Origin: the human T2T-CHM13v2.0 reference genome, Homo sapiens
Direction: 5' to 3' (one strand)
Assembly: GCF_009914755.1 (NCBI RefSeq)
Contig: NC_060925.1
DNA: 64,000 nt
Shown here: positions 1-64,000 of the stretch, piece by piece
Numbering within the stretch: position 1 is the stretch's first letter
How the letters are laid out: the number at the start of each line of letters is the position of its first letter
The notes under the pieces: generated by a model
Databases searched by the model: none
The model's input: the letters and a program-made list of their open reading frames with translations, nothing else
What the model was told of the DNA's origin: nothing
Program-made: the position numbers and the translations under genes

Positions 1-235
1 CAGTCTCGGTTCACTGCAACCTCCACCTCCCTGGTTCAAGCGATTTCTCCTGCCTCAGCCTCCCGAATACAGGACTACAGGCGCACGCCGCCACACCCAG
101 CTAATATTTGTATTTTTAGCAGAGACAGGGTTTCAACATGTTGGCCAGAATGATCTCAATCTCTTGTTCTTGTAATCCACCCACCTTGGCCTCCCAGAGT
201 GCTGGGATTACAGGCGTGTGCCACCACACCCGGCC
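1..235 (-). mobile_element. Alu (AluS-type), cut by window edge
   Basis: Antisense Alu body ending ...ccaccacacccggcc. Confidence 0.92.
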
Positions 236-843
236 AGCTTGGTATTATACATTTTAGAGAGGCATGAGACATCAATCAAGTACATTTAAGAAATACATTG
301 GTTTGGTCCAGAAAGGCGGGACAACTCAGAGTGGAAGGGCTTCCAGGCTGTAGTTGAATTTAAACATTTTCTGGATAAGTTTGTCTAAAGATCTGGGATT
401 GATAGAAAGGGAATGTTCAGGTTAAGATAAAGATTGTGGAGACCAAAGTTCTTTTGAAGTCTTATAGTGGCTGTCCTTAGAGACAATAGATGACAAACGT
501 TTCCCTTTCAGATCTTAGTTAATCTCTTTAGGATTGGGACAGTCTGGAAGAAAAAGATCTAGCTATGTTAATAGAGGTTCTTTACAGATGCACATTTTCC
601 CCCACAAAGAACAGCTTTGCAGGGCCAATTCAAAATATGACCAAGAAACATGTTTTGGGGTAAAATATTTTGATTTTCTTCCTTGTCTTGTATTGTTATG
701 CCAGAGTCAGGTTGGAAAGTAAACCAAGATATATAGGGTTAAATAAAACCCATCTGATGAGAATTTATGATTTGTAGGGCATGACTCCCCAGACCCCTTA
801 GATACGAATTTGGGCAAGGTAAAAATCAACAGTTTAGTCCTCA
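236..843 (-). mobile_element. ERV1-class LTR fragment, MER4-group
   Basis: Resembles MER4-type text (tatacattttagagaggcatgagacatcaatcaa; gtagggcatgactccccagacccctta) and ends ...tagtcctca; subfamily from memory. Confidence 0.7.
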
Positions 844-2090
844 TCACGTAAGACAGAAAAAGGAAGTTGGTGTTAACCTGTATTATACCCATGAAAACCA
901 GAAATGCCATTATCAGAAAGAGTCGTGTCAGATTTCAATATAACTTTTTGAAATATCATGAGTTGTTTAAACACTCATTTGTTTTTGTTTTTATATTGCT
1001 AGTTTTCATGCTTTTGATTCACCTCACTAAAAAATAACTTGTTAGATTTTTTTTTGGCATAGAAAAGTGAAAAGAAAATTAAAACGGCACATTGACCATA
1101 ATTTCACTGCCCAGTTAACTTATGTTGACATTGAAAAGTGAAGGGGGAAAAAAATTACAGAGTTAAAAAAATGCAAAGAGTGGCATAAAACAAAAAGTAA
1201 AATCTTCCCTTTTTTATCTGCCTTTCCTTCCTACCCCTCACCCTAACCTCTCTCCTCAAATGTAATAAAGTTTAACAGTATTTTTGTCTGACAAATCACA
1301 CCCTAAATTTTATTGAGTAGAAAAAGCAACATGTGGAACACACAGTACACCATTTAGAAATTGTTTAAAGTATGCAAAATAAGTCTTTATTGTTTAGGAT
1401 TGCATATATATGTAATCAAGTCTAAAGGCAAACATAGGAATAATAAAGACTAAATTCAGGTTAGTGGGTACTTTTGGGGGAGATTGCATGATGAATTGGA
1501 GAGAGCTGTTCATGGAACTCCAATTATGCTTTTTAAGCTGAGAGGTTTGTCAAGGGTGTTCATCAGATTTTTAAAAACTTTTTGTATGTTTGAAATAGTA
1601 ATAAAACTCATATTGTACCTGCCCATATATATGCCCGCCAAAATCTTAGGAGTATTTTTTTCCTTCTGATTGACACATAATAATTATATATGAGATACAG
1701 TGTTATATTTTAAAACATATATACAGTGTATAATGATCAGATCAGGGTAATTATGTCTGTCACCTCAAACATTTATTTCTTTGTGTTAATATTCCAGATC
1801 CTCTCTTCTAGCTTTTTGAAAATATACAATGCATTATTGTTAGCTATATTCAGCCTACATTGCTGTAGAGCACTAGAACTTACTCCTCCTACATAGCTGT
1901 AACTTTGCTTCTGTTAAACAACCTGTCCCTATCCTCCCCTCCTCCTTACCCATCCCAGCCTCTTGTAACCACAATTCTTCCCTTTACTTCTATGAGCATT
2001 TTTTTTTTAGCTCCTGCATATGAGTAAGAACTTGCAGTATTTATCTTTCTGTGCTTGATTTATTTCACTTAACATGATGTCTTCCAGGCT

Positions 2091-2297
2091 CAGCACACTG
2101 CAACCTCCGCCTCCCAGGTTCAAGTGATGCTCCTGCCTCAACCTCCCAAGTAGCTGGCATTACAGGCATACACCGCCATACCTGGGTAATTTTGTATTTT
2201 TAGTTGAGATGGGGTTGGTCAGCCTGACCTCAGATAATCCACCTGCCTCAGCCTCCCAGAGTGCTTGGATTACAGATGTGAGCCACCACGCCCTGCT
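2091..2297 (-). mobile_element. Partial Alu with deletions, inside L1
   Basis: Antisense Alu lacking the tail end, with an internal deletion near 2215-2225. Confidence 0.85.
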
Positions 2298-2778
2298 GTC
2301 TCTACTTTAGTTTTTCTTGCCTGTGCTTTTGAGATCTTAGCCATAAAATCTTTGCGTAGACCAATGTACTGAAGCATTTCCCCTGTGTTTTTTCTAGTAG
2401 TTTTATACTACTAGGTCTCACATTTGTAAGTCTTTAATCCATTTGAGTTGATTCTTGAATATAGTGAGAGATAGGGGTCTAGTTTCATTTTTCTGCATGT
2501 GGATATTCAATTTTCCTAGCACCATTTATTTATCCTTTCCCCACTCTATGTTCCTGGCATCTTTGTCAAAAATCAGTTGGCTGTAAATACATAGATTTAT
2601 TTCTGGGTTCTCATTTCTTTGGGTCTGTATGTCTTTTTATACCAATATCATGCTGTTTTGGTTACTATAGCTTTTTAGTGTATTTTGAAGTCAGGTAGTG
2701 TGATGCCTCCAGCTTTGTTCTTTTTGCTCTAGAGTGCTTTGGTTATTCTGAGGTTTTTGTGATTCCATACACATTTTA

Positions 2779-2883
<105 letters not shown>

Positions 2884-3002
2884 TCATGGACATGGGATGA
2901 CTTTTCATTTTGTGTATATGTCCTCCTCAGTTTCTTTTATTAGTGCTTTGTAGTTTTCATTGTGGAGATCTTTCAACTCCTTGGTTAAATTTATTCCCAA
3001 GT

Positions 3003-3057
3003 ATTTTATTTTATTTTATTTTATTTTATTTTATTTTATTTTATTTTATTTTATTTA
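3003..3057. repeat. (TTTTA)n microsatellite
   Basis: About 10-11 ATTTT units. Confidence 0.95.
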
Positions 3058-4349
3058 GCTGTTGTTAATGGGGTTGCCTTCTTGATTTTTTTCCAGCTAG
3101 TTTGTTATTGGTGTATGGAAATGCTACTGATTTTTGTATGTTGATTTTGTATCTTGCATCTTTACTGAATTTAACAGTTCTATGAGTTTTTTGATGCAGT
3201 CTTTAAGTTTTCCCATATATAAGTTCATATAATCTGCAAAGAGGGACAGTTTTGACTTCCTCTTTTCTAATGTGAATGCCCTTTGTTTCTTTCTCTTGTT
3301 TAATTACTCTAGCTGGGACTTCCAGTACTATGTTGAGTGTGGAAAGTGGGCATCCTTGTCTGGTTCTAGTTCTTAGAGGAAAAGCTTTGACCATTTCCCC
3401 ATTCAGTATGATGTTAGCTGTTGGTATGTCATATATGGTCCTTGTTGTGTTGAGGTATGTTTCTTGTATGCATAATTTGTGGTGACGTTTTATCTTGAAG
3501 AGATGTTGAATTTTATCAAATGCTTTTTCTGAGCCTATTGAGATGATCATAGGATCTTAGTTCTTCGTTCTGTTGATGTGATGTGTCACATTTATTGATT
3601 TGCATATGTTGGACCATCCTTGCATCCCTGAGTTAAATCCTCCTTCATCATGTTGAATAATCTTTTTAATGCGCCGTTGGATTTGGTTTGCTAGTAGTTT
3701 CTTGAGGATTTTTGTATCTGTGTTCATCAGTAATACTGGCTTGTGGTTTTCTTCTTTTATTGCATCCTTATCTGGTTTTGATGTCAGGGTAATGCTGGTT
3801 TCGTAGAATGAATTAGGAAGAATTTTCTCTCCAGTATTTTGGAATAGTTTCAGAAGAATTGGTGTAGTTCTTTAAAAGTTTGGTAGAATTCAGCAGTAAA
3901 GGCATTTGGTCCTGGGTTTTTCTTTGTTGGAAAACTTTTTAATATTTATTCAATCTTGTTATTTGTTATTAGTCTGTTAAGGTTTTCTATTTCTTTTGGT
4001 TCAATCTTTATAGGTTATACGTGTCTAAAAGTGTATCTACTTCGTCTAGGTTTTCCAGTTTGTTGGCATATAGTTGTTCATGACAACCTCTAATGATCTT
4101 TTATATTTCTGTGGTATCAGTTGTAATGCCTCTTTTTTTGTGTCTGATTTTATTTATTTGGGTCTTCTGTCTTTTTTTCTTGGTTATTCATAGCTAATAG
4201 TTGGTCAATTTTATTTCTTTTCAAAAAACCAACTTTTCATTTTATCATTTGTGTGTGTGTGTGTGTATACACACAACATATATGACACATGCCATGTGTG
4301 TCATATATGTATATATACATATATATGATATATATATTCACTTTTTTGG

Positions 4350-4641
4350 GGGTTTTTTTTGAGATGGAGTTTTGCTTTTATTGTCCGGGCTGGAGTGCAA
4401 TGGCATGATCTTGGCTTACTGCAACCTCCGCCTCACCTGGGAGGCGATCCTCCTGCCTCAGCCTCCCGAGTAGCTGGAATTACAGGCATGCGCCACCACA
4501 CCCGGCTAATTTTGTGTTTTTAGTAGAGATGGGGTTTCATCACGTTGACCATGCTGGTCTCAAACTCCCGACCTCAGGTGATCTGCCCGCCTTGGCCTCC
4601 CAAAGTACTGGGATTACAGGCGTAAGCCACCAAGCCTGGCC
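4350..4641 (-). mobile_element. Alu (AluS)
   Basis: Full antisense dimer flanked by TA/CA-rich low-complexity sequence. Confidence 0.92.
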
Positions 4642-5280
4642 AGATTTTCATGTACATATATAACCCACACATATGTGTATATGTGTGTGTGTATATGTAT
4701 ATATATATTCTATTTCATTTAGCTCTGATCTTTATTTCTTCTAATTTTGGATTTGATTTGTTCTTGCTTTTCTGGTTCTTTGAGGTGCATTATTACGTTG
4801 TTTATTTGAAATCTTTCTACTTTTCAGATGTGGGCATTTATTTTGCTTTATTCTTTCCTCTTAGTACTTCTTTTGCTGTATCTTGTAGGTTTTGGTATTT
4901 TGTGCTTCTGTTTTTATATTTTTCAAAAAATGATTTACTTCTTAATTTCTTCATAGATTCATTGGTCATTCAGGAGCATGTTTGTTAATTTTCATGTATT
5001 TGTACAGTTTGCAAAGTTCCTCTTGTTATTGATTTCTAGTTTTGTTCCATTGTAGTCTCAGAAGATACTTGAAATGACCCCAACGCAAATATTTAAAAAT
5101 TTGTTGAGACTTGTTTTGTAGCCTCACACATGGTTTGTCCTGGAGAATGTTTCGTGTGCTGATGAGAAGAATGTGTATTCTGCAGCTATGGAATGAAATG
5201 TTCTGTAAATGTCTGTTAGGTCCATTTGGTCTGTAGTGCACTCTAAGTTCAATGTTACTTTGTTGGTTTTCTGTTTAAAT

Positions 5281-5489
5281 CAGGGGTGTCTAATCTTTTG
5301 GCTTCCCTGAACCATGTTGGAAGAAGAATTGTCTTGGGCCACACATAAAACACTAACGATAGCTGATGAGCGGGGAAAAAAAAATCTTATAATGTTTTAA
5401 GAAAGTTTACAAATTGATGTTGGGCTGCATTCAGAGCTGTCCTTGGCTGCATGCAGTGCAGCCCACGTGCCACAGCTTGGACGAACTTA
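5281..5489 (+). mobile_element. MER30 (hAT-Charlie MITE)
   Basis: Starts caggggtgtctaatcttttggcttccctg; degenerate 8-bp TSD gtttaaat/atttagat; L1 resumes afterwards. Confidence 0.8.
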
Positions 5490-6138
5490 ATTTAGATGGT
5501 CTGTCCAGTGCTGAAAGTGAGGTAACATTTAATAGTTTTTCTGATGTATCCTCCCAGAAAAAGAAAAAAATTACTCTTGTACTAGCATGTATATATATAT
5601 TTGTATGTATGTAAAATCTTCAGTTCTGTTTCAAAAGTTTAGTAAAACCATATGTTTCTTGGAATTTTTTACCTGAGTTGACTCATATAACATCTCTGCA
5701 AGATTTTACAAGTTGGTTAATTGCTACATTGTGATAAGATTATTTGTTTATGTCAGTTCTTTCCCATACACTTATCAGGACATAATGAGTTCTGAATGAT
5801 GCATGAGTTCCTTCATTCATTCAGTATCTCCCCCAGGGTCTTACGGCAACTGGGATCATATTTATTCCTGAATTAGGCTTTCATCTTAAAATACCTCTGA
5901 GAAGTATAAAATAATGTGCACAAGGAAGAAGTATATAAATATTAGTGTATCATTGTGCAGATTCACAGGAAGAAAGGAAAATCCAAAGTCAAGGAAACTT
6001 TTTATGTCTGTGATTGTTATTTTACTATTTCCTAGGATTGTGTATATACTAGTTATCTTTGCTCCGGAGCAACATTTTGCCCCATTAAAATCTTAAGCTT
6101 GGACCCCAAGAAACCCCTAGATTTCTTGTCCCCTAAAG

Positions 6139-6341
6139 CAGAGGTATTCAGCAGAATTTTCTATGAAGATGGGCATGTTCTATGTCTGTGAGGTCCAATA
6201 TAGTAGCCATAGCTACATATGGCTATTGAGCATTCAAAATCTACCTAGTGTAACTGAGGAACTGAATTTTTAATTTTATTTAATATTAATTAATTTCAAA
6301 TAGTCACAGATGACTGATGGCTGCTGTGCAAGATAGCGCAG
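6139..6341. mobile_element. MER3-like hAT MITE
   Basis: About 200 bp with tagctacatatggctattgagca core; degenerate TSD ccctaaag/ctctagag. Confidence 0.72.
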
Positions 6342-6863
6342 CTCTAGAGAGTTACTGGATTCCTTTAGGAGCAAGAAGCAGTAGACCCAAAGTCCAGAAG
6401 ACAGAGTTCTTAGTCATACAGGATTAATTACTCAGTTCAGTGTGCTTGCATGTAAAGTATGGTTCCATAATCATATTTATTGCTTTCAGGGTTTATAACT
6501 CTGGCTTAGTGGAGGTATGTGCTAGCTCCTTTGGATAATCTCAGTGTCTTAAAAGACGGAACTCAAAAAAGGTTTATGAAAAGATCCTTACCTTTTAATA
6601 ACTGGTACTAAATAGATCTCTATCAGAGAGAAACTCCTTTGCAGTACAGAATATACTGAATGTTATTTGCATCTCTGAGTGTTTAATATTCACAGTGTAA
6701 CTTGATAACCAATATACAGTAAACTACCTTGTGATTATAAAAAGTATTTTATAGCCTGGGAAGGGGAAAATAATGAAAAGTGATACAATATACTCTTCCA
6801 CATTCTTAAGGATAAATCAAATAAGACCTCTTCTTTTTGAATATACATTTAAATTCAATACCA

Positions 6864-7186
6864 GGCTGGGTGCGTTGGCTCACGCCTGTAATCCCAACAC
6901 TTTGGGAGGCCGAGGTGGGCGGATCACTTGAGGTGAAGAGTTCGACACCAGCCTGACCAACATAGCAAAACCTTGTCTCTACTAAAAAAAATAAAATAAA
7001 ATAAAAAATTAGCCAGGCTTTGTGGCACATGCCTATAATCCAGCTACTAGGGAGGGTGAGGCAGGAGAATCTCTTGAACCCAGGAGGCGGAGGTTGCAGT
7101 AAGCCAAGACTGCACCACTGCACTCCCAGCCTGGGTGACAGAGCAAGACTCCATCTCAAATAAATAAATAAATTAATTAATTAATT
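6864..7186 (+). mobile_element. Alu (AluS)
   Basis: Sense dimer with (AAAT)n tail, TSD about aatacca. Confidence 0.93.
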
Positions 7187-7585
7187 TAATACCAGCAGTT
7201 CAATTTCTGTTTGGGAAAAGAGAAGCTATTCCTTGAAAACGTGACTGTGGATTTGAAAAATAGTATTCTGAACACTCTATGCACTGGATATCATTTCCTA
7301 GTGTTATTTAATGGCCCATTGAAGAGATGTTTAAAAATGTTACAAACTCAAATAAATTTGGAAAATGGCAGGACATTATGTCCCCCTCTTGAATATTCAC
7401 AGGATGTATTAGCAATATTAAGGACTAGAAGAAGTCCTGTAGTAAAGAAATCCATTTAACATTGTTTAGTGTTTAACCCAGTGTTTCCCATATGAGGTTA
7501 GCATGGAATTTTTCATGTAATACCTGCAAACATTTTGAAGGATATGATTTTGGAAAAAATTCAATAATTGACCCTTCTAATCTAA

Positions 7586-8017
<432 letters not shown>

Positions 8018-8183
8018 ATTCTTTTACAATTCTAATTGTTTCAGTGAGTTCTTCATTATGTAGCACTTGGATCTTCTCTCCCATAGCTTCCAACTAGCTT
8101 TCCAACCTGCAGGTAAAAATATGTTAGTCAAACATGGTAACTGTGTGTCTGAATACTCTTGCCTTTCTTATTTTATTTCACAG

Positions 8184-8331
8184 GCACCTCTGTGGGCATA
8201 TATTGCTTGTGCCTGTGGCCTTTTCATTTACCAGTCTTTGGATGCTATTGATGGGAAACAGGCAAGAAGAACCAATAGTAGTTCTCCTCTGGGAGAACTT
8301 TTTGATCATGGCTGTGATTCACTATCAACAG
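8184..8331 (+). CDS. CEPT1: CEPT1 coding exon (exon 3 in usual numbering), 148 nt, carries the CDP-alcohol phosphotransferase motif
   Basis: ttttatttcacag|GCACCT...TCAACAG|gtattg; encodes [49 protein letters not shown], matching DG(x2)AR(x8)G(x3)D(x3)D. Confidence 0.97.
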
Positions 8332-8764
8332 GTATTGTTGATTTTTTTAATGTTATTGATTATTAACAATGGTTAAACCAGTGTGCTAAGCAGTGTTAGA
8401 ATACATGTTTAGTCATGAGAATAAGTAATTTTGTATTAAATTTTAGTATTTCTCAAAAGACTATGAACCTAGTTAATATTTGTTCATTATTGGTAGTGTT
8501 AGGAAATTTAGAAATTACTTTCTGCTTGTTATTTTTAGCCCCAAATATTGTTTTGGCATCTTTTGTTTTTAAAAGCTTGGGGCATAATTGTCACCATCAA
8601 AACTCTTATGAACTAAATGAGAGTACAGTGGTGGGAGACTAGTTAGGTAATTTGTGGTCTTCATATATTTAAATGAATGTTATGTAGACATTCAGAATTA
8701 TGTTAATGGACTTGGATTATAACTACGTCATAAGAAGCTCAGAGAAAGACTATGACAAATTAGG

Positions 8765-8940
8765 AGTATCGTTAATATTGCATTGTGTACTGGAAATTTG
8801 CTAAGAGAGTACATTTTAGATGCTTTTACCACAGGAGAAAAAAGGTAACTATGGGACATGATGGATAGGTTAATTTGCTTAACTATAGTAATCATTTATA
8901 TATATGGCATGTTTTACACCTCATATACAATTTTTAAAAG
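8765..8940 (+). mobile_element. L1M 3' end fragment
   Basis: tggaaatttgctaagagagta...ggtaactatg...gttaatttgcttaactatagtaatcattt is typical of L1MA 3' ends. Confidence 0.65.
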
Positions 8941-9959
8941 AAACACTAAAGTGCTAGCAATAACTGAGTTACTCTGTTTGGATTATAAGTGATATCTCTT
9001 TATTTGCACTGTTTTGCAAGTTTTTAAAATAGTAGTTTATTATGTTTTTAGAGAGGAAAAAGACACTTAAAATCTAAATGACAGTTTTTCAGCTAGTCTT
9101 TCTGACAGGAACTCATCCCTCCCCTCTTTTATTTTTGTTTTATTTAGTTTCTCAATTATTTTCTTGTTTGACATGGCACTTAAAATATTTAAAAAGAAAC
9201 TAACAAAAACCCCTTATAGTTTTACCTCCTGAATCCACATTTACAGGTATAGGTGCATATCAAAATCATTGCTTCATTGTATCCCAACAGCAGCTTATTT
9301 AGTAGAGGAGGAGAAGCAACTAAGGTCATATAATTTTTTAAGAGTCAAATCAAGAAATACTCAAAACTTCTGTTGAATAAATGGTAGTTGGCTGTCTTGA
9401 AAGGCAACAACCAGCTGACTGCAGGATGGCAGGATGGCAGGCTTCCTATTATTTATTTTAAATTGCAGTCATTTTTGCGTTGTAGTTTGAGGTCTAGACT
9501 TTTATAGGAAGTCTTTTTCTATGTATGTCACCCATAACAATATCTGTTTAAAAAAAAAAAGACAGTTATCAATCTGAAGCAAGTAAGTCGGTCCGTCTGG
9601 GGATTATATAGCCCCTTTGTTTTTCTTTTTTGGCTGTCTGCCTTGTAATGATTTGCTGATCATTAGTACTAGTGTCTCTAAGTCAGGAAAATACTCGAAG
9701 AAATGTTGAAGTATTTTAGTTGCCTTCAAGAACTTTGCTTCCACTAAGTGATTTGGTAAAAAAAAAAAAAAAAAAGAGAGATTGAAATTATGGGGTAAGA
9801 GATTATGTAACAGATTATATCCTACTTTTCTGTTACAATAGATAACTGAGAGAAGATTATGCATTTACAGCATATCTTTTTGTCTCATCTAAAATCATTT
9901 CCAGCTCAGTTGTTTGCTATTCATATTATTTGGTTTTCATCGTGATCTTTCTTCTGCAG

Positions 9960-10101
9960 TTTTTGTGGTTCTTGGAACTTGTATTGCAGTGCAGCTGGGG
10001 ACAAACCCTGATTGGATGTTTTTTTGTTGTTTTGCGGGGACATTTATGTTCTATTGTGCGCACTGGCAAACGTATGTTTCTGGAACATTGCGATTTGGAA
10101 T
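9960..10101 (+). CDS. CEPT1: CEPT1 coding exon 4, 142 nt
   Basis: ctttcttctgcag|TTTTTGTG...GGAAT|gtaagt; (V)[46 protein letters not shown](I); phase 1 in, phase 2 out, consistent with neighbours. Confidence 0.97.
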
Positions 10102-12152
10102 GTAAGTAATACTTAATGGTAATTTTTGTTTTCTCTTTCACATATGGAGAATGTTGCCTTATAAGTATTTGAGTATTAGAAATTGATCAAATCACTAAGT
10201 TAGTTTAATAAATTAAAAAATTTATGCTTCATTATTATAGCTATTTCCTAATAGTCTCTGCATATGTCCCTCTATTATACTTTTTTAAAAGGAGATATCA
10301 GAACCTCCCAGCCAGTATTTTAAAAGCAATACAAAAAGCAGTAGCCCCTCATCTTTGTCTTTCCCACAGAAAAATTCACTTTTTTTCCCCACCATTATTT
10401 ACCTTAATTCCATTTTTATTTTCACATATAAAAATGCATTTCCAGGAAAAAGAAGATGGTTTCTGAGAGCAGCGCCCTAATCCAATATTAATTTTTAGTG
10501 TTTCTACTATTTTCAAAAATGGCAGAATTTATAATATCTGGATTTCACATAGTTTATGTTTCGTTGGTTATTATCTCACAGTTCACTTTCAATACCTATT
10601 TTGAAAGCTTATTTATCTGTCAGCCCTAATGTATTCTCTTTCCCTTTCAAATAATACATCACCAACCATATGGTGTGGGAACTGAAGGAAGGAAAGAAAA
10701 TTAACCATGGATGTAGGAGAAGAGTAAATAGTGTTTTTAGAAGTGATTTGATATCACAGCTTTCTGTCTTCCAGTCTTTGAATTTCCCTCATGATGTTGT
10801 CCTGTGATGAAGTATGTATTTAGAGAACTGTAAACAACTCCATATGGTTGGATGATAAGATGCCTGCCTGTAGGGAGTGGCAGGAGATAAGGCTGGAGAA
10901 GATCCAGAAAATCAAGGTCCTGTGCTCTGCCAAGAAATATGAGCTTTTACCCTGAATCTGCAGGGAACTTTTGCAGGACCTAAAGCAGGGAAATGACAAA
11001 AGTGCCTTTTAGAAAGATCAGTCTGGCAGTAAGGCAGAGGGTAAATTGTAGTAGGCTGTGACAGAAGCAAGGAGACCCGTTAGAGGAAGCATCAGCATAA
11101 TTAATGTGAATGATGAAGCATGCACTAACACAATGGCAGTGCTATTGCAGAGCAAGGAATAAATTGGAGAGAGACTTTTGAGGTAGAAACTATAGGACAC
11201 AATGTGTGTTTGGATGTGGGGAATGAATGAGAGGGCAGAGACTGAAATGACTCCTAGTTCCCTTCCTTGGGTGGCTGGATGAAGGTAGAGAAAGGCACTA
11301 CAGGAAGAGGAACCTATTTAAAGAGAGCAGTCTACCCAGAAACATATGTGAGGGATTTTAGACATCCAAATAAAATGAGAACAGGAGAAAACTTAGAGAA
11401 CAAGCTTAGAAAGAAGCCCATGAAATTTATTGAACAGCCAGAGTAGTAGGAGGCGTACTGGAATATAAAGCCAGAAGGATGCATTTCACAAAAGAACATT
11501 GCTAAATCCTGCCAAGACTCAAAATGAGGACAGAAAAGTGTACATTGAATTTGGCAGTGTGAACTATTCATAGTAATTTCTGTGTAATGGTGAGACAGAA
11601 GCCAGACTGTAGGGGATAAGAAGTGAATGGAACAAATAAGTAGACTACTATTTATTACACATTATATATCGTTACTTATAAAATGTGTGACTGTGATGTG
11701 AAGGAGAGAAGCATTGGTTAGAGGAGAGAATATGGGCTCAAAGGAAGGAGGGTCTTGTATTTTTATGAGAAAATTTTGAGCATTCAGAAGAAATCTGCTA
11801 GAGAAGAGATTGAAGATACTGAATAAAAAGAGGGAATGATTTATAGAACAATAGCTAAAGATATAGGAACAAAGGAGTTCTAGGGTAAAAGGCAGAGGCA
11901 TTAAACAGGAGGAAACTCTGCCACTGACACTAGAGTGCTTGCAAGGCTTGGGGTTGGGGGCGGGGGGAAACACTAGATATATTAAGATTAGTTTGAATTT
12001 AATATATGAACTTGAATTTTAGTATTACAAGGGATTAGTTTTAATTTGGGAAATTGTATCCAATTTTCAGAAATTCTACATTTGCATTAAAGCAGCACCA
12101 AATTTGTTTTTTAAATTAAAAGCAGGCTATAATGTTCATAGAAATGTGCTAT

Positions 12153-12422
12153 GGCCAGGCACAGTGGCTTATGCCTTTAATTCCAGCATTCTGGGAGCCC
12201 GAGGAAAGAGGATCACTTGAGCCCAGGATTTCAAGACCAGCCTGAGCAATATAGACCTGGTCTCTACAAAAAAATTTTTTAAAAATTAGCCAAGCACGGT
12301 GGCGCATGCCTGTAGGAGGATCACTTGCGCCCTGGAAATAGAGGTTGCAGTGAGCTGAGATAGCACCACTGTACTCCATCCAGCCTGGCAACAGAGCAAG
12401 AACATGTCTCAAAAAAAAAAAA
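12153..12422 (+). mobile_element. Alu (AluJ-like)
   Basis: Diverged sense dimer with A tail and internal deletion. Confidence 0.9.
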
Positions 12423-13408
12423 GAAATGCAGGCTAAGTGCTCTACACTAGGGAGCCATTTATCAAAATAACAATGTAATGGAGGCATATAGAATAAATAG
12501 AGATATACATATAGATACATAGAATCTATAGAATACATATAGATATCCCTAAAGACTTATTGCAGTTTGTATGCATGGAGGAGAAAGTCAAAATTTATTT
12601 TGCTTAATAAGGAGGGAACAAGGTCAGCTCTGAAATGTAGTTTGAGTAAAGAAATTTTTTAAAATCACTTGCATTTTCTTACTGTTTTCTAGAAAAAAGT
12701 GAAAGCAGATTTAAGTACCTTAGGAATCTTATTTTTAAACATGCTTATTTATTTGAATTGTTTTATTTTGATGTTTACATACATAAGTGAAAATAATGAG
12801 AATTTCTTTTTTATTTATAATTTAGGTTGTTATACTTTTAATAACTTCATAAAATAGAATGTTTGCCAGATAAGAATTTTTTGTTCCTTAGCCTCTTTAT
12901 TATTACTGTTTTTAATTGCTATTAAGTTTGCTTATAGTATCTTGAACAAAAATAGTCACAGGATTTTAATTCATCTGTAACTAAATAATTCTCATTAAAG
13001 TCTAGCCTTTTGAGAAAGCAGATGTGCTTTGGATACATCTTCCCTGAAATTATGAGCTACGTCTTCCAGCAGTTTGCTCTGATCACAGCTAAAAGCTACC
13101 TTGCACAGAGAATATGAGTGCCTGTCATGTCTAGACAGACTCCTGTTCTCACAGTGCCGCTGGATTGAGCAAGTAGAGATCTGACAGAGATGACTAGCCT
13201 GGATAGGAAAGACTGGGGAGGAAAATGGGGTTAGAGGCTAGAATTTCATGGGAGGATTGGGTTGTAGAAGATAAATATGAATTGAAGCTCATCTTTGCAA
13301 AATACTCTTTAAGATATTTATATCTTAAATTATACTGAATATCTCCCATTATACTGAATGGGAGAGTTCACATTTTCTCCCTTAAGACCTAAACTATCTA
13401 TATTAGGA

Positions 13409-13725
13409 TTTTTTTGGATTGTTTTGTTTTGTTTTGTTTTGTTTTTGAGATGGACTCTTGCTCTGTTTCCCAGGCTGGAGTGTAGTGGCACAACCTCGGC
13501 TCACTGCAACCTCCGCCTCCCGGGTTCAAGCAATTCTGCCTCAGCCTCCCGAGTAGCTAGGACTACAGGTGCGTGCTGCCACCATGCCCAGCTAGTTTTT
13601 TGCATTTTTAGTAGAGATGGGGTTTCACCGTGTTAGCCAGGATGGTCTCGATCTCCTGACCTCGTGATCTGCCCACCTTGGCCTCCCAAAGTGCTGGGAT
13701 TAGGTGTGAGCCACCGCACCCGGCC
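13409..13725 (-). mobile_element. Alu (AluSc/Y-like)
   Basis: Antisense dimer, (TTTTG)n tail, TSD tatattagg. Confidence 0.92.
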
Positions 13726-13849
13726 TATATTAGGTTATTTTTAATTCTATAACTTGTAGACATATATATATAGAATCATTTCTATAAGTTAAATGCTTAG
13801 AAATCCTAATCAATCTTTAATAAAACTATACTTACATAAAACATCGGTC

Positions 13850-14152
13850 TTTTTTTTTTTTTTTTTTTTTTTGAGACGGAGTCTCACTGTGTCGCCCAGG
13901 CTAGAGTGCAGTGGTGCGATCTCGACTCACTGCAACCTCCGCCTCCTGGGTTCATGCCATTCTCCTGCCTCAGCCTCTGAGTAGCTGGGACTACAGGCAC
14001 CCGCCACCATGCCCGGCTAATTTTTTGTATTTTTAGTAGAGACAGGGTTTCACCGTGTTAGCCAGGATGGTCTCCATCTCCTGACCTCGTGATCCGCCCG
14101 CCTTGGCCTCCCAAAGTGCTGGGATTACAGGCGTGAGCCACTGCGCCCGGCC
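13850..14152 (-). mobile_element. AluY
   Basis: Antisense dimer, perfect TSD TAAAACATCGGTCTT. Confidence 0.93.
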
Positions 14153-15910
14153 TAAAACATCGGTCTTAAAAAAAAAAAAATCTATGCTGTAAAGGCAGAA
14201 CTCACTTAAATTATTTCAGGAGCAAAATACTCTTCAATTATTTTTTCCAAGACAAAAAATAATAAATTGAACTTGGGCCAATATATGTTGGCTCAAATGT
14301 TAATCTCTAAGTTATCTTTTTTATATATCAGCTTGGGCAAGGCTCGTAACTTTCATGGGCCTCATTTCCTAATTTGTAAAATAAGCTTTAGATGATCTAT
14401 AAGGTTCTTTCTGTTTATAAAGTCTGTGAGTCTACTAATTCTACACAGATATTATTACAAGTGTACTTATTTATAATTACAGTAGGCAGAGTATTAATTT
14501 TTGCTTTTATTACATTTTTCAATTCATGCTTCTAAAGTTTCACATTTATATTAGCTAAAAACCCTGTCACCAAATGTTTATTTCTATGTAAGTAAGTAGC
14601 TTCCCACTCTTTCTTTTCTATAGTTAAATGAAAAAAGTTAATAGGCTATGTATTCCACTAGGTAGTCTGACAAATTTAGTTCATCTTTTTGTCCAGGTGA
14701 TTTTTAAAGAATAATTATTTGAAGACCTCTTGATAATAAAAAACTGTTGTTTGTTAATGTATAATCCACTTTCTATGGATTCAGAATTGGGAAACTTTCT
14801 AATCCCTGCGTAGAATCTATTTATCTTTAAATGTCTAATACTTATCACATGAATTATTAAATACCAGAGGTTTTCCTTTCAGTTTCCAACTTCCCTGTGT
14901 AGCTTTTTTTCAGCAATGATTTGTTCATTTGGGCCTCAGCTCCGTTCGTTTAATTTTATCAGTTGCCATAGATGATGTCCTAAAACAACCATTTGTATTA
15001 ATGTAAAACCTAGATTGCAGTTTGGCCTCTCAGATCACCAGGTAAAATCATGGACATCTATCTATCTCATTAGCATTCCTCAGTTCTTAATTTTTATTTA
15101 AGTAGTTTTTATTTGAAGCCTAGTCTATACTGCTACTGTTTTGTGTGTTATCTGTGTTTCCAAACTTTTTAAGTGATTGAACTGGATGTTTTACTTACTT
15201 TTATCACTAGTAAACTAATCCAATGTAGTAGAGTATTATAATGCTGGTGTGGAATTAGGGAAGAGAAAGAGGAAAAAGGAAAACTTCTGGACTAAAGATT
15301 ATCAGGAAATAGGATAAGGAGATGGCCAATTTGATTTTTGCTCTAACCATATCCAAATAGAAGTTACTCTTGATTAGATTCTTTCCCACTTACCCTTTCC
15401 ACATATATGCTAGTTTTTTTGAGATAGCAGAGGTAGGAGTGTGGTGAGGCTTGGGACAGGGAAGGAGCGTAAGATGGATTAGTGTTTTTTCAAAATGTAC
15501 ATTGGGACTTCTAAGAAGAATTCCTATCTACAGGGAAGTCTAGATCAGTTCTGGTGCTAAAGGGATTTATGTCATAGTGTAATTATTTGGCAAGTAATAT
15601 TCACCACTACTAGGTAATTAGAGTTGATTCTGTGATTTTAGTATTAGTGTTTCCAGCTGCCTACTTAAAAGTCATTTTTTCAGTATATTACAGTTTTAAT
15701 TTTTTTAACTTCTATCTTGATTTGGATAAGAACTATGTATGTATGTATAAGGATAGTATAGTACTGTATAAATTGTATCATTCCATCTTTAGGTGTCTTT
15801 GCAAGAAGAATGCTACTTTTTAAATCTATTTTTGTTACCTGTGTTAGTAGGGCTCTTTAGCAAAAGTTCTGAGTAAAGTTATTTTGAAATGTTTGTTTCC
15901 TTATGCATAG

Positions 15911-15995
15911 ATTCGATGTTACAGAGTCCCAGATCATAATTATAATATGCCAGCTTCTCACAGGAACCCTGGGGCCTTGGTTCTGGAACTTCACG
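15911..15995 (+). CDS. CEPT1: CEPT1 alternative exon 5A: intact paralogue of exon 5, predicted mutually exclusive
   Basis: tttgtttccttatgcatag|ATTCGATG...TTCACG|gtaact; 85 nt, phase 2 to 0, no stop; FDVTESQIIIIICQLLTGTLGPWFWNFT aligns without gaps to exon 5B (15/28 identical). Confidence 0.85.
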
Positions 15996-16697
15996 GTAAC
16001 TGCTAGAATATTCATGCTATCTGATGTACAATGGTGTGAATTCAATAAAGACAGCACCTTTGTCATGCACAGAATAATTAAAACATGAAAAATCAAAAGT
16101 CTTCCTGTTGGTATGTCACAAACAGGTTATTAGAAAACATAATTTTAATATATTAGGGCAATAAAAATCCACCCTATTAAATAAAATTTTTAAAAAGTGG
16201 TATTTCTGGTGATTTGATGCTAAAGTCAATTCTCCTGTTTGCCTATTGTGCCTATTATTTTTATTCTATGTACTATTTTTTAAAACAAATACCTTTCCAC
16301 CAGTAAATAGAATTTTTTTTATATTTCTATTTTGAAAACAGAATAAAGCAAGCAGAGTTTTTCTTAGGTAAGGAAGTTGAGATGATTCTATATTAATGTA
16401 GGAAAGATTCTGCTTATTCTGTTAACTTCTTTAGCATATACTTTAAGCAGTCTAGTACTAGTTCTGCTTGAGTTTACAGCAGTCTTGGTGTTGTATAATA
16501 TTTATGCTGGAAGCTATTCTCATTTCTGTTTGTTTTGCTTAATGTTTTTCACTCTTAGTTGTGCTTTTGAAACTAAATATCCTTAGCTTTTCATGTTACT
16601 ATAGTCATTCTTTGAATACTTTCCTTTTTTGTTTTGTTTTCTTTTCAGTAAATACATATTTCTCTAATGTACTGCTAAAAGTAATGTATCTTTTTCC

Positions 16698-16980
16698 TTT
16701 TTTTTTTTTTTAATTGAGATAGAGTCTCATTTTGTCACCCAGGCAGGAATGCAGTGGCACAGTCATAGGTCACTGCAGCCTTGAAACTCCTGAACTGAAG
16801 TGCTCCTCTCACCTCACCTTTCTGCACTGTCACACCTGGCTAATTTTAAATTTTTTTTTTGTAGAGACAGGTCTTGCTGTGTTGCCTAGGATGGTCTTGA
16901 ACTTCTGGCCTCAAGTAGTCCTCCCGCCTCAGCCTTCCAAAGCACTGGAACTACAGGCATGAGCCACTGCATTCACCCTT
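16698..16980 (-). mobile_element. Alu (AluJ-like)
   Basis: Diverged antisense dimer. Confidence 0.85.
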
Positions 16981-17270
16981 CTTTCTTATAACTGCAGTTT
17001 TGACCTTATGACTTTTAAAAACATTGTTAGGAAATGTTTTCCCAGTAAGATAGTCCAGAATCATTCACACTTTAGCATAAGAAAAAATAGGGCTTAGATT
17101 CAGTTTATTTGGCAGTTCAGAGAATGTTGGAGAACTGTTCAAATGAAAACCTGACAGATCATTATATCAATGCAAGGGTTTATTAAGTTTCCTACATTAG
17201 GTCGCCTGCCCTGAAAAAAAAAAAGAATTGTAAACATTTTAATATTGCTTCAATAATACAGAAATAGTGA

Positions 17271-17547
<277 letters not shown>

Positions 17548-17682
17548 GAGTTCTTTCTGAAAAGTATATTTCAGTGTTGTAAATCCAGTTATTCAGTGGC
17601 AGTAATGATGGCTTTGAGGACAAATTCATAGGGAGGGATATTCTGCATCTTTTTTCAAAATAACCTTGGAATGTGGAAAATA

Positions 17683-18006
17683 CAGTTGTCCCTCCATATC
17701 TGTGAGGAATTGGTTCCACAATCTGCAAATACCAGAATGCAGGGATACTCAGGTTCCTGATATAAGGTGGTGTAGTATTTGCATAGAACCTATACACAGC
17801 CTCCTGTATACTTTAAGTCATTCTACGTTACTTATACCTCACACAATGTAAATGCCAAGTAAATAGTTGTTATACTATAATGTTTAGGGAATAATGACAA
17901 GGAAAAAAGTCTGTACGTGTTCAGTACAGACACAACTTTTAATATTTTTGACCTGTGGTTGGTGTAATTCCTGGATGCAGAACCCACAGATAGAGAGGGC
18001 CGACTG
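17683..18006. mobile_element. MER2 (TcMar-Tigger MITE)
   Basis: TA|cagttgtccctcc...gagggccgactg|TA: terminal inverted repeats with TA duplication. Confidence 0.85.
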
Positions 18007-18212
18007 TACTAAGAAGTGTATCGTTAGCCTCCCTTTACCCTTACACTGTCTTCTGGTACTTTCTCCAAAGACCTGTAGCTTTATGCTCATTGCAGTTGCC
18101 TAGATTTATAGATTTATAATTTTTGATAGCCCCTTTTTTATTGTTGATTATACTTAGCAAAGGTCTTTTCCACCAATGTTCTTAATGAAATTAACAGTCA
18201 GAATATTGACTG

Positions 18213-18296
18213 TATCTACTTTCACCTTGTTTGTCTATGATAACAAAGTACCCGATATCTACTTTCACCTTGTTTGTCTATGATAACAAAGTACCC
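18213..18296. repeat. Tandem duplication, period 43 bp
   Basis: tatctactttcaccttgtttgtctatgataacaaagtaccc at 18213-18253 and 18256-18296, 41/41 identical. Confidence 0.95.
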
Positions 18297-20536
18297 TATA
18301 TTTATAGAGCCCTTTCTATTAAAATGTTTCTAAAAACTAATGCATTTTAACATCATAAAAAAAGTTTTGAAAATACTTTGTTTTCTCTGTATATACTGTA
18401 TTTTCTTTTACCAGTTGCTAACTTGCAGAGATTTTCTTTTGCTTTTAATACTTATTGCTTAAACTGATTTGATAATTAAAATGAGATTGTCAAATATACT
18501 TTTTTTATGAAGTTTCGAAAAAAACTTCAGAAAGAATTGTCCTTAATAATTTGTTTCTAAGTGAATTTGATTTATTAGCATGTAAACTATCTATAAGCTA
18601 TTTCCTGTTGTATTCTAGCATTTTTGGTGAAATTGTATTAGAATACAAAGAGTTTTAGCACTACAGAGGAAAAACACTCCGGTTTCTCTTCAAGGTTATT
18701 TTCTTTATAACCTTGGAAAAGTCACTTGACCTTTCTAAATGTTCTCATCTACAAAATGGTGATATTTCCTACCTCCTAGGGTGGTTGTCGTGATTAAAAG
18801 GGTGAAGAATGTAATGTGCTTACTGTAGTGCTAAGGATATAATAAGTCTTCATTATTGCTATATTAAGACCTGTTTTAGCTGACTCCCCAGTGGTTGGCA
18901 AATTTTGTATTGTGCCAGTTAGAGAGGAAGAATAAGTTCATGATCCCTTTATTTAACTCAGAGATTGTGAGAGGATTCTCCTTTTGGGTCTTATTGTTTT
19001 CAAAGGTGATAAAGATAGACTGCCCTTTAAATTTAAGACCTATACTCTACTTCTTTTTATATTAGAGGGCTTGTTCTATTCTAGCCTTTGGCTATATTTT
19101 TCTCTTCTTACTCAGAGTTATTCAATGGGCTTTTTCTTTTTAGTCTTCTCAGAAAGTCTGAAGATCCATATAGTCATTCATGTGGTAGGTAATGTGTTTT
19201 TAATAATTAAGCTTAATTTCAAAAATAGACTTGTCTTGCTGTCTGTTTTCCCAATTTATAACACTTGAATTAAAAATACTCCAAGTTATCTCTCAGTTGT
19301 ATGGTTAATGTTATTTAATACTAAGATTACCATGTCCAGTTTGTCCCTTATCAAGGGTAGAAAGTAAAATATTCAAAGTCAGTATATTGAATTTCTAGGC
19401 TAATCTTTATTTCAGTCCACCAACAGTTCACCCCACCCATGGTATTTCTGGTAGAATCTATAATGAATGTCATGCTCTGGTTATCCATAAGTTACCTAGA
19501 GCTTCAAATCCCTTTACAGATAATTATAAACCTGGAGTTAATAGCTATCTAATCCTTGAGTAAGAATCTAGACGTCTTCAAATAGATGATTTTTTTAAAC
19601 AAAATCCTTCTCTTTAACAATAGCTCACAGGTCAAATTGTACAAATTGGGGATTCTTTGACATTGTGAATTTATCCCTAGTGCATATCCTATGTTAACCA
19701 AACTAATATAAACAATTGTGTTGCCAAACTACAACACAATTAAATTTACTATTTATAGTTTAACAAAAATACTTACAAAATAACTGCAAGTGTATCTTTG
19801 AAATGCATATGTCACATGTAGAAGAACAATAGATTGTTTCTGATTTTAGAGGGGAAAGACATTAAAAATTTGTGGGAGAGATGATTAATGTGCTTAGCTT
19901 TCATAGAATGCCATTTAAATCCCTTCACATCCCTCAATTAAAACTGAGTTCTGGTATTCAAACCAAATGCATTTGTCAGGCGTCTCTCTGAACACTGATA
20001 AACAAAAATGGAAACTTTCAAAATAGAAATTTTTCTCATAGTTAGCTAACTTACTTTGCAGTTGTTCTACCCCATTTTAAAAGCTATTTTGCACTTCTGA
20101 TGTAATAACTGCCTTGATCAGGGAGTTTTCTAAGCTTTTTGTAGTGACGAAGACCTCCTGAGATAGTCACTCCAACTAAAGAGATGCTCTGTTCCCTTGT
20201 TTAAAAGTTTAAATTATTCATATTCATTTAGTACACTTTATTCTCTTAATCAGTTGACCATTAGGGTGTTGTAAGGAATGATTGGCCTAAAGTTTATTAC
20301 GGGCGTTGAAGGTTATTTTGACCTCAGACTGTCAAATTTATAGCTTCCACATCAGATGAATGGTTTGCTTCTTTTTATTTATTTTTTGTGACAGCCATCA
20401 AAACAGTGTTTGTTTCTGGCTTGTCATAGTAATTTAAGTGTATCCTGATGAGAATATTCATTATGGGTTATCCCCAGTAACTGGGAGAATTCTTTTTTGT
20501 CTTTTGACGACCTATATTAAAATGAAGTAGAAATAG

Positions 20537-20842
<306 letters not shown>

Positions 20843-23683
20843 AGGAGATTATTTTAAAGCAGCACCAGTCAAGATGTTCATGTACCTTCATAGATATAGA
20901 AAATTGTGGTTAGTATCATTTAATTTTCTCCCTCTACAACTTTAGGCTGTAGAAATCTAATGCGACACATAAGAAATTTGTTTTCCCATATGTTTTGTTA
21001 AAAAATCACTGGCATTTGGGTCCTCTTTGACCACATACCCCATGTGTCTTGAAGGGTTTTTTGGTTTTGTTTTTTGTTGTTTTTTTCTTGGTGTGGTAGT
21101 AGTGGTCAGTTTCTTTGTTTTGGTTTTGAGGAATAGTCCCAACACTTGGGAATATTACCACTGACGATTCTCCATTTTTAAAATAATAATAACAATAAAA
21201 AGGAAGTGATTACAGACATGCCAAATCCCTGCCCTTATATAATATTCTGTCCTCTAAATAACTGTATTTCCTGTATGATCAAAAAGATTAAAATGAGCCT
21301 CTTTGTAGTATGTGTTACAGTAAATTGAGCCCATACTGAGACTTCTTAGTGGAAAGGTGGAAGAATGGATTGTCATGTAACTAGCTGTCTTCTAAACAAA
21401 ATCATAAACTCTTGTTTATCATTTCTACCACCTGTCCCTCTTAGCTTGCTTTAGTTCCCATTCCTGGGAATGACTTTGCACTGCATGCACCCTTTTTCAT
21501 TGACAGTAAAGATTAGAACCACACTTCCAGGAGTGATGATAGGCAGTTCTCATGATTCAGAGCAGAAGATTCTCATCCTGGAGTTCAGAATATTCTTCTA
21601 AATCAGATAAGCAAATAAAAAATATTCTTAACTAACTACCAACTGGTAAGTAAGTTTTCCTGGCCCTCTCTCCATAACAGTAAGACATTATTCATCTAAT
21701 ACAATGTCAGTATTAGAATGGTTAAGAAAATTCTGTCAAAAGTTTCAAATGACTATTCTATAAAACTTGCCCTAAGAATCCCAATTTGAGACTTTGTAAA
21801 GATCTTTTATGTTTCCTGTTCTCTTTTATATTCATCCATGGTACAAAGATTAATTGCATGAGGTTCCCTCCATTTTTATTTTGTAATTCTATACTTCTGG
21901 CCCTTCCCCTTCCAAAAGGCTACTTCATATATCCAGCAAAATGTTCTAAGATGTCTACCCTCCTCCACCCAAGACAGAATCGATCATCTTTGACACCTAC
22001 CTGCTTAGTCTCCTGAATCTGCTACTGAGTGTAATTCCCCTTATTGGCAACACCACTCACCAGGTCAGCTCTACAGATTCTTTTTAGCCTAATTCAGTCC
22101 ATTTTTTTTTTCAATGTGTATATCAAGATAACTACATCACTGTATGTTTGCAGCTAAATAAGCTTCTGTTTAAAAAACATTCTTGGGCAAACAAAGACCC
22201 ATTTTTTTTTAGTTGCAAGACATTAGTTTCAACCCAGTTATTTATCACAGCATGACAGCTTATGTATCTTAAACTCACATTACAGATTATCTGCTTTACA
22301 TATTTTTAGAAATGGAGGCTCTGTTCTGTTCTGGGAATTGAATCCCTTTGCTGTTGTTACCTACTTTTAGACTAATTACTTTTAATAGATAAATTATTCA
22401 CTTTGTTGAAAAACTAGCATTATAAAAAGGTATACAGTGAAAAGTCTCCTCATTCTTATTTCCCAGCTCCCCAGTTTCTATACTATACTCCCCAATAGGT
22501 AGCCACCACTCTTAGTTTGTAATGTGTCTTTCCAGAAATTTGTTATGCAATTACTGGCAAAAATAAAAGTAGAATATTATTTGTCTCTTTTTTTACACAA
22601 AAAATAGCCTGTACACATTCTGCAACTTATTTTCACTTACTATATCTTTGCTACTTTTTATATCAGTATATAGAGAGCTGCCCTACTCTTTTTAAAAGCT
22701 GTAAAATATTCTATTTTATGGAAGTACCATAATTTATATAACTATTCCCTCTGAGGGAATTTTTTTAAATTATGCTATTATAAATTTATAATTCCATAGT
22801 GAATAACCTTGTACAAACATCATTTTGTGCAAGTATATCTGTAGGGTAAGTTCTCAAAATAGAAGGCATTTGAATCCAGTAATCTAAGAATGATAATCTC
22901 AAAATTGTAGAAGGTGCTAAGTTTACAAGAGGAAAGGAAAAACAGCATATGTTTTGCTTCTCAATCTTTTTGCCCATGTTCTTTTTTTTCACACTTTCAG
23001 GCTTCTAATTTCTGCTGCCCTGTTGTGCATGAGGTTTGTCTCTTCTTGACTGTAAAATTATTTTCAGCAACCCCAAAGCTAATTCTTGGCTGCTTTCAGT
23101 ATCTTCTTTGCAGAAGTCTCAGAGTAGTTAACCTAGTAAGAATAGGAATTTGAGAACTGGAGGAGTTTTTTTTTTCACACCTATACAATGGCAGACATTA
23201 AATGAATATATCTAAAGAACAGTAAGTTTTACAGAGTCTTAGTGATTTATGTTAACTTTAATTAAAGCACACCATTTATTTCATCTGATACTACAAAGCA
23301 CTTATTTCAAGATTTCATATTTTATAACAGTGCAATGTAATCCTCTGCTTGATACTCAAAATTTAATACCTCCTCAATTTTTTTTTTTTTTGGTGGGAAA
23401 GGTTAACCTATGGTTTCAGCCCAACTTCAATGAGTCAGAAATTTCCTTTGGAAAGGAGGGGTTTTTATTGCTCTTTGAAATTCATCAAATTAAATTAAAA
23501 GGCTTTGGATTTTATATGATTTTGCTCATAACAAATTTTTGATGCCTCCTTTTCCCCTTTCCTCAATATTTGAGATTTTTTTTTTCTATTGTGCATGATA
23601 GAGGAATGCTGCTAAGCTTGCAAGTAATTAACTTGAAATTGTTGTGACTAATTCTGCTCTTTTGGCTTTTTGTACCTAATCAG

Positions 23684-23768
23684 AATTGATGTGACTGAAG
23701 TGCAAATCTTCATAATAATCATGCATTTGCTGGCAGTGATTGGAGGACCACCTTTTTGGCAATCTATG
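23684..23768 (+). CDS. CEPT1: CEPT1 canonical exon 5 (5B), 85 nt
   Basis: tttttgtacctaatcag|AATTGATG...TCTATG|gtaact; [28 protein letters not shown]; phase 2 to 0. Confidence 0.96.
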
Positions 23769-24329
23769 GTAACTTTGTTCACATTGTGTATCCCATGTAA
23801 TGCATGTTGTCTTTTGCTTGTGTTTTCTAATATGGGATAATCCAGTTAAAGGGTAATGTGTGAAATTCTTTTATTTTTTTCCAAACAGTAGAACACAACT
23901 TCTCTTTAGAGGATGGTGAATTTTACTACTTGAAGTTATGTAGAACGTTAGGACTATTCCAGGGCTATTATTTTTGAAGGCCATTGAGAATCTGAATTAG
24001 TATTGTTATCCCATTTTACAGATGAGGAAACAGCAGACAGTATAACAAGTTAACCAGTGACAAGATTAAATTAGACCTTTTATTCTCTTTCTTAACTACA
24101 TGAGTCTACTAGTTTTTCTGTCATATACTTAAAGCTGAATAACAAATTTGAGATTGTAAGTTAACTCTGGTTCCAAAACAGGATAAATACCTGTTGAATG
24201 AAATCAGTGCCATGGGATTGTTTGAACGAGCTTGGACCTTGATTTCCAGGTCTACCTGAAATATAGTCACTCTTACAAACACAGATTCTTTTCCACAAAC
24301 CTCTGAGGTAGGGAGTAAAATATGGAGGC

Positions 24330-24560
24330 CAAGAACACAAGCTCTGGAACCAGACTGTGTGCGTTTGACCCAGGTTCCATGGCCTACTGTGTGAACTTAA
24401 TCTGTTGCGTAACTCTCTCTGGCTTAGTTTCCTCCTCTGTAACATGAGGTCATTAGTAGTACCTGTCTCATAAAGTTATTTTATGCATTAAAGGAGTTAA
24501 TATATTGTGTAAAGCACTTAGAATAGTGCCTGTCAAATAATAAGCACTCAATAAAAGTTG
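24330..24560 (+). mobile_element. MIR
   Basis: MIR core: cttagtttcctcctctgtaacatgagg...gtaaagcacttagaatagtgcctg...taagcactcaataaa. Confidence 0.75.
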
Positions 24561-25375
24561 TTGCTGCTCTTATAGTTTTAATGTATTCTTTCAGATTTGG
24601 GTTGTCATGGTATGTACTCCCCTGGTCATCAGTTAATTGCCGATTTCTACCATCACCCCTTCAGAATACAGTATTTATCATTCATTTGGTGAAATCTTAA
24701 CAAAGAAAAGATTTACTAGACCTAAATTAATGCAATTCTTAAAAATCAGATTAATTTTAAAGTATAAGGGAAATTTACTGAGCAACATTTTTCCCTTACC
24801 TAACTCACTTTATGATGGAAAATTAGGTGCTTGAGGAAGTGTAATTGATACACTACCCACAGTATTTATTGCCAGAAATGAATTGTTAAGTATCTTTTGT
24901 TGGGAAGATGAATCTGTGAAGGGGGAGGAGATGAAGGAATAAAAATAATCCACAGTCAACTGGGAAAATTCTGAAACTATTCAGTTATGTACATAATATC
25001 ATTCAGTTATGTATCTTAGATTTCACTATAGAGACCCTATTGGCTTTTGAGACTAATGTGTAGGAAATACGAATTTTATTACTTTTGCTCTTCAGTAGAC
25101 TAGTTCTTTTTTTTAATAACAGTTTTGCCTTATGGGAAGGAAATAATAGTTTTTGTTTTCCTGAAAGCAGATCATAAAGCCTAAAGCTTACCCCCATTCC
25201 TAAAGTTTTTATATCCCTTGACTATGGTGATTATTATTTTTATAAGCCTTGTATACCAAAGTTTTCCCCCCAAAATTATTTGTAATATGTTGTACATAAA
25301 GTTTCAGCATACCAATATCCAAAAAGTGGGATTTCTGGCTTGATTATTGGAAAACAAGTCAGTGTTTGGTTTATA

Positions 25376-26280
25376 CAGGTTAAGTATCCCTTGTCTGTAA
25401 TTATTGGGACCAGTATTTCAGATTTCAGATGTTTTCAAGTTCTACAATATTTGCATATACATGATGAGATATCTTGGTATCTTGAGATACCAAGTCCAAA
25501 TATGAAATTTATTTTCATATACACCTTATACACATTGCCCAAAGGTAATTTTATACAATATTTTTAATAATTTTGTGGATGAAACAAAGTGTGTGTATTG
25601 AACCATCAGAAAGCAAAAGTGTTACTATCTTAGCCACCCATGTGGATAATCTGTGGTTTGGCATCAGTGTTACTCCTGACTCTGAATTTACATACTACTG
25701 TTAAGCAATCATTTTCTAACACTTATTTACACGTAGATATATTTAGCAAAAAATAAGACATATCAGTGAAAAGATAATGTATTCAGGGTAGTGGAGCAGC
25801 ACAATAGCATCACCAGAATACCTGTATGTTATCACTATTAACCAAAAAAGTATCTGCAGTCCTTTTTGACATTTTCAACAATATCTTTATACCACACAGC
25901 AGAGAATAAGCAAAAAACAAAAACAAAATTGAAAAGCAGTAATGCACTTAGTTCTTGGCCCCATGTCGGGCATTGGGGAGAACCTGTTGTTGGAATGTCC
26001 AGCCTGCACAATGCCATTTTATTACCCTTTGTGGGTGTACTTACGTGACAGGATATGGGTCTGTGCACAAAGATATATTGCAGCTATGAAGGGGGCTGGG
26101 AGGGTCGTTTTTCCCTTGGGGATGCTGAATAAACTTTTGTGCACCTACGTTTTGACCTCGACCTGTCACATAAGCTCAAGTGTGGAATTTTCCACTTGTG
26201 GCATCACATTGGCACTCAAGAAGTTTTGGGATTTGTAGCATTTTAGATTTTGGATTTTCTGATTAGGGATGCTCAACCTG
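25376..26280. mobile_element. Tigger4/Zombi-family internally deleted DNA transposon
   Basis: TIRs caggttaagtatccct... and ...agggatgctcaacctg, flanks TA/TG. Confidence 0.8.
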
Positions 26281-29200
26281 TGTGCCTAATTATTTGTTAT
26301 AAATATGGAAATGCATAAAACATTGTAAATGAAGTTGTCTGTGCACGTTATATACATATCCTTATTTCTTAGGTGATGCCTGGTAGTAAATTCCTTCAGG
26401 TATACTTTTTACCTTTTTCCATTATGATTTATACATATAATCTACACATGTACATAGTAGATATAATTTTTTCTTTTATAAAGATCAAATGTTTTGTCCT
26501 GTCTTGTAATTAATATAAACATCCTTTTTAAATTATATGTTTTATCTGAGGAACTCTCAGATTCACATCTGAAATGGAGTTCCCAGACCCAGTAAACTAG
26601 CAATCTAATTTCAGGATTCATGAGGTGAGGTTGCAACGGGAAAACAGATTCTCCCCCTGCCCCTTCATCCTATTGTTAGCACTTTGGTCCTACTGTTAGC
26701 ATCATTAAACCAAAAGGGAACAACCCGACTTCTCTGGTGATATATTTGGAGACTTAGTGAAATATTCTGTTTTTTCTTTTTTAACAACTCCCAATACGGA
26801 TTCCCATAATTGACCCCAGATCACTATATTATTTTTTTCTTTTTACTTAGCATTAAGGGTTCATTACTGAATATGCTGTTTTGAATTGCATTCTGTTAAT
26901 ACAGGAACAAATACTACATATTGAGCTCTCACATTTTTGTGTGCCAAATGGAGAAAAGATATTTACTTAGGGTTCAGGTATGAAATTTACATCTCTTCTG
27001 AGATTGAGGCCATAAAATGGAAATTGCCTTCCAAATCCTCATTAAGTTAGAAGGCTTTTACTGACATTTAGAAAGCAAGTTTATGGTCAGAACAAATAAA
27101 AACAGTGCAGATGTCTTCATAAGGCTGATTCCAGAAGATCAGCTGTTTTGTAAAGGTAAGTGATTTGCATCTATTACATATGGATTACCCATTCTTTCCC
27201 AAATTTTTTCCCCAAAGAGATGAATTTTTACCAAAGATTATAGTTATTGTTGTTGTTGTGGTTTTCCTTTTTTTTTTTTCCAAAGGAAAGCAGTTGTCTT
27301 CATGCATAAAAGTCAGTGCTTGTTTTATACATTGCAAGAAACAAAAAGCATATTTTTTGTTTGTTGCTTCCCCAAAAGACATTCCTTTTAGAATGCCTTG
27401 GAACTATGTTCTATCATATCACTCTTTAAAAAAAACAAAGAAGAATATATTCTTATTTGGAAGAGACTTAATATAATCAACTCATGGTTACTTTTACTGA
27501 TGCTTGAGTCTTTTAAATGTAGTAATTGATCAAATTGTATTAAGCCATAAGGGACTTTCTGGAATTCAGTTAAGGCAACTAGGTGAGTGTTACTACTGCA
27601 GGTGAGGTTTCAGGATTCATTTGGTCAGACTGAAGACGTTCTATGTAGTATAAATTGATTATATCTCATTCTTGAACTACAAGACTTTAAAATGCCTTTA
27701 CACTTAAATAATTCTGATAGGGTGATTTTCCTTTGTAGACACTGTAATTATGTTAACATTTGCTGTATTTTGGTGGAATTCATTTACATTAAAATGATTT
27801 ACAAACAGGCATTCCCACATTCTTTGGAGGAAAGTGTCTAATCTCAAAATGGTACTTTTTATTTCTGCTCTGATGTACAAAGCCTGTAAGGACATTTTAT
27901 CATGCTTATAAGAAAACTAGTCAAAATTTACTAACTGATATTAGTCTGCATTAATACAAACTATTGAACCAAAAAACATGACCTTTGTAATCTGGTAAAG
28001 ATACTGATAATTTAAGATTTTCTTTTTCTATGTCTAACCTTTTTAAAAGTGAATTTCATTACATTGTTATTATTTGGATGCATACCTTCATGGTATGAGT
28101 CTGGAGAGTTTTCACCTGGCTGTAGGACAGACACCATGGTCCAAAGGAATTCTTACTCTTCCCAACTCTTAAAGACTTGAAACTTCAAGCAGACCTGACA
28201 TAAAGATGTCTTTGGTATAGCTCTTTGGCTATTTCTAAAGAGTGGATGCACTTTGGCCACCTTTGATAAGTTCCAAGATGATGACAGAAAGAAAAAGATT
28301 GGGAAAGACAGAATGTGCCTGTTCTTTTTGACTTGAGGGAGAGAGAGAATGTGCCACCCTCCTTGATCTTAAGCGTGGGGTGAGAATGGCAACACTTTGT
28401 GTTTTTTATAAGTAGTGCCAATTTTTAAAGGATCACCTGGTGAGACTTGGGATTCCTTTGACTCGAGCTTTTCCTTCACTTTGCCTCATATTTTCTTGGT
28501 AGCTCACTTTCTTTTTCATTGCTAATGTGGGGGCTAGATGTTTCTTCATACTCTCCCAAAACAGGAGTTCTACATAGAAAGGAAGAGAAAGGGAGATTTT
28601 AATCTTCATTTAACAAATGTGTATTGAGCCACCTACAATAACCAGGGCTCTAGAGAGTGTACAAAATCAATTCAAACAAAATCCAACACTCAGGAGCTTA
28701 TGTTTTGGTGTATATAGCTAACATATATGACAAAAGTGATGAAAACCTTAAGAATCTATGATACTTTGCGCCTAGGTCAATAGCTTGCTTCCTTACTTTG
28801 TGGTCCAAGCCATGTACTAATTTTCCTGGCTTTTCTAATGTTTGTGTTTATTCTTCTTTCAAAGGGCAACAATTTTTATGATCCCAAAGCAATTTCACCA
28901 AATTTTAAATACAGTTATGACTCTCATTCAGTTCATTTATGACACAGATGACTATTATACAGAGATGGTACTCATTTAGTACCCTGGCCCTAATACAGGG
29001 CTGTCCCTGTAATAGAATAATGCTTTGCTTCTTTTGGAATCTGAGGGAAGTATAGTATTTTCCCTTTTGCCAGAGAGATCTTTTGTCTCTATGGAGTCAA
29101 AAGTGGGAGGGGTGGGAAGAGAGGTTGGGAACCAGGAAACTAGCCACAGTATTGAGTTTCAGCCAGGTGCATCAGATTGAGAATGTAATGTCCCTAGTTT

Positions 29201-29686
29201 ATTGAACAAGAGCAGAAAAATCTCTTGGAGTTCAAAGCAACCATGGTGTTGATTTTCTCCTTTCTTGAAAACAAGTTTTGAACTTAGACTGTAGAGGTTG
29301 GAGATTTAGGGGGAGAAGATAACCATTTAGGATAATCCATAAAGTTTAGGACTTGACTTAGTTGACCTAGTTAATTTTAGAACTAGGTTGACCTAGTTAA
29401 TTTTAGAAAATTTAACACTGCTACAGTACAATTTAAACTTGAACATTTGATTTCAATTTTTTTTAGAGCTGCATTTTTGCAAGAGGTAACAGAGTTATCT
29501 CAACAAAGTGAGTTCTTGAGAGTTTTGAAGAAATAAAGTATCCAACCATTAAGATTTATGTCTTCCAGTCTTAACTGAGGTTTTCTATATAGTAGGAAGT
29601 GCCACATTTGCTATTTGATTTTAAAAGTGTAGATAGATGTTAGCCATACAAAGTGTAAACAGCCCTAATTAAAATGCTTTCATTGT

Positions 29687-29982
29687 GACCGGGCATGGTG
29701 GCTCACACCTGTAATCCCAGCACTTTGGGAGGCTGAGGCTGGCAGATCACTTGACGTCAAGAGTTCGAGACCAGCCCGGCCAACATGGTGAAACCCCATC
29801 TCTACTAAAAATACAAAAATTAGCTGGGCGCAGTGGCACATGCCTGTAATCCCAGCTACTCAAAAGGCTGAGGCAGTAGAATCACTTCAACCCGGGAAGC
29901 GGGGGTTGCAGTAAACCAGGATCACACCGCTGTACTCCAGCCTGGGTGACAGAGCAAGACTCTGTCTCAATTAAAAAAAAAA
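29687..29982 (+). mobile_element. Alu (AluS)
   Basis: Sense dimer, TSD tttcattgt. Confidence 0.92.
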
Positions 29983-30991
29983 TTTTTTTTTTCATTGTAA
30001 GAACTCATGGCTTATTAAACCACTGGGGGCTTTTGGAATCTTGTTTCTATAATCATTTGTTTCTATTACTAGACTACGTCATTTATTTTACTGTTGCTTT
30101 CTTTTCAATCCATATTGGACAAAATTTGAGACCAAAATTTAAAGGGAGGGGTGCGAAAAAGAAGAGACTCTTAAATGATTTTTAAAATTCAGTACAAGTG
30201 TATTTCATTTTAAATGATAGATATTGTGTTTGCAAAAATGCATGACATCAATCCACTCTGTCCCCCATACTTCAGGTAAATAAACACATTTTCAGTATAC
30301 TTTATGAATATATTATTCACTTTTCTGAAAAGTACATTTAAACTTCAAAATTTTGTATGCACAATAGTAGAATCTGTTTGAATGTACTTGACCTGTTTTT
30401 TCTTCTGCATTGTGAATGCCTTCTTAATTGCCTTCTGCTTTTACTAGCTGCCTGTATCCTAACAATTTGGAGTTGGGAACTCTTCTGAATAGAAATTTTA
30501 TCTTCCATTCTCTATACTCTGCAGATTTTTATATCTAGTCGCAACATTTCTATTATGATTCATACTTCCTCACAACAATTATGAATGTTCTACAGATTTA
30601 GAGGTAGAATTCAAAAACATATACAAGGAAAAAGGCAGGGTGCACTCCTTTTATTAAAAGGCCAGAACACATCCTGGTTCACTGTTGCAAGACCACTGGG
30701 ATGCATTAGGTGAATCTAACTTAGCTTGTGACACAAGTTAATAAAGTTGAATCTGGTTTTTTTGTTTTTTTTAAGGTTGATGGCTGAAGTGAGATTAATT
30801 TCTAAATAGTCTCAACTCTTGAGACTTGCTATATTGCTTATAATGAAGAGGAAAAGGACACTTTCATTACTTTACGTATTTATGTAATTGGAGGGAATGG
30901 AAAGTTTTTGGGAATATGAATCAAATATTAGACTGTTTTCTTATTTTAGTTTGTATATGTTTTAATTGTTTTCTCTCTCTACCCATTAAAG

Positions 30992-31123
30992 ATTCCAGTG
31001 CTGAATATTCAAATGAAAATTTTTCCTGCACTTTGTACTGTAGCAGGGACCATATTTTCCTGTACAAATTACTTCCGTGTAATCTTCACAGGTGGTGTTG
31101 GCAAAAATGGATCAACAATAGCA
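30992..31123 (+). CDS. CEPT1: CEPT1 exon 6, 132 nt
   Basis: ctctctacccattaaag|ATTCCAGTG...ATAGCA|gtaagt; [44 protein letters not shown]. Confidence 0.96.
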
Positions 31124-31603
31124 GTAAGTATACCTTAAGATTTTCAACACTTGTTTACACTAGGACTTGGTTTTGTTGTCATTTTGTTTTTTATTTCAAA
31201 TGTATAAAATCATTTGTTAATTTATAATTTATACTTAGCCTTTAAAGAAACTAATGTTCAAAACTTCAATTTTATATATACTTACCCACATTTATATGCT
31301 TTATATATTCATACTTTTATGCATACACACACACAAACACACTTATTCACATGTTTTTTAAAGTATGAGCTGCTTTGTAAAAATAAGCCTGGTCTCTTAA
31401 GTGAAATCCTCAGTTTGTGCCTAATGAATTTATGCTGCTACTTTTCATTAGCTCTTCTAGTTTGTGATTTATAGAAATTGCTGCCTATCAGGCACCATGA
31501 GGTTCCTGAAAGTTTGAGTTGAACTGTGAACTGTTCTGCAGCAGATCCATGTAGTATCTGATGAGTACTGAATACTATTAACTCTTCTCTTCACTCTGTA
31601 CAG

Positions 31604-31762
31604 GGAACAAGTGTCCTTTCTCCTTTTCTCCATATTGGATCAGTGATTACATTAGCTGCAATGATCTACAAGAAATCTGCAGTTCAGCTTTTTGAAAAGC
31701 ATCCCTGTCTTTATATACTGACATTTGGTTTTGTGTCTGCTAAAATCACTAATAAGCTTGTG
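31604..31762 (+). CDS. CEPT1: CEPT1 exon 7, 159 nt
   Basis: tcactctgtacag|GGAACAAGT...CTTGTG|gtaagc; [53 protein letters not shown]. Confidence 0.96.
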
Positions 31763-32266
31763 GTAAGCACCTGAGTTTTTATTTGCTGTGTTTTTCACTT
31801 TCATCTTATTTTGGATTTATGGCTATAGTTCTCATTCTGTAGCTTCATAAATGGTCCTAGAGTTTGCCCTCTTCTAATCAGAATCTCTTGATATCAACAT
31901 GGGAACTATTTTTACTCTTTTGTGAAGCTACAATTTGAAGTTACTGGAAGTTCTTGGAAAACATACAACTTTTTACCCTTTTATCCACTGTTTAATTTGG
32001 TTATTCAGTTTATTTACATTCTCAGTCTCAATCTGGACACTCAAATTAAGGCTTCTTGTGAAAAGCATCTTTTGTAGGGTTAGTTGACATGATACATCCC
32101 TTTCTTTCTCAGACGCATTTCATATTGTTGGGTTTTTAGTTTTGGGAATTCAACAGCTATTCCTAAATAATTATTGGAAGTTGATATCTGAGCACAATAT
32201 GATTTACTGTGTAGTTCACAATTGTCCTCTTATGAAAATGCCTACGTTATTCTGTTTTATTCATAG

Positions 32267-32392
32267 GTTGCACACATGACGAAAAGTGAAATGCATTTGC
32301 ATGACACAGCATTCATAGGTCCGGCACTTTTGTTTCTGGACCAGTATTTTAACAGCTTTATTGATGAATATATTGTACTTTGGATTGCCCTG
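32267..32392 (+). CDS. CEPT1: CEPT1 exon 8, 126 nt
   Basis: ttttattcatag|GTTGCACAC...GCCCTG|gtaagt; [42 protein letters not shown]. Confidence 0.96.
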
Positions 32393-32649
32393 GTAAGTAT
32401 TGTACTAAGTCTTATTTCATGGTTTGAGGGTTTGAAGGTTGCTTGTTTTCTTATTTTGATGACCCAGTCATGAAAGATCGTTCATATAATTGTAATGATT
32501 TGGAATGTCAGAAATCCACATAAATGGGGCTGTGTGAGAGTTCTATGGCTTTATATTTGAGCCTTTTATTTTTTGCATTAATCTTACTAGTCCTGCCTAC
32601 ATCGGGCAGGGCTCATAAATTGCAAATTTCTGACTGAGTAGAAAAGCAT

Positions 32650-32850
32650 GAATCAGCATACTACACCCTGTGGGCCCATAGCCTGTTTTGGTAAATACAG
32701 TTTTATTGGAACACAGCTATGGCCACTCATTTATATATTGTCTGTGGCTGGTTTCATGGTACAATGGCAGAGTTAAGCAACTGTGACAAAGACAATAAGG
32801 CCCATAAAGCTTAAAATATTTGCCATCTGTCTCTCTAACAAAGAGTTTGT
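32650..32850. mobile_element. MER58A-like hAT MITE in last CEPT1 intron
   Basis: gtaaatacagttttattggaacacagc...atatattgtctgtggctg...aaaatatttgccatctg. Confidence 0.7.
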
Positions 32851-32995
32851 ATGTGAAGGAAAGATTGCAAGGAAATTGAATTATTTTATGGAATGGAAGG
32901 TGAATCTGTAGAGAGAACAGAGTCCAGTCCTCTTTACTTTCAGGAAGCTTAGGGAGAGCCTAAACGGGTGCTGAGAATGTCTCTTTTCTTTCCAG

Positions 32996-33115
32996 GTTTT
33001 CTCTTTCTTTGATTTGATCCGCTACTGTGTCAGTGTTTGCAATCAGATTGCGTCTCACCTGCACATACATGTCTTCAGAATCAAGGTCTCTACAGCTCAT
33101 TCTAATCATCATTAA
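32996..33115 (+). CDS. CEPT1: CEPT1 last exon, coding part to TAA
   Basis: ctcttttctttccag|GTTTTCTCT...CATCATTAA; [39 protein letters not shown]; the seven in-window exons total 912 nt in one open frame. Confidence 0.96.
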
Positions 33116-33593
33116 TGATGTAATTGGTATATAGGAACATCATGTTTTCTGCAGGAAAGAAAGTAACATATTAAGGAGAATGGGGGTGGATAAGAACAAA
33201 TATAATTTATAATAATCAATGTTGTATAACTTTTATTCTTTATTATTGGTAACACGCCCTAACTATCCTGTGTGAGAATGGGAATTTCAAGTCCCATCTT
33301 GTAAATTGTATATGTTGTCATGCAGGGTTTGGGCCAAGAAAGCATGCAGAAAAAAATGCCATGTGATTGTAATTATCCTGGATTCAGAATAATACTGTGA
33401 TGGGGAGCCAGATCCGCAGTGGTGGAGAGTTCTAATGTTGACTGTTTGCAGGCCAAAAGATGATTGCTTTATAATTTTAACAAATCATTGTCTTTTAGTA
33501 ACATCCTTGTTTAGTGTCTTCTCAAGCTTTCTTTACTGAGGAATTCAGCTTGTGACACAGATACATCCCACTAGCTTGTGAGGTGGAACTAGT

Positions 33594-33925
33594 AATAAAG
33601 ACCTTGAATTTGGATTGAAAAGTTTCCTATCTTTACATTGTTGAGGAAGTCCTTTTTTTTTTTTTTTTTTTTTTAATTGCTCAAGAAATGATTCTCTCAC
33701 AGGCTTGGGAAATCCTGTTAGCATGCAGAATAATGTGGTAACTTTGTCAATTTCCCATTTTATTTTTTTAAATAAATATATGATCTAAAAGCCAACTTTT
33801 TCTCAGTTTTACTCAGTGGAAAGATAAACTAAGTTTTAATGTTATTTTTTTAAATTTAAGCAAAATTTATTTCTGTTCTTTAATAAATAAGAAAATGTGG
33901 TCCACTGCATTGTTGTGATGTGTCT
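33594..33925 (+). terminator. CEPT1: CEPT1 polyadenylation signals
   Basis: AATAAA at 33594, 33771 and 33882; the last is followed by a GU-rich tract (tgttgtgatgtgtcttgtg) at about 33911. Confidence 0.7.
33653..33674. repeat. T22 mononucleotide run in CEPT1 3' UTR
   Basis: 22 consecutive T. Confidence 0.9.
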
Positions 33926-34794
33926 TGTGACATTTCTATTTTGTAGAAACTTTAAAAAGGAGAACTATGTTCATTTTTCCTGTCAATGGTTTTTTTGTGT
34001 TGTAGTTGTCACCTGTGTGATTATCAATCATTTAGAAATCTCATACCCTTCCCCTAAATTTTCAGCAAGTGCCTGGGCCTCTCTAAGAGGTCACTTTGTA
34101 CTCTCCTTTTCTGGCAGTCTCCTCTTTGGTATCTGTACTATCGTTTGAAATGGGAACCAGATATGTTTCCATTTTATACAGATAATTCAGTTGCTTGAAG
34201 AAGAGGGACACAGGAGAAAAGATTTAAACTATTGGCTAAAATGAGGTGTCTTATTATTGATTTTCATCTATATCTTGTCCCATAATCAGGAATAAACAGT
34301 AGCTACACTGCCTTGTATGGCAGCCAGAGCGCTGCTTGCTTGCACTTTTAATGATTCCATCAATACCATGTAGATTGAATTAGCAAGGAGAAGTAAACCT
34401 TTCATTTCTTTGCCAGACTATATTGGGAAATGAAAATCCGTCATTACTTTTCCTTGCTAGCAATTGTTCGAATATCTGGGATAAAGAAATACATACAGGA
34501 AAATGTTAGGGCAGACCAAGTATTAAAAGCTAGGACAGAGCAGGACAAAGGAGGAAGGATAATTCTACTTGTTTGGCAAAGTTACATCAGTTGTCTTACT
34601 GACACATCAGGTACTATCTATAGTGGAAATTGAGGCCCGGAGAGGTTAAATGGCATGCCAGTGTCACTTGCTATTTTTCAGAACAAAAATTAGAATCCAG
34701 ATCTGAATCCTGGTGCAGTGTTCTCTCCTATGCCCTACTGGGCTTTAGTGGGCTAAAGTTCTGAAGCAAGATGTTAAGGGCTAATTGAAATGTG

Positions 34795-34800
34795 TTTATT
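34795..34800 (-). terminator. DENND2D: Probable DENND2D poly(A) signal
   Basis: TTTATT on + (AATAAA on -), about 1.6 kb past the DENND2D stop; the first canonical hexamer I found in that direction. Confidence 0.6.
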
Positions 34801-36409
34801 CTCCTAGATTCTTTTTCAGCATAGATGGAATCTGAAAAGCACTCAGATATTTAGTGTGTGCTTCCTTCAGCCCTAAATACAGCATTAGCATCAAATCAAG
34901 GGTACATTTGTAATAAACCTCAGCAAACCTTACCTGAAGAACCTTTTAAGAAAGTACAGATTTCCAGGTCCTATCACTAGAGATGATTTGGTGTATTTGT
35001 GATGAGGCATAAGAGGATATTTTCACAAGATTCTCAGGATTCCAGTTCCTGTTCTGAAACCTTTGGAGGTACAACTATATTTAGGCACCACTGCCATAAA
35101 CTACCAAAAAAAAATGTAATTCCTAGAAGCTGTGAAGAATAGTAGTGTAGCTAAGCACGGTGTGTGGACAGTGGGACATCTGCCACCTGCAGTAGGTCTC
35201 TGCACTCCCAAAAGCAAATTACATTGGCTTGAACTTCAGTATGCCCGGTTCCACCCTCCAGAAACTTTTGTGTTCTTTGTATAGAATTTAGGAACTTCTG
35301 AGGGCCACAAATACACACATTAAAAAAGGTAGAATTTTTGAAGATAAGATTCTTCTAAAAAAGCTTCCCAATGCTTGAGTAGAAAGTATCAGTAGAGGTA
35401 TCAAGGGAGGAGAGACTAGGTGACCACTAAACTCCTTCAGACTCTTAAAATTACGATTCTTTTCTCAAAGGGGAAGAACGTCAGTGCAGCGATCCCTTCA
35501 CCTTTAGTTAAAGAATTGGACTGTGCTGCTCAAAATAAAGATCAGTTGGAGGTAGGATGTCCAAGACTGAAGGTAAAGGACTAGTGCAAACTGAAAGTGA
35601 TGGGGAAACAGACCTACGTATGGAAGCCATGTAGTGTTCTTCACAGGCTGCTGTTGACTGAAATTCCTATCCTCAAATTACTCTAGACTGAAGCTGCTTC
35701 CCTTCAGTGAGCAGCCTCTCCTCCCAGGATTCTGGAAAGCACACCTGACTCCAAACCAAGGACTTAGATGCCCTGTGTCCAGTGCTGCTGCTGCTTTTAC
35801 CAGTATCTCTTACCCTTCCGGTTAGAAGAAGTAGAGCTGCTGCCCCCCATGATTCTATCACTCCAAACATATCCCCATGGCCAGGTCTTCCACTTGTAGT
35901 CCACTTGATTGTCATATTCATTGCCTTATTTTCCACGAGGAAAATACTTTTACCCATAGTAAAAGCCAAAGACACATATAAAAATAAGATTTTCCTCTTT
36001 ACTCTCGTCCTTACATGTCCACAGACTTCATGTAGAGAGGCTGAGCCTTTCGACCACAAAGTGTGTTCTGTGTTGAAGATGTTATAATGATGGGAGAGGG
36101 CAGTTGCAGCAGCTTCTAACCAAGTGTCTACAACACATGTACTACTGTTTCCTACCTGTGTCACCTCTGCAAAAAATGGAGCTCTGAGCCCAGTTCTGTG
36201 AGCATGGTGTCAGAGCCCTCCAAAGTCCTGAGAAATCAATACCAGGGATCCAAATCTCAGACACCAGTTTGAAGCAATACCTGGATACCAAGACTCAGAG
36301 TGAGGATATGGATTTTGGGAGCTGACAGTTTTGCTGATCCTGCCACACTGGCAGGGGCTGAAGTCCAGAAATGGTGTGTAGCTCTAGTCATTCTTATTCA
36401 CCACAGCTC

Positions 36410-36486
36410 TTATTTCACAGTTTTTTCCCTTGGTTTCTTCTGTTTCTTCTGTTCCTCATATTCAAGTATTTTCTGTTGGAAATAGC
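36410..36486 (-). CDS. DENND2D: DENND2D exon 12, coding part to TAA
   Basis: ccacag|GCTATTTC...GTGAAATAA; (G)YFQQKILEYEEQKKQKKPREKTVK*. Confidence 0.93.
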
Positions 36487-36935
36487 CTGTGGGTTCAAAT
36501 ACAGGTGTTAGAGGCATCTGATCTGGTCAGGCAGATTATAATGAGCTCAGGAATAAGGATCAGAAATATCCTGTCTGCTCCCCATACTGCCATCCCTGCC
36601 AGGATGTCTCTGGCCTCACAGGTTCTGGAGATCCAGACATTCAGTTTTGTCCAAAAAGGAGCCCATAAACAGAGGATACTTAGCAGGAATTAGCTCTAGA
36701 CTAAAACAGAGGAAAGGGCTCAGTCCTGTTCACTAATGGGTAAACCAACTTCCACAAAATGGCAGCCCATTAGACATTTTCTTAGGTTTCAGGTTATGTC
36801 ATTTCAACTCCACTAATAAAAGTCTACCTACAGCTATTTTGTGGGTTTCTAAAGAGAAGTATTCTTTCTTTCCCCTCCTCTTTATTCTAGAGGTAACCCT
36901 CTATGGGCTTAGACTGATGGGGACTGTTACTGTAC

Positions 36936-37175
36936 CTGCAGGAGGATTCTTGCTCTTCTCGGCTTCCTGGATGAAAAGTGAGAAGAGCTGTGTCTTCACA
37001 AACTTCTTCACAAATCGGCGGTTGGTCTTGGAGGTCAGAGCCTTACAGAAGGATCTTTCTTGGAAGTGGCCTTGCCCATTTGCCTCCCGCTTGATATAGG
37101 AAGCATAATGGCCCACAATCTTGACAAAGAACTGCACAAAGGGGCCTGAAACATGCTCGTTGATTTGTTCTGCAG
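36936..37175 (-). CDS. DENND2D: DENND2D exon 11, 240 nt (dDENN region)
   Basis: ctcctgcag|CTGCAGAA...CCTGCAG|gtacag; (T)AEQINEHVSGPFVQFFVKIVGHYASYIKREANGQGHFQERSFCKALTSKTNRRFVKKFVKTQLFSLFIQEAEKSKNPPA. Confidence 0.94.
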
Positions 37176-37506
37176 CTGCAGGAGATATAAAGGCCATCTC
37201 AGAGGGTAGCAGAAGGATGAAATTACCCAAACTCACCTTCAAGAATGGCTTTCTTGCAGGCGGAAAGCTCCTGGGGAAAGCCATAGGGTAGGGTTCATAA
37301 TTACTGACTGAGATGGGAATCTGGGTATGAGTTCTCTGCCATTGCTTAGGAAGAATACAATCCCAAATTCAGACTTGCCCTAGGTTCTAGGCCTCTAGGG
37401 CTGGTCTAGGACTACTGAATGAGTTCATTTTAGTTCTGGAAGGGAATGATTGAGAAGCATGCCCTTGCACTGCCTGGAGAGACCCAAAATAAGAGTAAGG
37501 ACTTAC

Positions 37507-37591
37507 TCTTTAACTCATTGATCCCCTGACCAAGAGAGTCTAAGATGTCATCCTGAAGCTTCGGTGGCAGGATGTCTTTTTCATCACCAAC
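37507..37591 (-). CDS. DENND2D: DENND2D exon 10, 85 nt
   Basis: ctcttctag|GTTGGTGAT...TTAAAGA|gtaagt; VGDEKDILPPKLQDDILDSLGQGINELK. Confidence 0.93.
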
Positions 37592-38016
37592 CTAGAAGAG
37601 GACAGAGCTCCGAGGTCAAGCAGGAAGGAAGTGTGGAGTGAAGGTGGTTGGCAGAAAAGCATAAGGAGGGCATGAATTCTACACCCCCACTCCACCCGCA
37701 AATAGCCACATAGGACAGAAACAACAGAAGCTGTTTCTTGGCCTTTAGTTTGACTCTAGACATTAGCAAGGGATCCTCTCCATCCCGGTGGTACTTGATT
37801 TATATCCCTTGCTTAAAAGGCACTATCACTGATTGTCTTATAGTGAAGTCATCTGTGTTTATGTCCATGGGCTCCTTGAGAGAGATGTGGTCTTTTTAGC
37901 ACAGATTCTCACTCAACAAAGAACTTAAATGTTTGTTTAAATAAGTGGAACATGGATGAAACTAGAGTGGTAGAGTTGTTGATAGGCCTGCAGGGGATCT
38001 GAACCCAGACACTTAC

Positions 38017-38058
38017 CGACATTAAGAAGGTTCCTTCACAAAGATTGACCAGCAGGAC
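38017..38058 (-). CDS. DENND2D: DENND2D exon 9, 42 nt
   Basis: tttatttcag|GTCCTG...ATGTCG|gtaagt; VLLVNLCEGTFLMS. Confidence 0.92.
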
Positions 38059-38694
38059 CTGAAATAAACATAGACTGGCTTTCTCTGGTCCTCTTTCTTC
38101 ATAGACCCCCAGAGGATTTACCGTCTTGATTTCTGCCTGTGGCTGTATCTTTCAGCCCAGGTAGCAACAAAATCAATATCTTCAGTTCTCATTTCCTATC
38201 TAGCATTCTCCTTTCTCACCATTCCCCTCTGGAGATCTCAGTTCCATTCCTGAGGAAAGGGTGTGGGTGTTTGTAGGAAGGGAGTAGGAGAAAGAGCTAA
38301 GGTAGAAGGGAAATACAAGATGGAGAAATCACAGCCAGTCACTCCCTTAATAAAACATTGACTGCAGAAATTGCTTCTACATGGAGCATTTAGTACATTG
38401 TTCACATAAGTGCTTTACACGTTTGATCTCAAGCAACAGTCCCGTGAGGCAGATACAATCTCCATTTTGAAGATGAGGAAACAGACCCAAAGAAGCTGCC
38501 CGAGGTCATACTATGCTGCTAATAAGAGAACCAATTTTTTTCCAAGCCTAGACTGATATTCTTGAGATTGCATTCCTCTCTCTACAATTCCCCTTCAACT
38601 CCCTGCTCTCTAGAACAGAGACCAACATCTTTTTATTTTTTTCATGCTTGCAACATCTTATGTACAATTTTCTATTAGAAAAACTCCTGCCTCT

Positions 38695-38988
<294 letters not shown>

Positions 38989-40704
38989 CTACCTCACAGC
39001 TTTGGGCCTTCCAGCAGGAAACAGCAAAGGAAGAAAATGAGCCCAGGGTCAACAGGAAGAGGAAAGGAAAGGAAGTGAGGAGACCATGTGTCTACAGTCC
39101 TCAAGTGAGATAAGCACTGGGCTGGAACTTGGGGGACCTGAGTTTTAGCACTGGCCCCATCACTGCCCAGGGAGCCTTCAGTCTAGACCAGAGATTACAA
39201 ATAGGCATCCTGCTGGCTGATTCCAACCAGCAGATCTGTTTCTTTGATCTTCACAGTATTTTTAAGTAATTGATTTGGTTTCCAATATTTAAACTGGACT
39301 ATCTCACATAAAGTTTGGATTTGGGGCTTCTCCTGAAAAGTCAGGAGATCTAACACTGGGTCCACATTTCTAAAGGACAACACTCAGATGGAACTGAGTA
39401 GCAGTTGCCTGCTTTAGGCAGGGCATGTTCCCACCAGTTTACCGTAACTTCCCAAATCATGTATTGGTCATTTAAATGCCCGCTGGGCCTCTCTTTTCCA
39501 TTTGTGACCCTTGGTCTTGATAGAGAGAATGATCCCTCCATTGTCCCTTCTTCCAAATACAAGGAGAGAGTGGAAAGTATGCCAAAAAATAGAGCATGCA
39601 CTGTAATTATCTGTCATCAGGGGAGAAAAGTTGAACTAGTCCAGGCCTGAAACCACTTGTATACATAGGCTCAGATGCCTTCATGAAGGGAAGACTGTTC
39701 CTTTGAGGGATTGGGGGGAGAGAGTGTGTATAAATAATTTGTTTTTCAAGATTGTTCCCAGAAATCTTTCCAGTATTTGGGCATATTATTGTCTGTGGAG
39801 TAATCCCTTACCAAAAGCCAGAGTCTGACTGGCCATCAGGAGAGGAGCCACGGCTTCCAGGGAGCTGGAGCTGCAGAGTCAAGAAGTTTCATAATTTCTG
39901 GGGTTGGAACATTTAAATGTTTATTGCTAAACATGGGGCTAATACTCTGTCCCAGTTAGTCACAAGGCTAAAGCTGGTTCAAAGGGCATGTGTACTCAGC
40001 AGTCCTAAGGAAGGATGAGGGGGCCGGTGGAGCAAAGAAGGGAAACACAGCCTTCTTCTTTACTTTGCAGCAATGGTTTCTATAGGAGAGGATTTGGTTT
40101 TATCTGTGCTAGGTTCCACTGTTGTCTATGTGGCCTTGGATAAGTCTCTGGAGCTCAGTTATCTCTTGGAGTGAGTCAATGGTTATGGCCAGGGCAGACA
40201 TTCCCAAGTCCCTCTTCTGGCTTGAGATACAGTAACATACTATCTTTTGAAAGTCCCTATACTGACAACTCTAAAGCACATGTTTTGAGTTATTTTTCCA
40301 ACAGCGGGGATAGATTTACGCTTTTAATGCCCATTTTCACAACTGAGTTCTCTGGTGTGTCTGGTGCACTGCCAAGATGTAAGAAGCTAACAAAATCAAA
40401 GAGGATTCAGACCTATATCCTCATTAGCCACCTTAGCTCTGAGCTACTCAGAAAGATGACTTGCTGCAAAAATCTGCATTTTTAAGACTCATAGTTTGCC
40501 AGAGGGCCATGTTAGCTCAATTCCAAGGAATTCAAATACATTCCAGTGGGGTGTGTGTTGTATAGACCAGCTGTGTCATACATTTGGATGAGATGGGACA
40601 CCCCGAAGACTGCTCATTAGGGCCAGCTGGCACAGAACAGTCTGCTCACCCCTGAATAAGCTATCCACTGCCCCTTATGCCTAAAGGGGAATCCTTCAGA
40701 AGGG

Positions 40705-40935
40705 AACCTGCATTTATTGAGCATCACCTGTGTGTCGGGTGCCAGGTTAGGAGCTCTAGGCAGGTGGTTTCCCCCAGAATCCTTAGGAAGTGAACACTGT
40801 TATCCCCATTTTAGAGATGAGAAAGCTCAGGCTTAAAGAGGTAAGGTAACTTGCCCCTAATCACACAGCTGTAAGCAGCAGAGCTGGGATCTGAATCCCA
40901 CTCTACCTGGCTCCAAATCATGCACTCTTCTTGCC
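40705..40935 (-). mobile_element. MIR abutting DENND2D exon 8 donor
   Basis: tatccccattttagagatgagaaagctcaggcttaaagaggtaaggtaacttgccc. Confidence 0.72.
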
Positions 40936-40944
40936 ACATCATAC

Positions 40945-41122
40945 CTCTTCCATAGGGCTGTCCATGACCTCCTGCTGGAAGCGCATTTGTACTCCAACCA
41001 TGAAGGGGGTGGGGCAGCAGACGGTGGCCAGAAGGCTCTCAGGGACAACAGGGATGTAGGTGTGCGCCCAGCTGAAGGGGTAGAGCAGTGCGGCAGCAGC
41101 ATGGATGCACTGAGACAAGGTG
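40945..41122 (-). CDS. DENND2D: DENND2D exon 8, 178 nt (core DENN)
   Basis: ctgtcccag|CACCTTG...GAAGAG|gtatga; TLSQCIHAAAALLYPFSWAHTYIPVVPESLLATVCCPTPFMVGVQMRFQQEVMDSPMEE (DENN-type LYPFxW..YIPV and PTPFxxG motifs). Confidence 0.95.
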
Positions 41123-43382
41123 CTGGGACAGAGCACAGAGGATGAGAGTCAGGGGGCCCCTGCACCACCATGCTACACACCCCTCATCGCCCACCACCAA
41201 CAGCAGCTAGAGCAGTGCTGCCCATGCCCATGGGCAGAAAGGCAAGTCTGGGGGCCATGCTGGTCACAGAGCTTGAACGTACATTGCTGGGAGGGAGGGA
41301 CAGAAACTAGAGAGTCTGAGGCTTCACTATCAAGAAGGGCCTTGATTTGACCCTTCTTTTCCCAGTTAGTCTTCTCAACTTACTACTGGCCAAAAATAAA
41401 AGTGACTCTGAAGAGAAGAGGGAAGAAGAGTTGCTTTCATTCAAGGAGATAATTGATTGAGCCCCTAGCCTGTGCTCACAACTGTGAGCATACCTCACAG
41501 ATGTGGATACCAGGAAGAGTAAGACACTGACCCTGCTTTTAAGGAATTCACAGTGTAGTTAAGAGACAAACATGTAAACAAGCACTGGAGGCTCAGCCGA
41601 GAGGCAAAGCCTTTTTACCTCGCTATGTCTATCCACCCTCATCCCCAGCCTTTGCCCCCACACAGCCCCCTCTGGGCACACTCGAGGTTATTAAAGATTA
41701 CCAGGTTGCTGCCTGAGTAGCTTGGGAAATTCCCAGGTTCTAGGAACCTCTGCCCAGCAATTCCTACACGGAAAGTCCCACAAAGGTGCCTCCTCAAGAC
41801 TTTCCAGTGAAGCATTTCTCGTCACTCCTGCCCAAGTCACAACTTGGACCCTACTCCTCTCGCCACCACATACACACAGTCCCACTCTCTGTCTTTCTCT
41901 TTTATCCCCTGGCTTTCATGGCTCTTCTTTACTCCAGCCAAATTGCCTCAAAGTCAAGGCCAATAAAAGCACAGATGCGGGAATCCTTGTTTCAGTTCTG
42001 GGTTTCAAGCTGGCACTTCCTGAATTAGCAAAATTGAGTCTCTGAGAGGCTAGCTGACTGGAAGTCCCCTCCCTGTCCGAGCTTCAGGGAGCTGAAAAAC
42101 TCAGTGTGGGAAGGAAGTGGGGAGTGGTGGGATTTCCCTGAAGAAAGTAAACGTCTGAGAGGTGAATCCTGCCGACCTCCACTTCCCAAACACTGATCTG
42201 AGGAGGAAAGGCAGAATCCCAGCTCTAGCCACACAGGAATTTCTGGTTTCCATTCAAGGCTGGGAGTGAAAGAGCTATTTCCAAAGCAAAAGATGATGCC
42301 ACTCCCTTCAAGGATTACCTACAACTAGTTCCTCTTTGGTTATCACCCATTTTTACAGAATCTTCAACACAGAGACCCCACTGCTTGCCCAAGTTTCCTT
42401 TCCTCTGAAACCCATGGCATTCACCTGCCCCTCTGACTTCTGTTGAGTCCCTAACATCCTTTTCTTCTTCCCTAAAAGATAAAAGCAGGGTTGTCAACCT
42501 AAAATCACTGGTTTTCTCCCTCCCCAGATATGAATAGAAGGTCTACCCCTACCCCTACTGTTTTATGACTTCTTTCATTCTCCATTCTATTACATCTCCC
42601 CACGTCCTTCTCAGATCTGAAGCCCCTAAAAGGTAGAGACCATGGCACAATAGTACCCTGCTTCCACTATACACAGGGATATACTCAACTGTGAACTTAA
42701 GAACAGAAGCTAGCACTCAGCAATATGTGCTCAGCAGGGTGTTAGGTACCTAATGTGCATTATTTCATTTAATCCTCACCACAACCTTATGAGGTAATCA
42801 CAATCATTATTTCCATTTTTAAGAAGTTAACAAACTAACTTAATGGGAACCTCATAGCTAAAGGTAGAAGAACTGGATTTAAACCTCCTAATTCTGCTGA
42901 TTTCAATCCCTGTGCTTTCAACCAGTATGTAATTCCGCATCCCCTTCAGGTGAAGGACCTTGTCCTGTTTGTATCTTCCCAATGCTTGGCATCTGGCAAC
43001 CAGTTGACACACAATAAATGTTTGTTGAATGAGTATCTACCTCCTGCCCTGTTCTCCACCCTCCCTCAGCCTTGCAAGGGCAGAATCATGTCTGCATCCA
43101 CCCTAACTGGTCCCACCCAGGCTGTCCCAGGAATACTTCCTGTCCTTCCCCAAGCTAAGTCAGGAGCATTCCTCAGGCCCAGGCAGCAGTCCTGTGTGGA
43201 GGAAGAGGCAGTGGGGGTGGTTCAAAACAGCTGTTTCTCTTGGTTTAAAGAACAAGGAGCTAGAAACAGGAGGGTGGGCGCATGGACCCTACAGCCCATT
43301 TTCCTTGGATAACCTCCAGTCTGTTCCCTTGAACCCAGGGATGCTGGGCAGTTCAGGTGAGCCGTCCAGGGGCTGGGCCCAC

Positions 43383-43531
43383 CTGAGACCTTCCGCCAGG
43401 AAGATGATTTTTCTCTCCAGCACGGCAGAGGCAAAGATCTGAAGTATCTGTTCAAAACTGAGACAGTGCAATAGAGAACTAAAATCCACATGTTCTAGGT
43501 GGGAGTCCAGGGGCCGTGTCAGTGAAATGAA
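43383..43531 (-). CDS. DENND2D: DENND2D exon 7, 149 nt
   Basis: ttccccacag|TTCATT...CTCAG|gtgggc; FISLTRPLDSHLEHVDFSSLLHCLSFEQILQIFASAVLERKIIFLAEGL. Confidence 0.95.
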
Positions 43532-44720
43532 CTGTGGGGAAACCAGAGAGAGAGAAGGTGTCACTATACTGCAAGATCATGCAGACCCCGAGGTGCTAGG
43601 CCTCTACCAGCCTCTATTCCTTCTGCCCCCAGGAGTGAATCTGGCCCTGTCTCTCTGTCCCCCTGCTAATTGGCTGGAGGACAGCACTGATGTGATCTTG
43701 AGTATGGCCCATAATGTCCTGCACCCTCCCTCACTCGCCTCCCCGAGCACACGCCCCTCTCTCACTGTGCTTCACCACATGGGCTTCTGTTCCTTGAGCA
43801 ATCCCATCTTTCCTGCCTGCAGCCTTCACAGTGAGGGCCCTCCTCCTGCACTGCTCTGCTCCCTTCATTCTTACCCTCTTTCAGGTCACAGAGGCCCCCC
43901 TTTGGCCATGTGATACTTTCCCATCTTCTTATGTAGCACCCTGTTTTGTTTTTTTTTCTTTCATCACAGTTACATAATTTCTAATTCAACATGCACTGGT
44001 GTGTTTATTTAACATCTGTTCTCCCCACTGGACTTACAGCTCCAAAAGGTCAGGGACCACATTCATTTTGGTCACCACTGTATTCCCAGAAAATAGTATA
44101 GCTTGGCACACAGCAAGCATTAAGCACTTATTTTTTGAGAAAGTGAAAATTTCTAGCCTCTCCCCTTATTTTCCTGTGGGGAAGCCAAGGTTCAAAGGGG
44201 CACACAGACTATTCAGAGTTCCAGAGGACAGGACTGGAATTCTTAGAACAGTGTTCTACCTGCTGCCTCAGTGTGCTTGGTGCCTTAAAACGATAGCATT
44301 CCCCTGTGCATGGGTGGAGACTCGGAGGTGGGGATGGATGATAAGAAATGGACAGATGGACGCTGTAAGGTAGAGACAGGACAAACAAAGGAGAGTGGAA
44401 GGGGGGTAGCGGCAAGTGGCAGTCTGAGGGCTGAGGGAAAAGTCCTTTATAGCACCAGAAGCCTCAACTTACATGGTTTATTTATTATAAATAAAAGTCT
44501 TGGTGGCTTGAGCAGTAACTAGGTGCTTGTGGGTATCAAGTTAGAAGGATCAGAAAATCTGGGTTTGATTTCAGCTTTGTCCATTCTAACCAAGTCCCAG
44601 TCCCCATCTGGCTCAGTTTCTCTGTACTTTAACCTGGTTAATGGAAGAACAGTGGTGAGAGGTGCCACAGATGCCTACCCTCTCCAGCTAGGGAAGGTCT
44701 CACCCATTTTGCTAACCCAC

Positions 44721-44861
44721 CTCAGTGCCTGAGTCGGGGATGAAGCTCTTGAGAGTGACAGTCTTCCCAGGAGCAGGGAAGGCTGCCTCTCGGAGGCCCT
44801 GCATGAACGGGTAGATGACAGCCATGGAGATCTGATGTCTCTTCTCCACTTCATCCAGGAT
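44721..44861 (-). CDS. DENND2D: DENND2D exon 6, 141 nt
   Basis: ttccctgcag|ATCCTG...ACTGAG|gtgggt; ILDEVEKRHQISMAVIYPFMQGLREAAFPAPGKTVTLKSFIPDSGTE. Confidence 0.94.
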
Positions 44862-45980
44862 CTGCAGGGAAAAGAACCACGGGAGGCACGGCTCAAAGGG
44901 ACACTACCAGGCAGGTGGAAGAGACTCTACTTGCCCCTGAGCGTCATAATGTTCTCATACTGGTTCAGCTGATCCTCATGTATCTTCTAGGGCCCTCCAC
45001 GAACTGGTCCTCTCCCTCCCTGGCAGAGGCTGGGCTCATGCTAAATAATCTGCAGTTTATCTCCCACATAAGACCTGCCTTCTTCCAGCTTCCTTTTTAT
45101 TATCTCTCTACACATCCATATTCTTCCCCTCTCCTAACACCAACATAAAAGCACCTCCCTGGGAAGTCATCCCGGAGTAAACTCATCACCCATGATGGTA
45201 CCATGTCCACTCATGCTGGTTGGAGCAGGAGGCTAGAAGGCTAAGCCTCTTGGTACCACTCTGTCCTCCAACTCCCACTGTAGATTCCCGAGGTCAGAGA
45301 CTGCCTCCATCCCTAGGAGCACTGCACAAAGGAATGCTCTGCCCAAGCAAAAGCTGACAGAGTTTCCTCCCCTCCTCCTCCAAAGGTCCTGCTGGGGTCA
45401 GAGCATAATGAAGTCCTTTCTGGTCACCAGTGGATGGCATGGCCCCCATGGATTCTGCTCAAATTCTGTCTCAGATGCACTGGCACTCAAATTAGCTCCA
45501 AGAGAAGTCCTGGGGACCTCAACTGTTCTTCTACCCTTGAAGGAGTCAGAATGGGTCTTATAACTCCTTCATATTTGTTTAGTGCTCTGCCTTTTATAAA
45601 GAGTCTTCTCATATATCACCTCATTTAAGCCTCACGCCACCCAGTGAGATAGGAAGGTGAGATTATTATATCCATTCGACGGATGAGGAAATTGAAACTC
45701 AGGGCAGAAGTTTCTTCTGCTTGTCCTACTTCAACTACTTTCTTACTTGGCTAGAGTGGGAACAGTAGCTGTCTCTGCAAGAGGTCCAGTCCCCTAGATT
45801 CAATTTCCACTTTTCCCTTAAGTCAAGTGCATGCCCCTTTGCCTCAGTTTTCCCAAGTGTGCTTTAATGCTGACTCTGGCTATGGGAGAAGAGCTCCACT
45901 AAGAGCTTAGTTGCACAGGCAGGGTTGGCAGCCAGAGACAGCCTGGAATATGGGCAGGCCCTGAGGAATCCTATCCCTAC

Positions 45981-46058
45981 CTTGGAGAACAAGCCGAAGC
46001 AGCCGATGCAGCTGATGATGCAGTACACTTTGGGAAGGCGAGGGCCAGGGCCGGCAGG
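45981..46058 (-). CDS. DENND2D: DENND2D exon 5, 78 nt
   Basis: ccctccccag|CCTGCC...TCCAAG|gtaggg; PAGPGPRLPKVYCIISCIGCFGLFSK. Confidence 0.94.
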
Positions 46059-46724
46059 CTGGGGAGGGACAGAGAGGCTCCTTCAGTGCTGCAGCCTCCC
46101 CAAGGGCTTCTCCCAACTGGGTATGAAGGAGCACAAGGCTGAGGGCTGGGGAGGGGGATTTATGGGGAATGGTGGGTGCAGCAGGGAGGTCAGAATGGCC
46201 ACCAGCATCAAAAGAAGAAATCCTTGAGGGTACTGGGTGAGTTGGTGGGCAAGCGCTGCCACCTTCAGTGCCAGCACAATCTGGGGTCAGCAAAGAGGGG
46301 TAGCAAGTGTGCCTTAGAGATGAAGAAATGGCTAAGGAGGAAAGCACTGTAAAGGTGACTTGGGGAATCCTCCTGAGACCTAAGATTTGAAACTAATTGT
46401 CCAAGTCCCAGCCTCTGCTCTGGGAGGCTCCAGGGGCCAAGGTAAGCAGGCCTGGATAGAGCAGGCAGGGAGAGGAGTTAGTTGTATTGAAAGCCAGAGA
46501 GAGCACAGACCAGAGCCTGACCAGCAGGGGGAGAAGGGGCATCAGGTCCTCGTGCTTGTGGGGCTGCAGAGGGAGCACTAGCATGGCAGCAGGTCCTGGG
46601 CTGTGCTTTTTCTACAACCAGTGCTGCCAATAAGCCCGGAGTTTTGCAGCTCAGGCTTGAGCAAGCCCAGCCGTGGAGCTGAGCAGACTGCAGAAAGGAA
46701 GGGGCAGTTCTGAGCTGCACAGAC

Positions 46725-46794
46725 CAAGAGGCGCCTGCAGTATCCAATCTTTCTGCTCCCATCCACATTGGTCAGAACGAAGGAGAAGGTCTCC
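46725..46794 (-). CDS. DENND2D: DENND2D exon 4, 70 nt
   Basis: ttttcttag|GGAGACC...CTCTTG|gtctgt; ETFSFVLTNVDGSRKIGYCRRLL (uDENN FSFVLT..DG.R..GYC motif). Confidence 0.93.
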
Positions 46795-47434
46795 CTAAGA
46801 AAGAGCAGACAAGGCTTGATTTGTATTGCTCACTGAATCCTAAAACAGGAAAGTGGTCAGCACTAGAGGGTGGAGAGGAGGGCAAAGGGGAGTTGCTGAT
46901 TAATCACAGGAGTAAGGGCTCACTGGTGTCAGGCCCTAAACACATCATCTCATCTAATTGTCAAAACAACTCTTTGAGGTAGGTTCAGTAATTATTCCCA
47001 CTTTAAAGATGAAGGAACTGAGGCCAGAGGGTGCTTCTTATTCAAGGTCACTCAACTCATAAATAGTGAAGTCAAAGCTCAAGCAGTCAAATTCCAGGGC
47101 TCATGCTAGAAGGGCCTTTGCTACGTCGCCTTCTTGGAGGCTAACTGCTTTCTGCTAAGTCCAGCTTGGGCCAGTAGCAGAGTTAAAAGCAGCAACTATT
47201 GCTTCTAGGACAGGTGGGAGAATCTGGCTCTTTGGACAGAAGTGACTGATCAAACTGATAGCTCATATTCTTGGCCTTGAGGGACCCCAGGCCAGATGTT
47301 TTCAAACAAATCAATTACACTCCCAGGCCGAAAATCAACAAATGACAGCAGTGAGGGAGGCTACAGGAGCCACAGAACTCACACATGTTCCTTCTCCCCA
47401 AATCCAATACCCTTGCCCAGGGCTGAGCAATTAC

Positions 47435-47547
47435 CTGGGATACTCGGTGAGTGATGCCCACTCATTCCCATCTGGGAAGCAGAACAAGGGGATAGCTTTG
47501 AGCAGCCGCTCCTCCTCCTCCTGCTGACCCCGAAGCAGGTTCTCCCG
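47435..47547 (-). CDS. DENND2D: DENND2D exon 3, 113 nt
   Basis: ttgccttatag|CGGGAG...CCCAG|gtaatt; RENLLRGQQEEEERLLKAIPLFCFPDGNEWASLTEYP (uDENN FCFP motif). Confidence 0.94.
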
Positions 47548-48427
47548 CTATAAGGCAAAGGAAAAGACAAGTGGATGTGAAGCTGGGGGCAGAGATAGCA
47601 GGAGACAGCTTCAGAGCTGGTGGGCTTCCTTTGAGGCTCTAAAGCAGTCTAGGGTTAAGCTTCTCCACTAGCATAGGGGCGAAGGGTGCCTTTGCCCATG
47701 ACTCTGCACAGTTTGCATTCTGGGTCCAGTTGGAACAACTCCAAAGCTGAAACAGCCCCTCCTGGGTCAACTCTACATAAGCTTGAGTTCGACCTCAGTA
47801 TCGAGATCTACATAGAAAGGGGACAGGGCCATGTTGAATATAGAAAGGCCCTGAAATGGCCCAGGCCCCTGGGAGGACAACATCAGAGAGGTACCACATC
47901 AGAGAAGAGAAGCGGCCAGCTCAGTTGGCACACCTGCTAATGAGAAGGCTTCCCAACCCTCTACCTGGTGAAGGATCAGACAAGGAGTCTAATGCTTGGG
48001 CTCGGGCAGAGGGCTGTGCCTGCCCACCAGTTACAAGGCTGCCCCACTCTTTCCTTCCCACACATCCCAGAGAGGGGATTCATTCTAGGAGTTCTGGCAG
48101 AAGGTAAGCTTCTCTGCAGAGAAGGGTGACTGAAAATGGGATTTGGAAGACCTATCAGGTCCCCTAAAAGGCAAAATGTCTAGCCTAGTTTCCCTGCTAG
48201 GAAGCCTAGGTCAGTCCCTCACAAAGAAGTTAGACCTAGATTCTGTGGGTGATAACAGAGAACTGGGGCTGTGCTAAGAAGGAAATGGAGAGCAGTGAGC
48301 TCAGAGCTCAGGGCAGCTCCAGGCTCAAGCCCCGGTAGGGTAGGGAGAAGGAGGTGGAACCCCCACCCCTACCACCTTCCAAACACCCCAGTCCTCTGGC
48401 TGGCCCTGCCCCTCCTTCAGTCCTTAC

Positions 48428-48603
48428 CTTGGGAAATTGGTAGGTGATTATAGGCTCGTAATCATCCTCTGAACGCTTCTTTTTGAGAGAAACCACAAGA
48501 AGGTATTCAAAGAAGTGCTGCCCCCCAGCAAAGTTGGGCAAAGAGTGCTCCTGGGCCCTTTCTGGTTCCTTTAAAGCTTCCCCTGAATTGTCCTGGGGTG
48601 GTC
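48428..48603 (-). CDS. DENND2D: DENND2D exon 2, 176 nt
   Basis: gatttcag|GACCACCC...CCCAAG|gtaagg; PPQDNSGEALKEPERAQEHSLPNFAGGQHFFEYLLVVSLKKKRSEDDYEPIITYQFPK. Confidence 0.94.
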
Positions 48604-49197
48604 CTGAAATCAAGCCAGAGCCCATTTAGTATAATCTCATTGATCCATTCCTGGAGTGGAGTCTGTGAGAATCCGGGTGACCTCCACACCTCAAGGCCGC
48701 CTTGCCAATGCTGAGATACCTGGATACTGGCCAGAACCACCAGTCACTCAGGATCAGGGCCAAATGGGCAGTTTCCACACCTGCCCTGGTAGACTTGAAA
48801 CCATGGGGAGCCAAGCAGAGGAAAGAAACCACTGACACAGAAGCCACGGAAATGTGCTGGAGAGGCCACATGGAGGCCAAGGCCCCAGGGTACCACCGAG
48901 ACTGCCTAACCTGTCGGGTGCTTCTGGCAGTCCTGGAACAATACGGCCTGAGAGTTTAGTTCATACTAAGTGAATAAGAACAGGCTCAAAGGGCATGTGA
49001 CTGTGACCACACTAGCCCCACAGAGGGCATGACCAGCTCTTAAAAACCAGCAGAGGAAGCCTCCTGACCCAGTCACATGGGGAACCATGTGGAGGCCGAG
49101 ATATAAAGGAAGAGGAGGAAGGAGCATTTCAAGGAAGAAACAGTCCCGCCTAAGAGGGTCACCCTAAAAACAAGGAAGTAGGCAGTCCAGTCCTGAC

Positions 49198-49264
49198 CTG
49201 CTCGGAGTTGAAGCAGTCGGCGTTGGAAGAGCCTGAACACCCGGCCTACCACTTGTCCTTCCAT
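49198..49264 (-). CDS. DENND2D: DENND2D proximal first coding exon (471-aa isoform)
   Basis: gagATGG in good Kozak context; MEGQVVGRVFRLFQRRLLQLRA(G), donor CAG|gtcagg, phase 1; the 12 exons sum to 1416 nt. Confidence 0.9.
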
Positions 49265-51499
49265 CTCTGGGCCTTCAGGACAGAGCGGACTCCCCTCTCC
49301 CCTAACACAGACAGACTGGTGACAGTAAGCCTGAGAAAGGGGCTGCTTCGGTCTCCAGCCACAACTCTGTGAAGCCAAGCCACGCGCTGTCTTCCAGAGA
49401 GGGAATAGAAGTTTCCATCCTGTGCACCCAGTGGTTGAGCAAGAAGGATGTGACGGGACCCAGGAAGGCAGCAGAAGCCAGCACCAACAGAGTCAGCATC
49501 CTGGCACTGCAGCGCAGATCTCAGCTCCTCCCAAGAGCCCCAGGGTGTGGCGAGAGAAAAGGTCATGAGCAAACACCTCTGGCTGAAAGTAGCCGGAAAG
49601 GCCTGGCTACTTATGGGCTAAGGGTTTTGAATCTGGGCTGCAGATTGTGCAGAGAGTTAATTTACAACCTTAGAACAGTGGACAATGCTTGATAGTGTCA
49701 GACTGTGGGCACTGGAAACCGGCTGGTCTCAGGATAGGGATCCTATACCTCCAACACTTGGATTGCTGACCTTTCACTTCTCAACTTGGTCAACGGAAGT
49801 CAAAAACCCCAGCAAGGCCACCTGCTGAATTCTAGAACTTCCAGGACTTCCCGACCTAGAGCACATGGCCAAACACTTTCTGCAGCCAGGATGTCACTGC
49901 CCTCCCCTGATTAAGATAAATAGACTTGGCCTAATAATTATCCAAATAGATTAATTCTTCCAACAAAAGAAAGAGTTCTGGAAGTCAATACCCAATAGCC
50001 TTCTTTCCTGATGGTGCAGTAGAGAGCAAAATCCATCTCTAAGCCCAGAGTTCGTGATATTTTGGAAATAGCTACAATGGTGAATTTCACCCCCTGGAGA
50101 GTTCTGTCACTGGCACTTGTTCCAGGGTTCCAGCAGAGTCCCTCTTCTCAAATAGGAAGCACTGGCTCAGAAGACTGTCCCCAGCATAAGGTAGGGGACT
50201 GATTGCACCAGCAGCCTGAGGGTGATTCCATGGCAGTGGAAAACATCTGGGTGATCTCCACCCAACCCCCACGCCTGCTCAGCCTTCCTCCGGGTCAGGC
50301 CAGGTCAGCTGTTCTGCCCAAGCTACAGGCACAGCTGCTAGCCCACTGCTGTGTCTGGAGACTAGGTAAGAGAGAAGGAATAGCAAAAAAATCACCTTGG
50401 ATTCTCACAGAAACCCCTGAATGAGTAAATACAGGGAAGGCTTTTACCAGGAAGCTGCCTCAAAGGGAAAGCAGGGGGCAAAAGGGTTTGACGCCAGTGT
50501 TTGCCACTCCTGCTAAGAATAAGCACCCCTCTGGAAGAGAGTGGGGTGCTAGGATAGGGAAAACAGCTGCTTTGCTCCTAAGAGCTCTAGACCTGGCTTC
50601 TGTGGGACTAGAAAAAGCCAGGACTCACGGCCAAACTCATGTACAGTAAAGAAAGATGTTCAAATGCTGTAATGGGTGAGAAGAGCGAACTAGAACACTT
50701 GGAGCTGGCACCACACCTTACTTGCAAGCTGCACAGACTTGTTGCACAAGCCTTACCACCTGTTTGAGGAACAAGCATCTTCCTGATACAGATGGGGAAA
50801 CTGAGGCATAAAGTAATTCAAAGGCTATTAAAATTGACAGGATTTGTTGGGAATGGGGATTAGGAAAGCTCCAAATCCATGCTCCTGCCTTCTGGATGCA
50901 TTTGACATCAAATACCCCACAGAGGTTTTCAAAGGACATTGAGAAACAGAATCTTATCACTGATCATTCCAGATTCTAATGAAATTATGCCTTTCCCTAA
51001 ATCCTTTGGGCTGCGTTTTCAGATCATTTTCTTCTGCTTTATCAAGCAAGCCAAGAGAATAGCAAAATTAATAAATCATTGACAAAAGAAAGTAATTAGA
51101 CTTTTGGGATGAGGCCCAAGAAATGCAGCAAAAGACTGTTTTCTCCCCTCTTTCAAAAGGTGTTATCCACAGGAGAGAAAAGCGTAAGAGAAAACTAACC
51201 TCCATCAAACTCATGTTTCATATAAGGCATCTCATTTAATCTCCAGTGCCCTAGAAAGGAATTATTATTCAGAGTTTTAGTTGAGGAGGGAGCCACCCTT
51301 TCTAGGGAAGTCAGGAATCTGGTTACACTTGTTCCTCCACCAGAAAGCCTCTCCCACACACACCTGACTGAAGTCCCAGATCTGTCTAGAACATAGGTGA
51401 GGGGACCTTCTGGAACCTTGATCTGGGAAGCTGGCCCATCCCTTCCAGCTCAGCTGCTCTCAACCCAGGACCACCACCACATCACTCCTTGTCACCAGG

Positions 51500-51501
<2 letters not shown>

Positions 51502-51541
<40 letters not shown>
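51502..51541. repeat. (AC)20 microsatellite
   Basis: Perfect dinucleotide run between the two DENND2D first exons. Confidence 0.95.
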
Positions 51542-51543
<2 letters not shown>

Positions 51544-53110
51544 CCTCCTAATACACAACTGTCCTGGGGCCAGAAAGGCAAAGGAGGAAGGGGGAGAATC
51601 CCCAGGCAAGTGGAGGATGGTATGGAAGATGAAGAGGGCATATGCTCCTGGCCCTACAAGTGTTAGGCCTCAGTTCTTACAGTTCCTCAGTATCAGGAAG
51701 CTCCTCCAGGCACAATCAGGAAGTGCCTGGTGTTGGGGCAGGGGTGGGTGGGAACAACTGGAATGTCTCCTCTGGGCTGCAGGGGGCAGACCCCTTCCAT
51801 TCACACAGATGTCCCAGGGTCTGGGAAGACCAGGACAGACCAGGCCAGTGCTCTCCAGAGAAGAGAGAATGTCAGCCTCATCCTGCCTTCTGCTCCCACC
51901 ACTGCACGGTCCCAGGCCTCTGCCCCAAACTGTGGTCTCTGACCTCTCCCTGATGGTGCAGATGGAATGGCCAGATATTGGAGATCTGTGTCTAGAGAGG
52001 ACACTACAAAGAGGGAAGGAGCAGGGTGTGGCAGGAGGAATGGCAACAGGAGGAAGAGCAGATCACTCAGAGGTCACTGCAGTTCAAAGAAGGGTGCACT
52101 GACCTCACTCCCTGAGGTCCCCCCAACTCTGGGGCTTGGGCTAAGAGAGGGGCTCACTTGGCCTCCTGGCGTGCCAATGTTGGAAAGGGCAGGTTGTCTG
52201 GGAATGGCCCCTGCTCTTTGCTCCTCAGACAGTAGGACCTCTGGGCAAAGTATCTAAGGGTCACGGCTGTTCAGCCATAGGACTGGCTAGTGGTAAGCCA
52301 CACAAATATTTGCCGAGTGAATGAATAAATGAATGAATTTCTAACTGCCCTCCTTCCAACCCCAGGGCTCTGCTAAGAAAGAAAAGAAGGTGCTTCTTTA
52401 ACTTAGAAGTTGACTTCTAATTTAATCCCCATAATCCTGGACGGGGGAATTATGTCCATTTCACTGTTGCGGGGCTGAGGGAAAGGGAAGGGGTGCCCTG
52501 TCTGGGCGACACGCTGGAAAGCAGCAGCTGCGCAGGTTCTACCGCCGCTCCGCTGGAGGCCACACTCTGAAGGGCACCTGGCCGAGGGTGGGTGGGGGTG
52601 GTAACGTCATCGGGGAGACCTGTGTTTGTGGCCGGTGGCTATCTGCGGGGCAGGGGCAGGGGCGCTGGCTCCGAGGAACTGGGCAAAGACCACGGAGGAC
52701 TCCCAGGGCGGCGAGGTGGGGCGGGGCGGCGGGCACGCCGGGAGCTGAGGCAGTGCCTCTGGGAGGACACCACAACCGGGGCGCTTTCAGGCACACTGCG
52801 GTTGCACCACAAGCTTCCTGGATGGAAGGACACGTGGCCCCGGGGCCCCACAACGGCTTCCTGTGTCCCGCCGCCTCCCCCTCGCCCCCGCAGGCCTGGC
52901 CTCGCCGTCCCCGCCCCCACCTGACCCTCTTCCCCTCTCCGCGCGCTCCTTCCCGCTCACCTGCCCCCGCGCAGCCTCCTGAGTCCCCTTCCAACTGCTC
53001 CCGGATCTCGACGCCCCGTGCCGCCCTCCACCGGGCCCCAGCCGCCAGCCCTAGCCCCGGCTCCCCGGTGCCCACGCCGTCCCCCCGCGCTCTCCCCGGC
53101 CGGCACTAAC

Positions 53111-53168
53111 CCCCATGGCCGCGCTTCAGTCTCAGGCTGGCTCGAAGGCGGCGGCCGAGCCCATCCAT
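53111..53168 (-). CDS. DENND2D: DENND2D distal alternative first coding exon (468-aa isoform)
   Basis: gccATGG strong Kozak inside the CpG island; MDGLGRRLRASLRLKRGHG(G), donor GGG|gttagt, phase 1 matching exon 2. Confidence 0.85.
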
Positions 53169-53245
53169 GGCCCCTGGAGTGCCCGGCTCCCGCTCCCAGC
53201 TCCGCGCTGGCCCCGCCCCCCTATCCTTGACCTCCGCGGGTCCGA

Positions 53246-53260
53246 CACTTTCACTTTCAC
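53246..53260 (-). promoter_or_regulatory. IRF-E/ISRE-like (IRF1/IRF2/PRDM1) motif
   Basis: GTGAAAGTGAAAGTG on the minus strand, about 80 nt upstream of the distal ATG. Confidence 0.55.
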
Positions 53261-54569
53261 GCGGGGGGAGGCCTAGGGGACAGGTTCGGGGCGGCGCGGC
53301 GCACCTTCCGGACTCCGGCCCAACCCCCGGGCGCACCTGGGCGGGCCCGCTCTGCCCTCGCCCTGGGCAGGGCAGCGTGGGGTGGAAGAGGGCGCTCGAC
53401 GCGCGTCCGGGACTGGGCGGCGCCACCTCGTTCCCACCCTCCGTGGGGCTCCCGGGGAGGCTTGACTTAGCGAACACCCTGCAGTCCGCAAAAGCGCATG
53501 TCCTGGCTGAAATCACCGTCTTCCAGGTGGCCCCAAACGAATCCCAAAAGGGGCAGAGTTTTCAGTCCTCACACCTCTCCAACCCCTCCACCTCTCCCTT
53601 TGCAACTGCTTTAGCCCTTCGACCATCTCCAGGTCTCTTGCCCTACTTGTCCTCTCACTCTCGGAGTTCCTGAGGAGGAACTGGAGATGCGGATTAGGGA
53701 CCTGTCGCTGCCTTCCATTCAAACTTGGCCTTGAGCAGACCAGCAAAATGGGGGTAACCCCTGCCATTCCACAGAAATGTGAAAGTTCAGGAATAGAAAA
53801 CTCTTTGTAGGTTGTTACATAATACAAATTTAAGGGACTGTTATTGTCATAATTGTTGCAGCTGTCCCCTCTCCCCTTCTAATCCTGAATTTCAATGCAG
53901 CCTTTCCGCTCCTCCCTTTTCACATCTTCATTGACTTCCAAATACGTCCAGGCTGTAAACTTCAGGTATCAACCATGACATTGTGGGTCTGCTCAGCCCA
54001 CTTCCTCCTGGGAGATCTGCCCTAGTTCCCCGCTCCCTCTCAGGACATTATCTGTAGGGCTGGGAAGTGCAGAGTCCATCTGGGGTTGCTTGGTTTACAA
54101 GGTTTTAGGGTCCTTTTCAGGAGAGGTAGGCAGAGGGAAGAAGGGACTCTGGCAGAAATACGTCTGGAATCTGTTGGCCTGACTCCCAGACCTACAGCCC
54201 TCTTTCCATGGCCTCCAGGTGACTCTCCAGTCACCATGGGAGAGCCGGAATTGGGAATCCAGCCCTAGTATTAACTGTCTGGTCTTAGCCCAGAGGTTCT
54301 AAAAGTTGACTTTACTCCGGCCGTATGCAATTTTGCACTTAATTACAGTCTGTTTCTGTTCCCTATTCTTTGTGTATTCCCTCACACAAGTACACTTCCC
54401 TTCCCCAAGTACCTTTTCTGGGCTGAACCCATGTCTTATGCATCTCTGTGTAAGAACAGTCGTTGCTCATGATAAACTTGTCCAATTGATTGAATATTAT
54501 TGTGCCTTAACTTCCCCAATCTATTTTGTGGTATTCCCAACCAAACTAACTTCCTTTCTTTAAAAACAG

Positions 54570-55075
54570 ATGAGGAAAACTGTGTACATGTGCACCAAAA
54601 AGATAAGTACAAGAATGTTCAAGGGAGTCTTATTTGAAACAGACTCACGCTGGAAATAACCTCAAATGTCTATTAATAGTGAAGTGAGTAAATCGCAGTA
54701 TATTCACATAATGAAGTACTACATAGCAGTAAAAATAAATAAACCACTGCTGCATGCAATAACATGGCTACATTGCACAAACATCATGTTGAGAAAAGGA
54801 AGCCAGACACAAAAGAGTACATTATGTAAGAGTCCATTTGTATAAAGTTTAAAACAGGTGAAATTAATCTATGGTATGAGAGGTCAGAATGGTGTTACCT
54901 TTAGGGAGGAAGGAGGAAATAATGATTGGGAGAATACCATAGTGTTTCTAGGATGCTGATAATGTCCTGTTTCTTAACCAGGTGATAGATACATGGATGT
55001 ATTCACTATGTGATCGTTCTTTGCAGTGAACACTTAAGCACTTCTCTATATGTATATGAGACTTTAAAAAGATTT
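54570..55075 (+). mobile_element. L1M (L1MC/ME-like) 3' fragment
   Basis: aagaatgttc...ctggaaataacctcaaatgtc...atgttgagaaaaggaagccagacacaaaagagtaca. Confidence 0.72.
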
Positions 55076-55415
55076 TTAAAGTATTCGTTAGGATGTTAGG
55101 GTGACATTAATGAAGGTAATGAAACAGGAAGAAGTTAGTTCAGAATAAAACTAGAAATTATTGGGATGGGAGGAAGTGGAGCTAACTAAGTATAATCTGC
55201 ATTTTTGAGAAGTGTGGATAATAATAGGAACAAGTTAATTGATCCATAGTGGAAAATTTGGGTTTAAAGTGATGGGTTAAGATGGCGAAGATGAGAGCAT
55301 ATTATGGGTATAGCAATGAGAATTAGCAAGGGTAGACATTTAAAGTATAAGAAAGAGGGTGTGCAGATGGAGCAGCGTCTGAGAGAAGGTGGGGGGCAAT
55401 TAGAAGCTTAGGTAG

Positions 55416-55763
<348 letters not shown>

Positions 55764-57284
55764 TGAGGGAAAAAAAAGATGAAAATGGCTATAGATGTTG
55801 ATAAATGTGTAGATAAGGTAGCAAGAAGTTAAAGGATACCACAGGAGGCCTCAGTTTCTGCTAAGACAAAAGGTTCTTTTTCTTCTTGTAGCTGCCATCT
55901 TCCACTGTCCCCTGGGTCATTCTCCTAGTCTGGCTGTAGAGTGGAAGTGAACGACCCTAGCCTTCCTTTTTTGAAGGTCTTGAAAGGAAGCACACTAATA
56001 AGTTGTATTCAAGGAGGCAGTCAGTATGACATAACAGAATGAGCCTGGGCATCTGACACAGACGAACTTGGACCTGAACCCACTCTGCCTCTTGTTTGCC
56101 CTGTAGCCTTGGGTTAGGCTTTGCACTGAGCCTCACTTTTCTGATATAATAAAATCACCTTGCAGGGCAGTTGTGAGGATTAGAAAGAATATATTTGTAA
56201 TAAAAATGCCAAACTTCATACATACCTTTAATCCTCAAATCACTGTAGTCTCAGCTCCATTTCTTTTAATTGCAGAAAGCACTGTCTATTACCAGGCTTG
56301 TATCTCCAGGAATTTCTGAGAAACCTCAAGAAACACACACTCCAAAGACCAATTCTGATATTCACTGGTCATTAGGGTCCATCATGGGAATTCAAACTAT
56401 TACTTTCCCTTCCACAGTTATACCCATTTGTCTGAAGACATACTGCTATTGTTCTCCCCTGTGCCACACTGCCCAACTTGGACAATGATTCTATCTTCAA
56501 TTCCATATAGAGATAGCTGAGGTCAGAAGAGGTTTTGTTAAGACTTAGCTGAAGGTTTGTTAAGACTTTGTTTTATGATAAGAGAAGCACGTTATAAAAG
56601 GAAAACTTAAACACAAAGTATCACCACTCTTGGGGTCTGTATGAGGGTCCTCTTTGGAGTACTTCTCTCCCTACCCCTAGAGCTGCCCCCATCTTGCAGG
56701 GATCAGCTAACCTGACTCCAGTGGGAATGCCCTTGAACGCAGCCCTGTCTCAGTATTCGCATATTCAAGAATGACTGACAAGAGCGATGTTTATTACATT
56801 CACGGGGAAACCCTGTCCCATACTTAGAACCTAATATCTTTTGGCACAGAGATACCAGAACAACAACAAAAACAAAAGCAACCCATATTTCCCCAAGAAT
56901 AGGCCCATCAATACAGAATGCCACCATCAATTGGCCTGCACAATTCCTCTTCCTTTGAGATGAACAAAAGCTCAAGCTGTCTCAAACTGTGTATACTGCA
57001 AGCCATCTGAAATTTGGCTTCTCATCTCCTGTGAGAAATGAGTTGAATAACCTACCCATCTTCCAGAAACAAGCAATGATATCCAGGATTAGGAAAGAAC
57101 ATCTGTATATTAGAAACAAAGATAGCCTTTTCTGTTACCACAAAGAGTTCCTGGAGTTAAAAAGTTCTCAAATCTCTGTCTCCTATAAAGGGTCTCTGCT
57201 CTATATTTGATAGCCAAAATCTTCTTGTATTCTCTTTCTTCCCAGTCTTCTAAAGTGCTAAGTTTTCAATCCCAACATTTTGTG

Positions 57285-57660
57285 TGTGTTGATCCCTCTG
57301 CTTGGAATCTTCTTCCTCCCACTCCTCACTCTACTAACTTCTACTCATTCTTTATATCTTGCTTAAACGAACTTTTCTGAAAAGACTTCTTTGACCACCT
57401 CCCCTTTCCATCTAAATCAGATCCTCCTGTTACAACCTCAATCACACCGTTTCCTTAGGAGCATTTATAGCCATTTGAAGTTACATATATGTATTTCTGA
57501 GATTATTTGTTCGACTACTCTCTCCCTTTCTAGAGTCATCCCCAGGAGGCATGAGTCTTATCTCTTTCACTTACTTCTGTGTCCCCATTTCCTAGCACAG
57601 TGCCAGGCATACGTTAGATAAACAGTAAATATTTGTTGAGTGAATAAATGTATGAATTAA
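57285..57660 (+). mobile_element. L2 3' fragment
   Basis: Ends cctagcacagtgccaggcata...aaatatttgttgagtgaataaatg. Confidence 0.65.
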
Positions 57661-58879
57661 TAGATGGGTAGTATGCAGAAAGCTTCTATCTCTAAGGAGA
57701 CAGAAAATTAATTTAAACATTTTTTAATTTTCTGGGTTCTACTCAGGGCAAACACTTTGGGTGCCTAAGACTCATTTCCCCTTTTACCCTTGCTGGATAT
57801 ATGGATATATTTGCTCAGAGGTATATCAGATGGTGGAATCTGATCGTGGTAGTCCTGGTCTCCTTCCCCCAGGTTGACTCATGGTGGCCATGTGATCCAG
57901 GTGTGGCCAGTGAGAGGTAAGGAGGTATCTAATCTAGTAAGGGAGGCAAGAGGCAATCTCCTAGGGACTTCTGGGATAGGATTCTCCAGAAGTGATGCTG
58001 TTTCCCTGCCTCTGGGCATCACTGGGTTTGGATATGATGACAGGAACTGGTGAGATGAAGCCAGCTTGTATAGCAGAACAGGGACAACAGGCTCTCAGGG
58101 TAATGGGGCAGGAGTCAGGGATGGCATGTCAGGCCTGAAGCTGCCTTCACTCTGCACTGCTTGTTACCTGAGGTAATAACTCTCCTTATGGTTTAACACA
58201 GTGAGCCTTCTAAATACATTTTACATGGCATCTCAGTGCCATGTAACATACACACATGTAATATACAAATAAAAGTTTCACAAAACAATACCATTCCTAC
58301 TATGTGCAAGGTATGCTGATATTTCTCCTTTTTCTTCCATTCTACTATTGCGCTTTTAAAACCATCCTTGTTTGAGGCACCTTAAAATTATTTCACCCCC
58401 AAAATGTGTTGTGACCCACAGTTTAAAACATCTTTGGGTTTTCTGGTACTTTTTCTGCACACTCTGAAGCCAGACTATCTGAGTTGGTGTCTCAGGTCTG
58501 CCAGTTACTAGTTTGGTTACGTCAGGCAAGTTTCTTAACCTCTTTGTGATTCAGTTTTTTCATAACTGATAGAATAATAATGGCATCTACCTTACAGGGT
58601 TGTTTTAAGGATTAAATGAGCTAATATATCTAAAGCGCTTGGAATGGGAAGCCATTGGCAAGTCTGAACACAAGACTTACATGATCCTACAAAGATGAGT
58701 AAGGCATGGTCCTTGTTCTCACAGAGTTTGCATTCTTGCAGGAATAATATAATGCAGAGATACTGGGATTAAGATAAGCACGGGTAGTTCAAGATCATGA
58801 AGGAGAAACACGCATTTTAGCTTAAGAAATCAAGTCTGATCTCCAGTAGGTAAGTCTGGGAGATAAAATCTCACTCACT

Positions 58880-59330
58880 TTTTTTTGTTAACTAATAGAC
58901 TAGTTTTAGATTTACAGAAAAATCGAGCAGAAAGTACAGAGAGTTTGCACATATCCCCTCACCCCACCCCCATATATAGTTTTCCCTATTATTAACATCT
59001 TGCATTAGTGTGGGACATTTGTTACAGTTGGTAGAACAACATTGATCCACTATTAACTGAAGTCCATCATTTACATTAGGGTTCACTCTTTGCTTGTACA
59101 TTCTATGGGTTTTGACAAGTGTACAATGACATGTATTCACCATTACAGTATTATGTGGAATAGTTTCATTGCCCTAAACATCCTCTGTGCTCCTCCTATT
59201 CACCCCTCCTTCCCCTGTCCCACTCCAAAACACTGATCTTTCTACCGTCTCCATAGTTTTGCCTTTTCCAGAATGTCATATAGTTGGAATCATACAGCAT
59301 GTAGCCTTTTCATCATACAATATGAAGCCT
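58880..59330 (-). mobile_element. L1MB-like 3' fragment
   Basis: ttttagatttacagaaaaatcgagcagaaagtacagagagtt...gccttttccagaatgtcatatagttggaatcatacag. Confidence 0.78.
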
Positions 59331-60284
59331 TGCGTCTTTTAATTAGAAATGTGTATTTATCTTTCAAAACCCTCTCTGAATGCAGAATACATTCATAAGC
59401 AAAAGAACAAAGAGTAATAATTTTTAAGTGTGTTTTCAGCACTGTTCAGGGGATTGAGCAGCCAATAGGTGTAACCAATTTCCTTAACAAGCATCTGCTT
59501 AATAAATATTTGTTGAACAAATGAATGAATGAATTCCCAGCATGATGACTACATTAGCAGATGGTCAATGCATGCTTGTTGAATTGAACTCTAGACCTAA
59601 CATTTTGATTGCATTTGGGGGTTCCCAGTTCTCCTTGACAATAAACTTAAGAGGAACAGATAGTTCTCATGGCTTGGTCACTTTATATGTTTCAGGCAGT
59701 ATGCTAAGTATTTTACAAATATTAACTCAAATCAGCATTATCAATAATCTTTTGAGCTAGCTATTACTATTCCCAATTTATAGATGAAGAAACAGGCTCA
59801 CAGATGTTAAGGAACTTGCCCAAAATCACACAGCAGGTAAAGTGAACTTTTAATTCACACTCAGATGGAAACTTTATCCCCAGGAGCATCCTGATGAGCC
59901 CACCAGGACATGTCGTGGAGTCTTCCATGGAGCTGACAAGTGACCCAGCACTCCAAGCCTTCCATGATGGTCTCAAATAGATATCCTATGAGACTACACT
60001 CAGGTCTGTGTAGTGCTCCCAAAATGCCCTACTCTGCTTTCTACACTGAACAATGCCCCAAAGTGGTGGAATTTTTTTTTTTTTTAATGGAAGCCAGAGG
60101 TTCATCATAATAGGTGTCATGGAAGTCCTCAGAGATGTAAATAACCCCCTAGAGATAAGGCTGACATATAAAAGTCTACCTCAGTCCTGGGGAAATGAGC
60201 ACACCATTCACCACTGTAGGAGAAAAGAAGGGGACAGAAGATCATGTAGGGCTTTGTAATTCATCAAAGATTCTTAGACATTTC

Positions 60285-60590
60285 TTTTTTTTTTTTTTTT
60301 TTTTTTTTGAGACTGAGTCTTGCTCAGTCGCCCAGGTTGTAGTGCGGTGGCGCGTCTCGGCTCACTGCAAGCTCCGCCTCCCGGGTTCACGCCATTCTCC
60401 TGCCTCAGCCTCCTGAGTTGCTGGGACTGCAGGCACCCGCCACCACGCCCGGCTAATTTTTTGTATTTTTGTAGTAGAGACGGGGTTTCACCATGTTAAC
60501 CAGGATGGTCTGGATTTCCTGACCTCATGATCCGCCCACCTCGGCCTCCCAAAGTGCTGGGATTACAGGCGTGAGCCACCACGCCAGGCC
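60285..60590 (-). mobile_element. AluY
   Basis: Antisense dimer; TSD gattcttagacatttct/gattcttagatatttct (16/17). Confidence 0.93.
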
Positions 60591-62165
60591 GATTCTTAGA
60601 TATTTCTACCTACAATTGGAAATTTAAATTATCTCCAACACTTCAAACTTCTGACAGATAAGATTTATAAATCTAATAAGCAGAATCTTTGTAAGCATAT
60701 AACTAAGTCTTGTAAATCGAACATACCCACCCGCTAAATGTGCTAAGCAGAGAGAGCATCGTCAAAGCAGCTCATGAGGACAAATCAATTTCCTTGAATG
60801 AACACAACTTACCAAAAGTATTGATCCCATTTTTATCTTTTTATTGTCTCTCTGCTTGCTTGTACAATTTCCCAGAACTACACATTTTTCTTATCCAGAT
60901 AAGGGAGACTTTAAAACTAGGTCAGTCACATGAGTACAGTAACTGACATTTCAGAATCAGGGTTTGGTCTGAGACTCTGGATGGGAAAGCAAGGCCTGAG
61001 CATTAGTTCCAAGTTCATTCTAGATGAGCCATGAGTTAATAAACTGAACACTTCTTGTAGGAATACAACTTCCTAATCATACACCTTTTCTTGCAATATA
61101 GTGCATCCTTTATTACTTTTTGGCTTTTTTGAACAGTAACCTTTTATAACACTTTACCAAGATGTCTTTTTATAAATTTTTATTGAATAATTTGAATTAA
61201 AATTCTCTTCTTCTTAACTGAATTGCAGTGAAATCTTTCTATTGCCCACCTGGGTCCTACACTCTGTTCCTCTGAACCTTTTGTGTTTATTAACCACTGC
61301 TCTCTGGCCATTTATTGACAGAAAGAATCTGGAATTTTAGAGTGTCGAGTTAGAAGGGACAGTATCAGAGGCACTCATGTGCCCACCTGTCCACCCCCCG
61401 CCCCTGCCCCCACCACTGTTCCTGCTAAGTGCTGGGAACTCTGCCTAGCAGTTTCAACAATGGGAAAATCCTGCCTTGAGAAAATATGAAGCCTGCCGTT
61501 CCCTGGCCTCCCTGGCTGGGGTGTGAAAGCTTGTGATTATACAGCCAGTTAGTGGCTGTCAGGACCAGAATCCAGGAAATGTCTCTCCAAGCCCCTATCT
61601 TCAACACAAGAAGGAGATCTGATGGATAACTCTTTTCTATTTTCTCCCCCGCCCCCGCCTTTTTTTTTTTGCTTGATGAGCAGAGATAGACAACAGAGAA
61701 CAGTGAGCCCTTAGCTCAATCCTGAAACTCAGAAATCAGAACATACTTGTTAACAGACTGATTAACACCACCAACCCCCACCTGTCCTGGTTGCCCTAAT
61801 CACAAACTCCAAGAAGGAATGATGCCCACACCCCCACAGTTCTTTTCCTCTTCCCTCACCCCTGCACAACCCAGGAAGGTGCTCAGCTGAGCAACCACAG
61901 CAGGCAGAAGGGCTGCCTGCTAAGTGACCATGGCATTTAAGGGAAGCCAAGAAAGTGACGAAAGGCTTCGAAAGACAACTGCAGGAAGAAAGAAAGAAGG
62001 TCATGGTGGACAGGATCCTGGGGGGAAGAGAGACATGGTCAGGTGGAGAGGTTGGGGGCGGATTGCCATCACCCTCACCATGTTGCCTACTTGAGTCTCA
62101 GAAACAACTCTCTTTTCCTTCCCTTTGTGCTCCTGCAGAGAATATCATTCCATCTTACATCTTAT

Positions 62166-62872
62166 TGTTAGTAGTGGCAAATCCGTACAGGTCTGCAGCA
62201 ACCTCGATTCTTGCCTCCTCAGAAGAAAGATTTTGACTGAGGGGAATAAGGCAGAGAAAGAGACTGAAGCAAGTTTTAGAGCAGGAGTGAAAGTTTATTA
62301 AAAAGTATTAGAGCAGAAATGAAAGGAAGTAAACTACACTTGGAAGAGGGCCAAGCGGATGACTTGAGAGGTTAGAGTGAATGGTTTGACTTTTGACTTG
62401 GGGTTTTATATGTTGTCATGTTTCCGAGGTCTTGCATTACCTCTCCCCTGATTCTTCCTTCAGGGTGGGCTGTCCGCATGAGCAGTGGCCTGCCAGTACT
62501 TGCGAGAGGCCGCATGCACAGTGTGTTTACTGGAGTTGTGCAAATGCTCACTTGAGGCGTTCTTCCCTTACCAGTTGAGTATTCCTAGAGGAAGGTCATA
62601 TACCAGTTAAACTCTGCCATTTTGCCTTTTAGCGTGCATGCTTGGGCCCACTCGCCCAACTCCTGAGATCTTATTGGGAAGCTGCTGATCACCAAATTTT
62701 GATGTTTTCTATCTACTGGGAGATTGCCTTTCCCTGGTGCCAGCTGCGACAAATTATTATTTTAGAGAGATAGTCAACAACCGCCTGACCATCACCTCAT
62801 GGTCACCTGGCATTCCTGGTTTGGGGGCCCACTCCTGCCCTGCTCATGTCTGCGTAACTACCTACTGTAACA
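62166..62872 (-). mobile_element. ERV1-class solo LTR (MER50-like)
   Basis: TGTTA...TAACA termini, 4-bp flanks ttat/tcat, AATAAA on - at about 62294; subfamily from memory. Confidence 0.78.
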
Positions 62873-63074
62873 TCATGTTTTATTTAAAGAGATAGATGCA
62901 CAAAGTGTATATATGTGTAGGTGCCCACATGTCTATTTAACTGTATGTACTAAATTAACATCTGTCCCCAAACTGATCTCTGCTGAACAGAGCCAATCAA
63001 ACTTGGTTCCCTTGTTGAGCTTGCACTCTTGGTATTACATACGGACTAGGGGAGAGGGCCAGCCTCAGCACTGA

Positions 63075-63639
63075 TGTTACAGTCTCACCAATGCACCACA
63101 AAGTAGCAGTCTCTCACTGTGAGTTATCACCTGGAGTTCTTTTTCTCACAACTAAGAGAATTAGGGAGAGTGAGCACAAAGGGTGAAGTTGGAGCGAAAG
63201 TTTAATAAAAGAAAGGAGAAAGCTCTTGGCTGCGGAGAGGGGACCCAGAAAAGGGTTACCATTTTTACAGTTGAATGCAAAGGTTTTTACAGGAAACCAA
63301 TAAGGGCTGGGGATCTCATTTGCATAGGTACGAATTTCTGGTAGCTCTACCTTGTTCTTCTAATGCACATGTGGGCCCTTAGCTTGAGTTACTCCGTATT
63401 GCTTTGTTCCCCTTACTGTGCATGTGTCAGGGGATGGAATTGTCCGTTGTGGGCATGTCTGGGCAAGCCACCTGTATAGCCTTTCTTATCTGTGTGGCTG
63501 TGGGCATGTCTTAGGCAAGCCCCCCTGTGCAAATTCCTTTATCTGTGCCTGCAGCTTCATTTTTCAGGCTGTTCTTTTGTTTGAAAGAGAACCCACCCTA
63601 ACTACCTGCCTGACCAGTTTCTTCCTTTCTCCTCCCTCA
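63075..63639 (-). mobile_element. ERV1-class solo LTR (subfamily uncertain)
   Basis: TG...CA termini, ATTAAA on -, ends ttctcctccctca as in MER61/MER83-type LTRs. Confidence 0.65.
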
Positions 63640-63847
63640 CTAGGAGATGCTCTTATCAGACTTTCCTAAGTGTCAAAAAAAAAAAAAAAAAAAGCCACAG
63701 TCTACTCCATCTTTTCTCCACTTCTTTGTTCACTTATCATCTTACTCTAAGAAGTCTTTATGTAGCTATCATTTCCTGAGCGTCACACTGCTTGGTTCTG
63801 GGAATCAAACCACACAAAACTGAACTCAGCTCATAGGACATACCATC

Positions 63848-64000
63848 TGTAACCCAAAAATAAAATTCTAACCCCCGCCGCCGCCGACCATCTGAATGGA
63901 CCCCTTTTCTCAGCAAGGGCATTCCAAGAGTTACCTGAGGGACTGGTTCAGGCCATGATGGGGGGTGGAGTGTGGACATGCCTCATCGTACACGCCTCCC
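63848..64000 (+). mobile_element. MER4-group LTR 5' end, cut by window edge
   Basis: tgtaacccaaaaataaaattctaaccccc...ctgaatggacccc...aagggcattccaa. Confidence 0.75.

What the first reader, a model, noticed from the sequence alone, without database searches (positions are those of the whole stretch)
15911..15995. Hidden paralogous exon: CEPT1 has two mutually exclusive versions of exon 5
Seen: an 85-nt exon with a pyrimidine-rich acceptor (..ttccttatgcatag) and donor G|gtaact lies 7.7 kb upstream of canonical exon 5 (23684-23768), which is also 85 nt, phase 2 to 0, and ends G|gtaact. The translations align without gaps: FDVTESQIIIIICQLLTGTLGPWFWNFT vs [28 protein letters not shown], 15/28 identical. 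Of those 15 shared residues, 11 use different codons (GTT/GTG, ACA/ACT, GAG/GAA, CAG/CAA, CTT/TTG, GGG/GGA, TTC/TTT etc.), and the flanking introns show no obvious similarity beyond the donor. Inference: an ancient tandem exon duplication whose copies were both kept by protein-level selection, giving two same-length CEPT1 enzymes. It may already be present as a minor transcript in GENCODE/RefSeq; I cannot check.
Basis: partly seen in the sequence, partly recalled or inferred. Interest (0 to 1): 0.9.

Follow-up and report, generated by a model that had tools for sequence, protein, structure and literature searches.

The report
Known mutually exclusive CEPT1 exon pair
The human lipid-synthesis gene CEPT1 has two interchangeable versions of one exon, an ancient arrangement that is already annotated and published, and the swap replaces a membrane helix lining the enzyme's lipid-tail pocket.

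Summary
Exon 5a (15911-15995) and exon 5b (23684-23768) are both 85 nt, in the same phase, with AG acceptors and G|GTAACT donors. They align without gaps: 15 of 28 in-exon residues are identical, and 11 of those use different codons. No other place in the window comes close.

It is not hidden. The hub's RefSeq table lists 15911-15995 as an exon. Hatje 2017 lists CEPT1 as mutually exclusive exon (MXE) cluster 215. Martinez-Gomez 2021 names the CEPT1 exon as a tandem duplicate conserved in sharks and rays.

I confirmed this independently. 44 of 140 exon-5 segments in 173 vertebrate CEPT1 models are 5a-type, from mammals to chimaera. None of 105 CHPT1 segments is.

Including both exons or neither shifts the frame to an early stop.

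The exon encodes TM5 (residues 211-238), which lines the acyl-chain chamber. 5a changes two of its four tail-contacting residues, V216S and F219I. A change in diacylglycerol (DAG) selectivity is my inference and is untested.

Trees lean, without deciding, towards 5a predating the CEPT1/CHPT1 split.

Verdict: real, functional, already known.

The parts
9960..10101 (+). CEPT1 exon 4, the constitutive upstream exon. It ends with the first two bases (AT) of codon Ile210.
   Evidence: Its translation recovered 749 CEPT1/CHPT1-family proteins.
15911..15995 (+). Exon 5a, the alternative member of the mutually exclusive pair. It is 85 nt and encodes residues 211-238, an alternative TM5.
   Evidence: It is listed as an exon of other RefSeq transcripts in the hub table. 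An identical peptide sits in the spliced isoform P0062, a cluster of 215 member sequences.
15996..16125 (+). Intron flank just 3' of exon 5a. It is conserved among mammals and may be a splicing-regulatory region.
   Evidence: In the read-through frame, 24 of the first 30 codons are identical between human and a camel read-through model (P0017), and similarity continues past the human stop at codon 31. Its function is inferred, not shown.
21919..22063 (+). A 145-nt alternative exon between 5a and 5b. It carries an in-frame stop and is probably a poison exon.
   Evidence: Hub table. In every combination I built, the stop falls at 21947 or 21991, more than 490 nt upstream of the last junction.
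23684..23768 (+). Exon 5b, the member of the pair used in the selected transcript. It is 85 nt and encodes TM5 of the enzyme whose structure was solved.
   Evidence: The peptide is 100% identical to PDB 8gyw chain positions 184-211 (E 4e-13).
30992..31123 (+). CEPT1 exon 6, the constitutive downstream exon joined to either 5a or 5b.
   Evidence: The isoforms listed continue with the exon-6 sequence directly after either exon type.

Best explanation
Exons 5a and 5b are a mutually exclusive pair that arose by tandem duplication of one exon before the jawed vertebrates diverged.

Shown here:
- Each mRNA that keeps the reading frame carries exactly one of the two. Both are 85 nt, which is not a multiple of three. 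Taking both puts a TGA at 23687, and taking neither puts a stop at 31002. Each stop lies more than 400 nt upstream of the last exon junction, so such mRNAs should be removed by nonsense-mediated decay.
- The two products are 416-residue CEPT1 enzymes that differ only in residues 211-238. This stretch is transmembrane helix 5 and its luminal end.

Taken from the published structures:
- TM5 lines the hydrophobic chamber that holds the lipid acyl tails.
- TM5 forms one side of the TM5/TM6 slit through which diacylglycerol is proposed to enter.

Inferred:
- 5a keeps D212, V213, E215, Q217 and I220. It replaces two of the four tail-contacting TM5 residues, V216 with S and F219 with I. Across vertebrates these positions hold S/A/T and C/I/S in 5a.
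- I therefore expect the 5a isoform to have the same catalytic site but a differently shaped lipid-tail pocket, and so a different preference among diacylglycerol (or alkyl-acylglycerol) species.

I put about 0.95 on the mutually exclusive pair and its coding function, and about 0.45 on the change of lipid selectivity.
For: - **Anatomy and homology:**
- **Frame logic:**
- **Prior annotation and RNA-seq:** the hub's RefSeq table lists the exon. Hatje 2017 Datasets EV5 and EV6 list CEPT1 MXE cluster 215 with PSI differing between tissues (Kruskal-Wallis adjusted P about 6e-10). Their validation rule required junction reads from each exon that bridge the other. Martinez-Gomez 2021 describes the CEPT1 exon as a tandem duplicate conserved in sharks and rays.
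- **Conservation found here:** 135 of 173 CEPT1 models had an exon-5 segment, giving 140 CEPT1 segments. 44 were 5a-type and 96 were 5b-type.
- **Gene order:** five mis-joined models (Varanus, Sceloporus, Bos, Menidia, Myotis davidii) hold both exons, always 5a before 5b.
- **No decay:** none of the 44 5a-type segments collected is broken. The collecting pattern fixes the segment length, so a decayed copy could have gone unmatched.
- **Spliced mRNAs exist:** three unnamed records come from contigs of only 1.9-2.4 kb yet encode full-length 5a isoforms (P0042, P0118, P0370). They must be spliced transcripts.
- **Structure:** 5b is 8gyw positions 184-211, which are residues 211-238.
- **Published roles of TM5 residues (passages of PMC10156783):**
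  - V213, V216, F219 and I220 of TM5 coordinate the acyl tails.
  - V216A is reported to alter DAG utilisation, and V216L loses 40% activity.
  - Q217 hydrogen-bonds the sn-1 carbonyl.
  - DAG enters through the TM5/TM6 cleft.
- **Other structures:** the same slit or channel is described in Xenopus CHPT1 and yeast CPT1.
- **Residue differences:** for human-type sequences, and across vertebrates.
Against: - **No expression data of my own.** I could not see any human junction counts or peptides myself. The evidence for human expression is RefSeq plus supplement rows from Hatje 2017.
- **Ambiguous exon ids.** From the files I could open, I cannot tell which of the two exon ids in Hatje's tables is 5a.
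- **5a is less constrained than 5b.** Against shark, 5a is 13 of 28 identical to human and 5b is 20 of 28. The rest of the protein is about 79-80% identical. 5a is under weaker constraint than 5b.
- **No published work on the isoform.** None of the passages I read from the three structure papers or from a 2026 Kennedy-pathway review mentions a CEPT1 isoform. The selectivity change therefore rests only on which residues differ.
- **Key paper unread.** The mutagenesis paper behind the V216A result (Henneberry 2002) could not be read.
- **No model.** No structure prediction of the 5a isoform could be made.
Confidence: 0.85

Rival explanations
1. The 5a isoform is made and selected for, but the difference that matters is not lipid-tail selectivity. 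It could be folding, stability, trafficking, partner binding, or modification of the luminal TM5-TM6 loop. One candidate is the Asn236-x-Thr238 sequon that only 5a carries.
For: An N-x-S/T motif at 236-238 is present in 22 of 37 distinct 5a-type segments. It is absent from 0 of 61 5b-type, 0 of 89 CHPT1-type and 0 of 67 distant family members. Asn236 itself is present in 89% of 5a types. The C-terminal end of TM5 should face the lumen, because both termini are cytosolic and there are ten TMs (then counting helices, which is inference). Eight of the 13 differing residues lie in the C-terminal half (227-238), away from the residues named as tail contacts.
Against: The sequon lies only a few residues past the helix end, in a short loop. 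From recalled knowledge, that is usually too close to the membrane for the oligosaccharyltransferase. It is missing in the sharks, rays, chimaera, coelacanth and bowfin sampled and in some of the teleosts. The substitutions at 216 and 219 are just as lineage-wide, and they sit at positions with published functional effects.
Confidence: 0.3
2. Exon 5a acts mainly as a regulatory, unproductive exon. Its inclusion together with 5b, or use of its internal acceptor, sends CEPT1 mRNA to nonsense-mediated decay and tunes enzyme level. The 5a protein would be of little importance.
For: Joint inclusion gives a stop at 23687. One unnamed transcript-like record (P0012, 5 member sequences) joins exon 4 to a site inside 5a and reads its 3' part out of frame. 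A true poison exon lies in the same intron, at 21919-22063.
Against: A pure decay switch does not need a conserved peptide. Yet among the 37 distinct 5a-type segments E215, G231 and W235 are invariant and D212, T214 and P232 are kept in 94-97%. In the human 5a/5b comparison third codon positions are randomised (6 of 28 identical). About 40 named species have models that splice 5a alone between exons 4 and 6.
Confidence: 0.07
3. 15911-15995 is a decaying pseudo-exon, or a chance look-alike that prediction pipelines pick up.
For: Most orthologue evidence comes from automatic gene models, which can propagate one another's predictions.
Against: Its score of 61 compares with a next-best 19 among 29,679 windows. 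The type-specific signature is kept over the whole span of jawed vertebrates. Transcript-sized unnamed contigs encode the 5a isoform. Hatje 2017 validated the pair with RNA-seq.
Confidence: 0.01

Closest known systems
The CEPT1 mutually exclusive exon cluster itself (Hatje et al. 2017, cluster 215; Martinez-Gomez et al. 2021; RefSeq alternative transcript)
   Same: Taken to be the same feature: same gene and the same kind of exon pair, and one search finds no other homologous copy in this window. The exon is listed in RefSeq (hub table). It is reported as a tandem duplicate conserved to sharks and rays and as differentially included between tissues.
   Different: Those sources list it in catalogues or mention it briefly. 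Neither states which part of the enzyme the exon encodes. The coordinates in Hatje's Dataset EV2 (.xls) could not be opened.
Other human tandem-duplicated mutually exclusive exons in membrane or lipid proteins, such as FAR1 exons 9a/9b and SLC25A3
   Same: Equal or near-equal length, same phase, homologous peptides, and ancient origin. One exon is broadly used and the other more restricted (passages). Frame incompatibility as the enforcing mechanism is described for many such pairs.
   Different: For those genes there is disease or tissue-function evidence for the two forms (passages). For CEPT1, none of my searches found a functional study of the 5a form. Details of SLC25A3 beyond its listing are recalled, not checked.
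CHPT1, the paralogue of CEPT1
   Same: Same fold, and the homologous exon encodes the same TM5.
   Different: Only one exon type was seen: 105 of 105 segments from 107 CHPT1 models are CHPT1-type and none is 5a-type. The CHPT1 type shares Gly230 with 5b (83% and 98%), while 5a and distant relatives have a hydrophobic residue there.

Membership tests
Mutually exclusive exons from tandem exon duplication | Neighbouring exons between the same two constitutive exons | tested here: met
   5a and 5b both lie between exon 4 (ends 10101) and exon 6 (starts 30992), 7.7 kb apart (and hub table). One annotated 145-nt poison exon lies between them.
Mutually exclusive exons from tandem exon duplication | Same length class and same phase, with usable splice sites | tested here: met
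   Both are 85 nt, with an AG acceptor and a G|GTAACT donor. Both complete the Ile210 codon and end in phase 0.
Mutually exclusive exons from tandem exon duplication | Homologous sequence beyond chance | tested here: met
   15 of 28 residues are identical without gaps. The score is 61 against a next-best 19 of 29,679 windows. The PDB hits fall only at the homologous position.
Mutually exclusive exons from tandem exon duplication | Joint inclusion or joint skipping is unproductive or absent | tested here: met
   Both exons in gives a stop at 23687. Neither gives a stop at 31002. The stops lie 499 and 407 nt upstream of the last junction. That such mRNAs are in fact degraded is inferred.
Mutually exclusive exons from tandem exon duplication | Junction reads from each exon to the flanking exons that bridge the other | not testable with these tools
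   No RNA-seq is available here. Hatje 2017 applied this criterion and lists CEPT1 cluster 215 among the analysed MXEs.
Mutually exclusive exons from tandem exon duplication | Both copies conserved in orthologues | tested here: met
   44 5a-type and 96 5b-type segments in 173 CEPT1 models, from mammals to chimaera. Gene order 5a then 5b in five models that hold both.
CDP-alcohol phosphotransferase (Pfam PF01066) | Match to the family profile above its curated cut-off, for both isoforms | tested here: met
   The 5a isoform P0062 scores 47.5 bits and the 5b isoform P0029 scores 47.7 bits, against a cut-off of 22. The match runs to residue 235 in the 5b form but stops at residue 199 in the 5a form.
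Poison (decay-inducing) cassette exon | Inclusion alone introduces a stop or a frameshift | tested here: not met
   5a alone keeps the frame through to the normal stop at 33113.
RNA-structure-guided exon choice (docking and selector pairings) | Competing conserved complementary intron segments next to the variable exons | tested here: inconclusive
   Within about 500 nt of either exon there are only short, AT-rich inverted repeats of 76-92% complementarity. No genomic DNA of other vertebrates was available to test conservation.

The most novel reading that the evidence does not exclude
Exon 5a may be the older, invertebrate-like version of TM5. On this reading it was already paired with the ancestor of 5b before CEPT1 and CHPT1 separated, and CHPT1 later lost it. 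The 5a isoform would then be a third vertebrate choline/ethanolamine phosphotransferase activity with its own lipid-tail preference (smaller, more polar residues at 216 and 219). It has been overlooked because the human CEPT1 structure read here (8gyw) used the 5b form.

Leaning support:
- The split {5b + CHPT1} is never rejected (p-AU 0.48, 0.40, 0.32).
- The split {5a + 5b} gives p-AU 0.026, 0.069 and 0.20 in three disjoint subsamples.
- Gly230 is shared by 5b and CHPT1 only. Phe211, small residues at 216 and Pro232 are shared by 5a and distant relatives, including a named scorpion protein.

Caveat: there are only 28 columns, 5a evolves faster so long-branch attraction is possible, and no cyclostome or invertebrate gene structures were available.
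Probability: 0.25. Interest if true: 0.55.

Novelty: already known. Interest (0 to 1): 0.25.

Why it matters
CEPT1 carries out the last step of the Kennedy pathway for both phosphatidylcholine and phosphatidylethanolamine. The exon pair is known, but only as a catalogue entry. The solved human structure is the 5b form, and none of my literature searches found a study of the 5a enzyme.

The swapped segment is the helix that lines the acyl-chain chamber and the proposed diacylglycerol entry slit. It changes V216, the residue reported to shift DAG utilisation when mutated. The pair is therefore a ready-made natural experiment on how phospholipid molecular species are chosen. That makes it a useful lead for lipid biochemists, but it is not a discovery.

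Tried and rejected
- **Searching with the 5a peptide.** I did not pad it. I used exon 4 as the query instead and read exon 5 out of the hits.
- **Structure prediction of the 5a isoform.** I built alignment A2 from 48 of the 60 clean full-length models found. The tool was not accepting jobs at either attempt, so there is no model and no fold search.
- **Henneberry 2002, the source of the V216A result.** The paper is not held. I cite it only through PMC10156783.
- **Cyclostomes.** I hoped the divergent 5a-type record P0118 was one. Its nearest named relative is a lungfish (87% identity). The age therefore stays at jawed vertebrates, as already published.
- **Which Hatje exon id is 5a.**
  - One id is broadly expressed (Gini 0.05) and the other is more tissue-restricted (Gini 0.47, top tissue duodenum) in the Human Protein Atlas sheet.
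  - The files that would map ids to coordinates are .xls or .pdf and could not be read.
- **Supplements of the two Martinez-Gomez papers.** The files held contain no CEPT1 row.
- **RNA pairing near the exons.** Nothing notable was found.
- **Rfam over 8000-34000.** No family matched.
- **Trees.** The 254-row quick tree was poorly searched. A constrained tree beat it by 51 log-likelihood units, and four further constraint tests did not finish. One 90-row run timed out. I replaced these with three disjoint subsamples of about 55 rows, using fast searches. From the outgroup pool I dropped 12 long-branch rows, and 11 representatives that I guessed to be vertebrate were excluded (P0123, P0126, P0127, P0130, P0132, P0133, P0139, P0143, P0144, P0173, P0258).
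- **First classifier.** The rule 'first residue F' misfiled two 5a-type exons as 5b-type, Bos P0040 and the caecilian P0064. One search replaced it with a score-based rule.

Full report
**Observation**

Exon 5a (15911-15995) follows ..ttccttatgcatag and is followed by gtaact. Exon 5b (23684-23768) follows ..cctaatcag and is also followed by gtaact.

Exon 4 ends at 10101 with two bases of a codon, and exon 6 starts at 30992. Both 85-nt exons complete that codon to Ile210 and end in phase 0.

The translations align without gaps:
- 15 of 28 in-exon residues are identical.
- 11 of the identical residues use different codons.
- 46 of 85 bases are identical.
- Identity by codon position is 19, 20 and 6 of 28.

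Third positions are therefore randomised while the protein is kept.

**Chance**

I scanned 29,679 stop-free 28-residue windows in all six frames of the window with the 5b peptide. 5a scored 61 and the next best scored 19 (mean -30, sd 11.7). There is no third copy.

Searched against 177,635 PDB sequences, the 5a peptide hits only CHPT1 (8ero, E 0.038) and CEPT1 (8gyw, E 0.082), both at the homologous position. The introns 150 nt either side align no better than background.

**Already known**

The hub's RefSeq table lists 15911-15995 as an exon of other CEPT1 transcripts.

Martinez-Gomez et al. 2021 (PMC8373072, passages read) say three things:
- Hatje et al. identified a tandem-duplicated exon in CEPT1.
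- GENCODE had not yet annotated it at that time.
- It is conserved in sharks and rays.

Hatje et al. 2017 (PMC5740500) list CEPT1 as MXE cluster 215 in Datasets EV5 and EV6:
- PSI differs between Human Protein Atlas tissues (adjusted P about 6e-10).
- One exon is broadly used (Gini 0.05) and the other is more restricted (Gini 0.47).
- Their validation required junction reads from each exon that bridge the other.

Searches for CEPT1 with 'mutually exclusive', 'splice variant', 'homologous exon' or 'tandem exon duplication' found no functional study of the 5a form.

**Independent check of conservation**

The 28-residue peptide was too short for the protein search. I searched with exon 4 instead (46 residues, longer proteins allowed). 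That gave 749 hits, of which 120 were listed. Two further searches started from a CHPT1 and from a divergent 5a-type protein.

Results for CEPT1:
- Of 173 CEPT1 models, 135 had a recognisable exon-5 segment.
- These gave 140 segments: 44 were 5a-type and 96 were 5b-type.

The 5a-type carriers include about 40 named species, by my own count from the listings. They are:
- mammals, including a cluster of 215 member sequences whose 5a is identical to the human one
- birds, lizards and geckos
- frogs, a newt and a caecilian
- coelacanth and a lungfish-like record
- sturgeon, paddlefish, bowfin and teleosts
- sharks, rays and a chimaera

In clean models, 5a is spliced directly between the exon-4 and exon-6 sequences. 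Five mis-joined models hold both exons, always 5a first. Three unnamed records of 1.9-2.4 kb encode full-length 5a isoforms, so they are spliced transcripts.

Each type has its own conserved signature:

| Position | 5a type | 5b type |
|---|---|---|
| 211 | F | I |
| 216 | S/A/T | V |
| 219 | C/I/S | F |
| 224 | Q | Y/H |
| 227 | T | A |
| 230 | L/V | G |
| 232 | P | variable |
| 236 | N | Q/E |

5a evolves faster than 5b. Against human, 5a and 5b are 21 and 27 of 28 identical in a bird, and 13 and 20 of 28 in a shark. The rest of the protein is 88% and about 79-80% identical in the same comparisons.

**How exclusivity is enforced**

With both exons included, the frame shifts to a TGA at 23687. 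With neither, it shifts to a stop at 31002. These stops lie 499 and 407 nt upstream of the last exon junction. By the usual rule, such mRNAs are decay substrates. That step is inferred.

I found no sign of competing RNA pairings near the exons and no Rfam family in 8000-34000. The intron just 3' of 5a is unusually conserved among mammals: 24 of 30 read-through codons are identical between human and camel. This is typical of regulated exons, but it has not been tested.

**What the exon encodes**

The 5b peptide is 100% identical to positions 184-211 of the 8gyw chain, which are residues 211-238.

The human CEPT1 structure paper (PMC10156783, passages read) reports:
- V213, V216, F219 and I220 of TM5 are among the residues that hold the acyl tails.
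- V216A is reported to change DAG utilisation.
- V216L loses 40% of activity.
- Q217 hydrogen-bonds the sn-1 carbonyl.
- Diacylglycerol is proposed to enter through the TM5/TM6 cleft.

The Xenopus CHPT1 and yeast CPT1 papers describe the same slit or channel.

The 5a and 5b isoforms differ at 13 positions within 211-238. D212, V213, E215, Q217 and I220 are kept, while V216 becomes S and F219 becomes I. The other changes are at 211, 223, 224, 227-230, 233 and 236-238.

I infer an enzyme with the same catalytic centre but a reshaped lipid-tail pocket. This is untested.

5a also carries an N-x-S/T motif at 236-238. It is present in 22 of 37 distinct 5a-type sequences and in none of 217 other family segments. 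It lies very close to the membrane, so I do not claim that it is glycosylated.

**Origin**

No 5a-type exon was seen in CHPT1: 105 of 105 segments from 107 models are CHPT1-type.

On the 28 columns, 5b-type exons form one group (SH-aLRT 97). 5a-type exons held together as one group are not rejected (p-AU 0.78).

AU tests in three disjoint subsamples gave:

| Split tested | p-AU, subsample 1 | p-AU, subsample 2 | p-AU, subsample 3 |
|---|---|---|---|
| {5b + CHPT1} | 0.48 | 0.40 | 0.32 |
| {5a + 5b} | 0.026 | 0.069 | 0.20 |
| {5a + CHPT1} | 0.046 | 0.011 | 0.012 |

Gly230 is shared by 5b and CHPT1. Phe211, a small residue at 216 and Pro232 are shared by 5a and distant relatives.

This leans towards a duplication before the CEPT1/CHPT1 split, with later loss of 5a in CHPT1. 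The data are short, 5a is the faster copy, and I had no cyclostome or invertebrate gene structures. It remains a lead only.

**Limits**

- No RNA-seq, proteomics or non-human genomic DNA could be examined.
- Most orthologue evidence is from automatic gene models.

**Verdict**

This is a real, ancient, protein-coding mutually exclusive exon pair.

- the mapping to the acyl-chain-lining helix
- the absence of the pair from CHPT1
- the 5a-only sequon
- a weak hint about the pair's age

Noticed in passing
window 21919-22063: The annotated 145-nt alternative exon between 5a and 5b brings an in-frame stop (at 21947, or at 21991 after 5a) in every combination I built. It looks like a poison exon.
   Followed up: partly
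window 23684-23735: The annotated short form of exon 5b uses an internal GT donor after 23735. It removes 33 nt in frame, which is 11 residues at the luminal end of TM5, and the normal stop is kept.
   Followed up: partly
window 15996-16125: The intron just downstream of 5a is strongly conserved between human, camel and cow, as seen in read-through gene models P0017 and P0040. 24 of the first 30 codons are identical between human and camel, and the human sequence has a stop at codon 31.
   Followed up: partly
P0012 (unnamed record, 208 aa) against window 15954-15995: A transcript-like record joins exon 4 to a site inside 5a and reads the 3' part of 5a out of frame, with a 13-residue match to the shifted frame. 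It ends after four more residues. This is an unproductive splice variant of the same exon.
   Followed up: partly
residues 236-238 of the 5a isoform (window 15987-15995): The Asn-x-Thr motif is found only in 5a-type exons: 22 of 37 distinct sequences, mostly tetrapods and sturgeon plus some teleosts, and 0 of 217 other family segments.
   Followed up: partly
window 3768-3851: The third-best match to the 5b peptide (score 32) contains a stop and lies in the intron upstream of exon 3. From memory it resembles the end of a LINE-1 ORF2. I treated it as a chance resemblance.
   Followed up: no
P0062 and P0029: The Pfam CDP-OH_P_transf match covers residues 82-235 in the 5b isoform but only 82-199 in the 5a isoform. 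The family profile evidently models a 5b-like TM5.
   Followed up: no
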